Assembly (NCBI GenBank): GCA_041674185.1
Contig: JBAYWE010000005.1
Coordinates: 1 to 62,701 of the forward strand
DNA: 62,701 nucleotides
Direction: 5' to 3'
Source: Minisyncoccota bacterium
Lineage (GTDB): Bacteria > Patescibacteriota > Minisyncoccia > UBA6257 > JAGOQP01
The translations under genes and the position numbers were made by a program. The notes under the pieces are model-generated. The model saw only the letters and a list, made by a program, of their open reading frames with translations, was not told the DNA's origin and did not search any database. The first letter of the stretch is position 1. Each line of letters begins with the position of its first letter. Positions 1 to 62,701 of the stretch are shown here, piece by piece.

Positions 1-147
1 AGTCATACGGGTACTATCTCTGCCTTGTTTGAGTAATTCTGTGGGATTGAGGACTATGACGACGGCTGCGGTGAGGATAGCGAGGATACCGATGACGATG
101 AGGAGTTCGATGAGGGTGAAACTGGATTTATGTGAGGAGGAGGTCAT
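1..147 (-). CDS. Type IV pilin-like protein, N-terminal part (gene runs off the window start)
   Basis: Own translation of the minus strand from ATG at 147: MTSSSHKSSFTLIELLIVIGILAILTAAVVIVLN... This is the prepilin cleavage/methylation motif (FTLIELL) plus a hydrophobic helix. It is open to position 1. Too short for the ORF track. Confidence 0.55.
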   Translation of the reverse strand, partial: MTSSSHKSSFTLIELLIVIGILAILTAAVVIVLNPTELLKQGRDSTRMT

Positions 148-251
148 AAGAGATAATCACACGATGAGATTAGCTATAGTATACAATATTTTCTCATGGT
201 ATGTCTGCATCAAAAACTAAAAACAGAGTATTGTGTTGCTTTATAGACTTC

Positions 252-285
252 TCCATATTTTTTCGCGATCGCGAAAAAATATGGA
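252..285. repeat. Perfect 34-bp palindrome (tccatattttttcgcga/tcgcgaaaaaatatgga) between ligA and the pilin-like gene
   Basis: Read directly: two 17-nt arms, perfectly complementary with no spacer. Could be the ligA terminator or a protein-binding site. Confidence 0.6.
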
Positions 286-476
286 AGATAAGAAATAAGA
301 AAAAAGAATTATAGTAAAAGAGAGGAATAGAAGAAAGAAACTAAAAAATAAAATGAAAAAGAGCAAAAAATAAAAGCTATAAAATACATCACTATATTTT
401 TTTTAACTTTTCTTTAAAAAAGATAGTATGAAAAAAGCGTATAAAGAATAAAATAAACAAATTACTAGATTATTTT

Positions 477-2534
477 TTAAGTAAGTTTTTTTAAAAATTC
501 TTCCTCATTCCAAATTTCAATACCAAGTTCTTGTGCTTTTTTAAGTTTTGAACCCGCATCCGCTCCCACAACAATCACGGAAATCCCCTTGGTAATAGTA
601 GAATGAAAAACTCCCCCCTCTTTTTCTAATAATTCTTTTGCATGAGGACGGGACATAGTTGTTAACGTACCCGTAATACAAAATGTTTTCCCAGAAAACA
701 CGCCGTGTTTAGATTGTTTCTGTTTCCTTATAACAATTCCTGCATCTGCAAGTTTTTTAAGTATGGATTGATTATGCACATCATGGAACCATTCATAGAT
801 ACTTTCCGCAACCTTAGGACCTACATCAGAAAGTTCTTGCAACGTCTCTCGTGTATATTCTCTCCCCTGACGCGCAATATGAGAAATAGATACATCTTTC
901 TGACGAATATCTTTTTCCATTCTGTGTGCTAATACGCGTGCCGTTTCTTCTCCCACCTGAGCAATACCTAATGCATAAAGAAATCTATCCACTGTAATAG
1001 ACTTTGATTGCTGAATTTCTTGTATAAGATTCTGCGCTGATTTCTCCCCAAATCGATCTAATATCATGATATCGGCAGCATCTAAAGAAAAGATATCACC
1101 CACATCACCAATAAGTCCCTCATCGAGAAACCGATCAATAATTTTTTTTCCTAGTCCCCGAATATCAAACGCCGCTCGCGATACAAAATGAATAATATTA
1201 TTTCTATTACGCGCACCACATTTTTTATTCGTACACTTAATAAAAACTCCTTCACGAGAAAGAACGGAACCATCAATAGGACATACCGTAGGGAGAGAAA
1301 TTTTCTTTTCTTTCCCAGTGCGTAATTGAGTAAAAACCTGAGTAATTTTTGGAATTACATCTCCTGATCGCACAATTGCCACCGTATCTCCAATACGAAC
1401 ACCTAATCGTTCAATCTCATCAAAATTATGAAGTGTTGCGTGTGATATAGTGACTCCTCCCACAAAAACAGGCTGCAAAAGAGCTACGGGAGTCAGTACT
1501 CCTGTTCGTCCCACCTGAATACGAACATCCTCCACAATCGTTGTTGCCTCATATGGTATAAATTTATAGGCAATTGCTCCTCGAGGAGCACGACCCACCA
1601 CCCCCGCACGATTAAATAACATATTATCATTCAGTAAAACAACAATACCATCTATTTCATACGATAATGTATCACGTTTTTTCTCCCAAATTGATTGGAT
1701 AGTATATATATCTTCAAGCGTATAAGCTGTCTTGTTATGAGGATTAATCGTACACCCCCACGAGGCAAGAATGTGATGATATTGTTCATGAGTATCTACA
1801 GAAATAGGAAGTGGACTCACAATATCATATTGAAATGACATTAATTTCCGAGAAGCGGTAATGGCAGGATCAAGCTGTCGCAAAGAACCAGCGGCGAGGT
1901 TTCGAGTATTCACGTATGGTTTTTTCCCTTCTGCAATTTGCTCTGTATTAATACGCTCTAATTCTTTTTTTGAAATAAAAACTTCTCCTCGTATAACAAC
2001 ATGTTCTGGAATAACCCACGCGCCAAGTTGTTCTAATTTTTGAGGAATATCTGATATGGTAAGAATGTTTTGAGTAACATCTTCTCCTACGCGTCCATCT
2101 CCTCGCGTAATAGCCTGTGTAAGCAAACCATGGTCATAAACCAAATCAATAGCAAGTCCATCTATTTTTAACTCACAATAAAAAGGCGCTTGAGAGGAGG
2201 ATGTCTTTTCACGATACAATTTTGTATGAATATGCTTTTCAACTCGTTCTATCCATGCGTGTATTTCATCTTTGGAAAATGCATCTGAAAAAGAAAACAT
2301 AGGAAATTCATGTATCGCTTTTACAAAAACCTCCAAAGGTTTATCTCCTATGCGTTGTGTAGGAGAAGTATGAATTACATATTGTGGATATTTTTTTTCT
2401 AATGATTCAAGCTCGTGTATAAGAGAATCAAATACCGCATCAGTAATTTCAGGAGCATCAAATGTATAATAGAGAGCACGATGATACGCGATGAGTTTTC
2501 TCAACTTTTCAATTCTATCTTGAGAACTATCCAT
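477..2534 (-). CDS. ligA: NAD-dependent DNA ligase
   Basis: 685 aa. Has the adenylation motif KIDG (CELKIDGLAIDL), OB fold, Cys4 zinc finger (CPIDGS...CTNKKC), HhH region and C-terminal BRCT (GKTFCITGTL). Confidence 0.95.
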   Translation of the reverse strand: MDSSQDRIEKLRKLIAYHRALYYTFDAPEITDAVFDSLIHELESLEKKYPQYVIHTSPTQRIGDKPLEVFVKAIHEFPMFSFSDAFSKDEIHAWIERVEKHIHTKLYREKTSSSQAPFYCELKIDGLAIDLVYDHGLLTQAITRGDGRVGEDVTQNILTISDIPQKLEQLGAWVIPEHVVIRGEVFISKKELERINTEQIAEGKKPYVNTRNLAAGSLRQLDPAITASRKLMSFQYDIVSPLPISVDTHEQYHHILASWGCTINPHNKTAYTLEDIYTIQSIWEKKRDTLSYEIDGIVVLLNDNMLFNRAGVVGRAPRGAIAYKFIPYEATTIVEDVRIQVGRTGVLTPVALLQPVFVGGVTISHATLHNFDEIERLGVRIGDTVAIVRSGDVIPKITQVFTQLRTGKEKKISLPTVCPIDGSVLSREGVFIKCTNKKCGARNRNNIIHFVSRAAFDIRGLGKKIIDRFLDEGLIGDVGDIFSLDAADIMILDRFGEKSAQNLIQEIQQSKSITVDRFLYALGIAQVGEETARVLAHRMEKDIRQKDVSISHIARQGREYTRETLQELSDVGPKVAESIYEWFHDVHNQSILKKLADAGIVIRKQKQSKHGVFSGKTFCITGTLTTMSRPHAKELLEKEGGVFHSTITKGISVIVVGADAGSKLKKAQELGIEIWNEEEFLKKLT

Positions 2535-2540
2535 AAAGTA

Positions 2541-2918
2541 TTATTCACACAAATTAAGTTCAATAGCACGCGTACTTCCTTGTTCCGTAGCTCGAGATAC
2601 TATTTTATATCCAGAACCACCGCAAGAGGCAAGAAAAGGCATTTTGTCTATAACTACACCTCCCCCTTCCCACCGAATAGGGAACGGCTCTTTTAAGAAA
2701 TATTCTTCATTCACAATCATGTTGAGAGCAGTTTCAATTCCAGCATCAGCCTGAATAATTGCCACACTTGATCCGACAATTGAGCGAGATATCTGAATAC
2801 GCTTCACCGATAAAAATCCGGCAATAGTAATAATACTCAACATAATTGAACCAACCACCGCAACAGCAGTCAGAAGAGCTTGTCCATTATTCTTTTTTAA
2901 ATACACTTGTTTCTTCAT
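2541..2918 (-). CDS. Putative minor pilin / PilX-like pilus assembly protein
   Basis: 125 aa. N-terminal NGQALLTAVAVVGSIMLSII hydrophobic segment typical of PilX_N-like proteins. Last gene of the pilin cluster. Confidence 0.4.
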   Translation of the reverse strand: MKKQVYLKKNNGQALLTAVAVVGSIMLSIITIAGFLSVKRIQISRSIVGSSVAIIQADAGIETALNMIVNEEYFLKEPFPIRWEGGGVVIDKMPFLASCGGSGYKIVSRATEQGSTRAIELNLCE

Positions 2919-2930
2919 AGAATAAAACCA

Positions 2931-3479
2931 TTAAAACCAGTTAGGAAGACTATCATCATTCTGACGCGTTGGAGTAATACTGTCTAAATTATAGTAGATA
3001 CGTGGACTAATTGTAGTTCTTAGTGTCTTCTGAATTGGCTCGGGACCAATACTTGCATCGGTGATCTGCATAGTAATGGTCATCACTACACGAGGAGGAG
3101 CACCTTGTGTCATGCTTGAAATAACATCTGCGTTAAAAGATGCAACCTGAATTGCAGTACTAATAAACATCCCCGTAGGGCAAGAACTAAAAGGAGTCTT
3201 TTGAGTACCCTCAGAAGCAGTAAAGCTAATACAAGATCCTCCTGAAACACCAGCTCTTGGATCTGCTGTCCGTAATTGACGCGCAATATTTTCAAAAATA
3301 ATACTTCCTGCATCATTTGCTTCCATGAGCAAAAGTGCAACTCGTTGATTACGCAGTGATTGCACAAACCCCCCCATAGCAATAGAAATAAAAATACCAA
3401 ATACACCAAAACCAACCATCATTTCTGCAAGGGTAACTCCAGCTCTATCTTTAAAATGTATGATATTTTTTTGCATCAT
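2931..3479 (-). CDS. Prepilin-type N-terminal cleavage/methylation domain protein (pseudopilin)
   Basis: DRAG/VTLAEMMVGFGVFGIF motif. Start chosen at the ATG overlapping the upstream TGA (ATGA coupling); the ORF track extends to 3506. Confidence 0.6.
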   Translation of the reverse strand: MMQKNIIHFKDRAGVTLAEMMVGFGVFGIFISIAMGGFVQSLRNQRVALLLMEANDAGSIIFENIARQLRTADPRAGVSGGSCISFTASEGTQKTPFSSCPTGMFISTAIQVASFNADVISSMTQGAPPRVVMTITMQITDASIGPEPIQKTLRTTISPRIYYNLDSITPTRQNDDSLPNWF

Positions 3480-4018
3480 AATACAGGAGGTGTTTGTTGC
3501 CACCAATTAAGAAATGTATCTTGCACAGTCGCAAGAGGAACTCCAATTCCTTGTGCATTGGTATACACATAAGAACTCACTTGTATTTGAGATCCGCTCG
3601 AATCGACATGAACTCTTCTATAAAAGGTAGAACCTTGCAACTGAATAGGACGGCTTAAAGGAGTTGTAACTAGAACACTACTATTTATTTTATCCGCAGT
3701 ATAATCAAACTCGAAATCTCCACTTTCTATATCTTTATTAAAATAATATGTCTGATCTAGATTACCCTCCATCTCAACATAATTTCTCTGTACAATATTC
3801 GCGATTATTTCAACCCCCTCCACTGCCAAATGAGCCGCTACATAATTTTCAGAAGTTAAACGCGACAACTTAAACGAAGTCTGTAATAACCCAAAGAAAC
3901 CGATTAGACTAATAACCGAAACAGATATAGCCAACATAACTTCAATCAAAATCTGACCATGTTGTTTATGCATATTCTTTCTACGTAATAATGAAGTTAG
4001 ATAAAATTTTATATGCAT
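3476..4018 (-). CDS. Prepilin-type pseudopilin
   Basis: MHKQHG/QILIEVMLAISVSVISL motif with Glu at +5. The true start may be the internal Met at 3973. Confidence 0.6.
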   Translation of the reverse strand: MHIKFYLTSLLRRKNMHKQHGQILIEVMLAISVSVISLIGFFGLLQTSFKLSRLTSENYVAAHLAVEGVEIIANIVQRNYVEMEGNLDQTYYFNKDIESGDFEFDYTADKINSSVLVTTPLSRPIQLQGSTFYRRVHVDSSGSQIQVSSYVYTNAQGIGVPLATVQDTFLNWWQQTPPVL

Positions 4019-4542
4019 GGAGATGTTTGTTTTTGAGGAGATCCGATTGGACTTATAGTGATCACAGAAGAAAGACCCTTAGGACTCGTGATCGTGAAGC
4101 AATTCGTTCCTGTAAGATATTGAGTTCCAAATGGAGCAAGAAACACAAGTGTAAAATTACCAGATACACTAACACCCAACCCATCCACAGAAGAATCAAC
4201 AGAAAAAACACTGGGTGGAGAAGGACACTTCCCTGTATCTATTGCCGGAGGAACAGATACAATAGAAACACCACCTCCTTGTATCTGAACACCGTATCCA
4301 CACGCGCCTCCTTTTGTGGCCATAGCAAACTCTCGTGCCTGATATATTGCTTGAAATATTTTAGCTTGATCTTTAAAGAAGAGTACGCTGTCATTTGTAT
4401 CAGATCCCGTCCCCACTCCCATGGCAGTAAAAATACCAATAAGTCCAACCACAATCATCATTTCAACAAGAGTAAAACCACGCATAAAGCGGGAAGAAAA
4501 TAATGAACGTATAATACGATGTACACTCCTAAAAAAAATCAT
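4009..4542 (-). CDS. Type IV pilin-like protein
   Basis: MRG/FTLVEMMIVVGLIGIF prepilin motif. The true start may be 4485. Confidence 0.65.
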   Translation of the reverse strand: MIFFRSVHRIIRSLFSSRFMRGFTLVEMMIVVGLIGIFTAMGVGTGSDTNDSVLFFKDQAKIFQAIYQAREFAMATKGGACGYGVQIQGGGVSIVSVPPAIDTGKCPSPPSVFSVDSSVDGLGVSVSGNFTLVFLAPFGTQYLTGTNCFTITSPKGLSSVITISPIGSPQKQTSPCI

Positions 4543-4555
4543 GAGAAGTAAGAAG

Positions 4556-5437
4556 TTAAAAACTTCCTATTCCCTGTATTATATCAAAGTATACCCCCAA
4601 AAGACCAGCGCCCCAGAACAAAATGAGAAAAGTCGCTAAAATAATAAAAGGACCAAAGGGAATTTGATCAGAACCTTTTTTCCTTCGAAGGATGAGTAAA
4701 GGAAACACAAGAATCGTTCCCAAAATAAAAGAACAAACGACAATAAGTAAAATATCAGGCCATCCAAATAAAAGTCCCAATGCTGCAATTAATTTTATAT
4801 CCCCTACACCCATACCCCTTCCCCGTGTCATAAGAACAATAAGTAAGAAGAATAAACCAGCAACCAGGGCGCCCGTAATATGATTTAGTAAAATAGAATT
4901 CCATGGTTCAATCAATGGAGCAAAATGCAAAAGAAAAGATCCTTTCGCAAGATCAGCTTCAAATCCTGCGTAGATAAGAAACGCAGTCCACCCTCCCCCC
5001 ATAATTCCCAGTAATAAGTTTGTTCCATTGGGAATAATAAAATGCCGCGCATCAACAATAAACGCAAATGCTAACACCATACTCACTAAAATCCAAAATG
5101 CCACCACGAGTCCAAAAATCCATACAGAAGGAAGAAACAAAAACACCTCAAGAAAAAGCAAATAAATACCAACCGCAATAACACCCATACCCAACTCAAC
5201 CAATGGATATTGCCACGAAAGTTTCACATGACATGAACGACACGTTCTTTTTTGAACCAAAAAACTCACGAGAGGAATAAGTTCGTACCATTTCAACTGC
5301 ACGTGACATGAACGACAGTGCGAACGTCCCTGCACGGCACGAAAACTAAATTTTTTTTCTGGATCATACCGAAGAGTTAGTACGTTCAAAAAACTCCCCA
5401 GTACAAGACCAAGTATAAATAACAGTAGTAAAATCAT
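4556..5437 (-). CDS. pilD: Prepilin peptidase (A24 family)
   Basis: 293 aa polytopic membrane protein. Has paired CxxC motifs (CRSCHV...CRSCHV) and the GxGD-type motif (GMGVGDIKL). Confidence 0.9.
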   Translation of the reverse strand: MILLLLFILGLVLGSFLNVLTLRYDPEKKFSFRAVQGRSHCRSCHVQLKWYELIPLVSFLVQKRTCRSCHVKLSWQYPLVELGMGVIAVGIYLLFLEVFLFLPSVWIFGLVVAFWILVSMVLAFAFIVDARHFIIPNGTNLLLGIMGGGWTAFLIYAGFEADLAKGSFLLHFAPLIEPWNSILLNHITGALVAGLFFLLIVLMTRGRGMGVGDIKLIAALGLLFGWPDILLIVVCSFILGTILVFPLLILRRKKGSDQIPFGPFIILATFLILFWGAGLLGVYFDIIQGIGSF

Positions 5438-5440
5438 AGA

Positions 5441-5773
5441 CTACCAAGTAATAGAATATGTTGTAGCATCAGATAACGTTGCAGAAGCACTGTTGGTACC
5501 TATGGTGTAATCAGCTTTAGTAACAGGATCTTTTGGAACAGCTGCACCAGAACACGAAGCTAATGTTCCTGGATCACCTGCGTAAGAACCTGCCTTTGTA
5601 TAACACAACTCTTGGAGAGCAACTATTTTTTGCAAATCAGATTTACGTCGTGCATCATTCGCGGAATCACGAAATTTTCCCGCACCCACCAAAAACATTC
5701 CCGAAAGAATCGCGATGATACCAACCACGATCATAATTTCAACAAGGGTAAATCCTTTAATACTTTTTTTCAT
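5441..5773 (-). CDS. pilA: Type IV major pilin candidate
   Basis: 110 aa. MKKSIKG/FTLVEIMIVVGIIAIL leader and methylation motif. Short and positioned next to pilD/pilC. Confidence 0.8.
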   Translation of the reverse strand: MKKSIKGFTLVEIMIVVGIIAILSGMFLVGAGKFRDSANDARRKSDLQKIVALQELCYTKAGSYAGDPGTLASCSGAAVPKDPVTKADYTIGTNSASATLSDATTYSITW

Positions 5774-5794
5774 ATTTTTAATATTTTTAATTAA

Positions 5795-7009
5795 TTACAT
5801 TGTAAACGATCCTGCAAGATTGTAAATAGGAGTTAAGATTGAAGCAAATAACGTAGCGATAAGAACTCCCATTATTGCAACGAGGAGTGGTTGTAATAAT
5901 TCAGAAAGATTCCCTAACATACTATCTGCTTCACGTCCATAAAAATCAGCTATTTTTAACATAATCGCATCTAAGCGCCCAGTGGTTTCTCCTATAGCAG
6001 CCATCTGTCCTACCATATCAGGAAATAGTTTTGGATTTGAAAGTATAAGCTGAGAAAAAAGAGCCCCTTCTCGTACACCATCTGCAATAGCATGAAAGGC
6101 CTCTTTGTAAGCTACATTGCTAATAGTATCTCCTGCAATTTCAATGGCTTGTGTGATAGGGATACCTCCTTGAATAAGAACAGCAAATGATTGAGAAAAT
6201 CGAGTAATATAAATTTTACGAAATAGTTTTCCAAAAATAGGAAGCCGAAGTGTTATTTCTCCCGCAACCACTTTTCCCTCATCGCTTCCAAAATAATCCA
6301 CCGCAATAAATACAAGAGCGAAAATACCAAGTATAATAATCCACCACCATTGCGCGATAATACCACCAAGAGAAAATACTATTTGACTAAAAACAGGCAT
6401 ATCAACACCAGACTCAACAAAAGTTGCTTCAATCTTCGGAAATACAACCGCGACCATAATTCCTCCCACAATAATAAATAATATAAGTAAAATAACAGGA
6501 TAAATAAGTGCACTCGTAATCTTTCCTTGCCATTGCGCTTCTTTTTCTAAGTAATCAGCTAAGAAAATAAGGGCCTGCTCAAGACGCCCAGTAACCTCAG
6601 CAGAATGAACCATACTAATAAAAAAATCAGAAAAGACGTCTCGATGTTTATCAAGTGCTTGAGAAAAAGAAAGTCCAGCTTGAATATCTTGATATAATTG
6701 GATAGTGACTTCTTTCAAAACAGGATTGGTAACTTGTTTTTGTAACAAATGCAACGCATCACCCAAAGGAACTTCAGATTGCACAAGAGTCGCAAGCTGT
6801 CGCGCAAACACCACGATATCTTTACGCTTCACTCTATTAATAAAATTAAAAACAGTTCCCCGCAATCCTACGTTTTCTGCGGATTCAATAGAAAGTACAA
6901 ATAGTTCATGACGTGTTAATACTTGCACCGCCGTATCACGATCAGGTGCTTCTACCATTCCTACTTGTAATTCCCCGTTTTTATTTCGTGCTTGATATTT
7001 AAATTTCAT
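5795..7009 (-). CDS. pilC: Type IV pilus platform protein (GspF/PilC family)
   Basis: 404 aa. Duplicated T2SS-F architecture with three TM segments. Confidence 0.9.
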   Translation of the reverse strand: MKFKYQARNKNGELQVGMVEAPDRDTAVQVLTRHELFVLSIESAENVGLRGTVFNFINRVKRKDIVVFARQLATLVQSEVPLGDALHLLQKQVTNPVLKEVTIQLYQDIQAGLSFSQALDKHRDVFSDFFISMVHSAEVTGRLEQALIFLADYLEKEAQWQGKITSALIYPVILLILFIIVGGIMVAVVFPKIEATFVESGVDMPVFSQIVFSLGGIIAQWWWIIILGIFALVFIAVDYFGSDEGKVVAGEITLRLPIFGKLFRKIYITRFSQSFAVLIQGGIPITQAIEIAGDTISNVAYKEAFHAIADGVREGALFSQLILSNPKLFPDMVGQMAAIGETTGRLDAIMLKIADFYGREADSMLGNLSELLQPLLVAIMGVLIATLFASILTPIYNLAGSFTM

Positions 7010-7015
7010 ACAATG

Positions 7016-8083
7016 TTATCTGTCTAATAGAATACGCAATTCAGATGGATTCGGAGAATACATTTGTCCTTGTTCGAGACTAATTTCACGACGAGATACT
7101 AAATCAGCAAGTGATCTATTTAAAGTAATCATGCCGTCTTGCGTACTCGTGCTAATAACTAAATCAATTTGATATGTCTTTCTTTCACGAATTAAATTTC
7201 GGATAGCGGAATTTGCAATCATAACCTCACATGCCGGAGCGCGTCCGCCATCAATACGAGGAATAAGTCGTTGTGATACAATACCAACAATAGTTGCCGC
7301 AAGTTGCGAGGCAATTTGGTTTTGCTGTGCAGATGGGAAACTATCAATAATACGATCAATGGTTTGTGCCGCAGAATTGGTATGAAGAGTAGAAAAAACC
7401 AAATGTCCCGTTTCTGCCGCCGTTAATGCAGTTGCAATAGACTCAGCATCACGCATTTCTCCGATCATCAGCACATCAGGATCTTGTCTGAGAACAGATT
7501 TTAACGCATTCGTAAAAGCAGTTGTATCACTTCCCACTTCACGCTGGGAAATAATACTTCTATCTTGTACAAATGTATATTCAACCGGATCTTCAACGGT
7601 CACAATGTGATCGGTTCGCGTATGATTAATCTCATCAAGCATCGCAGCAAGAGTTGTAGATTTTCCATGTCCCGCAGGACCAGTCACTAAAATAAATCCT
7701 TGTGATAATTTCGTAAAATCATGTAATACCGGAGGAAGACCCAAATCTTCGATTGTACGTACATGTGCAGGAATCAAACGAAGTGCCGCTGCAAGAAATC
7801 CTCTCTGATAATACACATTCACACGAAAACGAGCTTTATCTTCAAAACTGTACGAAAAGTCAATTTCACGTTGTTCAACAACTCGTTGTTGTTGCTCAGG
7901 GGTAAGAAGCGCCATTATCAGACCCTGAGTATCTTGAGGAGTAAGAATATGATCATTCGTTAAAGGAACAAGCTCTCCGTCAATACGAAGGGTAGGATAT
8001 CTTCCCACCGCGATGTGCAAATCCGAAGCATTTTGACGCGCACACGTTAATAAAAGTTCTTGTAATTTTTTTTCGTAGTCCAT
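7016..8083 (-). CDS. pilT: Twitching-motility retraction ATPase
   Basis: 355 aa. Walker A GPAGHGKST. PilT signature AIRNLIRE is present (SAIRNLIRERK). Confidence 0.9.
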   Translation of the reverse strand: MDYEKKLQELLLTCARQNASDLHIAVGRYPTLRIDGELVPLTNDHILTPQDTQGLIMALLTPEQQQRVVEQREIDFSYSFEDKARFRVNVYYQRGFLAAALRLIPAHVRTIEDLGLPPVLHDFTKLSQGFILVTGPAGHGKSTTLAAMLDEINHTRTDHIVTVEDPVEYTFVQDRSIISQREVGSDTTAFTNALKSVLRQDPDVLMIGEMRDAESIATALTAAETGHLVFSTLHTNSAAQTIDRIIDSFPSAQQNQIASQLAATIVGIVSQRLIPRIDGGRAPACEVMIANSAIRNLIRERKTYQIDLVISTSTQDGMITLNRSLADLVSRREISLEQGQMYSPNPSELRILLDR

Positions 8084-8221
8084 ATAGATAGAAGTGATGA
8101 GTGATAGTCATTAGTAGTACGTAATGAATATATGGTTACATACTGACTTCTCGTCCCTATTTATTTATTACTTTAAAATAGTATATCTTATTTTATTATT
8201 TCTCACAATCAAATAATCTCT

Positions 8222-9952
8222 CTATTCTGTCTCTCGTAATACAGTCTCAATAGATACTTGTCCCTTCAATGCTTTTAAAATACCATCTTGACGAAGAGTC
8301 AACATTTTCTGTCTCTGTGATTCAGCAACTAATCCAGACTCTCCCCCTTTCATCTCCATAACTCGCCCCAGTTCCTTAGTCATTTCAAGAACTTCAAATA
8401 AAGCAATGCGACCCGCAATTCCCTTCCCCTTACACGTATCACACCCCGCGCTCTCATACACCATAAAATCTCCTGATGGAATTACTTTCTTGTTTTCATC
8501 AGATAATGAAGCAAGTTCACCTTTTATAATTTCTAATATTTCAGTACTTGGTGCTTTCTTAGTAATACACGCCTGACACAAACGAGGAACTAATCGTTGT
8601 CCAATCATAACATTCAAGGCAGCGGGAATAAGGAATGAATCCACTCCCATATCCATAAGACGAGGAATAACACCAATAGCATTATTAGTATGTAAAGTAG
8701 AGAGTACAATATGACCCGTAAGTGCAGCATGAACCGAGAGTCCTGCTGTTTCATTATCACGAATTTCTCCCACCATAATAATATCAGGGTCCTGACGAAG
8801 TATTTGCCGAAGTCCTGAGGCAAAATCATATCCAATTTCTGGATGCACCTGTGATTGATTTAATCCATCCATATAATACTCAACTGGATCTTCCAAGCTC
8901 ACAATATTCACATCATCTTTATTTAAAATCTGCATAAGGGCATATAACGTAGTACTTTTCCCTGATCCTGTAGGACCGGTAATAAGAACCATACCAAATG
9001 GTTTGTTAATAGCAGTTCTAATTAAACGCTCATTCGCTCCCAAAAGACCCAGATCTTCTAGCCCCTTTAATCCAACTAATGGATCCAGTACACGAATAGC
9101 AACTTTCTCTCCCGCAGGAGTTGGAAATGTCGCCACACGAAAATCAATATCGCGCCCCATAAGTACCGCTCGGAATCGTCCGTCTTGTGGCACACGGGTT
9201 TCATCGATTTTCAAATTGGAAAGTACTTTTACGCGAGATACAATCGGTTGATGTAATTCAATCGGCATAGAAGCAACTTCTTTTAAATCCCCATCTAATC
9301 GAAATCGAATGCGGAGCCGATTTCTTTGTGGTTCAATATGAATATCAGAACTTCTTTGCCACACAGCTTCTTTTAATGTAGAAGCTACAATTTTAATAAT
9401 AGGAGCATCATCAATACCCTTTGCACCCGCTTCTAATTGAACAGCCCGCAAATCAGAAGAAAACTTTTTACTATTAGTAGATGATATAGCGTGGACAGCC
9501 GCTTCAACCTCACTACGAAAAGGAGAGTATCTGCGAAGAATCGCCTCCCACAAAGAAAGAGAAATAAGATATACCCCTAAATTTACTTTCTGTTGTTTTG
9601 CAATAAACCGAAGCGCATCTTGCGCTTTCATATCATCAGGAGAAATCATACCGACCACGAGCATTTCATTCTGCCACGCGAGAGGAACCACACGAAAATT
9701 ACGAACCGTCTCTTCAGGGACTAATTTAAACAATTCATCAGAAATAGTCGCTGGATCAATAACACGATATGGTACTTTTAACAATTCACTTTTTACTTTT
9801 AACAATGACTCTTCAGGGACTAATCGTCGTTCAGTAATTAAATCCTCAACACTCCTATTTGCATAAGAGGCTTCTTGCAATAATTTACGCCCTTGCTCTT
9901 CTCCAAGAGATGACGTGCGTACCAATGCATCTATAAGAACTTTATTTTCCAT
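8222..9952 (-). CDS. pilB: Type IV pilus assembly ATPase (GspE/PilB family)
   Basis: 576 aa. N-terminal T2SSE_N-like domain, Walker A GPTGSGKST, tetracysteine motif (CQAC...CDTC). Confidence 0.9.
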   Translation of the reverse strand: MENKVLIDALVRTSSLGEEQGRKLLQEASYANRSVEDLITERRLVPEESLLKVKSELLKVPYRVIDPATISDELFKLVPEETVRNFRVVPLAWQNEMLVVGMISPDDMKAQDALRFIAKQQKVNLGVYLISLSLWEAILRRYSPFRSEVEAAVHAISSTNSKKFSSDLRAVQLEAGAKGIDDAPIIKIVASTLKEAVWQRSSDIHIEPQRNRLRIRFRLDGDLKEVASMPIELHQPIVSRVKVLSNLKIDETRVPQDGRFRAVLMGRDIDFRVATFPTPAGEKVAIRVLDPLVGLKGLEDLGLLGANERLIRTAINKPFGMVLITGPTGSGKSTTLYALMQILNKDDVNIVSLEDPVEYYMDGLNQSQVHPEIGYDFASGLRQILRQDPDIIMVGEIRDNETAGLSVHAALTGHIVLSTLHTNNAIGVIPRLMDMGVDSFLIPAALNVMIGQRLVPRLCQACITKKAPSTEILEIIKGELASLSDENKKVIPSGDFMVYESAGCDTCKGKGIAGRIALFEVLEMTKELGRVMEMKGGESGLVAESQRQKMLTLRQDGILKALKGQVSIETVLRETE

Positions 9953-10020
9953 CGTATAAAATATTACTACTTACTAATCACTATTCACGTATACCGTATC
10001 TGTATTATACACCAAGTACT

Positions 10021-10057
10021 TTAAAATAAAAACAAAAACAGCCCTATAAGCTGTTTT
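10021..10057 (-). terminator. Rho-independent terminator after the pilMNO operon
   Basis: aaaacagc / gctgtttt stem followed by a T-run on the minus strand. Confidence 0.5.
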
Positions 10058-10079
10058 CCTAATTACTAGTTACTCTCTC

Positions 10080-10379
10080 CTATTGCACCCCAAATGGTAT
10101 TGCATTTCCTTGAGTGTTTGGTGTAGAAGGAATGGGAATAAATTGTTTTTTACCCGCGGTAAACTGTTCAAGTGTTTTTGTTGAATTGAATTGTAGCGTC
10201 TTTAAATCATCAATTGCTTGTAACTGACTTGAGGGACGTATCGTGGTATCAATAAGATCTGGTTGTACAAAAAAGAGATAGTACGCTGTAAGACCCACAA
10301 TAATAAGAATAAGAAATAATAAACCAAAACCAAACCATCCCCCACTCTTCTTTCTATCTTCTTGTATAACAATAGCCAT
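10080..10379 (-). CDS. Small membrane-anchored protein, last gene of the pilMNO operon
   Basis: 99 aa with one N-terminal TM helix (WFGFGLLFLILIIVGLTAYYLF). No recognisable family. Confidence 0.4.
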   Translation of the reverse strand: MAIVIQEDRKKSGGWFGFGLLFLILIIVGLTAYYLFFVQPDLIDTTIRPSSQLQAIDDLKTLQFNSTKTLEQFTAGKKQFIPIPSTPNTQGNAIPFGVQ

Positions 10380-10383
10380 AGTT

Positions 10384-10953
10384 TTATGGAAGTTGATAAT
10401 AACTCGTTACGACAAACGACGCATTTAATTTCTGTAAATCAGTTCCTTCAGTAGTATTACGTTCAAGATGAATTTTATTTGCATCAAGGACAAGTAAATT
10501 ATTTTCTAATTGTCCAAACATAAGTTTAAAATCATTATATCCCCCTTCCGCTTTTACGGTAGTTTCTACAACCCCAATTCCTTGCAACGCTTTATGGAGA
10601 GGAGTACGGGCAGGTTGTACCTGACTTGAAGTTTCTAGAATAACCACTCGATTCAGACGAGCAAATCCAGAAAGCTGAGCAACTACCTGACTCACATCCA
10701 CACTCATAGGCAAAACTCGATTTGCAATATCGCGCACTTGGGTCACATCTTGACCAGCCTTTATAATCGTTTTTAATTGATCTGTAGAATTTTGATATTT
10801 AAGCAACGATTCTCGTTTACTAAATAATTCAGAGCGCAATATATTCACTGCAGAATAAGAAGGCTTAATAAATGATGAATAGGTAAACGCCGCCGCAACA
10901 AGAAAAAGGAATGCGAGAATAATAAATAAAATACGTTTATTAAGTGGATTCAT
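10384..10953 (-). CDS. PilO-like pilus assembly protein
   Basis: 189 aa: N-terminal TM, then coiled-coil, then a globular domain. Assigned from position after the pilM/pilN-like genes. Confidence 0.5.
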   Translation of the reverse strand: MNPLNKRILFIILAFLFLVAAAFTYSSFIKPSYSAVNILRSELFSKRESLLKYQNSTDQLKTIIKAGQDVTQVRDIANRVLPMSVDVSQVVAQLSGFARLNRVVILETSSQVQPARTPLHKALQGIGVVETTVKAEGGYNDFKLMFGQLENNLLVLDANKIHLERNTTEGTDLQKLNASFVVTSYYQLP

Positions 10954-10958
10954 ATATT

Positions 10959-11546
10959 TTATTGACTTTTAGTAGTTGTTGCGGAAGAAGCTGTCGACAA
11001 CCATCCTGTTTTTGCTTCCATGCGAACTGAAAAAACAAATCCCCCGCCATTTTTTACGTCCTGTTTTTTTGAAGAAATCAAGACTGCTTGCTTAATATTT
11101 TCATCACCTTGTATGGTTGCTACTTGCAAAACCACAGTATCAAAATCAGAAGTAACTGCATCAAATTTTATTACTGATTTTTGAATGTCTACATCCATAC
11201 TCATAATACGAACGGTCGGTAATATACGTTTTTCTAAAAAGGTAAACACCCGCGAAGGATACGTGTGAGTCTCGTATAAATTACTAATATTATACAATTG
11301 TGAATAGAGACGAACCATATCTTTCTGTTCCCCATCTTTCACATTTTTAGAAAGAGTTAGTGTATCTGCATCAACTTTCTGAATTTCATTCGTAAGATAT
11401 GGTGTATATCCAAAATCCATTCCAACATAAATAACCACACACAATATAAATAACACACCAGAAATAATAAGTAACCGCCACGGAGCTCCCGTAGATGTCT
11501 TTGACTTTGATCCTCCCGCGGAAACATTTGGATTATAGTTCAACAT
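10959..11546 (-). CDS. PilN-like pilus assembly protein
   Basis: 195 aa, single TM after a short cytoplasmic N-terminus, immediately downstream of pilM. Confidence 0.5.
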   Translation of the reverse strand: MLNYNPNVSAGGSKSKTSTGAPWRLLIISGVLFILCVVIYVGMDFGYTPYLTNEIQKVDADTLTLSKNVKDGEQKDMVRLYSQLYNISNLYETHTYPSRVFTFLEKRILPTVRIMSMDVDIQKSVIKFDAVTSDFDTVVLQVATIQGDENIKQAVLISSKKQDVKNGGGFVFSVRMEAKTGWLSTASSATTTKSQ

Positions 11547-11575
11547 GAAAATATAAAATGAAATAATTGAATCCG

Positions 11576-12658
11576 TTACATAAATCCTTTTATAGCGAGT
11601 CCCACCGCAAGCGCAAATCGAGTCTGTAGTTCCCGTTCAACAACAGCAAGATGTTGTGGAGCAGGGGCAAACAGCAACCCATTTCCTAACATAGTAGGAA
11701 GTGCAATCTTCTTTTCTGTATAATTTTCTATCCCCATAAGATTAGCTCCTCCTCCAATAAGCAGACACCGTTCAATCTTAGTACCATGTAATCGCTCACA
11801 TTCAACGCGAGCCTTTTCTACTTCATGTAGTATAACATCAATGAAAGGAATTTCCAATGTGGATAACTCATATTCTCCCCTTCCTCCCATAAGTCCTTTC
11901 TGTTTTTTTAATTCTTCAGCACGACGAAGTCCTACACCAAGCCCTCGCGCAACCGCATTCGTAAGAGTATCTCCTGCATAATCAATTTGTACATTTAGTT
12001 TTACGAACCCTTGATCAAGAGCTGTAATGTTAGTGCATCGCGCACCAATATCTACAATTAACGTAGGAGTAACATCTGATCCTACAATAGAACGAGCATA
12101 GGCAAGTGGCTCAACCTCAAGCGCATGTAATGATAACCCCGCATGTTTAAAAATGCGACGATATCGTTCTATGGTTTCATTAGGAATAGCGACAAGAAGA
12201 ATATATTGTTTGATAAATCCATTATCATCTTCTTTTTGACCCACCCGAATCCAATCAACCGCAATATCAGAAAGAGGAAGTGGAATATGTTGACGAATTT
12301 GATATGACATCGCTTTTGCTGTTTCTTCATCATTCATAGAAGGAATTTCAAGTACGGTAATAAACGAAGAAAAAGTAGGGACCGAAGCAACCGCGCGTGT
12401 TGTAGAAAATTTCCCTTGCTTCATAAGAGTCGCAAGCATATGTGCCGTCTCTTGCTCCGATAATTTTAAATCATTTGCCTGAATGACATTGTTAGCACGT
12501 TCAAAATGTCCAAAACTCTCCAGTAAAGCATAATTCTTAAGCGAGACATGATCACCTGATCGAGTAAGCTCCGCAATTTTAATAGACGTTGTTCCAATAT
12601 CACATCCTAAAAACGAAGTTGGTTTAAAAAATTTCTTCTTAAGAACATCAAAAAACAT
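11576..12658 (-). CDS. pilM: Type IV pilus assembly protein PilM (actin-like ATPase fold)
   Basis: 360 aa. FLGCDIGTTSIKIAEL phosphate-1 motif and LIGGGANL. Confidence 0.8.
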   Translation of the reverse strand: MFFDVLKKKFFKPTSFLGCDIGTTSIKIAELTRSGDHVSLKNYALLESFGHFERANNVIQANDLKLSEQETAHMLATLMKQGKFSTTRAVASVPTFSSFITVLEIPSMNDEETAKAMSYQIRQHIPLPLSDIAVDWIRVGQKEDDNGFIKQYILLVAIPNETIERYRRIFKHAGLSLHALEVEPLAYARSIVGSDVTPTLIVDIGARCTNITALDQGFVKLNVQIDYAGDTLTNAVARGLGVGLRRAEELKKQKGLMGGRGEYELSTLEIPFIDVILHEVEKARVECERLHGTKIERCLLIGGGANLMGIENYTEKKIALPTMLGNGLLFAPAPQHLAVVERELQTRFALAVGLAIKGFM

Positions 12659-12900
12659 AAATCAATAAATATATAGTAATTAAGTATTACATATCCAAGA
12701 ACTTCCCCTTATTGAGGGCACAATACCAATTTCTTATCTATACCTCCTATAGTATAACGTATTTTTTTATTTTAAAATAGAGGAGTATAAATATAAATTT
12801 CAAATATCTAATTTCCACTTAATGTTACACATCAAAATTTTTAAACATTATGTCATTAAAAATCAATTGGAAATTAAGCATCTCGTGTGTCATATAAAAT

Positions 12901-13623
12901 ATGTACATCTTTATACAAAAAATAGTATCAATTAAAAATATTATATATCAACATGCGCTAAACATTCTCTTCCCTCCTGTATGTGTTGCCTGTTTAGCTA
13001 TCATAAAAGATCAACGCACATATATCTGTCCCCCTTGTTTTGATAAAATCAGCATCCATACCACCCATACCTGTCCCGCATGTGGAAAAAGAAAGGCAGG
13101 AAAAGATCCCTGTCATAAAACTCCCTATACACTCGCGGCGGCATGTCACTATCACGAACCCATACCAGAACTTATACACTATTTTAAATACAAAAAGTTA
13201 GAAGCGATACACCTTATATTATCAGCCCTTCTTATTGTACACGCACAAAAGACCGTACCTCACATACAATCATATTGTGTTTCATATATCCCCCTCCACC
13301 CTCGCAAAGAACGCGAAAGAGGATTTAACCAATCACGCATACTTGCACAAACAGTTGCAGACTATTTTCACATTCCTTGTATAGCTCTTTTAAAACGAAA
13401 AAAATACACACAATCACAAACAAAACAAAAAGGATACACAGAACGACATAACAATATACAACATTGTTTCGTCTGTATAGATTCAAAAAATATAACTGGA
13501 AAGAATATTATTATAGTGGACGATGTGTGCACCTCAGGAGCAACGTTATATGAAGCAACAAAAACGATACGATTGTATCATCCTCGTCACATCATAGGAC
13601 TGGTCGTTGCAAAAGTTGAATAA
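12901..13623 (+). CDS. comFC: ComF family phosphoribosyltransferase-domain competence protein
   Basis: 240 aa. N-terminal double CxxC zinc ribbon (CVAC...CPPC, CPAC). PRTase motif IIIVDDVCTSGATL. Confidence 0.8.
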   Translation: MYIFIQKIVSIKNIIYQHALNILFPPVCVACLAIIKDQRTYICPPCFDKISIHTTHTCPACGKRKAGKDPCHKTPYTLAAACHYHEPIPELIHYFKYKKLEAIHLILSALLIVHAQKTVPHIQSYCVSYIPLHPRKERERGFNQSRILAQTVADYFHIPCIALLKRKKYTQSQTKQKGYTERHNNIQHCFVCIDSKNITGKNIIIVDDVCTSGATLYEATKTIRLYHPRHIIGLVVAKVE

Positions 13624-13630
13624 CACACAT

Positions 13631-13662
13631 AAAAATTCTCCCCGTGCATAGGGAGAATTTTT
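13631..13662. terminator. Bidirectional terminator hairpin between convergent genes
   Basis: aaaaattctccc / gggagaattttt, 12-bp stem with A/T runs on both sides. Confidence 0.6.
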
Positions 13663-13682
13663 ATTTTATAAGTCTTTTTTCT

Positions 13683-16232
13683 CTATTGAACTAAACCATA
13701 TTTTCGAAGCAATCCATTTATGTATGAGTTTTGTGTTATATCAAACATTGATGCTTGTATTTGGGATGTAGCGGTAGGAATAGAGGGAATGACGGGAGTA
13801 AGAGGAATGGTGAAGGAATTACATCTTACATATTCATGAGTATGATCATCAAAATAAGACCACATTCTTCGAGGAGTTCCATCAATATTATTTTTTGAAT
13901 CCTGATCGCCTACTCCAGGCACATACCAATCAGACCATCCTCCGTTAAACCATTGAATTCTATATTTGAGTATCTCGGGATGAGAAGAGGTATCCATACC
14001 AAGTTTTTCAAATGGCCCCATTCCACCAGGATTACCAAGTGGACCCTCGGAGATAGTTTGTTGTGTTCCAGAACACGTACGATCTGGTGTAACAACGGTG
14101 GAACCAATTACAGTAACGGTAAAAGAAGTTTCAGCACTACCGCCTCGACAATCGCTTGCTCCCACTTTCACCAAATATGTTCCAGCTGTATTCCATGTAT
14201 GATTTGTACTATACGTCCAACCCTGTTTACGTTGTGGATTTTCAACTGGACAAGCCATGCCGCCCGCATTGAAGTCACCCCAATTATAACTCCACGCGAT
14301 ATCATCATTATCAGGATCTGTAGCGCTGAAATTGAAGGTAACTATCTGGTTTGTATCCACTACAAGAGGAGAGGAATTATTTATAAAAACCCCATTTACA
14401 TAAACCCCTTGTATTGAAGGATCTTTATTTATAGAAGCACCTTCTCCCACCTTTACACTCAAACTTGTTTTTGCACTCTGACCAGCGTCATTTGTAACAG
14501 TAAATGTTATTGTATAGGTTCCTCCGTACGTGTAAACATGGGTAAACGTCGCCGATTGTTGAGACATAGCTGATACCGCTGCGCACGGAGCGCCAGAAAG
14601 ACATGTTTTGCGATATGCATCTCCCCAATCAACAGAATAAGATAAGTTGCCTCCTTCTAAATTATACGCATTCACATTCCACGTTCCTTGTTGATTTGTA
14701 GTAAGTGATTGCGGACCAGAAACACCAGAAATAACAGGATAATTAGTTGTTGAAGAAACAAACTTTCCATTTAAGCATTTATAACCAAAAGGAGGAGATA
14801 TGCCGAGAGCGCCCAATTTTCCATCTGAAGTAACAAACGCTTCATTTAACTGGTTATCTCCTGCGCAATGATCGTAATAAGTAGTAAAACTATCATTTGT
14901 TGGTTTGCAAGAAATGGGATTTGGTTCCGTCCCATAAAGACATGCACCTCCACCTACATAATCACCCTTACCCACACCAGCTATAAAAAGATCTGGGTTA
15001 TCTTTTAGATTTGGAGAAAAGCTCTTATAGCTATAATAAGAAGGACTATTGTCTGAATCAGTTGCTTTTATCATTGGAGTAGTTGTCGAAGAAGTAATGG
15101 TAAATGAACCATCTGCCCTATCATGATATTTATCAATAACTCTTCTTACTGCAAGTTTATATTCTCCTAAACTCATTCTGTCGGGATTTAAAGTAAAAGT
15201 TTGAATGCCATCATTTGGAGTAGATTCTGCAAGAGTGATCCATGGTCCCGCATCATGACTAGAATAAACCTTAACTATTTCAACTGATACATTCTCTCTT
15301 GATGAAATATTATTACTTCTCCATTTCACTGTAATAGAATCCCCCGCTTTATATGTCTCTCCATTTGGTGAAGTAACAGTAATAGAAGAAACAGAAGAAG
15401 TAACAGAATTAATTTCTACTGACTCAGGGATAATATATGAATATGGTTTACCATTAGAACCTTGAACATCAATTATTAAAGTTTTATCTCCCTTTCCATA
15501 CCAGTACGTTGTAGCGGGTTCTCCCGTTGATTTACAATAGAGGAATTTTTTTTCTTTCAGAACCACGGTATTCGGTTTATCACAATGATATGAAGTAACC
15601 GAACCATGAATTAATCGTATAGATTCAAACACTCCTCCAGTCTTATATACACCATAGTATACACCCACCCCCGATTCATCCGTTTTTAATTCTACTGTAG
15701 CACTCCCATCATACTGAAAAGAAAAATCGTTTGCCTTATATGTTTTAATTGACGGATTAATCGGTGTAACAGTACATCCATATACTGCATTAAGTTTCGC
15801 GCGTGTCAGAGGTCCCACGTATCCCGTTTGAATAATTCCATATTTCCCCTGAAATTGAACCACAGCCGCCGCAGTTGATTCACCAAACTGAGCCCCTCCT
15901 TTCTGTTCAGAATCATCAATAGAAAATCCTTCTTTTTCTAGAACAGTTTGCAGTGCTAACACATCGGCATCTTTCCCATCAGTACCAGTTGTTCCATCTC
16001 CTATGGTAAGATTTTTATTAAAATTAAAACAGAATGTTTCACTAGGAAGAGCTACCCGAGGAGCAGCAACATTTGAAACACTATTAGATGTACCAAGCTG
16101 TGCTTGTAAAGCTTGAACTTTTTGTATTAATTCCTGAATTTTCGACTGTATTTCCGGTTGTGTCATAGCGAGTGCCGGAAGAGACACCGCAAAAGATAAC
16201 ACAATAACCAAAGCACCTATATATTTTTTCAT
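13683..16232 (-). CDS. Large secreted protein with peptidoglycan-binding and PKD-like domains
   Basis: 849 aa. Signal peptide. PG_binding_1-like repeat (ALQTVLEKEGF...AAAVVQFQGKYGI...GYVGPLTRAKL). PKD-like motifs (DWGD...FTHVY..GTYTITFTVTND; NWGD...HTW..AGTYLVKV). Confidence 0.7.
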   Translation of the reverse strand: MKKYIGALVIVLSFAVSLPALAMTQPEIQSKIQELIQKVQALQAQLGTSNSVSNVAAPRVALPSETFCFNFNKNLTIGDGTTGTDGKDADVLALQTVLEKEGFSIDDSEQKGGAQFGESTAAAVVQFQGKYGIIQTGYVGPLTRAKLNAVYGCTVTPINPSIKTYKANDFSFQYDGSATVELKTDESGVGVYYGVYKTGGVFESIRLIHGSVTSYHCDKPNTVVLKEKKFLYCKSTGEPATTYWYGKGDKTLIIDVQGSNGKPYSYIIPESVEINSVTSSVSSITVTSPNGETYKAGDSITVKWRSNNISSRENVSVEIVKVYSSHDAGPWITLAESTPNDGIQTFTLNPDRMSLGEYKLAVRRVIDKYHDRADGSFTITSSTTTPMIKATDSDNSPSYYSYKSFSPNLKDNPDLFIAGVGKGDYVGGGACLYGTEPNPISCKPTNDSFTTYYDHCAGDNQLNEAFVTSDGKLGALGISPPFGYKCLNGKFVSSTTNYPVISGVSGPQSLTTNQQGTWNVNAYNLEGGNLSYSVDWGDAYRKTCLSGAPCAAVSAMSQQSATFTHVYTYGGTYTITFTVTNDAGQSAKTSLSVKVGEGASINKDPSIQGVYVNGVFINNSSPLVVDTNQIVTFNFSATDPDNDDIAWSYNWGDFNAGGMACPVENPQRKQGWTYSTNHTWNTAGTYLVKVGASDCRGGSAETSFTVTVIGSTVVTPDRTCSGTQQTISEGPLGNPGGMGPFEKLGMDTSSHPEILKYRIQWFNGGWSDWYVPGVGDQDSKNNIDGTPRRMWSYFDDHTHEYVRCNSFTIPLTPVIPSIPTATSQIQASMFDITQNSYINGLLRKYGLVQ

Positions 16233-16343
16233 ATAAAATATTATTAGTAATTAACTACACTATATCATACATAAATAGTAAAGGGGTGTGCATAAATATA
16301 TATAACAAAATAACCCTCTATAATGGGGCTATTTTGTTATATG

Positions 16344-16430
16344 CGGAAGGTAGAGGATTCGAACCTCTGAGACCCTTTCGGATCTACCGCATTTCAAGTG
16401 CGGCGCTTTCGACCACTCAGCCAACCTTCC
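16344..16430 (-). tRNA. tRNA-Ser (anticodon TGA)
   Basis: Manual fold: GGAAGGT acceptor, anticodon loop CTTGAAA, long variable arm, T-arm GAGGTTCGAATCCTC. No encoded CCA. Confidence 0.9.
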
Positions 16431-16502
16431 ATAAACAAATAATAATTGTTTTACCATTCTATGAGAAAAAGTGGTAAAAATCAATAATAATCAATTGAAA
16501 GA

Positions 16503-16577
16503 AATAAAAAAAGAGAGAGAACCTCAGGAACAATCATTAGGTGGGGGGAACTAATGACCATTTCAGAGAATTCTCTC
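16503..16577 (-). ncRNA. Candidate small structured RNA / terminator-like element with a C-rich apical loop
   Basis: Minus strand: outer stem GAGAGAA/TTCTCTC, inner stem TCATTAG/CTAATGA, loop uuccccccac, then a T-run. Lies between the murA terminator and tRNA-Ser. Confidence 0.25.
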
Positions 16578-16650
16578 AAAAAAATATCTAACAAAAAAAT
16601 GTGCTATTTCAATGAAGGTATAGTAGCACACCTATATATAAAGTCAAGTC

Positions 16651-18162
16651 CTATGCTATACCACTCAACACAGTAATTTTTGCTCCAATAGTATTCAAAC
16701 GATGCGCGATTTCTTCATATCCCCTGTTAATTGAATACACATTGCGTAACACCGATGTTCCTTTTGCCGCAAGCATCGCAATCAGAATAATCATAGCCGG
16801 ACGAAGCGCTGGAGGACAAACCACCTGCGCCGCCTTCAATGGAGTGGGACCCTGCACAAATGCACGATGCGGATCTGCAAGCGTTACTTTTGCTCCTAAT
16901 TTATTTAATTCAACAAAATAAATAGCGCGATTTTCCCACATCCAATCATGAATAAGAGTAGTCCCCACAGCCTGCGTCGCAATCGGAACAAAGAATGGTA
17001 AGTTATCAGTATTAATTCCTGGATAGGGCTGCGCGTGAATCTTATCTGCGGGCGCGCGTAATTTTGAGGGATACACGGTAATGTCTGCCAGTTTTGTTCT
17101 CCCATTTTTTGCAAAATAATTTTTGAGTATAGAATATTTCAATCCCATTTTTTCTAACTTCAACAATTCTAATTTTATAAATTCAATAGGGCATCGAGTT
17201 ACAGTGAGTTGCGAATTTGTTGTTATCGCCGCGCTCAAAAACATCATAGATTCAATCGGATCTTCACTATTCTCATATTCTACAGACATATTGATATGAG
17301 ACATACCGTGAACAATAAGCGTTGAAGTTCCAATTCCCTCTATCTGCACCCCCATTTTTTCCAAAAAGAAACACACGTCTTGCACTTGATAATTCGGCGT
17401 TGCAAATGAGATCGTCGTTTGCGCAGGAATACATGCCGCTGCAATTAATAAATTTTCTGTAGCAGTATCACTTGCCTCATATAACGTAATATCAGCTCCC
17501 TTTAATTTTCCGACCCGCACTTCATATTCATTTTCATGCGTAAGAATTTTTACTCCCAACGCTTCTAATCCATAGCGATGTGCCGCAATCGTGCGTTGCC
17601 CCATTTTACACCCTCCTGCGTGAGGAATATGGAATACTTTTTCGTGATGAATAAGTCCTCCAATAAGCATAAGTATAGAACGAATTTTTCCTGCCGCTTC
17701 ATGATCCAAACCCTTCATAAGTATTTTTTGAGGAGGGGTGATGCTGACACTATTTGGACCAATCCACTCAACGGCAAATCCAATGCTCTGTAAAACTTCA
17801 ATAAATCGATTCACCTCTTCTATGCGTGGAATACCATGCAAGGTTGTCTTCCCCTGATTAATGATCGCCGCAGACAACACTCCCAACGCTCCATTTTTTG
17901 ATGCATTCGTAACAATACTGCCGTGTAATTTTCTTCCTCCCTCAATTTGAAAATCAATGGAATCAGACATGGTAATAATTCTTCTCCCAAGAACATGGCT
18001 AATTTTTTCAAGTACTTGGGTTGTAAAATTTTGATTCCCCCCCTCCATGCGCGCTACCGCACTCTGTGAGGTATGTAATGATTTCGCAAATTCTCCTTGC
18101 GTCATACCACGCGCCTCACGAATTGATTTAATAAATAATCCTATTTTTTGTTGTTCGCTCAT
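16651..18162 (-). CDS. murA: UDP-N-acetylglucosamine 1-carboxyvinyltransferase fused to an N-terminal XRE-family HTH domain
   Basis: 503 aa. Residues about 1-65 read IKSIREARGMTQGEFAKSLHTSQSAVARMEGG (HTH_3). The rest aligns to MurA, including the catalytic Cys loop (HAGGCKMGQRT) and the C-terminal INRGYEEI motif. Confidence 0.85.
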   Translation of the reverse strand: MSEQQKIGLFIKSIREARGMTQGEFAKSLHTSQSAVARMEGGNQNFTTQVLEKISHVLGRRIITMSDSIDFQIEGGRKLHGSIVTNASKNGALGVLSAAIINQGKTTLHGIPRIEEVNRFIEVLQSIGFAVEWIGPNSVSITPPQKILMKGLDHEAAGKIRSILMLIGGLIHHEKVFHIPHAGGCKMGQRTIAAHRYGLEALGVKILTHENEYEVRVGKLKGADITLYEASDTATENLLIAAACIPAQTTISFATPNYQVQDVCFFLEKMGVQIEGIGTSTLIVHGMSHINMSVEYENSEDPIESMMFLSAAITTNSQLTVTRCPIEFIKLELLKLEKMGLKYSILKNYFAKNGRTKLADITVYPSKLRAPADKIHAQPYPGINTDNLPFFVPIATQAVGTTLIHDWMWENRAIYFVELNKLGAKVTLADPHRAFVQGPTPLKAAQVVCPPALRPAMIILIAMLAAKGTSVLRNVYSINRGYEEIAHRLNTIGAKITVLSGIA

Positions 18163-18200
18163 GTTTAAAAATTAAAAATTATAAAATTAAAAATTTCTAG

Positions 18201-18224
18201 CAGTATATCACATATGATATACTG
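18201..18224. promoter_or_regulatory. Inverted repeat cagtatatca-N4-tgatatactg in the divergent murA/murB intergenic region (candidate operator)
   Basis: 10-bp perfect arms read directly. Ends 6 bp before the murB ATG and begins 39 bp from the murA ATG. Confidence 0.4.
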
Positions 18225-18229
18225 TTGTC

Positions 18230-19255
18230 ATGATCGAGATTCAAGAACAAGTACCCCTCACCCCCTATACCACATTTCACATCGGAGGAAACGCGCAATA
18301 TTTTGGACGTATAAAAAAACAAGAAGAAATTCCTGCATATGTATCATTTGCAGAGAAACACCACATACCTATTCATATACTCGGCGGTGGATCAAATACT
18401 ATTTTTGGCAACACCACAATACAACAACTCATTCTGCATATGGAAGAATCGTACATTCGAATACTCCATACACATGAATCAGATGTGTATATTGAAGTAG
18501 GAGCAGGAACTCTGTGGGATGAAATAGTCGCGTGGACGACTGATCGCGCATATACAGGCATTGAAGCACTCTCAGCAATTCCTGGTACCGTGGGTGCTGC
18601 ACCCATACAAAACATCGGCGCATACGGACAAGAGATACAAGACACTCTCATAGAAGTATGCGCGTATGATACGAAAAACCATATATTTGTATGCATACCA
18701 AAAAGACTGTGCCAATTTGGATATCGCACAAGCATATTTAAAAAAGAAGTGCGAGGAAGATATATTATTACTTCAATTATGCTCAAGGTATCTACTTTGT
18801 TGAAAGGAGTACCCTCATATCCAGATATAGAAAACTATTTTAAACAAAATCCACTTATACTTCCCACGCCCACCAACGTACGCATCGCAGTACAAGAAAT
18901 TCGTAAAATAAAATTACCGGACCCACAAAAAATTCCAAACGCAGGGTCGTTCTTTAAAAATCCAATTATCACACAATCACAGGCAAATACGCTACAAGAA
19001 AAATACCCAACTCTAAAGGCATTCCCCGCTCACGAAGGAGCTGTGAAAATTTCCGCAGGGTGGCTCATAGAACAATGTGGATTGAAAGGAGCTACCATAG
19101 GATCCATTGGCATTTATGAAAAAAATGCGCTTATACTTACCAATACAGGAAAAGCTACTTATCGTGACGTAATACACGCAAAAGAAATCATCACTCAAAA
19201 AGTTTTTGAAATATTTCACATATCTCTTGAGATGGAACCAGATTGTATTATATAA
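18230..19255 (+). CDS. murB: UDP-N-acetylenolpyruvoylglucosamine reductase
   Basis: 341 aa. FAD-binding N-terminus (TTFHIGGNAQYF, ILGGGSN). C-terminal MurB domain (AGSFFKNP, SAGWLIEQCGLKG). Confidence 0.9.
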   Translation: MIEIQEQVPLTPYTTFHIGGNAQYFGRIKKQEEIPAYVSFAEKHHIPIHILGGGSNTIFGNTTIQQLILHMEESYIRILHTHESDVYIEVGAGTLWDEIVAWTTDRAYTGIEALSAIPGTVGAAPIQNIGAYGQEIQDTLIEVCAYDTKNHIFVCIPKRLCQFGYRTSIFKKEVRGRYIITSIMLKVSTLLKGVPSYPDIENYFKQNPLILPTPTNVRIAVQEIRKIKLPDPQKIPNAGSFFKNPIITQSQANTLQEKYPTLKAFPAHEGAVKISAGWLIEQCGLKGATIGSIGIYEKNALILTNTGKATYRDVIHAKEIITQKVFEIFHISLEMEPDCII

Positions 19256-19286
19256 AAAAATAAAATTTAAAATTGGAATGAATAAC

Positions 19287-19676
19287 CTATTGAAAATCAA
19301 CAGAAAAAGTATACATACCCATAGAACATAATCCACGAAGAGTTGTTCCTGCCTTCTGGGGAAGAAGATCAATGTCGGTCGTACCAGAAGGAGGAAGATT
19401 TTTTTTATATCCTATACTGGGAATAGTGAGCGCCGATGAACAATCAAATGTACCCCTTGTTATCACACGGAGGATAGCAGGAATATCAGCGCGAGCAACA
19501 CTCGTGCGAGGAGAATAACCCCCTTTTGCAGTAATAGTAATTATTTGTTTTCCATCAACCATAGATACAGTGTCTAATGGCACTTGAGGAGAAGATGGAG
19601 AACTCTTCTGAATAAGAAATATGGTCCCCCCAATAATAATAGCCGCAATAAGTATCGCAATAACAATAAATTTCAT
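19287..19676 (-). CDS. Secreted cupredoxin-like domain protein
   Basis: 129 aa with an N-terminal TM/signal. Its size and pairing with the HMA-membrane protein resemble cupredoxin_1-type partners. Confidence 0.45.
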   Translation of the reverse strand: MKFIVIAILIAAIIIGGTIFLIQKSSPSSPQVPLDTVSMVDGKQIITITAKGGYSPRTSVARADIPAILRVITRGTFDCSSALTIPSIGYKKNLPPSGTTDIDLLPQKAGTTLRGLCSMGMYTFSVDFQ

Positions 19677-19679
19677 ATA

Positions 19680-20699
19680 TTAGAGAGTGAAAAATGGATT
19701 AATAAATCCAATAAGAACGAGGCTATTCATAATATTAAATAACGCAAAGAAAATTACCACAAGTCCCGCGGTTTTGAAAAATATTCCTGAGATTGTTTTA
19801 CTACGTATACGCACCGAGGTAAAACTCAAAAGCGCAAGTATCGGCAGTGTTCCAAGTGCAAATGATCCCATAATAAGAGCGCCAGTCCAAAAGTTCCCCA
19901 TAGAAAGTGCGTATAATTGCATGGACTGCGTGAATCCACACGGAAAAAAGAATGTTGCAATTCCTAAGAGAAGTGGCGTCAGAGTACGATTTATTTTTTT
20001 AATTTCCAACGCTCGTTTTGAAATGTGTTTTGGAAGAGTAGGTTGAATTCGCTTTGTCCAAGAAAAAACATCTAGTAAATTTAACCCCAATAAAAACATC
20101 ACCAGGCCAACAAGTAAACTGAGTACGAACGTTCCTGTGTTATTTAACTGAAATGCTGATCCAAGCGCACCAATCACTCCTCCTAATACAAAAAACGAGA
20201 CAATGCGTCCAATATGAAAAAGTGCTTGGGGTCGTATTTTTTCTCCCTCTTTCGCAAAATTTGCAGACATAGAAAGCACCAATCCCCCGACCACCGCCAT
20301 ACACGTAGAGAGTGAGGCAATAACACCAATGAGTATTGCAGTGCCGAATCCCACACTATCTGTAGTAATTAGATTTACAATTCCTAACTTCTGCAAAATG
20401 ATAAACAATAACAGAAATCCAAGCGCAATAGGAATAGCAATTTTAAAATCGGACCAGGCGGTTTTTTGTTCTTGTGTTTCGGTAGAGAATGTATACCCCC
20501 TTTCTTTTACATACCCACTCAATTCTTGAGCGATTTCTTTTTCAGATTTTTCTCCAAAATCACCCTCTATTTCAAGAATTCGTTTCGAAAGATTCACCTT
20601 CACATTCTGTATATCCGCTATCTTTTTCAATTCGCTTTCTATGAACACCACGCATGAGGCGCAATGCATTCCCTGTATATAAAATGTATATATCTTCAT
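19680..20699 (-). CDS. Heavy-metal-associated (HMA) domain fused to a TauE/DsbD-like membrane protein
   Basis: 339 aa. GMHCASCV metal-binding motif followed by about six TM helices. Confidence 0.65.
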   Translation of the reverse strand: MKIYTFYIQGMHCASCVVFIESELKKIADIQNVKVNLSKRILEIEGDFGEKSEKEIAQELSGYVKERGYTFSTETQEQKTAWSDFKIAIPIALGFLLLFIILQKLGIVNLITTDSVGFGTAILIGVIASLSTCMAVVGGLVLSMSANFAKEGEKIRPQALFHIGRIVSFFVLGGVIGALGSAFQLNNTGTFVLSLLVGLVMFLLGLNLLDVFSWTKRIQPTLPKHISKRALEIKKINRTLTPLLLGIATFFFPCGFTQSMQLYALSMGNFWTGALIMGSFALGTLPILALLSFTSVRIRSKTISGIFFKTAGLVVIFFALFNIMNSLVLIGFINPFFTL

Positions 20700-20848
20700 A
20701 AAAAGTAAAATCTAATTATACATACTACTTTTTTATAATACGAACACTGTTTAAAATTTATATAAACTAAGTTATTAAAAATAACAAGATTAACCCAACC
20801 TTATTCATACACAAAAATACAATATAACCGAAAAAGTAAAAAATAGTG

Positions 20849-20919
20849 TGGACCTAGGCGGAATCGGACCGCCGTCTCGGCAATGCGAATGCCGCGTGCT
20901 ACCACTATACCATAGGCCC
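20849..20919 (-). tRNA. tRNA-Ala (anticodon CGC)
   Basis: Manual fold: GGGCCTA acceptor with G3:U70, anticodon loop TTCGCAT, T-arm GGCGGTCCGATTCCGCC. Confidence 0.8.
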
Positions 20920-20925
20920 GTTTCA

Positions 20926-21549
20926 TTAGTTTCCGTAGAACGCGTCAAACTTTTTCAATCCATCATTAAACCGGCCATTCAGATCATTAATATCTTGAGC
21001 TCCTTTATTCACTTTCGTAATAATATCATTCATCGCAACATAGTTTCGATACCCATTTACTAATTCTTCTTGCGCTAATATCAATAATTGATTTAAATCA
21101 TTGTTATATGAAAGTAGTTGAGCAATAAGTGCGGTTTCTTGAGAAATAGCAACGAGTGCCGTTTGAGCTGCATCATCAGGAGAGATGTTAGGAATATCTT
21201 TTGCCATTTGTTCAAGCTGTAATGCAAGTTGAATGGCCTTTTCACGGATATCTTTATTCTTCTGAATTTCAGCAGTGATCATATCTGCAATTTCAGAACG
21301 TGTTTTAAAAACTCCTCCTTTTTGAAGGGCAGTAATATTTTTATTAGTCTCATCAAGCATAGAAACAATTCCTTGCGCATATAATGAAGCGGCCTGGCGA
21401 GAAGTAGAAAATGTATCAGGAACTCCCCCTCCCGATAAGGAAGAGAAGATAAAAGCAAGAAATGCGACGACAATAACGCTAGCGGCTACTATGAGTGTTA
21501 TTTGGGTTTTTCTACTAAATTTATTCTTCCACACAAGAAATGTATGCAT
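20926..21549 (-). CDS. Membrane-anchored hypothetical protein
   Basis: 207 aa, one N-terminal TM, helical remainder. No family recognised. Confidence 0.4.
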   Translation of the reverse strand: MHTFLVWKNKFSRKTQITLIVAASVIVVAFLAFIFSSLSGGGVPDTFSTSRQAASLYAQGIVSMLDETNKNITALQKGGVFKTRSEIADMITAEIQKNKDIREKAIQLALQLEQMAKDIPNISPDDAAQTALVAISQETALIAQLLSYNNDLNQLLILAQEELVNGYRNYVAMNDIITKVNKGAQDINDLNGRFNDGLKKFDAFYGN

Positions 21550-21673
21550 ATATGATATTTCATCAGGGTATCAAAATTATTGCAAAAATCAAGCGTATGT
21601 GTTACCATATTCAAACTTTAGACGTTATTATATTCAATAAAAAAACGGGAAGTATTCTTTTAAAAAATGGTTC

Positions 21674-21745
21674 GCGGGTATGGTATAATGGCTATTATGT
21701 CACCCTTCCAAGGTGAAGATGAGGGTTCGATTCCCTTTACCCGCT
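21674..21745 (+). tRNA. tRNA-Gly (anticodon TCC)
   Basis: Manual fold: GCGGGTA acceptor, anticodon stem TCACC/GGTGA with loop CTTCCAA, T-arm GAGGGTTCGATTCCCTT. Confidence 0.9.
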
Positions 21746-21748
21746 CAT

Positions 21749-21785
21749 AATAAAATTTTTATCCCTTGCGGATATAAATTTTATT
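21749..21785 (+). terminator. A/T-rich hairpin after tRNA-Gly
   Basis: 16-nt arms aataaaatttttatcc / ggatataaattttatt with one mismatch; loop cttgc. Confidence 0.45.
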
Positions 21786-21787
21786 AA

Positions 21788-21967
21788 GCGGGTAAAGTGA
21801 GCAAACTGCTTTGCTCACGTAGGGAATCGAACGACGGAGCATATGCGAGTAGCAACGAGCATAGCGAGTCGGTGGTTAGCCCGAGGAGTGCGACGGCACG
21901 ACGAGAGGCGAAACCGATGACCTTTACCCATTAGGGAGAGCAGACTGATGAAGAGGATTCCCTTTAC
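21788..21967 (+). ncRNA. tRNA-linked conserved element, copy E1 (unclassified structured RNA or miniature element)
   Basis: Shares long identical runs with 51475-51613. Contains agggaatcgaac, antisense to the tRNA-Gly T-arm. Ends with gattccctttac, identical to 21729-21740 of tRNA-Gly. Confidence 0.4.
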
Positions 21968-21979
21968 AAAAATTAATCT

Positions 21980-22003
21980 GGGCCGTTAGCTTAGTTGGTA
22001 GAG
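21980..22003 (+). pseudogene. 24-nt duplicate of the 5' end (acceptor plus D-arm) of the downstream tRNA-Ala
   Basis: gggccgttagcttagttggtagag is identical to 22060-22083. It is followed by the hairpin ggataaaaat...atttttatcc (22003-22034). Confidence 0.7.
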
Positions 22004-22059
22004 GATAAAAATATATATAGATACATTTTTATCCATTTGCTTTTTCTTTTAAAACATGT

Positions 22060-22135
22060 GGGCCGTTAGCTTAGTTGGTAGAGCGCGTCATTTGCAATGA
22101 CGAGGTCACCGGTTCGAATCCGGTACGGTCCACCA
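22060..22135 (+). tRNA. tRNA-Ala (anticodon TGC), CCA encoded
   Basis: Manual fold: GGGCCGT acceptor with G3:U70, anticodon loop TTTGCAA, T-arm CCGGTTCGAATCCGG, 3' ACCA. Confidence 0.95.
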
Positions 22136-22142
22136 AAAAAAT

Positions 22143-22170
22143 AAACCCCCTTGATGGGGGTTTATTTTTT
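22143..22170. terminator. Bidirectional Rho-independent terminator
   Basis: aaaccccc ttgat gggggttt followed by a T-run. Shared by tRNA-Ala (+) and the sortase gene (-). Confidence 0.7.
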
Positions 22171-22824
22171 ATCAGCAAAAACCACCGTTCGATTGGAATA
22201 CCTATTCTGATCTTCGTTCCAATCCCCTCCACACGTGATAAGATTCAAATGAACTTTTCCATCGGTTGAAATAAATACATCTGATGCATCTTGATTCTCT
22301 TTATAGGTCTCAACCCTGTTTACAGAAAAAATAGTAACCACTTTATTTTCATCTTCAATATATATTTCATCACCCTTGATTAAGGTATAGAGCACATCAA
22401 ACACAGCAGGGACGCCATCCTTCCATCCATAATGTCCGACTAAAACAGCATTACCAATTTCACCCGGAATCGGTCCCTGATTATACCAGGCAACTTCATG
22501 AGGGCTTTCAGGAGCATCCATAGCTCCTGTTGAAGTTAAGCCAACAGATATAACAGAAGCATTAATATTTATTTTAGGAATTCTAATACGGAATGGTTTT
22601 GTAACTGATAGAATTGAAGCTTCTACGTGTGCTACAGAGGGGGAAGAGAGAGCGCCTGTTTCACTTAAAAAAACAGAAGAACCTTTGATAAAAAATTCTG
22701 GGGTTTTTTTAATTAAGTTATCATAATTAAAATAAAGAAGGACAAGAGTACAAAAAATTATCGCCATAAGAACAATATATAATATCGTTCTCATAGAAAT
22801 AGTTTTTGTAAACATATATGTCAT
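22162..22824 (-). CDS. Sortase-family transpeptidase
   Basis: 220 aa. N-terminal TM, catalytic His (VLVGHYG), TLxTC-type Cys motif (LNLITCGG), conserved Arg (NRTVVFA). Confidence 0.8.
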   Translation of the reverse strand: MTYMFTKTISMRTILYIVLMAIIFCTLVLLYFNYDNLIKKTPEFFIKGSSVFLSETGALSSPSVAHVEASILSVTKPFRIRIPKININASVISVGLTSTGAMDAPESPHEVAWYNQGPIPGEIGNAVLVGHYGWKDGVPAVFDVLYTLIKGDEIYIEDENKVVTIFSVNRVETYKENQDASDVFISTDGKVHLNLITCGGDWNEDQNRYSNRTVVFADKK

Positions 22825-24224
22825 AAACTACGAACGCGTACTATTGCATACGAGGAAACAGAAATGAAAAGCAACACACCAAGTACAAAAGTAATATTTT
22901 CTAAAATAGATTTACTCTGAGGAGCAAATCCGGCATACGGAAAGTTTGGGACAAAAGTAGTATGCGTAGTATAGGTAGTAAGGGGGGAAAATACTGTTGT
23001 AGGATATGGTATCAGAGAAGCTACAACAAGAGGAGTTACGGGTGCTACAGGAGAAGTCTGGGTAATACCCGTATATACACACAACGCCGGGTTACTTGCA
23101 GAGAAATAATCATAATTTGATGCCTTAGGATCATTACATCCATAGCGCGTGCTGCCACCACCTCCTGACGATGAACTAGAAATGACAGCAATATCATCAT
23201 TCGTAATGGTACAAGTTTCATTGTCACCCGATACAAGAGTAATAGTACCACTCAAACAATTTCCAGAAAATGATTGCACGTAATAACCAGCGTCATATGT
23301 TTCTGATATAACATGAGCACCCACAGAAACAGTATTAGCTGAACCCGAACTCACCGCAATACCATCAATAAATAATGGAAAATTACCCACTGATCTACCT
23401 CCCCCATTATTATTCACTACAGATTTTACTATAGTAAGTTGAGGACTCACAATCGCCTCACCGCTCACGGTATTGCCAATCAATGTAACATCAGTTTGTC
23501 CCAAAGCTCTTCCATGTAATACAGCACCATTTTGTCCCGCAATAGTTGAAGCACCGGGACCGCCAAGAATGTTCCCCTCAAAAATGGATCCTGGTTCAAG
23601 AGTCGTAGCACCCGCAACCGCCCAGAAAATATTTTTAGCCTGTGCTGCGCCACCTAATAATATTTTTTTACCGGCACTAATATTTAAAGTTCCCGGTATT
23701 TGAAATATCCAGACGTCAGTTGCACTCCCCGTAAGAGTAACATCATCGGTAATAATCACATTCCCCGCTCCATCAAAAGTATACACGCCTGTTACCAGAT
23801 TTAAACCAGCTAAATCGCCCAATCCTGCGTTTAAAACATCAGTTGCTCGTGAGTTTGCATCCGTATATGCCGCTTCCATAGCACTCACTGCGGTACCAAC
23901 ATAACTCGGGGTTGGCGCGGTATAACTAGAAGCATACACCTTTCCCGTCACGAGAACAGAAATAGCATAGGTACCAGAAGCATCAAGAACTAATGAAAAT
24001 CCAGTCATCGTACTTGCGGCAGCCGGACTAACTCCAATATCTCCTGTAATAGCAGTCACCCCCGTGGTAGTAATTGCCGTTTTTGAAAGAATACTGAAGT
24101 TCCCCGCAGAACCAAGATTTACAACCGCGGGACTTGCGGCTAAAACCGATATCGGACCCATAAAACCAAATATCAGAGTACTGATAGTGATAAGGGTAAT
24201 TAATTTTTTATTCATTTTGTTCAT
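22821..24224 (-). CDS. Surface protein with ice-binding-like (DUF3494) beta-solenoid domain and a C-terminal anchor
   Basis: 467 aa. Signal peptide. LGSAGNFSILSKTAITTTGVTAITGDIGVSP matches the DUF3494 N-terminal signature. C-terminus has FPYAG, then a hydrophobic helix, then RVRSL. Confidence 0.75.
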   Translation of the reverse strand: MNKMNKKLITLITISTLIFGFMGPISVLAASPAVVNLGSAGNFSILSKTAITTTGVTAITGDIGVSPAAASTMTGFSLVLDASGTYAISVLVTGKVYASSYTAPTPSYVGTAVSAMEAAYTDANSRATDVLNAGLGDLAGLNLVTGVYTFDGAGNVIITDDVTLTGSATDVWIFQIPGTLNISAGKKILLGGAAQAKNIFWAVAGATTLEPGSIFEGNILGGPGASTIAGQNGAVLHGRALGQTDVTLIGNTVSGEAIVSPQLTIVKSVVNNNGGGRSVGNFPLFIDGIAVSSGSANTVSVGAHVISETYDAGYYVQSFSGNCLSGTITLVSGDNETCTITNDDIAVISSSSSGGGGSTRYGCNDPKASNYDYFSASNPALCVYTGITQTSPVAPVTPLVVASLIPYPTTVFSPLTTYTTHTTFVPNFPYAGFAPQSKSILENITFVLGVLLFISVSSYAIVRVRSL

Positions 24225-24295
24225 ATATATATTGTTTTAACTGCTTCAATAATAGTTCTCTATACCTAGTACGCCGTTGTAATGATAGATATATT

Positions 24296-24332
24296 ACAAA
24301 AAAAACACACCCGTATCACGAAAATGGTGTGT
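24296..24332 (-). terminator. Rho-independent terminator
   Basis: acacacc / ggtgtgt stem followed by a T-run on the minus strand. Confidence 0.5.
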
Positions 24333-24400
24333 ATAAAATAAAGGATACTAAAAAGAAATACCCGTTCTTAAAAATTTAGCTCAAAAAAATTACAAAACCC

Positions 24401-24742
24401 TTATCGAATTTCACTCCCCGGAGTAATATTTTCTAAAGTAGTTAAAAGTATAGGTCCTTCAGAATCATTACTTGCCGCAAGCAACATCCCCTGACTCTCT
24501 AGTCCCATGAGAGAACGAGGTTCAAGATTTGCCACAATAATAATTGTTTTCCCTATAAGGATCTCCGGTTCATACTTCTTTCCAATACCCGCAACAATCT
24601 GACGAGTTATGTCTTCGCCTTCAGAAGTTTTTCCTTCAACAACACAGAGTTGTAATAATTTTTCAGATCCCTCAACGCGTTGCGCGGTTTTTACCAATAC
24701 AGTCTTTAATTCTACTTTTTTAAACTCTTCGTAAGAAATCAT
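24401..24742 (-). CDS. tRNA-binding domain protein (CsaA/Trbp111-like)
   Basis: 113 aa OB-fold. FKKVELKTVLV...EKLLQLCV...IVAGIGKKY...GKTIIIVANLEPRSLMGLESQGMLLAA. Confidence 0.8.
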   Translation of the reverse strand: MISYEEFKKVELKTVLVKTAQRVEGSEKLLQLCVVEGKTSEGEDITRQIVAGIGKKYEPEILIGKTIIIVANLEPRSLMGLESQGMLLAASNDSEGPILLTTLENITPGSEIR

Positions 24743-24743
24743 A

Positions 24744-25430
24744 TTATATTACTTTTTTAAATGTTTGTTTTTTCGCTTTATATAGTTCATACCTGTTTTG
24801 TAATTCAGAAGAAAGAAGCAGTTCGCCTTCATGATTTAAAAAGGCATCAAACAAAGATTCTAATTCCTGTATATAAGCTGTATCAAAAGATACCCGTAAA
24901 GAAGAAAGTCTCAAATCACCTTGTTGACGCATAAGTGCATGTGCATCTTCTAATGAAATAGTTTCCAAACGAGCCAAATCTAAATACCCACGATGATCCC
25001 CCAATGCATTCGCAACACCCGGTTCAAAATATTTTAATCCAGAAAGATAAAGTTTCCCCTGATGAGATCCTAGATAACGAGCGGTGTCTGAAGAAAGTGT
25101 CGTTATTCCTGCAAGATTAAGAAATTCTAAACGCTGAACAAGTATTCCGGCGATTGTAGGTGAAAGTGTTGTAAGTTCATGCACATGAGCAAATGAACCA
25201 TGCTCAATTTCTCTGAATACACGCTGATCATCTTCTGAATATTCATGAGAAGTTTTATTTTTAGAAATAGATTCTGGTGATGAAAAACCTTTCTGAGTAT
25301 CATGAATCTCATCTTCATCATACTCAGTATGATCAAGATACTCCATATACTCACTTGTATGCATTTTTTCCATTTCCCCTTGTATATTAGGGTTAATAAA
25401 ATATTCTGGTTGAAAGGGGTTTTTTTGCAT
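24744..25430 (-). CDS. Hypothetical protein, acidic N-terminus plus leucine-rich repeats
   Basis: 228 aa with repeated L..L.L..L segments. No family recognised. Confidence 0.4.
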   Translation of the reverse strand: MQKNPFQPEYFINPNIQGEMEKMHTSEYMEYLDHTEYDEDEIHDTQKGFSSPESISKNKTSHEYSEDDQRVFREIEHGSFAHVHELTTLSPTIAGILVQRLEFLNLAGITTLSSDTARYLGSHQGKLYLSGLKYFEPGVANALGDHRGYLDLARLETISLEDAHALMRQQGDLRLSSLRVSFDTAYIQELESLFDAFLNHEGELLLSSELQNRYELYKAKKQTFKKVI

Positions 25431-25475
25431 ATATTTCCTTTTTTATAATAGCATGATATGGTATCTCAAAAGTTA

Positions 25476-25546
25476 CGGGGCGGAGTATGTCGGTAGTACG
25501 CACGCTTCGGGTGCGTGTAGACCGAGTTCAATTCTCGGCGCCCCGA
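25476..25546 (+). tRNA. tRNA-Pro (anticodon CGG)
   Basis: Manual fold: CGGGGCG acceptor, anticodon stem CACGC/GCGTG with loop TTCGGGT, T-arm CCGAGTTCAATTCTCGG. Confidence 0.85.
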
Positions 25547-25566
25547 CAAAATTATTAATGAGAATA

Positions 25567-26514
25567 TTATTTTGGCATCACTTCTTGTAGTACTAAAGTG
25601 ATAACTTCCACTGATTTTTGTAACTGATTTTGTTCTTCTTGAGAAAGAGTTACGGGTATAATTTTTTGCACCCCCTTCCGTCCTATAAGAGCGGGAACAG
25701 AAACACATACATCATCAAACCCATATTCTCCCTCCAAAAGAGTAGACACAGGAAACGCATAATTCTCATTGTGTAATATAGCCCGCACCATACGAGCGAT
25801 AACTAACGCAATTGCATAATAAGTAGCCCCTTTTTTAGAAATAATTTCCCCTGCGGCATGTTTGGTTTGTTCAGATATTTCTTGCATTTTTTTCTCATTA
25901 TAGGCCGGGAAATTTTTAATGGATTCACCCATAATATGAGCGCTTGAAAGCGCGGGAAATTCACTATCGCCATGCTCTCCGAACATATAGGCATCAACGC
26001 TATCTGGAGACACATCAAATTCCTGTGCGAGGAGATATTTTAATCGAGAAGAGTCAAGGGTTGTTCCTGTCCCAAATACCTGATTTTTTGAAAATCCTGA
26101 TTCTTTCAGTGCTATATATGTCATAACATCTAACGGATTGGTAACCATAAGAATAATAGCATCTTTCGTATAAGACACGATTTGCTTTACAATTTCACGA
26201 ACAATTTTTGTATTTGTACTCGCAAGTTCTAATCGTGTTTGTCCTGGCTTCTGTCCAATTCCTGCGGTAATAACAACAACATCTGCATCAGCACAATCAC
26301 TATATTCCCCGGCCCATACACGAGCACCCGGAACAAAGGGCAGTCCATGCTCTATATCCATAGCTTCTCCCTGGCTTTTCTCTTTATTCACATCAACCAA
26401 AACAATTTCAGAAGCAATCCCCTGCACCATTAAGGTGAACGCTGCAGTAGATCCCACAAACCCACTTCCTATAATAACAACGCGAGTTGTTTCAATTTTA
26501 TTAGATTCTGTCAT
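25567..26514 (-). CDS. ldh: L-lactate dehydrogenase
   Basis: 315 aa. GSGFVGS NAD-binding motif. Substrate loop GIGQKPGQTRLEL has Gln (LDH-type) rather than the Arg seen in MDH. Catalytic His in FGEHGDS. Confidence 0.85.
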   Translation of the reverse strand: MTESNKIETTRVVIIGSGFVGSTAAFTLMVQGIASEIVLVDVNKEKSQGEAMDIEHGLPFVPGARVWAGEYSDCADADVVVITAGIGQKPGQTRLELASTNTKIVREIVKQIVSYTKDAIILMVTNPLDVMTYIALKESGFSKNQVFGTGTTLDSSRLKYLLAQEFDVSPDSVDAYMFGEHGDSEFPALSSAHIMGESIKNFPAYNEKKMQEISEQTKHAAGEIISKKGATYYAIALVIARMVRAILHNENYAFPVSTLLEGEYGFDDVCVSVPALIGRKGVQKIIPVTLSQEEQNQLQKSVEVITLVLQEVMPK

Positions 26515-26635
26515 ATCAGATACTATTATTTTATTTTTATACTTATAAACTAACTATATACAGCAGTATACCCTAGGCTCATATGAATTTCCAACCACAT
26601 TCACTCATCTTATAGAGCAAAAAACTAATCTCTGA

Positions 26636-26680
26636 TTCCTATATAAAAAAGAGAGGTTATCTCTCTTTTTTATATAGGAA
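26636..26680. terminator. 20-bp perfect-arm hairpin, bidirectional terminator
   Basis: ttcctatataaaaaagagag / ctctcttttttatataggaa. Confidence 0.6.
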
Positions 26681-26703
26681 TTCGTCAACCGCCATCTGAA
26701 TTA

Positions 26704-28521
26704 CTATTTATCTAATTGATGTTTTACCAATGTTGCATAGGTAGAGCATGTTTTCAGAAGTTCACGATGAGTTCCCATTCCCACCACCACACCATCCTCT
26801 AATACAATAATAGTATCGGCATCCTTTACGGTGGAAAGTCTATGAGCAATTACAATCGTCGTGCGTCCTTTTGAGGCATCCTGCATAGATTCCTGAATCA
26901 AATGTTCATTTTCAGTATCTAAACTCGAAGTTGCTTCATCAAAAATCAAAATGCGAGGATCTTTTGCAAGAGCTCGTGCAATACCTACTCGTTGACGCTC
27001 TCCTCCAGAAAGTTTAATTCCCTTCTCCCCAATAGCAGTATCAAATCCTTTTTCTAATTTGTGAAGAAAACCGTCAACTCGAGAAGTATGAGCAATACCA
27101 AGTAATTCAGCATCAGACAAAGTTGGTTCATGTTCATCGCGTCCAAAGGTAATATTATATCGTAAGGTATTATCAAAGAGCGAAACTTGTTGTTCAACTA
27201 ATCCAATAGAACGACGATACCGGCTCAAATCTATATTTTTAATGTCATGAGTGTCAACAGAAATGTACCCTGCATCAGGATCGTATGCACGTAACAATAA
27301 ATGAACAATAGTTGATTTTCCCGCTCCTGAAGGACCCACAATTGCTACCCGAGAACCCGCAGGAATAGCAAACGAAACATCACGTAATGCGGGTTTATTT
27401 GTTTTTTCTTCTTCAAGTGAAACGTTATCAACATCTGCTTCGGTATCTTGAATATACCGACGTTTCGGATAGGCAAATGAAACGTGATCAAAAACAACGG
27501 ACCCAACGACGGTAGACACATCTTCTGGTGCGGAAGATGAAGTAACCGCGGGAGAAATATCAAAGAACTCAAATAGTTTCTGAACTGAAGTTCCCATATC
27601 TAACAAACGACGATGTACCGCCCCAATATCAGAGAGTCGCCCAAACGCATCAGATGACCATGAAATAAGTACGACAATATATCCAGGAAGAAAGACTCCC
27701 TCAGTAACATACCAAACTCCCAAAACCATAACCAAGGTACGAGTCACGATAGAAATAATATCACGCAGACGAGACATACGCGTAAACCAAAGCCACACAT
27801 CTCTCCCATATTCTCCAATATGGGCATAGTTTTCGTCCATCTCTTTTAATGCACGCTTCTCTTGCGCGTTTACCTGAATAAGTTCTACATTGCGCAATAA
27901 CTCAAATTCAAGTTTTCCATTTTCATCCCACATATCTTGTAAAGATCGTACTTTAGGTTGGAACGAACGATTAATATAAAAAGAAACAATGAGAAATAGA
28001 CCAGCCCCCACCCAAACAACAGCGCCAATAACCATGTGAGACCATGCAATCGCGATCAACATAAACAATAAACGAAGTACATCAGGAAATAATTCATAGA
28101 GAACCGTGAACGCAAGTGTAGAAAGCGAATGTTTTCCACGATTCATAATACTCTGCTTAATACCTGAATGGTGATTATTATGTTGCCCAATAGAAAGAGA
28201 AAGAAATTTACCAAATGATTCTTTAGTAATATGTCTATCTATTTGAAAATCAACATGACGTAATTCATATACATCTCTCAAATAACCAAAAAGAAGGTTT
28301 ACCATCCATAAAAGAAATGAAAGTCCAATCCACCATACCACCACGCCAAAAGAGGACCCCAAAAATAAAGAGTCAACAACTTGACCGTAAGCTAATGGAG
28401 AAACAATAGAAACTCCCTGAGAAAGAGCCACAAACCCAAGAGATACCAAAAACTGCCATCGAAAAACCCTCAGATGGCGATAAATGCGCTTAATAAATGA
28501 AAAAGATGAAAAAATACGCAT
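26704..28521 (-). CDS. ABC exporter, fused permease and ATPase (MsbA/type I exporter-like)
   Basis: 605 aa. Six-TM domain, Walker A GPSGAGKST, signature LSGGERQR, Walker B ILIFDEATS. Confidence 0.85.
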   Translation of the reverse strand: MRIFSSFSFIKRIYRHLRVFRWQFLVSLGFVALSQGVSIVSPLAYGQVVDSLFLGSSFGVVVWWIGLSFLLWMVNLLFGYLRDVYELRHVDFQIDRHITKESFGKFLSLSIGQHNNHHSGIKQSIMNRGKHSLSTLAFTVLYELFPDVLRLLFMLIAIAWSHMVIGAVVWVGAGLFLIVSFYINRSFQPKVRSLQDMWDENGKLEFELLRNVELIQVNAQEKRALKEMDENYAHIGEYGRDVWLWFTRMSRLRDIISIVTRTLVMVLGVWYVTEGVFLPGYIVVLISWSSDAFGRLSDIGAVHRRLLDMGTSVQKLFEFFDISPAVTSSSAPEDVSTVVGSVVFDHVSFAYPKRRYIQDTEADVDNVSLEEEKTNKPALRDVSFAIPAGSRVAIVGPSGAGKSTIVHLLLRAYDPDAGYISVDTHDIKNIDLSRYRRSIGLVEQQVSLFDNTLRYNITFGRDEHEPTLSDAELLGIAHTSRVDGFLHKLEKGFDTAIGEKGIKLSGGERQRVGIARALAKDPRILIFDEATSSLDTENEHLIQESMQDASKGRTTIVIAHRLSTVKDADTIIVLEDGVVVGMGTHRELLKTCSTYATLVKHQLDK

Positions 28522-28763
28522 AAAATAATCCCCGTTACCTCAATAACGTAAGTAAAATAGGGCTTTTACACCTATTACAACGAACAAGGAGGATAAGAGT
28601 TTCAATATGACTCAAATTAAGAAAATAGTCAAATAAAGTAATAGGGTGCCCAAAACAGTAGCGCGATCTATCTTTTATGGATATATTACAACTTTTGCCA
28701 AACTATCCCGATTAATAATTGATATCAGGAATCACACCCAGCAAAAAGATCTAAAAGTGATAC

Positions 28764-28912
28764 TGTCGGGCTGCCGGGAAATTTCACAACAAATCTATAT
28801 CGCTATAGATTTGTTTTAGAACCCCTCGGTTTCTAACACTCGCTTCGCTCGTTGTTTTCCTACACGGAAACCTTAGGTTTCCGACCCTTCCTATTTCAAT
28901 TCCTTTGAGTCC
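28764..28912 (-). ncRNA. tRNA-linked element, diverged copy E3
   Basis: Downstream of tRNA-Pro(GGG) and its terminator. Contains ggaattgaa, antisense to the tRNA-Pro T-loop. Contains aacgagcgaagcgagt, similar to the E1 core. Ends in a 17-nt copy of the tRNA 3' end (28764-28780 = 28953-28969). Confidence 0.3.
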
Positions 28913-28945
28913 AATAAAAACAAAAACGCCTCTTTGTGACGTTTT
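28910..28945 (-). terminator. Terminator-like hairpin after tRNA-Pro(GGG)
   Basis: aaaacg / cgtttt stem with a T-run on the minus strand. Confidence 0.4.
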
Positions 28946-28954
28946 TATTTTTTG

Positions 28955-29025
28955 TCGGGCTGCCGGGAATTGAACCCGGGTCGCACCCACCCCAAGGGTG
29001 TATACTGCCGTTATACTACAGCCCG
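28955..29025 (-). tRNA. tRNA-Pro (anticodon GGG)
   Basis: Manual fold: CGGGCTG acceptor, anticodon stem CACCC/GGGTG with loop TTGGGGT, T-arm CCGGGTTCAATTCCCGG. Confidence 0.85.
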
Positions 29026-29067
29026 CTACATCTCATTAAACTACCCCGTTTAATGAGAAAAAACAAA

Positions 29068-29898
29068 TTATCCCAACAGACGCGCTTCATTAATAATACG
29101 CTGTGCTTGACGAACATCAATCATGAGCAATCGAGACAGTGCAGATGAAGTCCATGATAACACATCATGCGCCAACAATATTCCATTTAAGGATGCTTTT
29201 TCAACCATGGAGAGAGGGAATGAAGGAATAATGGTTATAGGATATAGTCTTTTTGATTCAATAAAATAATCTAACCCAGCTCCCTCTGGATATCTCCACG
29301 CGATAATACGAATTCCCACACACTCTCCATATGCGATAGCCTCAGAAGTAGGACGGGTATTTGTAATGAGCCATCCCTGATGAATCTCATTCTCTTTTTC
29401 AGACAATTCCCACGCTGATTTGATATCTAAAAATCGACTGTGTGTATAAAGAGTCACTTTCACATCCGAACGCACACCCATTTGATTATGATATTTACAC
29501 TCAATCATATAGTGTTTATTGTCTTTGCGCGCAAGTACATCAACTTCATGTGAAACACATTTTCCCTGCACTATTTGTGCAACACGGACCTCATATCCAT
29601 GCTCTTGAAAAATACGGCCCACAAATGACTCAAATACATGTCCTGCAGGACCTAAATTCATAATAGCCCGTTTTAATGAATACCGCTGTGCAATTCCTTT
29701 ATCTAATTTCCAAAGAGTATTAAACACCTTGTTATATAATATATGAGAAGTAACTTTCTGGTTTTCTTTTGGACGTACTGATGCAAGAGTATGAGAAATA
29801 AGTTTTCGCGATGCACCCGCGCGACGCAATGATTCGGCAAGTTTTTTTTCGTTAAACGACTCAACTTCCCCCGAAGCTTTTATAAGACGTGGTTTCAT
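29068..29898 (-). CDS. ATP-cone domain fused to a PD-(D/E)xK (Mrr-like) restriction endonuclease domain
   Basis: The start at MKPRLIKASGEVESFNEKKL is ATP-cone-like. The nuclease core is HEVDVLA...YMIECKYH. The ORF-track start at 30003 would read through an upstream GC hairpin. Confidence 0.65.
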   Translation of the reverse strand: MKPRLIKASGEVESFNEKKLAESLRRAGASRKLISHTLASVRPKENQKVTSHILYNKVFNTLWKLDKGIAQRYSLKRAIMNLGPAGHVFESFVGRIFQEHGYEVRVAQIVQGKCVSHEVDVLARKDNKHYMIECKYHNQMGVRSDVKVTLYTHSRFLDIKSAWELSEKENEIHQGWLITNTRPTSEAIAYGECVGIRIIAWRYPEGAGLDYFIESKRLYPITIIPSFPLSMVEKASLNGILLAHDVLSWTSSALSRLLMIDVRQAQRIINEARLLG

Positions 29899-30036
29899 AT
29901 CTATAAGTATAAACCATGCCCCGTAGTGAAGCAACGCTCCACTACGGGGGGGGTAAAAGGAAAAGGGTAAAGAACTTATAACAATAAAAAATCTCATACC
30001 CATGAGATTTTTACAAAATATTTATAAAATAAAAAA

Positions 30037-30225
30037 TTATTTAGCATCTTTCGCCATACGCTTGATACATTTTGTGCACGCAACAATACGCGATCCTTTT
30101 GCGTCTTTTGTTTTTTGTAAATTAGGAAATTTGCGAGACCAATTCGTAGGATTATAATTACCACGCAACTTAATGCGTGTACCTCCCATTTGTGATCCTT
30201 TGTCGCATATTGAACAGGTTTTCAT
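30037..30225 (-). CDS. rpmB: 50S ribosomal protein L28
   Basis: 62 aa. MKTCSICDKGSQMGGTRIKLRGNYNPT... is typical of L28. Confidence 0.9.
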   Translation of the reverse strand: MKTCSICDKGSQMGGTRIKLRGNYNPTNWSRKFPNLQKTKDAKGSRIVACTKCIKRMAKDAK

Positions 30226-30255
30226 AATATAGATTAAGAAGATAAAGAATTTTAA

Positions 30256-30380
30256 AGAGCCCTACTGAAAGTTTTTCCCGACTGTACGTCAGGTGGGTGG
30301 ACTCATATACATACCACGGTACATATAAATTCGTCCTCCCAAACTTGTATATTTAGTTCGGAAAAATATAGTAGGACTCT
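30256..30380 (-). ncRNA. Candidate rod-like structured RNA upstream of rpmB (6S-like architecture or rpmB leader)
   Basis: An 11-bp closing stem, a further helix, a large internal loop and an apical 8-bp hairpin. Three positions pair as G-U only in the minus-sense transcript. Confidence 0.3.
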
Positions 30381-30418
30381 CCTTGGAAGATACCGTATCA
30401 AGACCAAAAAGTCAAATA

Positions 30419-31492
30419 TTATCCCAATTTCTCAGCAATCTGGTGTAATAATGAGACAACAATAGGAGCGGGAAATAAACTGTATGATTCAATACCATTT
30501 TCATCTAATGCAGTCCATGGCTTTTCATCAGTAATTACCTTTTGATTTGTTTCATCCCAGGTATAAAAATATCCTGGGGTAATTTCATAGTCAGCGAGAT
30601 GAGTAGAAGCTTCGTGGACAGGGTATGCATTACGAAGATATATTTTTGAAACACCATCCATATCTAACAAGGAACGCATAATAGTATCATCCAATTCGAT
30701 GCGATCTCGTATTGCTTCAATTCCAAGACTATCCCCTTCTTTAGGAATCATACGAGCCTTATTACATGCAGGATCATCACACATAAGATAAAACTCTTTT
30801 GTTTCAATGTCATACCCAACATCTTTTGTTTTTAATAAACGTGGATTACGAGGTGCATGACAAATAGGACAAATCACTCGGTATTTCATACGCTCGTCAA
30901 TAATACTTTCGGGAACATCAATAAACACAAAAAAATCTGGATCATCTTTAAAACCCATAATCTGACGAAAATATAATGAATACGAAATTTGATCCAGATT
31001 GCGAGGAAATCCATCTATAAAAATTGCTTTACCCTTTATGTTTTCAATCTTACGGCGGAGAAGTGCAAGGATTAATTCAGTAGGTAATAGAAATTGAGTT
31101 GAACGAGATTTAATGGCATCAAATGCCTCTTGCAACGGGACAGAAGAGCGGTAATGTTTTTCAAGATACACAACAAGTTCTTTCTGTTGTTCTTCATCAC
31201 GTACAATAGTATCCAATTCACGAACCATATCTCCAACTGAAATATGAAGCACACGCTCTTTACCAACAGCTTCTGCAAACAATTTTGAATATGTCCCCTT
31301 CCCCGAATTTTTCTTTCCAAGAAGAATAGCTAAAAACGTATTCCCCTCATCTAAATATTCCCGTATTTTTTCAACATCTGATTGTGCTTTTAGAGTAAAA
31401 TACTCTTTACGTCCCGCGGGGTCTTCTAGATTAAACCGCTCAGATTCAACATCAAGTTTGGTCTTAAATAACGGAAAAGATACTCCTTTCAT
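30419..31492 (-). CDS. Adenylate kinase-like NMP kinase with N- and C-terminal extensions
   Basis: 357 aa. P-loop GKKNSGKGT, IDGFPRN motif, Cys4 LID (CPIC...CDDPAC). Confidence 0.6.
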   Translation of the reverse strand: MKGVSFPLFKTKLDVESERFNLEDPAGRKEYFTLKAQSDVEKIREYLDEGNTFLAILLGKKNSGKGTYSKLFAEAVGKERVLHISVGDMVRELDTIVRDEEQQKELVVYLEKHYRSSVPLQEAFDAIKSRSTQFLLPTELILALLRRKIENIKGKAIFIDGFPRNLDQISYSLYFRQIMGFKDDPDFFVFIDVPESIIDERMKYRVICPICHAPRNPRLLKTKDVGYDIETKEFYLMCDDPACNKARMIPKEGDSLGIEAIRDRIELDDTIMRSLLDMDGVSKIYLRNAYPVHEASTHLADYEITPGYFYTWDETNQKVITDEKPWTALDENGIESYSLFPAPIVVSLLHQIAEKLG

Positions 31493-31531
31493 AATATGGA
31501 TTTTAATAATTAGTAAATAATATAAGTCAAT

Positions 31532-32932
31532 CTACACTTTTTTAGTGCGAATATCAATATGTAATTCCTGTAACTGTTTGGGATCAAGTTCAGAGGGGGC
31601 GCTCATCATAAGATCGCGCGCATCCCCTGTTTTTGGAAATGGAATCACTTCCCGAATGTTTGGTTCATTCTGAAGAATGGCTAATAATCTATCAAGCCCC
31701 CATGCAATTCCCCCATGAGAAGGAGTGCCATAGGAGAATGCTTCTAACATATGTCCAAAATTTTTCTGAATCGTTTCTGATCCATACCCCATAATCTCAA
31801 AAACACGACTAAGCACCTGAGGATTATGTGCGCGAATACTTCCACCTCCAATTTCAAATCCATTCAAAGCAATATCATATTGTGTGGTAAGAATATCTCC
31901 GATACGTTCCTTTTGCATAAGCAATTCAAGATGTTCAGGTTTGGGTTGTGAAAATGGATTATGAGTAAAGGTCCACCCCCCTTCTTCTGTTTTTTCAAAA
32001 AAAGGAAAATCAACTACCCAACAAAATGCCAATAAATTCTTATCTTCTTGGTTTTCTCTTAAATCAGGTCTATCGGTTCCATATTTTTCCATTGCTTCCT
32101 TATAGGTGATGCGAGGAAAAGGAACTTGTTGAATCTTCTTTTCTGGAAAAACTGTTTGTACTAATGTAATAAGTAATTTTTCATTTAATTGCATAACATC
32201 TTCACGTTCAACAAAAGACATTTCTAAATCCATCTGAGTAAATTCGGGCTGTCTATCTCCACGCGTATCTTCATCACGAAAACAACGAGCAATTTGAAAA
32301 TATTTTTCAACACCACTCGCCATAAGTAATTGTTTATACTGTTGGGGAGACTGAGGAAGTGCATAAAAAGAACCCGTATATAATCGTGACGGAACCACAT
32401 AATCACGAGCACCTTCTGGAGTTGATTTTGTAAGAATGGGAGTTTCTACTTCATAGAATCCTTCAGTATCCAGATAATCACGAATAAATTTTATCACTCG
32501 ATGACGAATCCCAAGATTCTTTTGTAAACGAGGACGACGCAAATCAAGATACTTATATTTCATACGCACCTCCTCATCAATTTCATACCCATCTCCTTCC
32601 AAAGGAAACGGGGGGGTTTGAGATTCATTTATAATAATTAACTCTTTTACATCAACCTCAACAGTTCCTGTAGATAACTCAGGATTTATCATATTTTCAG
32701 GACGTTTCTTTATAAAACCCTGTATCTGAATAACCCACTCACTGCGAAGTTTTTGAGCCTGTGCATATATATCTTCTCCAGACCAGGGGCCAAACACCAC
32801 CTGACACACACCACTACGGTCACGCAAATCAATAAAAATAAGCTTCCCATGATCTCGTCGATTGGAAACCCATCCTGAGAGGGGTACTGTTTCATCAACC
32901 TTATTTACAATATCTTTTATCCATGTCTTCAT
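31532..32932 (-). CDS. aspS: Aspartyl-tRNA synthetase (short form, no bacterial insertion domain)
   Basis: 466 aa. OB-fold N-terminus (RDHGKLIFIDLRD). Class II motifs (FRDED, GGGSIR). Confidence 0.9.
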   Translation of the reverse strand: MKTWIKDIVNKVDETVPLSGWVSNRRDHGKLIFIDLRDRSGVCQVVFGPWSGEDIYAQAQKLRSEWVIQIQGFIKKRPENMINPELSTGTVEVDVKELIIINESQTPPFPLEGDGYEIDEEVRMKYKYLDLRRPRLQKNLGIRHRVIKFIRDYLDTEGFYEVETPILTKSTPEGARDYVVPSRLYTGSFYALPQSPQQYKQLLMASGVEKYFQIARCFRDEDTRGDRQPEFTQMDLEMSFVEREDVMQLNEKLLITLVQTVFPEKKIQQVPFPRITYKEAMEKYGTDRPDLRENQEDKNLLAFCWVVDFPFFEKTEEGGWTFTHNPFSQPKPEHLELLMQKERIGDILTTQYDIALNGFEIGGGSIRAHNPQVLSRVFEIMGYGSETIQKNFGHMLEAFSYGTPSHGGIAWGLDRLLAILQNEPNIREVIPFPKTGDARDLMMSAPSELDPKQLQELHIDIRTKKV

Positions 32933-33076
32933 GAATATAAGATACCTGAAAAAAGTAAAAAAATAAACCCAATAGTGAGGTTCACTTATTGCATAACAAT
33001 ATACTATGAAATACGCGAACTTCCCTGCCTACCGACAGGCAAGTACTATCTGGAAAATAATGCTATACAAATAGAT

Positions 33077-33919
33077 CTATAATTTTAGGAAAGAGGTCTG
33101 TATCGTATCCTGTTTAAAAATAACTTTTATAATTCCTTCCTGATCTGTACGAAATACACGACTTCCCGCCTGAATAAGGCGAGTAAGTGCTTCTTGAGTG
33201 GGGTGTCCATAAGAATTTTTTCCCACCCCAATAACAGAAAGAGCCGGAGAGACGACGCGTAAAAATTCGTTTGAGGAAGAATTTTTTGATCCATGATGAG
33301 CTACTTTAAGCACATCACAATTTAATTGATTTGTATATTGATTGAGTAGTTGTTTCTCTGCACGAAATCCTATATCAGCGGTAAATAACGCACAAGCATG
33401 GGGAGTAGCGAAATGAAGCACCAGAGAATCATCATTTAACGTACTCTGAGAAGGAATTTTTTGTTCTAAAGATAAAACAGTAAAAATAGATTGAGCATAC
33501 GAAAGAGTATCTCTTGTATCTATCTTCATAATAGGGACAGCATATTCATGCGCACGATCAAATAATTGTGCTAATAAAGGAGTTACTTCTCCTTGATATA
33601 AAAGCGCTCCAACCGAATGAGAAGAAATAACATCGAATAAACCCCCTATATGATCTAACTGCCCATGTGAAACAAATATCACATCAATATGAACTCCCGC
33701 ACCCAGTACACGATCGAGAGAATCAAGAACACTTTTATGAGGGCCACCATCAATAAGAATCGACGTTTTTCCTATGCGGACCAATTGCGCATCCCCTTGC
33801 CCCACCGGTAAGAAATACAACTCCGGATCCTGAGGTGCGATATAAAAATAAACCCGACACCAAAGAGATATCGCTCCACAAAACAATATAATAAAAATAA
33901 TTTTTATAGAACCAGACAT
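33077..33919 (-). CDS. Membrane-anchored metallo-beta-lactamase-fold protein corresponding to the ComEC C-terminal domain
   Basis: 280 aa. N-terminal TM. SHGQLDHIGG and VAHHGS motifs. Confidence 0.75.
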   Translation of the reverse strand: MSGSIKIIFIILFCGAISLWCRVYFYIAPQDPELYFLPVGQGDAQLVRIGKTSILIDGGPHKSVLDSLDRVLGAGVHIDVIFVSHGQLDHIGGLFDVISSHSVGALLYQGEVTPLLAQLFDRAHEYAVPIMKIDTRDTLSYAQSIFTVLSLEQKIPSQSTLNDDSLVLHFATPHACALFTADIGFRAEKQLLNQYTNQLNCDVLKVAHHGSKNSSSNEFLRVVSPALSVIGVGKNSYGHPTQEALTRLIQAGSRVFRTDQEGIIKVIFKQDTIQTSFLKL

Positions 33920-33985
33920 ATTAAAAAATTACCAGTACCCAATATCTAATTTTTAAAAGACATACCAAAACATAAAAATTCAAAA

Positions 33986-35434
33986 TTAATTCATTGTATA
34001 TAATACTTCTTTATTTCTTAATTTTTTATATTTTATCATGATTCCTATTAATACCAGATACGCTCCCATAACCACTCCTAATGACACCTGATGAGTTACA
34101 AATCCAAATTGTGCTCCGAGGTGAATAATCCATAAGAAAAAAGAGAGGATGGGACGAACCACAAAAGAAAGAAGCCATCCGAATGGTAAAAATAAAAATC
34201 CCCCCAATGCAACACAAAAAGATAGCCCCATCGCCACAGGAACAAGAGGAAGAAGAATAATATTAGTGATAACCCCAGAAAGAGAAACTCCCCCAAACCA
34301 ATACAATAATAACGGCGCAACAGCAATCTGCGCTCCCACAGTTTCAGAAAATGCCCTTGCCCACACAAATGAAATCCAAGAGATAGATTGCAACCAATAT
34401 AATAAAATGGGGCCAATGTACGACATTCCCCACAAAGAGATGAATGAGAGAATAAATCCAATATTAAAAACAAAGGAGAGCGGATTAAAAAGAATCATAA
34501 CCCACGCTGTTGCCGCCATAGCATGCGCAAAATTATATACCCGAGACAAACGCTCTGCGACTAATAGAAGTGAGCCCATAATAGCCGCGCGTACGACTGA
34601 TGCTTCGGCTCCCGTCATAAGGACAAACAATATAACCCCCATCATCATGAAAAGAAACGACTTCTTACGAGATATCCAAAATCCAACAATGCCGTACAAC
34701 ACCTGAATCACAATTGAAATATTATATCCGGAAAGTGCCACGAGATGTGTTGTGCCACTTTGCTTCATATCATTTTTTAAAGAAGAAGAGAACGATGCGC
34801 TCTGTTGACCCAAAAGCAATCCGGAGGCGAGGGCCCCTTGATCACGTGAAAATACATTTCTAAAAATTCCCCCCACCCTGTCACGAACAGAATAAAGCGT
34901 TCGCAAAAAAGAAAAAGAAGTGGAACGAGTAATTGACTCCACCCGCCCAAAAGAAAGTGTGCCCACAACTCCTTCTTGCTTCAAATATTGGGTAGTACTT
35001 GAGAGTGACTCAACAATACCTGTAATGCGAAGTGTATCCGCATATTGCACGGCATATACAGGTGGAACACGCACAGAGATAACATCATTCTCCGTCGTTT
35101 TTAAGAGAAAAGATTGTGATGCATCAAACGCGCGTGGATACGAAACAATTTCTCCACTATATGTGGATTGGACACCAAAAAGAACCTGCGGTGGAGAGGG
35201 GGTGTGGTTTGATTGATACCACAAAGCATATCCAGAACCACACAAAATAAACAAACAAAAAAATCCACGCCAAAACCACGCACGATAATTAGTAAATACT
35301 CCCAAAAAAATAAAAACGATTCCCGCAAGAATCGTCGCACACACGATATAATAAAATGGAATACCCGTCGCCACACATCCCGCCCCCACAATTGATAATA
35401 CAAAAAACCAAAATGCAAGTTGAGAAAGATGCAT
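33986..35434 (-). CDS. comEC: ComEC/Rec2 DNA internalisation channel (DUF4131 plus competence domain)
   Basis: 482 aa polytopic protein with the GTTHLVALSGYNISIV motif. Confidence 0.8.
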   Translation of the reverse strand: MHLSQLAFWFFVLSIVGAGCVATGIPFYYIVCATILAGIVFIFLGVFTNYRAWFWRGFFCLFILCGSGYALWYQSNHTPSPPQVLFGVQSTYSGEIVSYPRAFDASQSFLLKTTENDVISVRVPPVYAVQYADTLRITGIVESLSSTTQYLKQEGVVGTLSFGRVESITRSTSFSFLRTLYSVRDRVGGIFRNVFSRDQGALASGLLLGQQSASFSSSLKNDMKQSGTTHLVALSGYNISIVIQVLYGIVGFWISRKKSFLFMMMGVILFVLMTGAEASVVRAAIMGSLLLVAERLSRVYNFAHAMAATAWVMILFNPLSFVFNIGFILSFISLWGMSYIGPILLYWLQSISWISFVWARAFSETVGAQIAVAPLLLYWFGGVSLSGVITNIILLPLVPVAMGLSFCVALGGFLFLPFGWLLSFVVRPILSFFLWIIHLGAQFGFVTHQVSLGVVMGAYLVLIGIMIKYKKLRNKEVLYTMN

Positions 35435-35543
35435 AGATATTGCAAAATTATAGAATAATATTCATTGTATCTATAAACATTCACCCAGTAGTGAATTTTT
35501 AGTGCAAGAACTTGCGTAGCAAATAAAAATTCTACTATCTGGG

Positions 35544-36071
35544 TCAAAACTCAAATCCCACTTGCGCTTTTTTCCCTTTATGAAAGGGATGCTTTATTTC
35601 TTTCATTTCTGTCGCTAAATCAGCGGCGCGAATGAAACTCATAGGCGCATATCGCCCACTCAATATAATAATTTTATCACGGGGCATTTGTTTCACAATC
35701 TTCAGCACCACAGAGGGTTTTACTAATTTCAGAGAAACGGCCACGTTTACTTCATCCAAAACAATAAGATTATATCTTTTCGAAGTAATCGCCTTCTTCG
35801 CACGGTCAAGTAATTTTTCAGCCGCATGCTTATGTGTTGTAAACGGAAGCGTATCATTTAAAATTCCTACGAATCCTTTTCCGCCGCGCACTATTTCTAT
35901 ATTCTTTTTTAATTCTGAATGAGTATCAATAAATTTATGTTCTCCAGAAATCCACGGACCCTTAATAAACTGAAGCATAAGCGTACGTTTCCCCTGTCCG
36001 GCAGCACGCATCATATGTCCAAGACACGAAGTTGTTTTCCCTTTACCATTACCCGTAAAGACAACGATCAT
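35544..36071 (-). CDS. CobA/CobO/BtuR-family corrinoid adenosyltransferase-like P-loop protein
   Basis: 175 aa. VFTGNGKGKTTSCLG...LQFIKG...LDE. Confidence 0.7.
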   Translation of the reverse strand: MIVVFTGNGKGKTTSCLGHMMRAAGQGKRTLMLQFIKGPWISGEHKFIDTHSELKKNIEIVRGGKGFVGILNDTLPFTTHKHAAEKLLDRAKKAITSKRYNLIVLDEVNVAVSLKLVKPSVVLKIVKQMPRDKIIILSGRYAPMSFIRAADLATEMKEIKHPFHKGKKAQVGFEF

Positions 36072-36085
36072 AGAAATAAATTTTT

Positions 36086-37084
36086 CTAATTAAGATGAGT
36101 AATTTTTATAGCGCACTCTCTCCAGCGTTTTTGTGTAAGAAATTGTTTTTTCGTAAGAATACCTTCGGTAGCACCAAGATGTTCTACTACTGATGCCGCA
36201 TTTGCGAGACCACGACGAAGTGCATACATCATTTCATCTTCAGTACACATTCCTTTTCCATATCGTGCATTTGATTCCAAAAGTCCCATAATAAATCCGC
36301 TTCCAAAAGCATCTCCCGCTCCTGTTTCATCAACAACATGAGCCCGAAAAGCAGCACTTGCAAACATACGAGAACCATCAGATACCAATGCTCCTCGATC
36401 ACCATCAGTCATAACCGCAATACCGCGAATCATCTGATCAAGTTCTATAAAAAGTTTATTAGTATGTACAGCTTTAATTCCTGTCAACAAAGTAGCCTCA
36501 GCGCGATTCATAATAACCACATCACTCATATTTAAAATAGGAGCAAGCGCTTCTTTCCCCCGTGTGAGCAACTGAGCCGAAGGACTCAGTGCAATAGAAA
36601 TACCAGCTTTCCGCAACAAACGTAAAGATTTTTCAATAACCATAATAGGAAGAGACCCTGTAACGACATACGCCCAGGCAACATCTGATAAATCTTTTGT
36701 GGGAATAGAAGCAAAAGAAAAAGAAGAAAGAGCTCCATGCGAAACAAGCACGGTACGCTCCCCATCAGAAGATACTAATTCAAATGCAATTCCTGTAGGT
36801 TGCTTATGAGAAATAGTCACCTGAGGAATAATTCCCTCAGCTCGAATATTATTCTCTAAAAATGAACCCGCGGCATCAGATCCCCACTGAGAAGCGAGTA
36901 TAACCGATCTTCCTGCACGAGCACAGGTTACCGCCGCATTCAAAGCACCTCCTCCTGCACGCATGATAGGCGCTGGTATTTCATACTTTTTCCCTTTTTC
37001 AAAAGTAAGCGTATTTCTTTTTGCGGGTACTGATACAGGAATAATATAATCAACCGTTGCGGTTCCGATAGTAAGAATCTTCAT
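36086..37084 (-). CDS. PfkB-family carbohydrate kinase
   Basis: 332 aa. GGGALNAA N-terminal motif and DETGAGDAF signature. Confidence 0.75.
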   Translation of the reverse strand: MKILTIGTATVDYIIPVSVPAKRNTLTFEKGKKYEIPAPIMRAGGGALNAAVTCARAGRSVILASQWGSDAAGSFLENNIRAEGIIPQVTISHKQPTGIAFELVSSDGERTVLVSHGALSSFSFASIPTKDLSDVAWAYVVTGSLPIMVIEKSLRLLRKAGISIALSPSAQLLTRGKEALAPILNMSDVVIMNRAEATLLTGIKAVHTNKLFIELDQMIRGIAVMTDGDRGALVSDGSRMFASAAFRAHVVDETGAGDAFGSGFIMGLLESNARYGKGMCTEDEMMYALRRGLANAASVVEHLGATEGILTKKQFLTQKRWRECAIKITHLN

Positions 37085-37116
37085 AGATGAGTGGTTAGTT
37101 TCTAGGGGTTATTAAT

Positions 37117-38112
37117 CTATTTACTCCTTTTTACAACTTTCTGAGCGGCACGCACAATATCACCAACCTCCAAATGATATGCTTTATGAAGTTGGTGGGC
37201 TGTTCCCGATTGTCCAAAAACATCCTTTATACCAATCATTTCTATGGGGACAGGATACATACGTCCCGCAACCTCACTCACCGCAGATCCCAATCCTCCA
37301 TAAATAGTATGTTCTTCAACGGTAACAGCGGCCCCCGTCTTTTTTAACCACTCACTAACTGTTTTTTCATCAAACGGTTTTATGGTTGCAATACGAACCA
37401 CCACAGCAGCAATATGTAATTTCTCTAATTCTCGTGCCGCAAGTAATGTTTGATACGTCATCGCTCCCATAGCAAATAATACAACTGAAGCTTTTTTTGT
37501 TTTGGGAAGCCAAAACACTTCGGCTTTCCCGATCGTACAAGGGGTTTCTTTGGTAGTGATAAGAGGAGTTTTTTCACGCTGTAATCGAATATATACAGGG
37601 GTATTTATATAGGCAATCTGAGCAGTCATTTTACGAGCCTCAATCGCATCACAAGGAGTAAGTACCATCATATTGGGCATAGCACGCATCAATGCAATAT
37701 CTTCAATTGCCTGATGCGTAGCACCATCCGCGCCTGTAGAAATACCAGCATGATGTCCTGCGATTTTTACATTCGCATTATTGTACGCAATCGTAGTACG
37801 AATTTGTTCCCAATTACGTCCCGGAGAAAATACCGCATATGCATTTATATAAGGAATCTTCCCTGAAACCGCAAGTCCTGCGGCAACACTCGCCATATTT
37901 TGTTCAGATACACCCATCTCAAAAAATCTATCTGGATATAATTTATGAAAAGTATGTACCCGAGTAGACTCGGCAACATCCGCAGTTAAAACTACCACAT
38001 GCGGGTTTTGTCCTGCCTCAAGTAATCCCTCACCATATCCATCGCGAAGAGCAGACACAGGAACAGATTTTGAGAAAATATCATGAGATAAATTTTGAAA
38101 AGAGTTCAACAT
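37117..38112 (-). CDS. Transketolase, C-terminal (pyrimidine-binding) subunit
   Basis: 331 aa. FFEMGVSEQNM and GADGATHQ motifs. Confidence 0.85.
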   Translation of the reverse strand: MLNSFQNLSHDIFSKSVPVSALRDGYGEGLLEAGQNPHVVVLTADVAESTRVHTFHKLYPDRFFEMGVSEQNMASVAAGLAVSGKIPYINAYAVFSPGRNWEQIRTTIAYNNANVKIAGHHAGISTGADGATHQAIEDIALMRAMPNMMVLTPCDAIEARKMTAQIAYINTPVYIRLQREKTPLITTKETPCTIGKAEVFWLPKTKKASVVLFAMGAMTYQTLLAARELEKLHIAAVVVRIATIKPFDEKTVSEWLKKTGAAVTVEEHTIYGGLGSAVSEVAGRMYPVPIEMIGIKDVFGQSGTAHQLHKAYHLEVGDIVRAAQKVVKRSK

Positions 38113-38118
38113 AAAAGA

Positions 38119-38442
38119 TTAGCTATTTTTTCTAATGATATTCCAATGGAACAAGAAGAGGGGCACACCAACCACTAATAACGCAATCGCATTTGCTATC
38201 TCCCTCTGGCGATTACTCGTCCGTGTCTTTTCTTGATACGCAATTTGTTGAGCAAGATTAGGTTCTATTATTTTCTCATCTACGGGCATACGCTGAATCT
38301 GCGGATAGTCATACACCATATCTGCTTGAGTAAATACATACGCACGCAATCCTACATTAATAATTTCTACAGATCCAATAATAACAAGAACAAGCCCCAC
38401 TGCAGAAAATAAATATATATAAATTTTTTTAATCCATTCCAT
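38119..38442 (-). CDS. Small two-TM membrane protein between the transketolase subunits
   Basis: 107 aa with two hydrophobic helices. No family recognised. Confidence 0.4.
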   Translation of the reverse strand: MEWIKKIYIYLFSAVGLVLVIIGSVEIINVGLRAYVFTQADMVYDYPQIQRMPVDEKIIEPNLAQQIAYQEKTRTSNRQREIANAIALLVVGVPLFLFHWNIIRKNS

Positions 38443-38518
38443 AGTTGTAGTTTTTATTTAGATTTATGTTTCATTTTTCTCTTCTCTTAATACATACGAC
38501 ATACCCCATAATACGCAT

Positions 38519-39376
38519 TTACTCATGCTCTCCTGTAATCTTACCTCCTAACGTACGAAGCTCTTGTAATGCAAGACGAGCCTGTTCTTGAGAAGGAGGC
38601 GCACCATGCCACATATATGAACGCTCCATAAATGAAACTCCTTTTCCGGGGATAGTATGCGCAATAATTACCGTCGGCTTTTCATATATTGCTTTCGCTT
38701 CATACGTAGCATCAATACAAGCTTCAATATTATGACCGTCAATTTCTATAACGTGCCAACCAAATGCTTCATATTTTTCATGTAAGGACTCTAAAGGCAT
38801 TACCTCTTCAGTGAAACCATCTATTTGAATATTATTACGATCAATAATAACCGTAAGAGAATTTAATTTAAGCTTGCCCGCAAGCAAGAGAGCCTCCCAT
38901 GTTTGCCCCTCATTATGTTCTCCATCAGAGAGAATGACATAGGTGCGATATTGTTTTCTATCCATACGTCCCGCAAGGGCAATTCCAATTCCCTGAGAAA
39001 GACCACTCCCCAGAGGACCTGAAGTTGTTTCAATTCCCGGGAGTGATGCGCGATGCGGATGCCCCTGTAAACGAGATCCGAACTTACGTAAAGTGTTTAA
39101 TTCTTTCAAAGGAAAATACCCCGCCCGCGCTAGAGCAGCATATTGCACAGGACAAATATGCCCATTAGAAAGTACCAACCTATCACGATCTGCCCATAGT
39201 GGTTTTTTGGGATTATGATTTAATACACCAAAATAGAGAGCGGTAAAAACATCTGCCATACCAAGAGACCCCGCACTATGTCCCGATCCCGCTTTTTCAA
39301 GCATAGCAATAACATCTTCGCGAAGATGATTTGCAATAACATATAGTTGTTTTATTTTTTTATGGGATGAATACAT
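38519..39376 (-). CDS. Transketolase, N-terminal (TPP-binding) subunit
   Basis: 285 aa. SGHSAGSLG, LSNGH and GDGEHNEG-like (SDGEHNEG) motifs. Confidence 0.85.
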   Translation of the reverse strand: MYSSHKKIKQLYVIANHLREDVIAMLEKAGSGHSAGSLGMADVFTALYFGVLNHNPKKPLWADRDRLVLSNGHICPVQYAALARAGYFPLKELNTLRKFGSRLQGHPHRASLPGIETTSGPLGSGLSQGIGIALAGRMDRKQYRTYVILSDGEHNEGQTWEALLLAGKLKLNSLTVIIDRNNIQIDGFTEEVMPLESLHEKYEAFGWHVIEIDGHNIEACIDATYEAKAIYEKPTVIIAHTIPGKGVSFMERSYMWHGAPPSQEQARLALQELRTLGGKITGEHE

Positions 39377-39394
39377 AGAGCTAAATAGTTACAA

Positions 39395-40039
39395 CTAACA
39401 ACTTTCCACTAATTTCTTATATGCTTCTTCTGGATTTTTACTTTCCCAAATATATGTTGCAGATGTTACACGAGTAACATGAAGAGCTATAAGTTTTTTT
39501 GCGATAACGGGAGTGATACCTCCATCAACAGTAAGTATAACACGCGGATATTTCTCTTTCAAAAAAGAAATAACTCGCAATGTCCGTGCTTGAAATTTTT
39601 GTCCCGCACGACCAGGAACAACAGAGAGGACAAGAGCGCTGTGGACTCCCCTTGGAAGTACAATATCACGCAATACATCTGTACTACGCACAACGACACC
39701 CACTTCAATCCCCTGCTTTCTCCAAGAACGCATAAGAAATTCAAACCGCTCCATATTATGAATCTCATTAAGGTGATAAAAAATACGCTTCACTCCTGGA
39801 GCACGATGAGCACGAGAAAAGAATAGTTCTTCAGGAACCATACAGTGCAATTCAAACGAGAACTGATCTGCATATTCTTGAAATATCTGAGGAAATAGTG
39901 GAACACGGATAGTCGAAACAGGAGGAACGCCAACATCAAAATGAACCCGGTCTACCCGAGGAGAAAAAGATTGCAGTATATGAAGATGCCGTTTTGCATC
40001 AGAGACCGTTTCACTATTGATAACAGGGATAACTTCCAT
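39395..40039 (-). CDS. TIM-barrel protein, ribulose-phosphate 3-epimerase-like
   Basis: 214 aa. HFDV and VDGGI motifs, and a pentose-phosphate gene neighbourhood. The sequence is divergent. Confidence 0.45.
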   Translation of the reverse strand: MEVIPVINSETVSDAKRHLHILQSFSPRVDRVHFDVGVPPVSTIRVPLFPQIFQEYADQFSFELHCMVPEELFFSRAHRAPGVKRIFYHLNEIHNMERFEFLMRSWRKQGIEVGVVVRSTDVLRDIVLPRGVHSALVLSVVPGRAGQKFQARTLRVISFLKEKYPRVILTVDGGITPVIAKKLIALHVTRVTSATYIWESKNPEEAYKKLVESC

Positions 40040-40121
40040 ATCTATTCAGTATACACTAAAAAAGAGCTGATAGAAACATAATAAAATTGAAGAAAGTGAA
40101 AAAACAAACTAAAATATATTT

Positions 40122-40667
40122 ATGAGACTTATTTTAGTAAGACACGGAGAAACACGTGAGGGAAAAAAAGGAGTTATATTAGGATCTCTTGGGGGGCACC
40201 TTACTACACAGGGAAAACAAGAAGCAAAAGAACTTACTCAAAGCCTCATTACTAAAAAAATAATTCCTCACAAAATTATCTCAAGTCCTCTTCAGCGAGC
40301 GTTAGATACCGCAAAGATTATTTCTCATATTTTTAAAATTCCTATAATTCAAGAACCCTTAACGCGAGAACGGGGAGCCGGCATTGCAGAAGGGAAACAA
40401 GAAAATGAGATAGTCTGGAACACATATGAGAAGAAAACTCTCACGCAACGTAGACATAAAGGAGGAGAAAGTTTCACACAAGTATACAAACGAGCTAAAA
40501 AATTTATAGAAAAGTTACAAAAGGAATATACCACAGAAACGATTCTCGTTGTGTCACACAGTGTGTTTATTCTTATGTGCGTTGCTATTTTAAAAAACAG
40601 AACCATAGAACAAATTATAAAAAATAAACCGAAAGAAGAACTTATAATTCTGAAATTAAAAAAATAA
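40122..40667 (+). CDS. Histidine phosphatase family protein
   Basis: 181 aa. RLILVRHGET catalytic motif and VSHS. Confidence 0.75.
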   Translation: MRLILVRHGETREGKKGVILGSLGGHLTTQGKQEAKELTQSLITKKIIPHKIISSPLQRALDTAKIISHIFKIPIIQEPLTRERGAGIAEGKQENEIVWNTYEKKTLTQRRHKGGESFTQVYKRAKKFIEKLQKEYTTETILVVSHSVFILMCVAILKNRTIEQIIKNKPKEELIILKLKK

Positions 40668-40698
40668 GAGCCCCCACTCTTATTCTCATATAATTAGA

Positions 40699-41160
40699 TT
40701 ATTTACTCTCTTTCACTTCATACTCTACCTCACTAATCTTTTGCACACGACGCACATAAGCATCTCCCCCATCGAAATCGGTTTGTAACCACGTTGAAAT
40801 AATTTTTTTCGCTACATCACCTAAAATAAAATCGGCTGGGATTGCAATAACATTTGCATCATCGTCATGACGCGCTGCAATTGCTTGATCAGCAGAAAAA
40901 CATAACGAACAACGAATGTTAGGAAATTTATTTGCAACAATAGAAACACCAACCCCAGATCCACACAATACAATACCTCGTCGACTTGCATCCTTTCCCA
41001 CCTGTCGCGCTACTTCGCTCGCAAAATCAACATAATCATCCTGATCATTATGTTCGATATTTCCACAATCAATAATCTCATACCCTGACTCTTTAAAATA
41101 TGAAATGAGACCTTCTTTTAAATTAAACCCTCGATGATCTGCACCAATGTATATAACCAT
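40699..41160 (-). CDS. rpiB: Ribose-5-phosphate isomerase B
   Basis: 153 aa. IGADHRGF and LCGSGVGVSIVANK motifs. Confidence 0.9.
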   Translation of the reverse strand: MVIYIGADHRGFNLKEGLISYFKESGYEIIDCGNIEHNDQDDYVDFASEVARQVGKDASRRGIVLCGSGVGVSIVANKFPNIRCSLCFSADQAIAARHDDDANVIAIPADFILGDVAKKIISTWLQTDFDGGDAYVRRVQKISEVEYEVKESK

Positions 41161-41171
41161 AATAAAATGAG

Positions 41172-41211
41172 TGATTAGTAGTTAGCGATGATTAGTAGTT
41201 AGTGATTAGTA
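41172..41211. repeat. Direct repeats tgattagtagttag (x2) plus tgattagta immediately upstream of rpiB
   Basis: Read directly at 41172-41185, 41189-41202 and 41203-41211. Confidence 0.6.
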
Positions 41212-41334
41212 TAGCTCATTTAAAGATGAGTATAAAGGATCATAAAATCCAAAACCCCCTTTCGAGAGTTTTGGATTTTACTATTTACCAGTAATTAATT
41301 ATTCCTTACTAGTTATGAATCATTCGTTACTAAT

Positions 41335-44300
41335 TTATTGTCCTGGATTTGTTTCTCCACCGCTTCCCGAAAGAACAGTAGTAGAAGTAGCGCAGGTCGT
41401 AGAACTATTTTTGCTATTCTTTAGAAATCCTCCCCCAATAGTATCTAATTCAATAATTTTTGCGATAGGAGTATATTTTCCTGAATTCAAAAATACATAT
41501 GTTTCAGAAGTTGTTGAGGCGGTAATATTTTTTCCACCCTCAGGAAGCGTCTTTTGTTCGGTAACCTTACTACCTCCATTTGCATTCATGAGGAACGTAT
41601 AACCACTCTCAGTTCCTCCTTTCGGTTTGAGAATAAAGATAGGATGGAACGGAGGAAGTCCAACGGATTTATTCATGTTCAAAGTACATACCAAAGGCGC
41701 ATATGCGGTTATCGCCTGGGAAACAACGTCGCTTTCTAATTGGGCGTACTTAGGAACCGTAGGAGCGTCTTTATCAGATACTCGTAATGTAATTTGATAT
41801 ATAGTTTTTACAGATGTCGCTGCGTATATGTGCTTTACACTACTACTTGCGGCATTCAATGTGATTGCATATCCATCACCAAAATCAAGAACGTATCTAT
41901 ACGTACCACTTCCTCGTCCTCCGTTTGCCGTAACCGCAACCTCAACCTGATCAGGAGTAATAAGACGTGCCTGTGGAGTAGGAGATTTGAGAGTAAGTAT
42001 TCCCTGAATTTGTGGGATGACATCTATAGAACACGCAGTACTAATATCACGTTTTGGCCAATTAGTTTCAGAGACAGTTCCACTCACTGAATGACTATAT
42101 CTGTCAGTACCCGCCGAAGGAGAAATCATACTAGTAAACGCTTTTCCACAGTATGAACTTGAAGATCCAGGAGTAAAATCAGACGAACAGGCAAGTGGGG
42201 GCATACCTCCAGATCCATCAACGGTTGCGGTAGCATTATGACTCACTAATATTTCAGTTGGAGAAACAGCAAGATCTACACATAATTGAGGAGCACAAGA
42301 GATTGATTTAATTGCCTTATTTTTATAACTACAAACTCCGGTATCAGGATTTCCATTTGTACCCTTTGTCACCGTACAAGTTCCCACGGTGAAATAGTCT
42401 AATCCCGAGCATCCATTAAAGCAATCAACATCTTTTAAGCATGAGGTTGGAATGTCTGGTTCGGGCTCACTCGTACATGATGATTGTTGACAATCCCCCA
42501 TAGGAATCACTACAACTTTATTTATATTAATAGTTCTTGAATCGGTAGCGGTCGTACCATTCGCATCGGTTACCGTACCTGTTACAGTATACGTTCCAGA
42601 AGATGCAAAAGCATGATTTACAGAAGAACCCACAACATCACCAGAACCATCACCAAAATTAACCTTATATGTTTTAGCACCAGTTCCCCCTGTCGAAGTT
42701 ATATCAGCAGTTATGGATTCATTAACTTTTGCTCCAGATTTATTCAACGAAAGTTTCGCGGTTAATGTTGAGTCTGTAATCGTAACTCCGTATACCGCCA
42801 ATCGAGGAGAGACAGTAGGATATTTTGTTGCATTTGCGCGTGCAATAATAACATCATTCTTAGATCCGGTAGTTCCTACGGGAACAGTAATGGTTGTGGT
42901 AACATTACAACCATTTACCGCAACCGTAGAACCAGCAAATGTAGTGTACGTAATATCAGCACACGACATATTTACAGGAAATGATTCTAAATGAAATGAA
43001 ACATCAGCAGGGAGAGCGTCGGCTGAGATTGTTTTCGTTTGCAGTAACGGAAGAAAATCAAATGAAGGAGTCGCAGAAACAGGAGCTGGATATACTGTCA
43101 TAGTTGCTGTTGCAACGGCGAATGAAGTTCCCCCATTACCCGCAATACCAATGGCTTGATATGTAGTGGTTGCAGTAACAGGGCCATATGACAATAGAGT
43201 TGTATTAGTAGCTGTTATGATAGCGGGAGAAGAACTAACTCCAGATGAGAATATATAGACAAGTGGATTAGAAAGATTAGTTGTTAAAGTACCGGTTACC
43301 GTACAAGGACCAATACAAAAACTTGGAACAAGAGAAAGAGATGAGGTTATACTTGGCGGAACAACAATAGGATCAGGACTTAAGGTAATAGTAATAGTAA
43401 CAGAGGTTGCATTCTTTCCATCTAAATCAGAAGCATTAAGAATAATGGATCCTGAGGTAGTAGCAGTTACCGTAGAAGAAGCTAGTCGGGTAATAACTAG
43501 ATTCTGAGAGAAACTATTTGAATTAATAACATTACGTTTAATAGTTATCGTAGAATTATCTATCGTTTCATAATAAGCTTTAATATATTTTTCTAATGAA
43601 AGATAGGATGGATCCGAAGTCTGAATAATATTTTCTGGATTACTATATCCAGAAGTATTTACAGTAACTCCAATATTTTTCGAAATTCCCTTAGAATCCG
43701 CCGCAAACGATTCAGTTGTTTTTGTGGGAACAAGAGTTATAGATTTACACGCTCCTACAGAAACACTAACGGTCTGCATGGGTGCAAAACGAGTATCGGG
43801 AGAAACGGCATATTCATAGGTAGTGTTTTGTGCAACAGTTTTATCTTCATAATAAAAATTTGCAGACGTTCCTAATTGCACAAATGGATTAATTCTATCT
43901 ACACGAAAATAAGAAGCAGAAGGATTAACTTGATCCCATCGTTCAATAGTGACAACAGGCTTTCCACTTTCACATTTCCACGAAGCTAAAATATTAGGAG
44001 TAGCCACAGGAGCAGGAAGTACCGTTACCACCGCAGAGGCAGTTAATCCATATGAATCTACCGTAACAGTCACGGTGGTGGTCGCGCTTGGACGAGAAAT
44101 AACTTTAAACTCTTTTATACAAAGTCCATTATTAGAAGCACCCGTATGAGAGAAGTAACAACCACTGGGACTAACTGCGGGAGCTAAAACAGCTGGATTA
44201 CTCGATGACCACGAAGTTGCGCCTAAGCCCCCAACAGTTATCGGTGGTTGTGCGACTCCTCCAATAGTTTTAGTAAGAAGTGCTTGAAATCCAACATATG

Positions 44301-45267
44301 ATTCTGAGGCATCTATAGTTTCTGTTGTTGGGGTTATAGCAAGTGTATCTGTTTGTACAGGAGTTCCACCTGTTGTTTTAGGAGCATATACATTAATGGA
44401 ACGAGTGCTACTAAAATCACCCTTACCCGCAACTGGATTAATCGCAACTTCAATAATAGGATATGTTTGCCATACTCCCCCTATTTTCTTTGCAGCAGTA
44501 TAATTTCTGAAGGCAGACCCTCCATAAAACACCCCACCTTCCACAGTAGCCCTATAACCATTTATATCAGGGGTCCAAGTTCCCCAGGTCCCATAATCAT
44601 CATCAATATAAGCACCCACTCCAGCAGGAAACCCATCTTCCACAAAAATAGAATCATATGCACCACCAGGATTAGGTTTGGGATTAGAATTGTTTACCGG
44701 AAGAAGAGCGCACATTCTATAATCTCCTGCCGCATATCCATTCATCGGTTGAGATACATTACAATTAGTCGCATTAAATTGATCGTTACTATATGTAGCC
44801 AATTTAATTCCAGTATATGCGTTATATTCTACTTTCTGAATCTGCAATGTGGCTGAAACGCTCTCGTATCCATTAGAATTCGAAGTAATCACGTATGGGT
44901 AAGATCCACTCGTAAGAGGAGTACCACTTGTTGGTTTTACTGAGATACTAATACGAATCTGAAAGTCGCCACTACCGCATGCGGTTGGATAATTTGTCCA
45001 ATCTGCATCACCGGTAATAGACGCTCCAGCAATTTTTACTGTTTGCCCTCCCAAAGAAAAAGTATCTTGAATTCTCACGCAGAGACTTTTCTCTTGAGGA
45101 TTAGACACAGTAACCAAAAGATTTCCAGAATAAGAACCATTCTCATACGGAAGTGTTTGTTGGTTTGGGGTAACCCCCACACTTTCAACTGGTTTTGCAT
45201 ATGCAGTTGATCCAACAGAAAACAAAACGACTATTAATATCAATGCGATTATAATTTTTTTATACAT
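41335..45267 (-). CDS. Giant secreted surface protein with PKD/Ig-like repeats
   Basis: 1310 aa. Signal peptide. PKD motifs (FGDGSGDVVGSSVNHAFASSGTYTVTGTVTD; DFGDGYA...HIY). Cys-rich linker. Confidence 0.7.
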   Translation of the reverse strand: MYKKIIIALILIVVLFSVGSTAYAKPVESVGVTPNQQTLPYENGSYSGNLLVTVSNPQEKSLCVRIQDTFSLGGQTVKIAGASITGDADWTNYPTACGSGDFQIRISISVKPTSGTPLTSGSYPYVITSNSNGYESVSATLQIQKVEYNAYTGIKLATYSNDQFNATNCNVSQPMNGYAAGDYRMCALLPVNNSNPKPNPGGAYDSIFVEDGFPAGVGAYIDDDYGTWGTWTPDINGYRATVEGGVFYGGSAFRNYTAAKKIGGVWQTYPIIEVAINPVAGKGDFSSTRSINVYAPKTTGGTPVQTDTLAITPTTETIDASESYVGFQALLTKTIGGVAQPPITVGGLGATSWSSSNPAVLAPAVSPSGCYFSHTGASNNGLCIKEFKVISRPSATTTVTVTVDSYGLTASAVVTVLPAPVATPNILASWKCESGKPVVTIERWDQVNPSASYFRVDRINPFVQLGTSANFYYEDKTVAQNTTYEYAVSPDTRFAPMQTVSVSVGACKSITLVPTKTTESFAADSKGISKNIGVTVNTSGYSNPENIIQTSDPSYLSLEKYIKAYYETIDNSTITIKRNVINSNSFSQNLVITRLASSTVTATTSGSIILNASDLDGKNATSVTITITLSPDPIVVPPSITSSLSLVPSFCIGPCTVTGTLTTNLSNPLVYIFSSGVSSSPAIITATNTTLLSYGPVTATTTYQAIGIAGNGGTSFAVATATMTVYPAPVSATPSFDFLPLLQTKTISADALPADVSFHLESFPVNMSCADITYTTFAGSTVAVNGCNVTTTITVPVGTTGSKNDVIIARANATKYPTVSPRLAVYGVTITDSTLTAKLSLNKSGAKVNESITADITSTGGTGAKTYKVNFGDGSGDVVGSSVNHAFASSGTYTVTGTVTDANGTTATDSRTININKVVVIPMGDCQQSSCTSEPEPDIPTSCLKDVDCFNGCSGLDYFTVGTCTVTKGTNGNPDTGVCSYKNKAIKSISCAPQLCVDLAVSPTEILVSHNATATVDGSGGMPPLACSSDFTPGSSSSYCGKAFTSMISPSAGTDRYSHSVSGTVSETNWPKRDISTACSIDVIPQIQGILTLKSPTPQARLITPDQVEVAVTANGGRGSGTYRYVLDFGDGYAITLNAASSSVKHIYAATSVKTIYQITLRVSDKDAPTVPKYAQLESDVVSQAITAYAPLVCTLNMNKSVGLPPFHPIFILKPKGGTESGYTFLMNANGGSKVTEQKTLPEGGKNITASTTSETYVFLNSGKYTPIAKIIELDTIGGGFLKNSKNSSTTCATSTTVLSGSGGETNPGQ

Positions 45268-45325
45268 ACGTACATTATCTTAATTGCCGATAGTATATCA
45301 CAAAATAAAAAACAAAAGGAGTGGA

Positions 45326-45354
45326 TAACAAAAAAGTCCCACCGAGGTGAGACT
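45326..45354 (-). terminator. Rho-independent terminator
   Basis: Minus-strand stem agtctcacc/ggtgggact (one G-U pair) followed by a T-run. Confidence 0.5.
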
Positions 45355-45395
45355 TTTTGTCTGCAAAAGAACAGGAGAAAACAATAAAAATCAAC

Positions 45396-46289
45396 TTACT
45401 TAACCAATGCCATCTTTTTTGAAAGTAATGCGTTTCTACCGATTAATCGGTAGATATACATACCAGATGGTAAACCAACCGCATTAAAAGTAAATTCATG
45501 AGATCCGATAGGTAGATATCCATTAACAAGAGTAGAAATTTCTTCACCAAGAATATTATATACTGCTAGTTTATAATCTCCTGATTCAGGAATAGATATC
45601 TTAATTTTGGTACTTGGATTAAACGGATTAGGATAGTTCTGAGAAAGAGTAAACCCCGTTGGAATACTGGGGTTATCTTCAATAGCCGTTATTGTAGAGA
45701 AGAGGTATACATAATAACATACACCATTTTTCCACAACTCTATTCGAGATATTGCTATAACCGCTTTCATAAGAGAAGTGGATTGCCCAACAGTTACTCC
45801 TACCCCAAACCCTTCAAACGAAGGGACTGGATATTGGATTCCCCAAGTGTATGTGCCCCACGTAGGACCAATATCTTTAGCTTCGCTGAAATATCCTCCA
45901 CTAGCTGTCTTTTGAAGTAATTTAACCTTCAAACGAACAATAGGAAGATTTTCAGGACTAGTTGATTTAATCATCGCAGTGATCCTTACCGAATCTGGAA
46001 TAGGAAGTATCTCGGTTGGATCTGCAATCCAATTAAAACCAGCATAATTTTCCATATACGGAATATCACCTTGCTCCAAAATTCTCACAGAGCATCCTAG
46101 TTGAGGACAGGTGTCTATATACGTTTTAAATTCAGCATATGGGGAATTGGAATAAGACAACCAAGGAACCCGATTCACCCACTTTGCATTAAAATTCTGG
46201 ATTGCATTTCCAGTTTGACTAGAAACTCCTGCAGGAAAAATGTATATGACGAGCAGGAGGATAACGATATAAGATGTAGTACGTTTCAT
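45396..46289 (-). CDS. Secreted protein with a T9SS type-A C-terminal sorting domain
   Basis: 297 aa with a signal peptide. The C-terminus LSQNYPNPFNPSTKIKISIPE...VYNILGEEISTLVNG...GSHEFTFNA..LPSGMYIYRL matches the Por secretion tail signature. Strong GGAGGT RBS. Confidence 0.8.
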   Translation of the reverse strand: MKRTTSYIVILLLVIYIFPAGVSSQTGNAIQNFNAKWVNRVPWLSYSNSPYAEFKTYIDTCPQLGCSVRILEQGDIPYMENYAGFNWIADPTEILPIPDSVRITAMIKSTSPENLPIVRLKVKLLQKTASGGYFSEAKDIGPTWGTYTWGIQYPVPSFEGFGVGVTVGQSTSLMKAVIAISRIELWKNGVCYYVYLFSTITAIEDNPSIPTGFTLSQNYPNPFNPSTKIKISIPESGDYKLAVYNILGEEISTLVNGYLPIGSHEFTFNAVGLPSGMYIYRLIGRNALLSKKMALVK

Positions 46290-46456
46290 TTTGCACCTCC
46301 GTGCCTTTTATTTTTATAAAATTTTCAGATATGTTTCACCAAAAACCTGAATTTATTTTAATGTTTTGATTTTATTATCTTCTTTGTAAAGGTAACTGAT
46401 TATAGTATACCCCATATTTAAGGATTGAGCAAGTTGTCAAGTCCTCCCTATTCTCT

Positions 46457-46483
46457 AAAAAATAGCTCTATGAGCTATTTTTT
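46457..46483. terminator. Perfect hairpin aaaaaatagctc tat gagctatttttt between divergent genes
   Basis: 12-bp arms with A/T runs on both sides. Confidence 0.55.
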
Positions 46484-46569
46484 AAGATGTATGATATAAG
46501 TTATGCACAGCAAAGACAGCACCACACCCAGATTTCTTCCACTGTCGGAATATGATATACTTCTATTAA

Positions 46570-54209: not shown

Positions 54210-54656
54210 TTAGTTAAGTATCTCTTCAAGCTTCTTTTCTAAATCTTCATTCGTAACCGCATGAGATTGTTTTTCTTCTGAGAGTGCCTCTTTTTCTGAA
54301 GTCTCAGAGGTACGACGAGGAGATCCCTCACTCGCAGAAATAAATTCACGTTTGATGGGCTTATTAATCAATAAGAAGCGGAGCACATGAGATTCTAAAC
54401 GCAATTCGTGAGTAAAATCTTTCATGTGTTCAGGAGTGGCCATAAAATAGACATACCCAAACAAAGCGCTTGTTTCTTTCTTAATAGGATATGCGAGTAC
54501 AATACGTTTTATCTCACTTTGAGAAGTTGTCGTACAACCAAACTTAGTAAGCATTCCTTGTAATGCAGCAATTCCCTCTTCGTCTTTCAATAGAAAAGAC
54601 AATTCATATTCTTTTTTCTCTTCAATTTGATCCATAGGTGTTTTAGACAATATCAT
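54210..54656 (-). CDS. rpsF: 30S ribosomal protein S6 with an acidic C-terminal extension
   Basis: 148 aa. YELSFLL start and the rpsF-ssb-rpsR gene order. Confidence 0.75.
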   Translation of the reverse strand: MILSKTPMDQIEEKKEYELSFLLKDEEGIAALQGMLTKFGCTTTSQSEIKRIVLAYPIKKETSALFGYVYFMATPEHMKDFTHELRLESHVLRFLLINKPIKREFISASEGSPRRTSETSEKEALSEEKQSHAVTNEDLEKKLEEILN

Positions 54657-54689
54657 AAAAATGTTGACGTTTCAAGTGGTATATTAGGC

Positions 54690-57600
54690 TTATTCATTTT
54701 CATCACGTGAGGCCTGCGGTGTCGACTCTTTCGTATGTTGAACATCTCGTTGTGTACCAGCTTCTAATCCAGTTCCCGCAGGAATGAAGCGCCCAATAAT
54801 AACATTCTCCTTTAATCCTCGTAATTTATCGATTTTACACTCGGAAGCAGCATTTACTAAGACACGAGCAGTTTCCTGGAACGATGCGGCTGAAAGGAAG
54901 CTTTCGGTTGTCAGGGCGGCTCGAGTAATACCCAATAAGAGCTGTCGTGCTTTTGCTGGAATTTTTCCTTTTGTTTGTAGCATACGATTTACTTCAAGGA
55001 ATCGTGCTTTTTCAATAATTTGCCCTCGTACAAAACTACTATCTCCCGTTTCTTTAATAAGAACACGAGAAAACATTTGTTTTACAATAACTTCAATATG
55101 TTTATCACTGATAATACTTCCATTGGAAACATAAATCTTTTGCACTTCATTGATAACATATTTCTCAACAGCCTCTTTTCCTTTCAAAACAAATAATTCT
55201 TTCAAATCAATACTACCTTCATGCAACGGCATTCCTTTTTCAACCTTATCTCCCACTGAATAGAAAATAGTCGCATTCCATGGTACTTGATATTCAGCAA
55301 CTTTTTCTTGAGCCTTCTTTCCTTTGGCACGCGTGGTACTTCGTAATTTAATAATACGAGCAACGTGACGATCTTCAATTTCTTCAATCACCCCATCCTC
55401 TTTTGCAAGTGAAGCGCGTCCTTTGGGAGCTCGTGCCTCAAGAATTTCTTGAATACGAGGCAATCCAGAAGTAATATCTTTTTCCGCAACTCCTCCTGAA
55501 TGGAAAGTACGAAGGGTCAGCTGCGTTCCTGGTTCTCCAATAGATTGAGCTGCAATAATACCAATCGCTTCTCCAGTATGAATAGGGCGAAGTCTTCCGA
55601 GATCAAGGCCGTAACACTTGGAGCATACTCCATATAAAGAACGACACGTAATAGGTGATCGTACGACAACTTCAGATACTGTTGAATTCAGAATTGCTTC
55701 TCCTACAACACGATCCACAATTTGTCCTTCACGGGCAATAATTTTATTTCCCTCTTTCACATCATGAGCAAGGGTACGTCCAAACAAACGGACATTAAAT
55801 GCAAATCCATATTCAGCTCCCACCGCACGTTCCACAGTAATACCATCACTGGTATGACAATCATCTTTATTAATCGTGATATCCTGACAGACATCAACCA
55901 TCTTACGAGTCATATATCCAGCCTCTGCAGTTTTCAAAGCAGTATCGGTAAGTCCTTTACGTGCTCCGTGTGTGTTAATAAAGAATTCCAACACAGAAAG
56001 TCCCTCTTTGTAAGAAGAAATAACAGGAAGTTCAATAGTATCTCCTTGTGGATTAGTCAAAAGTCCTTTCATACCAATCATTTGGTTTGTCTGAGCCCAT
56101 GAACCACGAGATCCAGAATCAATAATATTGAAAATAGGATTCTCCCCTTGTTCAACAAGTGCACGAGGAGCCGTCGCGGCAACCTCTTCTTTTGCTCCAT
56201 TCCAAATTTGAATAGCACGCGCTTTCTTTTCATCAGCATCAAAAAATCCATCTTCATATTGTTTTTCAATACCTCGTACCTGTGCGCGAGCTTTTGCAAC
56301 AATAGTTTCTTTTTCTTTTGGTACGCGTAAATCAAATGTACTCCACGTCGTTCCTGATAATGCCGCATATCTAAATCCAAGAACCTTAATCGCGTCTAAA
56401 AATTCCCACGCCGTATCCAATCCAATAACATCAACATAGCGAGCAACTAATTTCTGTAAATTCTTCTTATTCATGAGATCGTTCACATATCCCATTTCCT
56501 CAGGAATAATAGAATTGAAAATAAGACGTCCTATCGAAGTTTGATCGGGGCAGAGTGAAGGAATAAGAACTGGCTCGTTAATACGCACCACACCAAATTC
56601 AAGAGCCATAAGTGCTTCTGATTCTTCAGAAAAACGATGTACGTGTTCAGCATCTACCTCGCCCACAACCTTAGTAAGATAATAGCAGCCCAACACAATA
56701 TCTAACGACGGAGTCGCAACTGGTTCTCCATTTGAAGGACGGATAATATTTTTTGAAGAAAGCATTCTATCCCACGCTTCATCTTGAGCTTCTTTTGAAA
56801 GAGGCACATGTACAGCCATTTGATCTCCATCGAAGTCCGCGTTAAAAGCACTACACACCATGGGTGGAATACGAATAGCAAGATCTTCAATAAGAACTGG
56901 TTTAAAAGCTTGAATACCCAATCGATGCAAGGTGGGCGCACGGTTCAATAACACCGCTTTATTCTGAATAACTTCTTCTAAAATTTCCCAAACTTCTGGA
57001 ATTCCCTGTTCAATAAGACGGCTCGCATTTTTAATGTTATGAGCCATTCCTCTATCCAAAAGCTGATTGATAATAAATGGCTTAAATAATTCAAGCGCCA
57101 TTTTTTTAGGAAGACCACATTCATTTAATTTTAAGTCTTGTCCCACCACAATTACCGAACGTCCTGAATAGTCAACGCGCTTTCCCAACAAGTTTTGACG
57201 AAATCGTCCTTGTTTTCCTTTTAAGATATCAGCGAGTGATTTTAAGGGGCGGTTTTGAGAAGACATTTGCTGACGACCAAACCGAGTCGTGTTATCAATC
57301 AATGCATCAACTGCTTCTTGCAACATACGCTTTTCATTCGTCACAATAATTTCAGGAGCACGTAATTCAACCAGTTTTTCTAATCGATTATTGCGGTTAA
57401 TCACGCGACGATACAAATCATTCAAATCAGAACTTGCAAATCGATTTCCATCCAAAGCAACCATAGGACGCAAATCAGGAGGAAGTACCGGAAGAACCGT
57501 CATAACCATCCACTCAGGACGAATACCATTTTTATGGAATGAGGTAAGAACCCGTAAGCGATGTAATAATTTTTTCTCAGCAATATTGTCTGATTTTTTA

Positions 57601-58316
57601 CCTAATCGCTCAACCGCTTTCTCAGTTTCAGCGATCTCTTTCTTAAGATTAATTTTTTCTAAAATTTTGCGAATAGCTTCAGCTCCCGTACCTGCCTCAA
57701 ATACATCACCCAACTTACGAGAAAAATCAAAATATTCTAATTCATTAATGATGGTTCCCACTTTAAGCCCCATAAGAAAATCACGAATCGTCGCATATGA
57801 TTTTTCCATCTGCTCAAGCGCCTCTCCTTCATTTTCTTTCTTTCTGTTTTTGAATTCAGTCTTTAAATTTTCAATAGCATCTAAACGACGATCTTCATGC
57901 ACGGACGTCACAATATACGCGGCATAATAAACCACTTTTTCCAATTTACTAATAGGCGCATCAAAGAAAATGCCTATTTTTGAATTCCCCGTTTTTAAAA
58001 ACCAAATATGTGCAACAGGAGCCGCGAGTTTAATGTGTCCCATGCGTTCACGGCGTACAATAGCACGAGTTACTTCCACACCGCATTTATCACACGTCGT
58101 CCCCTTATATCGCAAACCCTTAAACTTACCACAGTAACATTTATAATCTTTCGTGGGACCGAAAATACGCTCAGAAAACAACCCATCTTTTTCTGGTCGT
58201 TGCGTACGATAATTAATAGTCTCTGGTTTGGTAACCTCTCCATATGAGGAAGCAACAACTTCATCAGGAGAAGGAATTTTTAATCGAATATAATCAAAAT
58301 CAAAAAATGTAGACAT
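54690..58316 (-). CDS. rpoC: DNA-directed RNA polymerase subunit beta'
   Basis: 1208 aa. Zn finger [13 protein letters not shown] and catalytic NADFDGD. Confidence 0.97.
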
Positions 58317-58327
58317 AGGGTGGGAAA

Positions 58328-61300
58328 TTATTCATTAATATCTTCTTTTTTTACGGGTTCAATTTTGAATCCAAGCGCGTTGATTTCGTTTGTTAACACG
58401 TTAAACGCAGATGGATTATTTGATGCCCGAATTGGTTCGCCCTTGACGATTGCCTCAAATGCGGCGGCGCGTCCCAGCACGTCGTCCGATTTTATAGTTA
58501 ACATTTCTTGTAAGGTATGAGCGGCCCCATATCCTTCAAGTGCCCATACTTCCATTTCTCCGAATCGTTGTCCTCCAAATTGAGCCTTTCCTCCTAATGG
58601 CTGTTGAGTCACTAATGAGTATGGTCCAATAGAACGCATGTGAATCTTGTCCTCTACTAAATGGTTCAGTTTCAACATATAGATATACCCCACGGTAACA
58701 TCTTGATCGAATCTCTTTCCTGTTTGTCCATCATATACCACCAATTTTCCATTTTCAGGATATCCTGCCTCCTTTAATTCATGTTGGATATCATCTTCGG
58801 TTGCTCCGGTAAACACAGGGGTCACCACTCGATATCCAAGTTTATGAGCCGCAAGTCCTAAATGAGTTTCAAGCACTTGTCCCAAGTTCATACGAGAAGC
58901 AACTCCTAATGGATTCAATACAATATCTACCGGAGTTCCATCAGCTAAATACGGCATATCTTCCACTGCGCGAATACGAGAGATAACCCCCTTATTTCCA
59001 TGGCGTCCTGCGAGCTTATCTCCAGCGCGTACTTTACGTAATTGTGCAACTTCAACTTGAATTTTTTTGATAACCCCAGGATCTAATTTATCTCCTCGCT
59101 CACGTGAAAATACTTTAATACCAACCACCCGTCCTGATTTTCCATGAGGCATATAGAGTGACGTATCTTTCACATCACGCGCCTTCTCTCCAAAAATAGA
59201 GCGCAATAATTTTTCTTCAGAGGTCAATTCCGTTTCCCCCTTAGGAGAAATTTTACCAACAAGAATATCTCCGGCGCGTACTTCTGCTCCAATACGAACA
59301 ACCCCCTCTTCATCAAGATTACGAAGTTTGTCTTCGGAAACATTTGGAATATCGGATGTAGTAACTTCCGGTCCTAATTTAGTATCACGCACATCACACG
59401 CAAAATCTTCAATATAAATAGAAGTAAAACGATCTTGTTGTACTACACGCTCAGAAAGTACAATGGCGTCTTCAAAATTTCCTCCGAAGAACGGTAAGAA
59501 TGCAACAAGTAAATTCTGTCCTAATGCAAGTGTTCCATGATCCGTTGAAGGACCATCGGCAATAATATCTCCCTTCTTTACTTTTGTTCCAGGAAGAAGA
59601 ATTGGTTTTTGATTAATAGTGGTATATTGGTTTGAACGACGGAATTTTTTCATATCATAGGAATGCAGGGTACCACTCTTTCCTTTTACCGTAATAGCTT
59701 GTCCATCTACTTTCGAAATTTCTCCATCTTCAGGGGCAAGTACCACACGTCCAGAATCATGAGCAACCACATCCTCAAATCCTGTGCCTACTAACGGCAT
59801 CTGTGGTCGCACTGAAGGGACTGCCTGACGTTGCATGTTTGAACCCATAAGCGCACGGTTTGCATCATCATGTTCCAAAAAGGGAATAATATTGGTTGCA
59901 GAACTCACCACTTGTGTGGGAGAAACATCCATAAAATCAACTTCATTTCGCGTACACATTCCTGGTTCTCCATTAATACGCGCCTCAACATCTTCATGTA
60001 TAATTTTACGATGAGCATCAATCTCGGTTCCTCCTTCTGCAATTTTATATTTAGTCTCCTCTGCCGCATCCATATAGACAACCTCCTCAGTTACCACCCC
60101 ATGCTTTACACGCACATAGGGAGTTTCCAAAAATCCCAATCTATTCACACGGGCAAAAGTAGATAAGTGAACAATTAATCCAATATTTTGTCCTTCAGGT
60201 GTTTCAATAGGACACACGCGTCCATAATGAGACGTATGGACATCACGCACTTCAAATCCCGCACGTTCACGGGTCAGTCCACCAGGACCAAGAGCTGACA
60301 AACGACGTTTATGTTCCAATTCAGCTAATGGATTAATTTGATCCATAAACTGAGACAATTGAGAAGAAACTAAAAATTCACGCACCACAGAAGAAAGTGG
60401 TTTGGGATTTATAAGTTGCATAGGAGTCAACATTGCAGATTCAGTCGTAGACATACGATCTTGAATAATACGACGCATACGAGCAAAACCCACACGCATA
60501 CGACCCTGCAATAATTCTCCTACGCTCCGCACACGACGATTTGATAAACTATCAATATCATCAGGCATTGCCTTTGGTTCATTATTTAATCGAATAATCT
60601 CTTTCACAATTAAAACCAAATCCTCTAAACGCACCAATTGAGTCGTTACCTTTTCAGTAATACGAAGTCGTTGATTAAATTTATATCGTCCTACCTCAGA
60701 TAAACTAAAACGATCTGTTCTTTGAAACATACCATCTATAAGTCCTTTTGCGTTATCCACACTCGCTAAATCCCCAGGACGTAACCGTTTATACATTTCA
60801 ATATATGAAGCATCCACATCATGAGCAACATCTTTTTTAAGAGTTGCTTCTATATATTTAACTACCCCTGTATCAACACCCGCAAACGCTTTTTTGATTT
60901 CTTCATCGGTCGCCATACCAAATACGCGCAACAATGAGGTGCACGGCACTTTACGATGTTTATCAATTTTTACCTCGATAGATCCATTTGCATCAGTTTC
61001 AAATTCCATCCAACTTCCTCGATCCGGAATAATCTTTGCACCAAAATATTTCTTTCCTTTAATACCACGTGCAGTGAAGTTAACTCCCGCAGAACGGATA
61101 AACTGTGACACAACCACACGCTCCACACCATTCAAAACAAAAGTTCCCCGATCAGTCATAACAGGATAATCACCAAGATATACATCCTGAGTCATCTCCC
61201 GTTTTGAAGGAAGGTGCACTAAGCGAACTTTTGCACGAAGCGCAGCTTCATATGTAGATCCTCTCTGCCATGATTCTTCTTCTGAAAACTTAGGTTCATC

Positions 61301-61495
61301 AAAAGAATATCCTTCAAAAAATAATTCATATTCTTTGGCAGTATAATCCTTAATAGGAGATACTTCAGCAAATAATTCTTTAATACCATGATCGACAAAC
61401 CACTTCCACGAATTATTTTGGATTTCTGCCAAATAAGGACGTTTGGTAAAATCTCCAAAATGCTTAGAAAACGACTTAACACGTAACGTATGCAT
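58328..61495 (-). CDS. rpoB: DNA-directed RNA polymerase subunit beta
   Basis: 1055 aa. GRHGNKGV and [14 protein letters not shown] motifs. Confidence 0.97.
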
Positions 61496-61533
61496 AGAGT
61501 TCTATGTGGGTTAAAAACGACAATAAAAGACCT

Positions 61534-61550
61534 CCCTCTTCCTCAGAGGG
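61534..61550 (-). terminator. Hairpin ccctct/agaggg plus a T-rich tail about 40 nt upstream of the rpoB ATG (upstream-gene terminator or leader attenuator)
   Basis: 6-bp stem. On the minus strand it is followed by tcttttattgtcgttttt. Confidence 0.3.
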
Positions 61551-61761
61551 CATCAATATTGTTCATATTAATAATGTAGTTGGCGCAATTTACGCTGGAT
61601 TTCCCTGCCCATTATGGGGCACTGAAAAACGATAGAGAATTGCATCACCTCTATAATTACATATACCGCAGACCGAGTCAATATTGACATGGGGATAACT
61701 TGTGTACCCATTCTATCACTCAACTTTTCTGAGGAAAGAAAAAGAATCTAAATGTCAAATC

Positions 61762-62701
61762 TTATTTGGTTGCATTGTAGATAGATTGGATTTCTGAAGA
61801 AGATAATCCACGATTATATATTCTATGATCGTCTATAGTAATAAAACCAGATCTCCAACTTGAATTAATATAGTACCGCGAATTCTCTAAAACAACATTA
61901 AAGTTTGCGGCGCCACAATTTGTGACTTCGCTACCATCAAGATACATTCTAATAGTAGACCCTATTTTAGAAAAAGAAATCATATGCCACGAATTAAAAT
62001 ATGCAGCATAATCAATACCACAATTAATAGATGGACCACTGGGATAATACATATGATAAATACCAACAAACGTAGAATTATCTGTATTGAGGACTTCCAT
62101 ATCTCCGTATTGAGCTGAATGAGCATAATTACCAAAGAAATCAAATCCCAGTAAATCACCCCGACGTGTTGCTTTTACCCAAGCAGTTGTCGTGAAATTA
62201 TTTACGCCATGATTAAGCTGAGAAGCTGGATTTACAGACGCAAATGCAGTGTCAGGAAAATATAAACACCCCCCCGTTTTACAAAAAGAATCTGTTTGCC
62301 AAATATATCCGGAACCAGAAATACCAAGATGATATCCAAAAGGACCAGAATCCCGAATGGTGACACCACTCCCCTCATCAAAGGTCCAATAACTAATAAG
62401 ACCAGTGAGTGGTTGTCCCAAAGAAAGATTAGACCCTATTTCTATCTTTTCAGGAGCAGTACCCCCATCCTCTTGTGCACGAGAAAAATATTTTTTTGAT
62501 TCGAGGGTGCTTGATAAAAAGAAATTAGAAATACCCGGAGTATAGAGATAATACAAATTAGAAGTGACAGATTGACTTGGATCTATCGGGAGACGAGGGA
62601 GTGATTGTATTGATGAGGTGAAGTCTATGGGAAGCCAACCAGAGCTATTGAGGAGGGTGGATGAGGCAGTCGGAACACAATGGTAGGTATAGCCTATCGG
62701 G
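61762..62701 (-). CDS. LamG/concanavalin-A-like domain protein (5' end beyond the window)
   Basis: SYWTFDEGSG and DDHRIYNRGLSSSEI are Laminin_G_3 hallmarks. My own translation shows the frame stays open from 62556 to 62701, so the TTG listed in the ORF track is probably not the true start. Confidence 0.7.
   Translation of the reverse strand, partial: PIGYTYHCVPTASSTLLNSSGWLPIDFTSSIQSLPRLPIDPSQSVTSNLYYLYTPGISNFFLSSTLESKKYFSRAQEDGGTAPEKIEIGSNLSLGQPLTGLISYWTFDEGSGVTIRDSGPFGYHLGISGSGYIWQTDSFCKTGGCLYFPDTAFASVNPASQLNHGVNNFTTTAWVKATRRGDLLGFDFFGNYAHSAQYGDMEVLNTDNSTFVGIYHMYYPSGPSINCGIDYAAYFNSWHMISFSKIGSTIRMYLDGSEVTNCGAANFNVVLENSRYYINSSWRSGFITIDDHRIYNRGLSSSEIQSIYNATK

Follow-up and report, generated by a model that had tools for sequence, protein, structure and literature searches.

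Structured RNA cassettes behind tRNA genes of CPR bacteria, a possible family of non-autonomous elements inserting at the T loop

Genomic islands and prophages integrate in tRNA and tmRNA genes, at the T loop or the 3′ end, which provide the att sites of their tyrosine integrases. Engineered trans-splicing group I ribozymes combine a 5′ guide, a catalytic core, and a 3′ replacement exon, while the IS110 bridge RNA and the IS1111 seekRNA are found beside a DEDD recombinase gene and carry guides that cover adjacent target halves in open internal loops. Integrative elements of tRNA genes can leave tRNA fragments behind (cf. PMC9897764), and theta ribozymes, which are minimal HDV-like ribozymes with the HDV double pseudoknot, lie next to gut-phage tRNAs at no more than 5 nt from the tRNA end (PMC10879173). 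The tRNA-like domains of tmRNA, the bacterial Y RNA (PMC4201824), and viral tRNA-like structures complete the set of systems used here for comparison.

In the window analyzed here, which is the whole stretch of 62,701 nt, a tRNA-Gly(TCC) gene without an encoded CCA is followed by an A/T-rich spacer hairpin and a short cassette, E1 (Table 1). All sequence features that the first-pass annotation had listed for E1 were recovered. A long imperfect palindrome is centered on the spacer hairpin, with the tRNA 3′ end and trailer on one side and, facing them, the spacer and the antisense module on the other (this includes the inverted pair 21732-21745/21787-21800). The antisense module, or guide, is split by the P2 hairpin exactly opposite the junction of T stem and acceptor stem (nt 65/66), its second part being antisense to G53-T65, that is, to the T loop and the 3′ strand of the T stem. 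Downstream of the core, the degenerate sense copy X1 is predicted to pair with the guide and thereby to close the E1 RNA. The perfect T-arm copy X2, initially taken as the end of E1, is present as a sequence but probably terminates a second cassette, most of which has been deleted, since the junction GAAGAG/GATTCC matches the 3′ ends of cassettes with another core (type 2) in two other loci (L003 and L055).

Table 1. Positions of the cassettes, their parts, and their partner tRNAs in the window
Feature	Position	Strand	Details
tRNA-Gly(TCC), partner/target of E1	21674-21746	+	ARAGORN; Rfam tRNA model, 65.9 bits
A/T-rich spacer hairpin, tRNA to cassette	21748-21786	+	Arms 21748-21764 and 21770-21786, 17 nt each, 94%
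E1 guide part 1, AGCGGGTAAAG	21787-21797	+	Antisense to tRNA-Gly acceptor 3′ strand and discriminator, 11/11
gcgggta	21788-21794		gggtaaag can pair with ctttaccc at 21922-21929
E1 P2 hairpin, 9-bp stem, CUGC loop	21797-21818	+	tgagcaaa-ctgc-tttgctca at 21798-21817
E1 guide part 2, agggaatcgaac = AGGGAATCGAAC	21821-21832	+	12/12 reverse complement of 21725-21736
E1 type-1 core, three-way junction	21829-21914	+	Fold and covariation; model R1
X1, degenerate sense copy of tRNA 3′ part, cgatgacctttaccc = CGATGACCTTTACCC	21915-21929	+	13/15
Probable type-2 cassette remnant	21930-21967	+	Ends in X2
X2, perfect copy, gattccctttac = GATTCCCTTTAC	21956-21967	+	12/12 to tRNA nt 57-68
E3, after tRNA-Pro(GGG) (28954-29025)	about 28765-28903	-	Antisense GGAATTGAA, sense TTCCCGGCAGCCCGAC
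tRNA-Leu(CAA), partner of E2	51351-51433	+	ARAGORN
E2, second type-1 cassette	51474-51613	+	R1, 93.8 bits
E2 guide, first part	51474-51481	+	
E2 P2	51481-51502	+	
E2 guide, second part	51505-51516	+	
E2 core	51513-51598	+	
E2 sense copy X, CAAGTCCCTCCCCGA	51599-51613	+	15/15

As read at first sight, the core of E1 recurs at 51475-51613 in the cassette E2, and one stem differs between the two in a compensatory manner (tatgc/gcata versus tgtgc/gcaca). Both cassettes fold alike (fold z-scores of -4.4 for E1 and -4.0 for E2), and R1, a covariance model from 117 copies, scores them at 93.2 and 93.8 bits, respectively (E ~1e-25). By this model, they are the only members of the type-1 family within the window. 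A weak R1 match on the minus strand (22149-22231, E = 0.58) overlaps the end of a sortase gene and was taken as chance. The claim of three copies thus stands for E1 and E2 as one family and for the layout of the third, E3, which is that of type 1; E3 folds with a z-score of -2.6, its core is different and is not recognized by R1, and a comparison of shared 11-mers found no relatives of it among the fetched loci. Three of the seven tRNAs in the window carry a cassette.

Further copies, a search for which had been suggested for E1, number more than 130: one genome scan and one metagenome scan gave at least 131 real instances, all on CPR-type contigs, and R1 matches number 111 in 100 loci. Named sources among the matches listed are all CPR (Saccharibacteria, Paceibacterota, and Taylorbacteria). 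Units measure 140-190 nt, contain no reading frame, and carry one of several cores (type 1, type 2, and that of E3). When the window and 20 loci were searched against Rfam 15 at gathering and at permissive thresholds (E up to 10), only tRNA, tmRNA, and rRNA models matched and none of them matched the core, so that the cassette fits no known family there, as had been presumed. A literature search likewise returned no description of such cassettes, and the E1 family is apparently undescribed so far.

Covariation across 117 distinct copies bears out the early view that E1 is a base-paired RNA or a DNA hairpin rather than coding or random spacer sequence. Standard pairs occupy 93.2% of the pair cells versus 71.7% in shuffled controls, none of which (0/500) reached the observed value, and 33-45% when the pairing partners were slid. 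Compensatory changes occur in every helix of the type-1 alignment, including all nine pairs of P2 (11 copies). The type-1 core consists of the arms P4-P5 (loop AGCA/AGUA) and P6-P7 (loop GACG, flanked by tandem G-A), joined by the conserved junctions GAACG.CGGAGC, GCGAG.CGGUG, and YAG. The GAAC that ends the second part of the guide is invariant across the family, and unpaired core nucleotides are highly conserved across CPR classes. G-U pairs are more common than A-C pairs, an excess that favors a structured RNA read in the direction of the tRNA. The loop of P2 is CTGC in 46 of 100 detected hairpins, and its complementarity to the P5 loop (GCAG/AGCA) makes a kissing contact plausible; copies with other P2 loops, though, show no compensating change. 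Several known folds were considered and rejected: on reading the sequence, the CUGAUGA and GAAA junctions of the hammerhead are absent and the helix topology differs from HDV-like folds; a K-turn requires a bulge of 3 nt, compared with 1 nt here; a group I fold would be larger, and the putative junction lacks its G-U; and bulge-helix-bulge introns are ruled out as the hosts are bacteria.

The ends of the cassettes follow the neighboring tRNA. Among the matches listed, at least 87 copies lie within 130 nt behind a tRNA or tmRNA gene on the same strand, and the partner tRNAs, which are called intact, cover nearly every isotype (at least 17). The gap to the tRNA is 30-100 nt. The 5′ end of the cassette is antisense to tRNA nt 53-65 and often, beyond the 9-bp hairpin, also to nt 66-73. 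In 65 of the 87 copies, 0-2 mismatches separate the 13-nt antisense T segment from its cognate tRNA, with a mode of 3-5 in the non-cognate control; over 8 nt of guide part 1, taken at the canonical spacing of 25 nt, 26 of the 87 show at most one mismatch. The local score of the sense copy is 16.3 for cognate and 7.0 for non-cognate tRNAs. The proposal that both T-arm segments change with the adjacent tRNA, drawn from E1 and its neighbors, thus extends to the family.

The 3′ copy runs from position 56/57 in the T loop to the tRNA 3′ end and is most often 19-21 nt long; across the family, the repeat varies between 7 and 83 nt and sometimes extends past the tRNA into its trailer, as would be expected if DNA had been copied. 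In most cases, the distal copy reads on as the 3′ end of the original tRNA, followed by the trailer. In E1, E2, L003/L057, and about 20 others, its identity to the tRNA ends within the acceptor strand, and in E1, E2, and L057 the guide has kept its complementarity to the tRNA despite the truncated 3′ copy. At about 12 clean positions at which the tRNA and the cassette's own copy differ, the guide mostly favors the tRNA, a count that is only suggestive, as the copy contains confounding indels and hairpin insertions. CCA is carried by 5 of 34 copies whose tRNA gene has none, and the sequences hint weakly at an origin of the sense copy from reverse-transcribed tRNA. Where tRNAs are clustered, only the last one is followed by a copy; in two loci (L120 and L073), every tRNA transcription unit ends in one.

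The copies further form mixed-core tandem arrays, in which each unit ends in a tRNA copy (L003, L015, L019, L047, L055, L123, and L151). Two loci with near-identical flanks, L003 and L057, differ by one additional unit, which has a 19-nt repeat at its borders; in the cassette that they share, one arm has been replaced wholesale. A comparison of orthologous tRNA loci, proposed in the first-pass annotation as a check for mobility, showed that E2 is absent from the tRNA-Leu/ParA locus of four related contigs (L171-L175). The cassettes show the flanking repeat of the 3′ segment and the intact tRNA expected of an integrative element, and relatives show occupied as well as empty sites (L003 versus L057; E2 versus L171-L175); an integrase within the element was not found. 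Core identity between copies at different tRNAs never exceeded 93% among the copies compared, so recent retargeting was not seen.

Of the three readings offered at first, a miniature integrative element that uses tRNA 3′ ends as att sites fits best, in view of the T-loop repeat, the arrays, the strain difference, and the empty loci. We accordingly read the E1 family, with a probability of roughly 45%, as non-autonomous cassettes whose insertion at the T loop preserves the tRNA. The other two readings concern the RNA itself, which may pair with its own tRNA, to judge from the complementarity between the guide and tRNA nt 53-73, and may be a tRNA-derived scaffold, because its closing helix reproduces the acceptor and T stems.

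Each unit thus has four parts, namely, the spacer hairpin, the guide to nt 53-73 with P2 separating its two halves at 65/66, the three-way-junction core, and a tRNA copy starting at 56/57. In the mechanism that we propose, insertion would take place in the T loop between C56 and R57, where the guide would place tRNA nt 53-56 (GAAC:GUUC) beside the cassette's own nt 57-76 and so set the joining point. The cassette would supply a replacement tRNA 3′ end together with the hairpin, whereby the tRNA gene would stay intact, and the displaced original 3′ end would become the distal repeat. As the cassette encodes no protein, the joining enzyme would be supplied, and act, in trans. The transcript is probably closed by the acceptor/T-stem-like helix and trimmed by the enzymes that process tRNA ends.

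Like islands and prophages of tRNA genes, the cassettes have a direct repeat that starts in the T loop, leave the tRNA intact, use tmRNA as well, form tandem arrays, and vary between strains. Unlike them, they are only 140-190 nt long, lack integrase and cargo, and combine an antisense copy of the target with a covarying RNA body and one conserved core that recurs at almost every isotype. A MITE or another non-autonomous transposon was rejected, and with it the constant TIRs that had been doubted from the start, as the end segments change with the tRNA and the repeat has no fixed length (7-83 nt). The resemblance to bridge RNA and seekRNA lies in a non-coding RNA of about 150-180 nt that belongs to a mobile element and matches both target strands; in the cassettes, however, the antisense and sense segments correspond to a single stretch of the tRNA and base-pair with one another, nor is a recombinase linked to them. 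With no DEDD recombinase in the window or the loci, an IS110 bridge RNA or IS1111 seekRNA was rejected.

Several observations run against insertion. No recombinase is linked, and no viral copy was found, whether by exact-pattern scans of 2.9 million viral contigs or by blastn against phage records. A simple attL/attR scheme predicts a full tRNA end, whereas the copies of E1, E2, and L003/L057 stop in the acceptor strand, and the scheme does not account for the rewriting of the antisense guide at a new tRNA. When the neighbor proteins of 120 loci were clustered, no recombinase, reverse transcriptase, or transposase was enriched within 5 kb, only housekeeping synteny being apparent; the window likewise contains none of the three.

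Alternatively, the cassettes could be RNA genes that serve the host, each producing a stable small RNA that acts as a guide on the neighboring tRNA or tmRNA by regulating, sequestering, or repairing its 3′ half, which we regard as somewhat unlikely. Their closing helix would mimic the acceptor and T stems and so allow processing by RNase P, a 3′ end nuclease, and the CCA-adding enzyme, and their spread among tRNA loci would be a rare by-product of T-loop recombination. Such a function would fit equally well with the conserved unpaired core nucleotides and with the near-saturated tRNA units of some contigs (L120). The location of the copies in core-genome contexts without mobile genes argues in the same direction, as do the transcription units of L120 and L073, the complementarity of the guide where its own 3′ copy is truncated, and copies that usually end exactly at the tRNA 3′ end, five of 34 of them with a CCA that the gene lacks. 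The distribution is nevertheless sporadic, as only 3 of the window's 7 tRNAs are occupied and the orthologous tRNA-Leu of four relatives is empty; units are gained or lost and modules swapped at the strain level; several different cores may follow one tRNA; truncated copies could not supply a functional 3′ end; and some repeats pass the tRNA end into the trailer. A stacked helix equivalent to acceptor and T stem and a tRNA-type 3′ end are shared with tRNA-like structures, from which the cassettes differ in that they have no T loop (its bases are paired with the guide, and the core replaces it), the discriminator is often paired, and the stems copy the neighboring tRNA instead of being a fixed mimic. 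Neither ARAGORN nor the Rfam tRNA and tmRNA models call the cassettes, and their initial separation from tmRNA holds.

A cis element of the tRNA transcription unit is improbable. Such an element would be a module of the 3′ trailer with a role in termination, insulation, or processing of the precursor, e.g., through a long hairpin of tRNA 3′ half and guide cut by a double-strand-specific RNase. It would account for the constant strand, the position behind the last tRNA of a cluster, and the long imperfect palindrome formed by the tRNA 3′ end and trailer with the spacer and guide, and phage theta ribozymes are a precedent for the processing of trailers by RNAs located behind tRNAs (PMC10879173). 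However, a copy is missing from most tRNA units of the window and of relatives, a conserved core of 110 nt and a sense copy are unnecessary for termination, multi-unit arrays are hard to explain, no known model of a self-cleaving ribozyme matched, and the copies, instead of abutting the tRNA end, are separated from it by 30-100 nt. Theta ribozymes resemble the cassettes as small structured RNAs downstream of a tRNA on the same strand with a proposed action on the 3′ end; they carry no tRNA copies, whereas the cassettes, for which no viral copies were found, lie farther away and on CPR chromosomes. An HDV-like theta ribozyme was rejected on this gap and as no HDV-family model matched.

We consider it very unlikely that the cassettes are folded single-stranded-DNA recombination sites, comparable to integron attC or the folded attP of CTX phage, in which the antisense and sense copies would pair to rebuild the tRNA 3′-end duplex and a structure-recognizing recombinase would join them to the tRNA gene. 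The order of antisense segment, core, and sense segment, the arrays with one entry site, and the variable center recall attC arrays, and same-strand tolerance of G-T is expected for folded DNA, too. Covarying hairpins with conserved loops and strict junction nucleotides are, however, typical of functional RNA and not of an attC center. Integron cassettes likewise form fixed-entry arrays, end in an imperfect inverted repeat with a variable center, and are gained and lost one at a time; in contrast, the cassettes described here have no IntI gene, attI, Pc promoter, or open reading frame, their arms copy the neighboring tRNA, and their center is a conserved RNA fold. An integron attC was rejected, as no integron-type integrase lies nearby and, by sequence reading, the fourth base of the T loop (GTTCRAN) is C, which departs from core sites of the GTTRRRY type.

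Just as unlikely, in our analysis, is that the cassettes are natural RNA-repair or trans-splicing devices, in which the guide would hold a tRNA or tmRNA with a damaged 3′ half and the core would catalyze the transfer of its copy of nt 57-76. The invariant GAAC would pair with G53-C56, and the product would be a replaced 3′ half, sometimes including CCA. The order of antisense guide, core, and sense copy from a fixed junction to the natural 3′ end is that of trans-splicing ribozymes; the likeness is architectural only, as the core of about 90 nt has no group I features, and catalysis is hypothetical. A group I intron or trans-splicing ribozyme, which had been doubted from the outset, was rejected on the size of the core and as no Rfam intron model matched.

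Chance similarity or decayed tandem tRNA duplicates without conserved structure, for which only the tRNA origin of both end segments speaks, have next to no probability and are refuted by covariation and model scores, with more than 130 copies, compensatory changes in every helix, one core beside at least 17 tRNA isotypes and tmRNA, and an antisense strand that is the Watson-Crick complement of the tRNA 3′ strand rather than a duplicate of the 5′ strand (behind tmRNA, it carries A at the position at which the tmRNA 5′ strand contributes G to the pair G3-U70).

If the cassettes are mobile, they would be elements made of a structured RNA gene alone, whose insertion site is chosen by base pairing with the tRNA gene; this would amount to programmable targeting that is protein-free in cis, in the smallest bacterial genomes, and would imply a joining activity acting in trans. 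If they serve the host, they would form a large new RNA class in which every tRNA has its own specific RNA, equipped with a guide and a spare 3′ end. To our knowledge, nothing comparable to such RNAs is known in bacteria. Either way, a strongly covarying family with hundreds of public copies is missing from RNA catalogues, and wherever tRNA fragments or intergenic regions of CPR genomes are annotated, its members will be a confounding factor. With the alignment and the model R1, the question can be tested directly.

Only two loci (L118 and L051) have the remnant of a large serine recombinase next to the tRNA, and three contigs with large serine recombinases contained no type-1 cassette. A family of large serine recombinases adjacent to tRNAs is represented in L179. 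In L118, 1.4 kb of accessory DNA separates tRNA-Gly from the cassette, whose copy matches that tRNA at 19 of 19 positions.

Sequence comparison firmly places the cassettes behind tRNA-Gly(TCC) and tRNA-Leu(CAA) in the window (E1 and E2) in a new, abundant family of predicted structured RNAs read in the tRNA direction. A degenerate pattern derived from these two copies identified 10 true copies in one-genome-per-species contigs (named sources: Saccharibacteria, Paceibacterota, and Taylorbacteria) and at least 120 metagenomic loci, all except two of the listed ones being real. Cassettes were absent from 2.9 million viral contigs, scanned twice, and from the phage records searched. The first-pass annotation had proposed a covariance model and an Rfam scan; our model of the core common to E1 and E2 (type 1) recovers only these two in the window and gives 111 matches in 100 of the fetched outside loci (L numbers below), and no Rfam 15 family matches the cassette core at any threshold.

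Consensus structure and covariation were computed on 117 distinct copies. Compensatory changes occur at 17 of the 22 consensus pairs, and standard pairs fill 93.2% of cells versus 71.7% in column shuffles (0/500 reach the observed value), falling to 33-45% with slid partners; the covariation score is 0.544 versus 0.164. Two pairs that were unconstrained in the search pattern still behave as pairs (C-G 93, A-U 23, other 1; and G-C 91, A-U 13, G-U 11, A-C 2). G-U exceeds A-C about threefold in the consensus pairs, and likewise in the helix between the antisense guide and the sense tRNA copy (63 versus 22), which indicates that the folded strand is that of the tRNA. The core is a three-way junction closed by this helix, with one arm (P4-P5) capped by an AGCA/AGUA loop, another (P6-P7) by a GACG loop between tandem G-A, and near-invariant junctions (GAACG.CGGAGC, GCGAG.CGGUG, YAG, and GAG.CG). 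About three quarters of copies feature a 5' module composed of an acceptor antisense segment, GA, a 9-bp hairpin, and GU, the hairpin loop being CUGC in 46 of 100 detected hairpins; the other copies begin with the T-arm antisense segment. A subfamily (L007, L015, L038, L061, L062, L085, L086, L096, L135, L157, and L165) carries an additional small UACU-loop hairpin (e.g. GCG-UACU-CGC) inside the sense copy, between its T-loop and T-stem bases.

The E1 region is organized as originally described, with the tRNA, A/T hairpin, antisense segments, CTGC hairpin, and sense copies all in place and an 85-nt core 3' of AGGGAATCGAAC. E2 follows the same plan with an 11-nt antisense match, and the minimum-energy folds of the two are identical (z-scores -4.4 and -4.0). 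The distal 12-nt copy of E1 is preceded by ...GAAGAG, the 3' junction of a second core type (type 2), so that E1 is probably a two-unit array in decay. Adjoining it is a partial 5' duplication of the tRNA-Ala(TGC) gene: 28 nt (21976-22003) covering the gene start and upstream ATNTG, 96% identical to 22056-22083, are followed by their own A/T hairpin (22003-22034) just upstream of the complete gene (22060-22135). The gene content of the window is that of the core chromosome of an organism resembling Paceibacterota (ligA, type IV pilus genes, ComEC, murA/murB, rpoB/rpoC, parA/parB, sortase), and relatives of its ParA are named Patescibacteria, Paceibacterota, and Wolfebacteria.

Coordinates of cassette features and associated elements (window positions unless a locus is named)
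Feature	Position	Remark
tRNA-Gly(TCC)	21674-21746	E1 partner
A/T hairpin 3' of tRNA-Gly	arms 21748-21764 and 21770-21786	
AGCGGGTAAAG	21787-21797	complements acceptor 3' strand and discriminator of tRNA-Gly
E1 CTGC-loop hairpin	21797-21818	
AGGGAATCGAAC	21821-21832	reverse complement of 21725-21736, 12/12
E1 degenerate sense copy	21915-21929	
E1 perfect 12-nt sense copy	21956-21967	
E2 sense copy	51599-51613	15/15
E3 and hairpin behind tRNA-Pro(GGG)	28765-28953	minus strand
Further core types	L003 4690-4790 (minus strand); L055; L015 725-839; L151	
Recombinase family at tRNA 3' ends	L177 6001-6744; L178 1437-2157; L179 6001-6741; L118 268-1023; L051 ~5489	overlapped tRNAs: Val, Val, Glu, Gly, Gly
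Full-length 520-aa large serine recombinase gene	L179 5003-6671	beside tRNA-Val
~200-nt conserved region	L179 4880-5000; L124, L118, L059/L103, L070, L051	~80-300 nt upstream of cassette

Among the matches listed, a tRNA or tmRNA on the same strand ends at most 130 nt upstream of 87 instances; most of the others sit at the ends of contigs or follow other DNA. Partners include tRNAs for Leu, Ser, Gln, Gly, Lys, Arg, Trp, Glu, Ala, Met, Ile, Asp, Val, Pro, Tyr, Asn, and Cys, as well as tmRNA. The 13 nt before the core match the complement of cognate G53-N65 with 0-2 mismatches in 65 of the 87, versus a mode of 3-5 in the non-cognate control. Across from U70 of the tmRNA, its cassette's antisense strand carries A and the 5' strand of the tmRNA carries G; the antisense strand hence complements the 3' strand instead of duplicating the 5' strand. 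The sense copy, which starts at C56/R57 and mostly runs 19-21 nt to the tRNA end, sometimes into the trailer, scores 16.3 against the cognate tRNA and 7.0 against non-cognates. These sequence matches firmly support cassette ends programmed by the neighbouring tRNA. In 5 of 34 testable cases (L145, L119, L139, L153, and L112; by eye also L036), CCA follows the discriminator in the sense copy, and the adjacent tRNA gene lacks it.

Tandem arrays, with each unit ending in a tRNA copy, occur in seven loci (L003, L015, L019, L047, L055, L123, and L151); core types differ between units, and the 5' module is shared. At least two further core types, type 2 (ending ...GGAAGAG/GATTCC) and that of L151, keep the antisense/sense layout and partly the CUGC hairpin, and alternate with type-1 units. 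E3 likewise combines a hairpin, a segment antisense to the T loop (GGAATTGAA), a 115-nt core, and a sense copy matching the tRNA-Pro 3' end 16/16; its core has no relatives among the fetched loci, and we assign it by sequence to a separate core family of common architecture. L003 and L057 have 96-100% identical flanks, and L003 contains an extra type-2 unit adjoining tRNA-Trp between 19-nt repeats GATTCCTAGTGCCCCCGCA; both carry a type-1 unit, but with the P6-P7 arm swapped wholesale. Comparison of orthologous loci, suggested earlier as a sign of mobility, found the E2 site empty in four relatives (tRNA-Leu/ParA locus; ParA identity 72-87%). In L120 and L073, a copy ends each tRNA transcription unit, following only the last tRNA of a cluster. 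Cores at different tRNAs reach at best 92-93% identity, and by this measure no recent retargeting was seen. Cassette-like gain, loss, and shuffling are firmly established. Two consecutive units in L019 (5900-6300, minus strand) have identical 32-nt ends, made up of the tRNA copy and 14 trailer nucleotides, that differ from the adjoining tRNA-Ser(CGA) and match the tRNA-Ser(GCT) 3' end in L111.

The best-supported reading is insertion at the T loop with preservation of the tRNA. The cassette would supply a new tRNA 3' end and hairpin, leaving the old 3' end behind as the distal repeat; the guide would align target nt 53-56 (GAAC:GUUC) with cassette nt 57-76, fixing the junction at C56/R57. Its weak points are that no enzyme is linked to the cassettes and that some distal copies, those of E1 and E2 included, are truncated. 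A strong alternative is a host RNA, to which the tRNA-like closing helix and tRNA-specific guide would belong; a role in trailer processing or as a folded-DNA recombination site is less likely. Decayed tRNA duplicates devoid of conserved structure, which the first-pass annotation had named as a reading fatal to its own, are excluded, as the antisense strand complements the tRNA 3' strand. In L098 (~900-1260, oriented locus), a tRNA-Asp 5' half precedes a complete tRNA-Asp between inverted sequences and then a 3' half whose acceptor strand comes from another tRNA; the guide matches this foreign half and the sense copy matches tRNA-Asp, which looks like mis-targeted T-loop recombination.

Each known system compared differs in at least one defining feature, and we therefore rate the cassettes as a new kind, although coverage by Rfam 15 and the papers searched may be incomplete. 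T-loop-integrating islands share the tRNA repeat, but encode an integrase and carry cargo; arrays are also formed by integron cassettes, but with IntI and attI. Phage theta ribozymes likewise lie behind tRNAs, but directly abut the tRNA end and adopt an HDV fold (PMC10879173). Bridge/seek RNAs share the target match, but their guides are for adjacent half-sites and lie next to the gene of a recombinase. Engineered trans-splicing ribozymes have their parts in the same order, but around a group I core.

Cassette neighbours are housekeeping genes, with no recurrent recombinase, reverse transcriptase, or transposase among them. Some copies that lack an adjoining tRNA sit behind accessory genes, including a reverse transcriptase, a methyltransferase with a Schlafen-type protein, and a RelA/SpoT-like protein. 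In L118, the cassette's copy is identical at 19/19 positions to a tRNA-Gly located 1.4 kb upstream; next to this tRNA is a large serine recombinase remnant comprising the C-terminal part. This recombinase family has 414 homologues (55-91% identity) across CPR classes, and its gene is always antisense over a tRNA 3' end, ending within the last ~42 nt of the tRNA gene. Database entries mostly comprise the C-terminal 220-300 aa, probably owing to TTG starts or truncation. The three contigs fetched for the family carry no type-1 cassette, and on this ground we regard the recombinase as a second element that targets tRNAs, with no more than candidate status as a helper. The full-length gene in L179 lies between 116-nt inverted repeats (99% complementary), and about ten inverted repeats of 14-20 nt, perfectly nested and far above chance, lie within its coding region, suggesting that the whole gene may fold as a single structured strand. 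Beside the recombinase repeat in L179, and upstream of tRNA-less cassettes, is a conserved ~200-nt region with a G/C-rich hairpin GGCGGAAGGGGGGTGTGGGGGGAATTCCGCC and an ...AAAA.GTTCG... motif, to which no Rfam family corresponds. Putative LAGLIDADG-type homing endonuclease frames, recognized by sequence motifs only, lie near L010/L149 and two other cassette loci.
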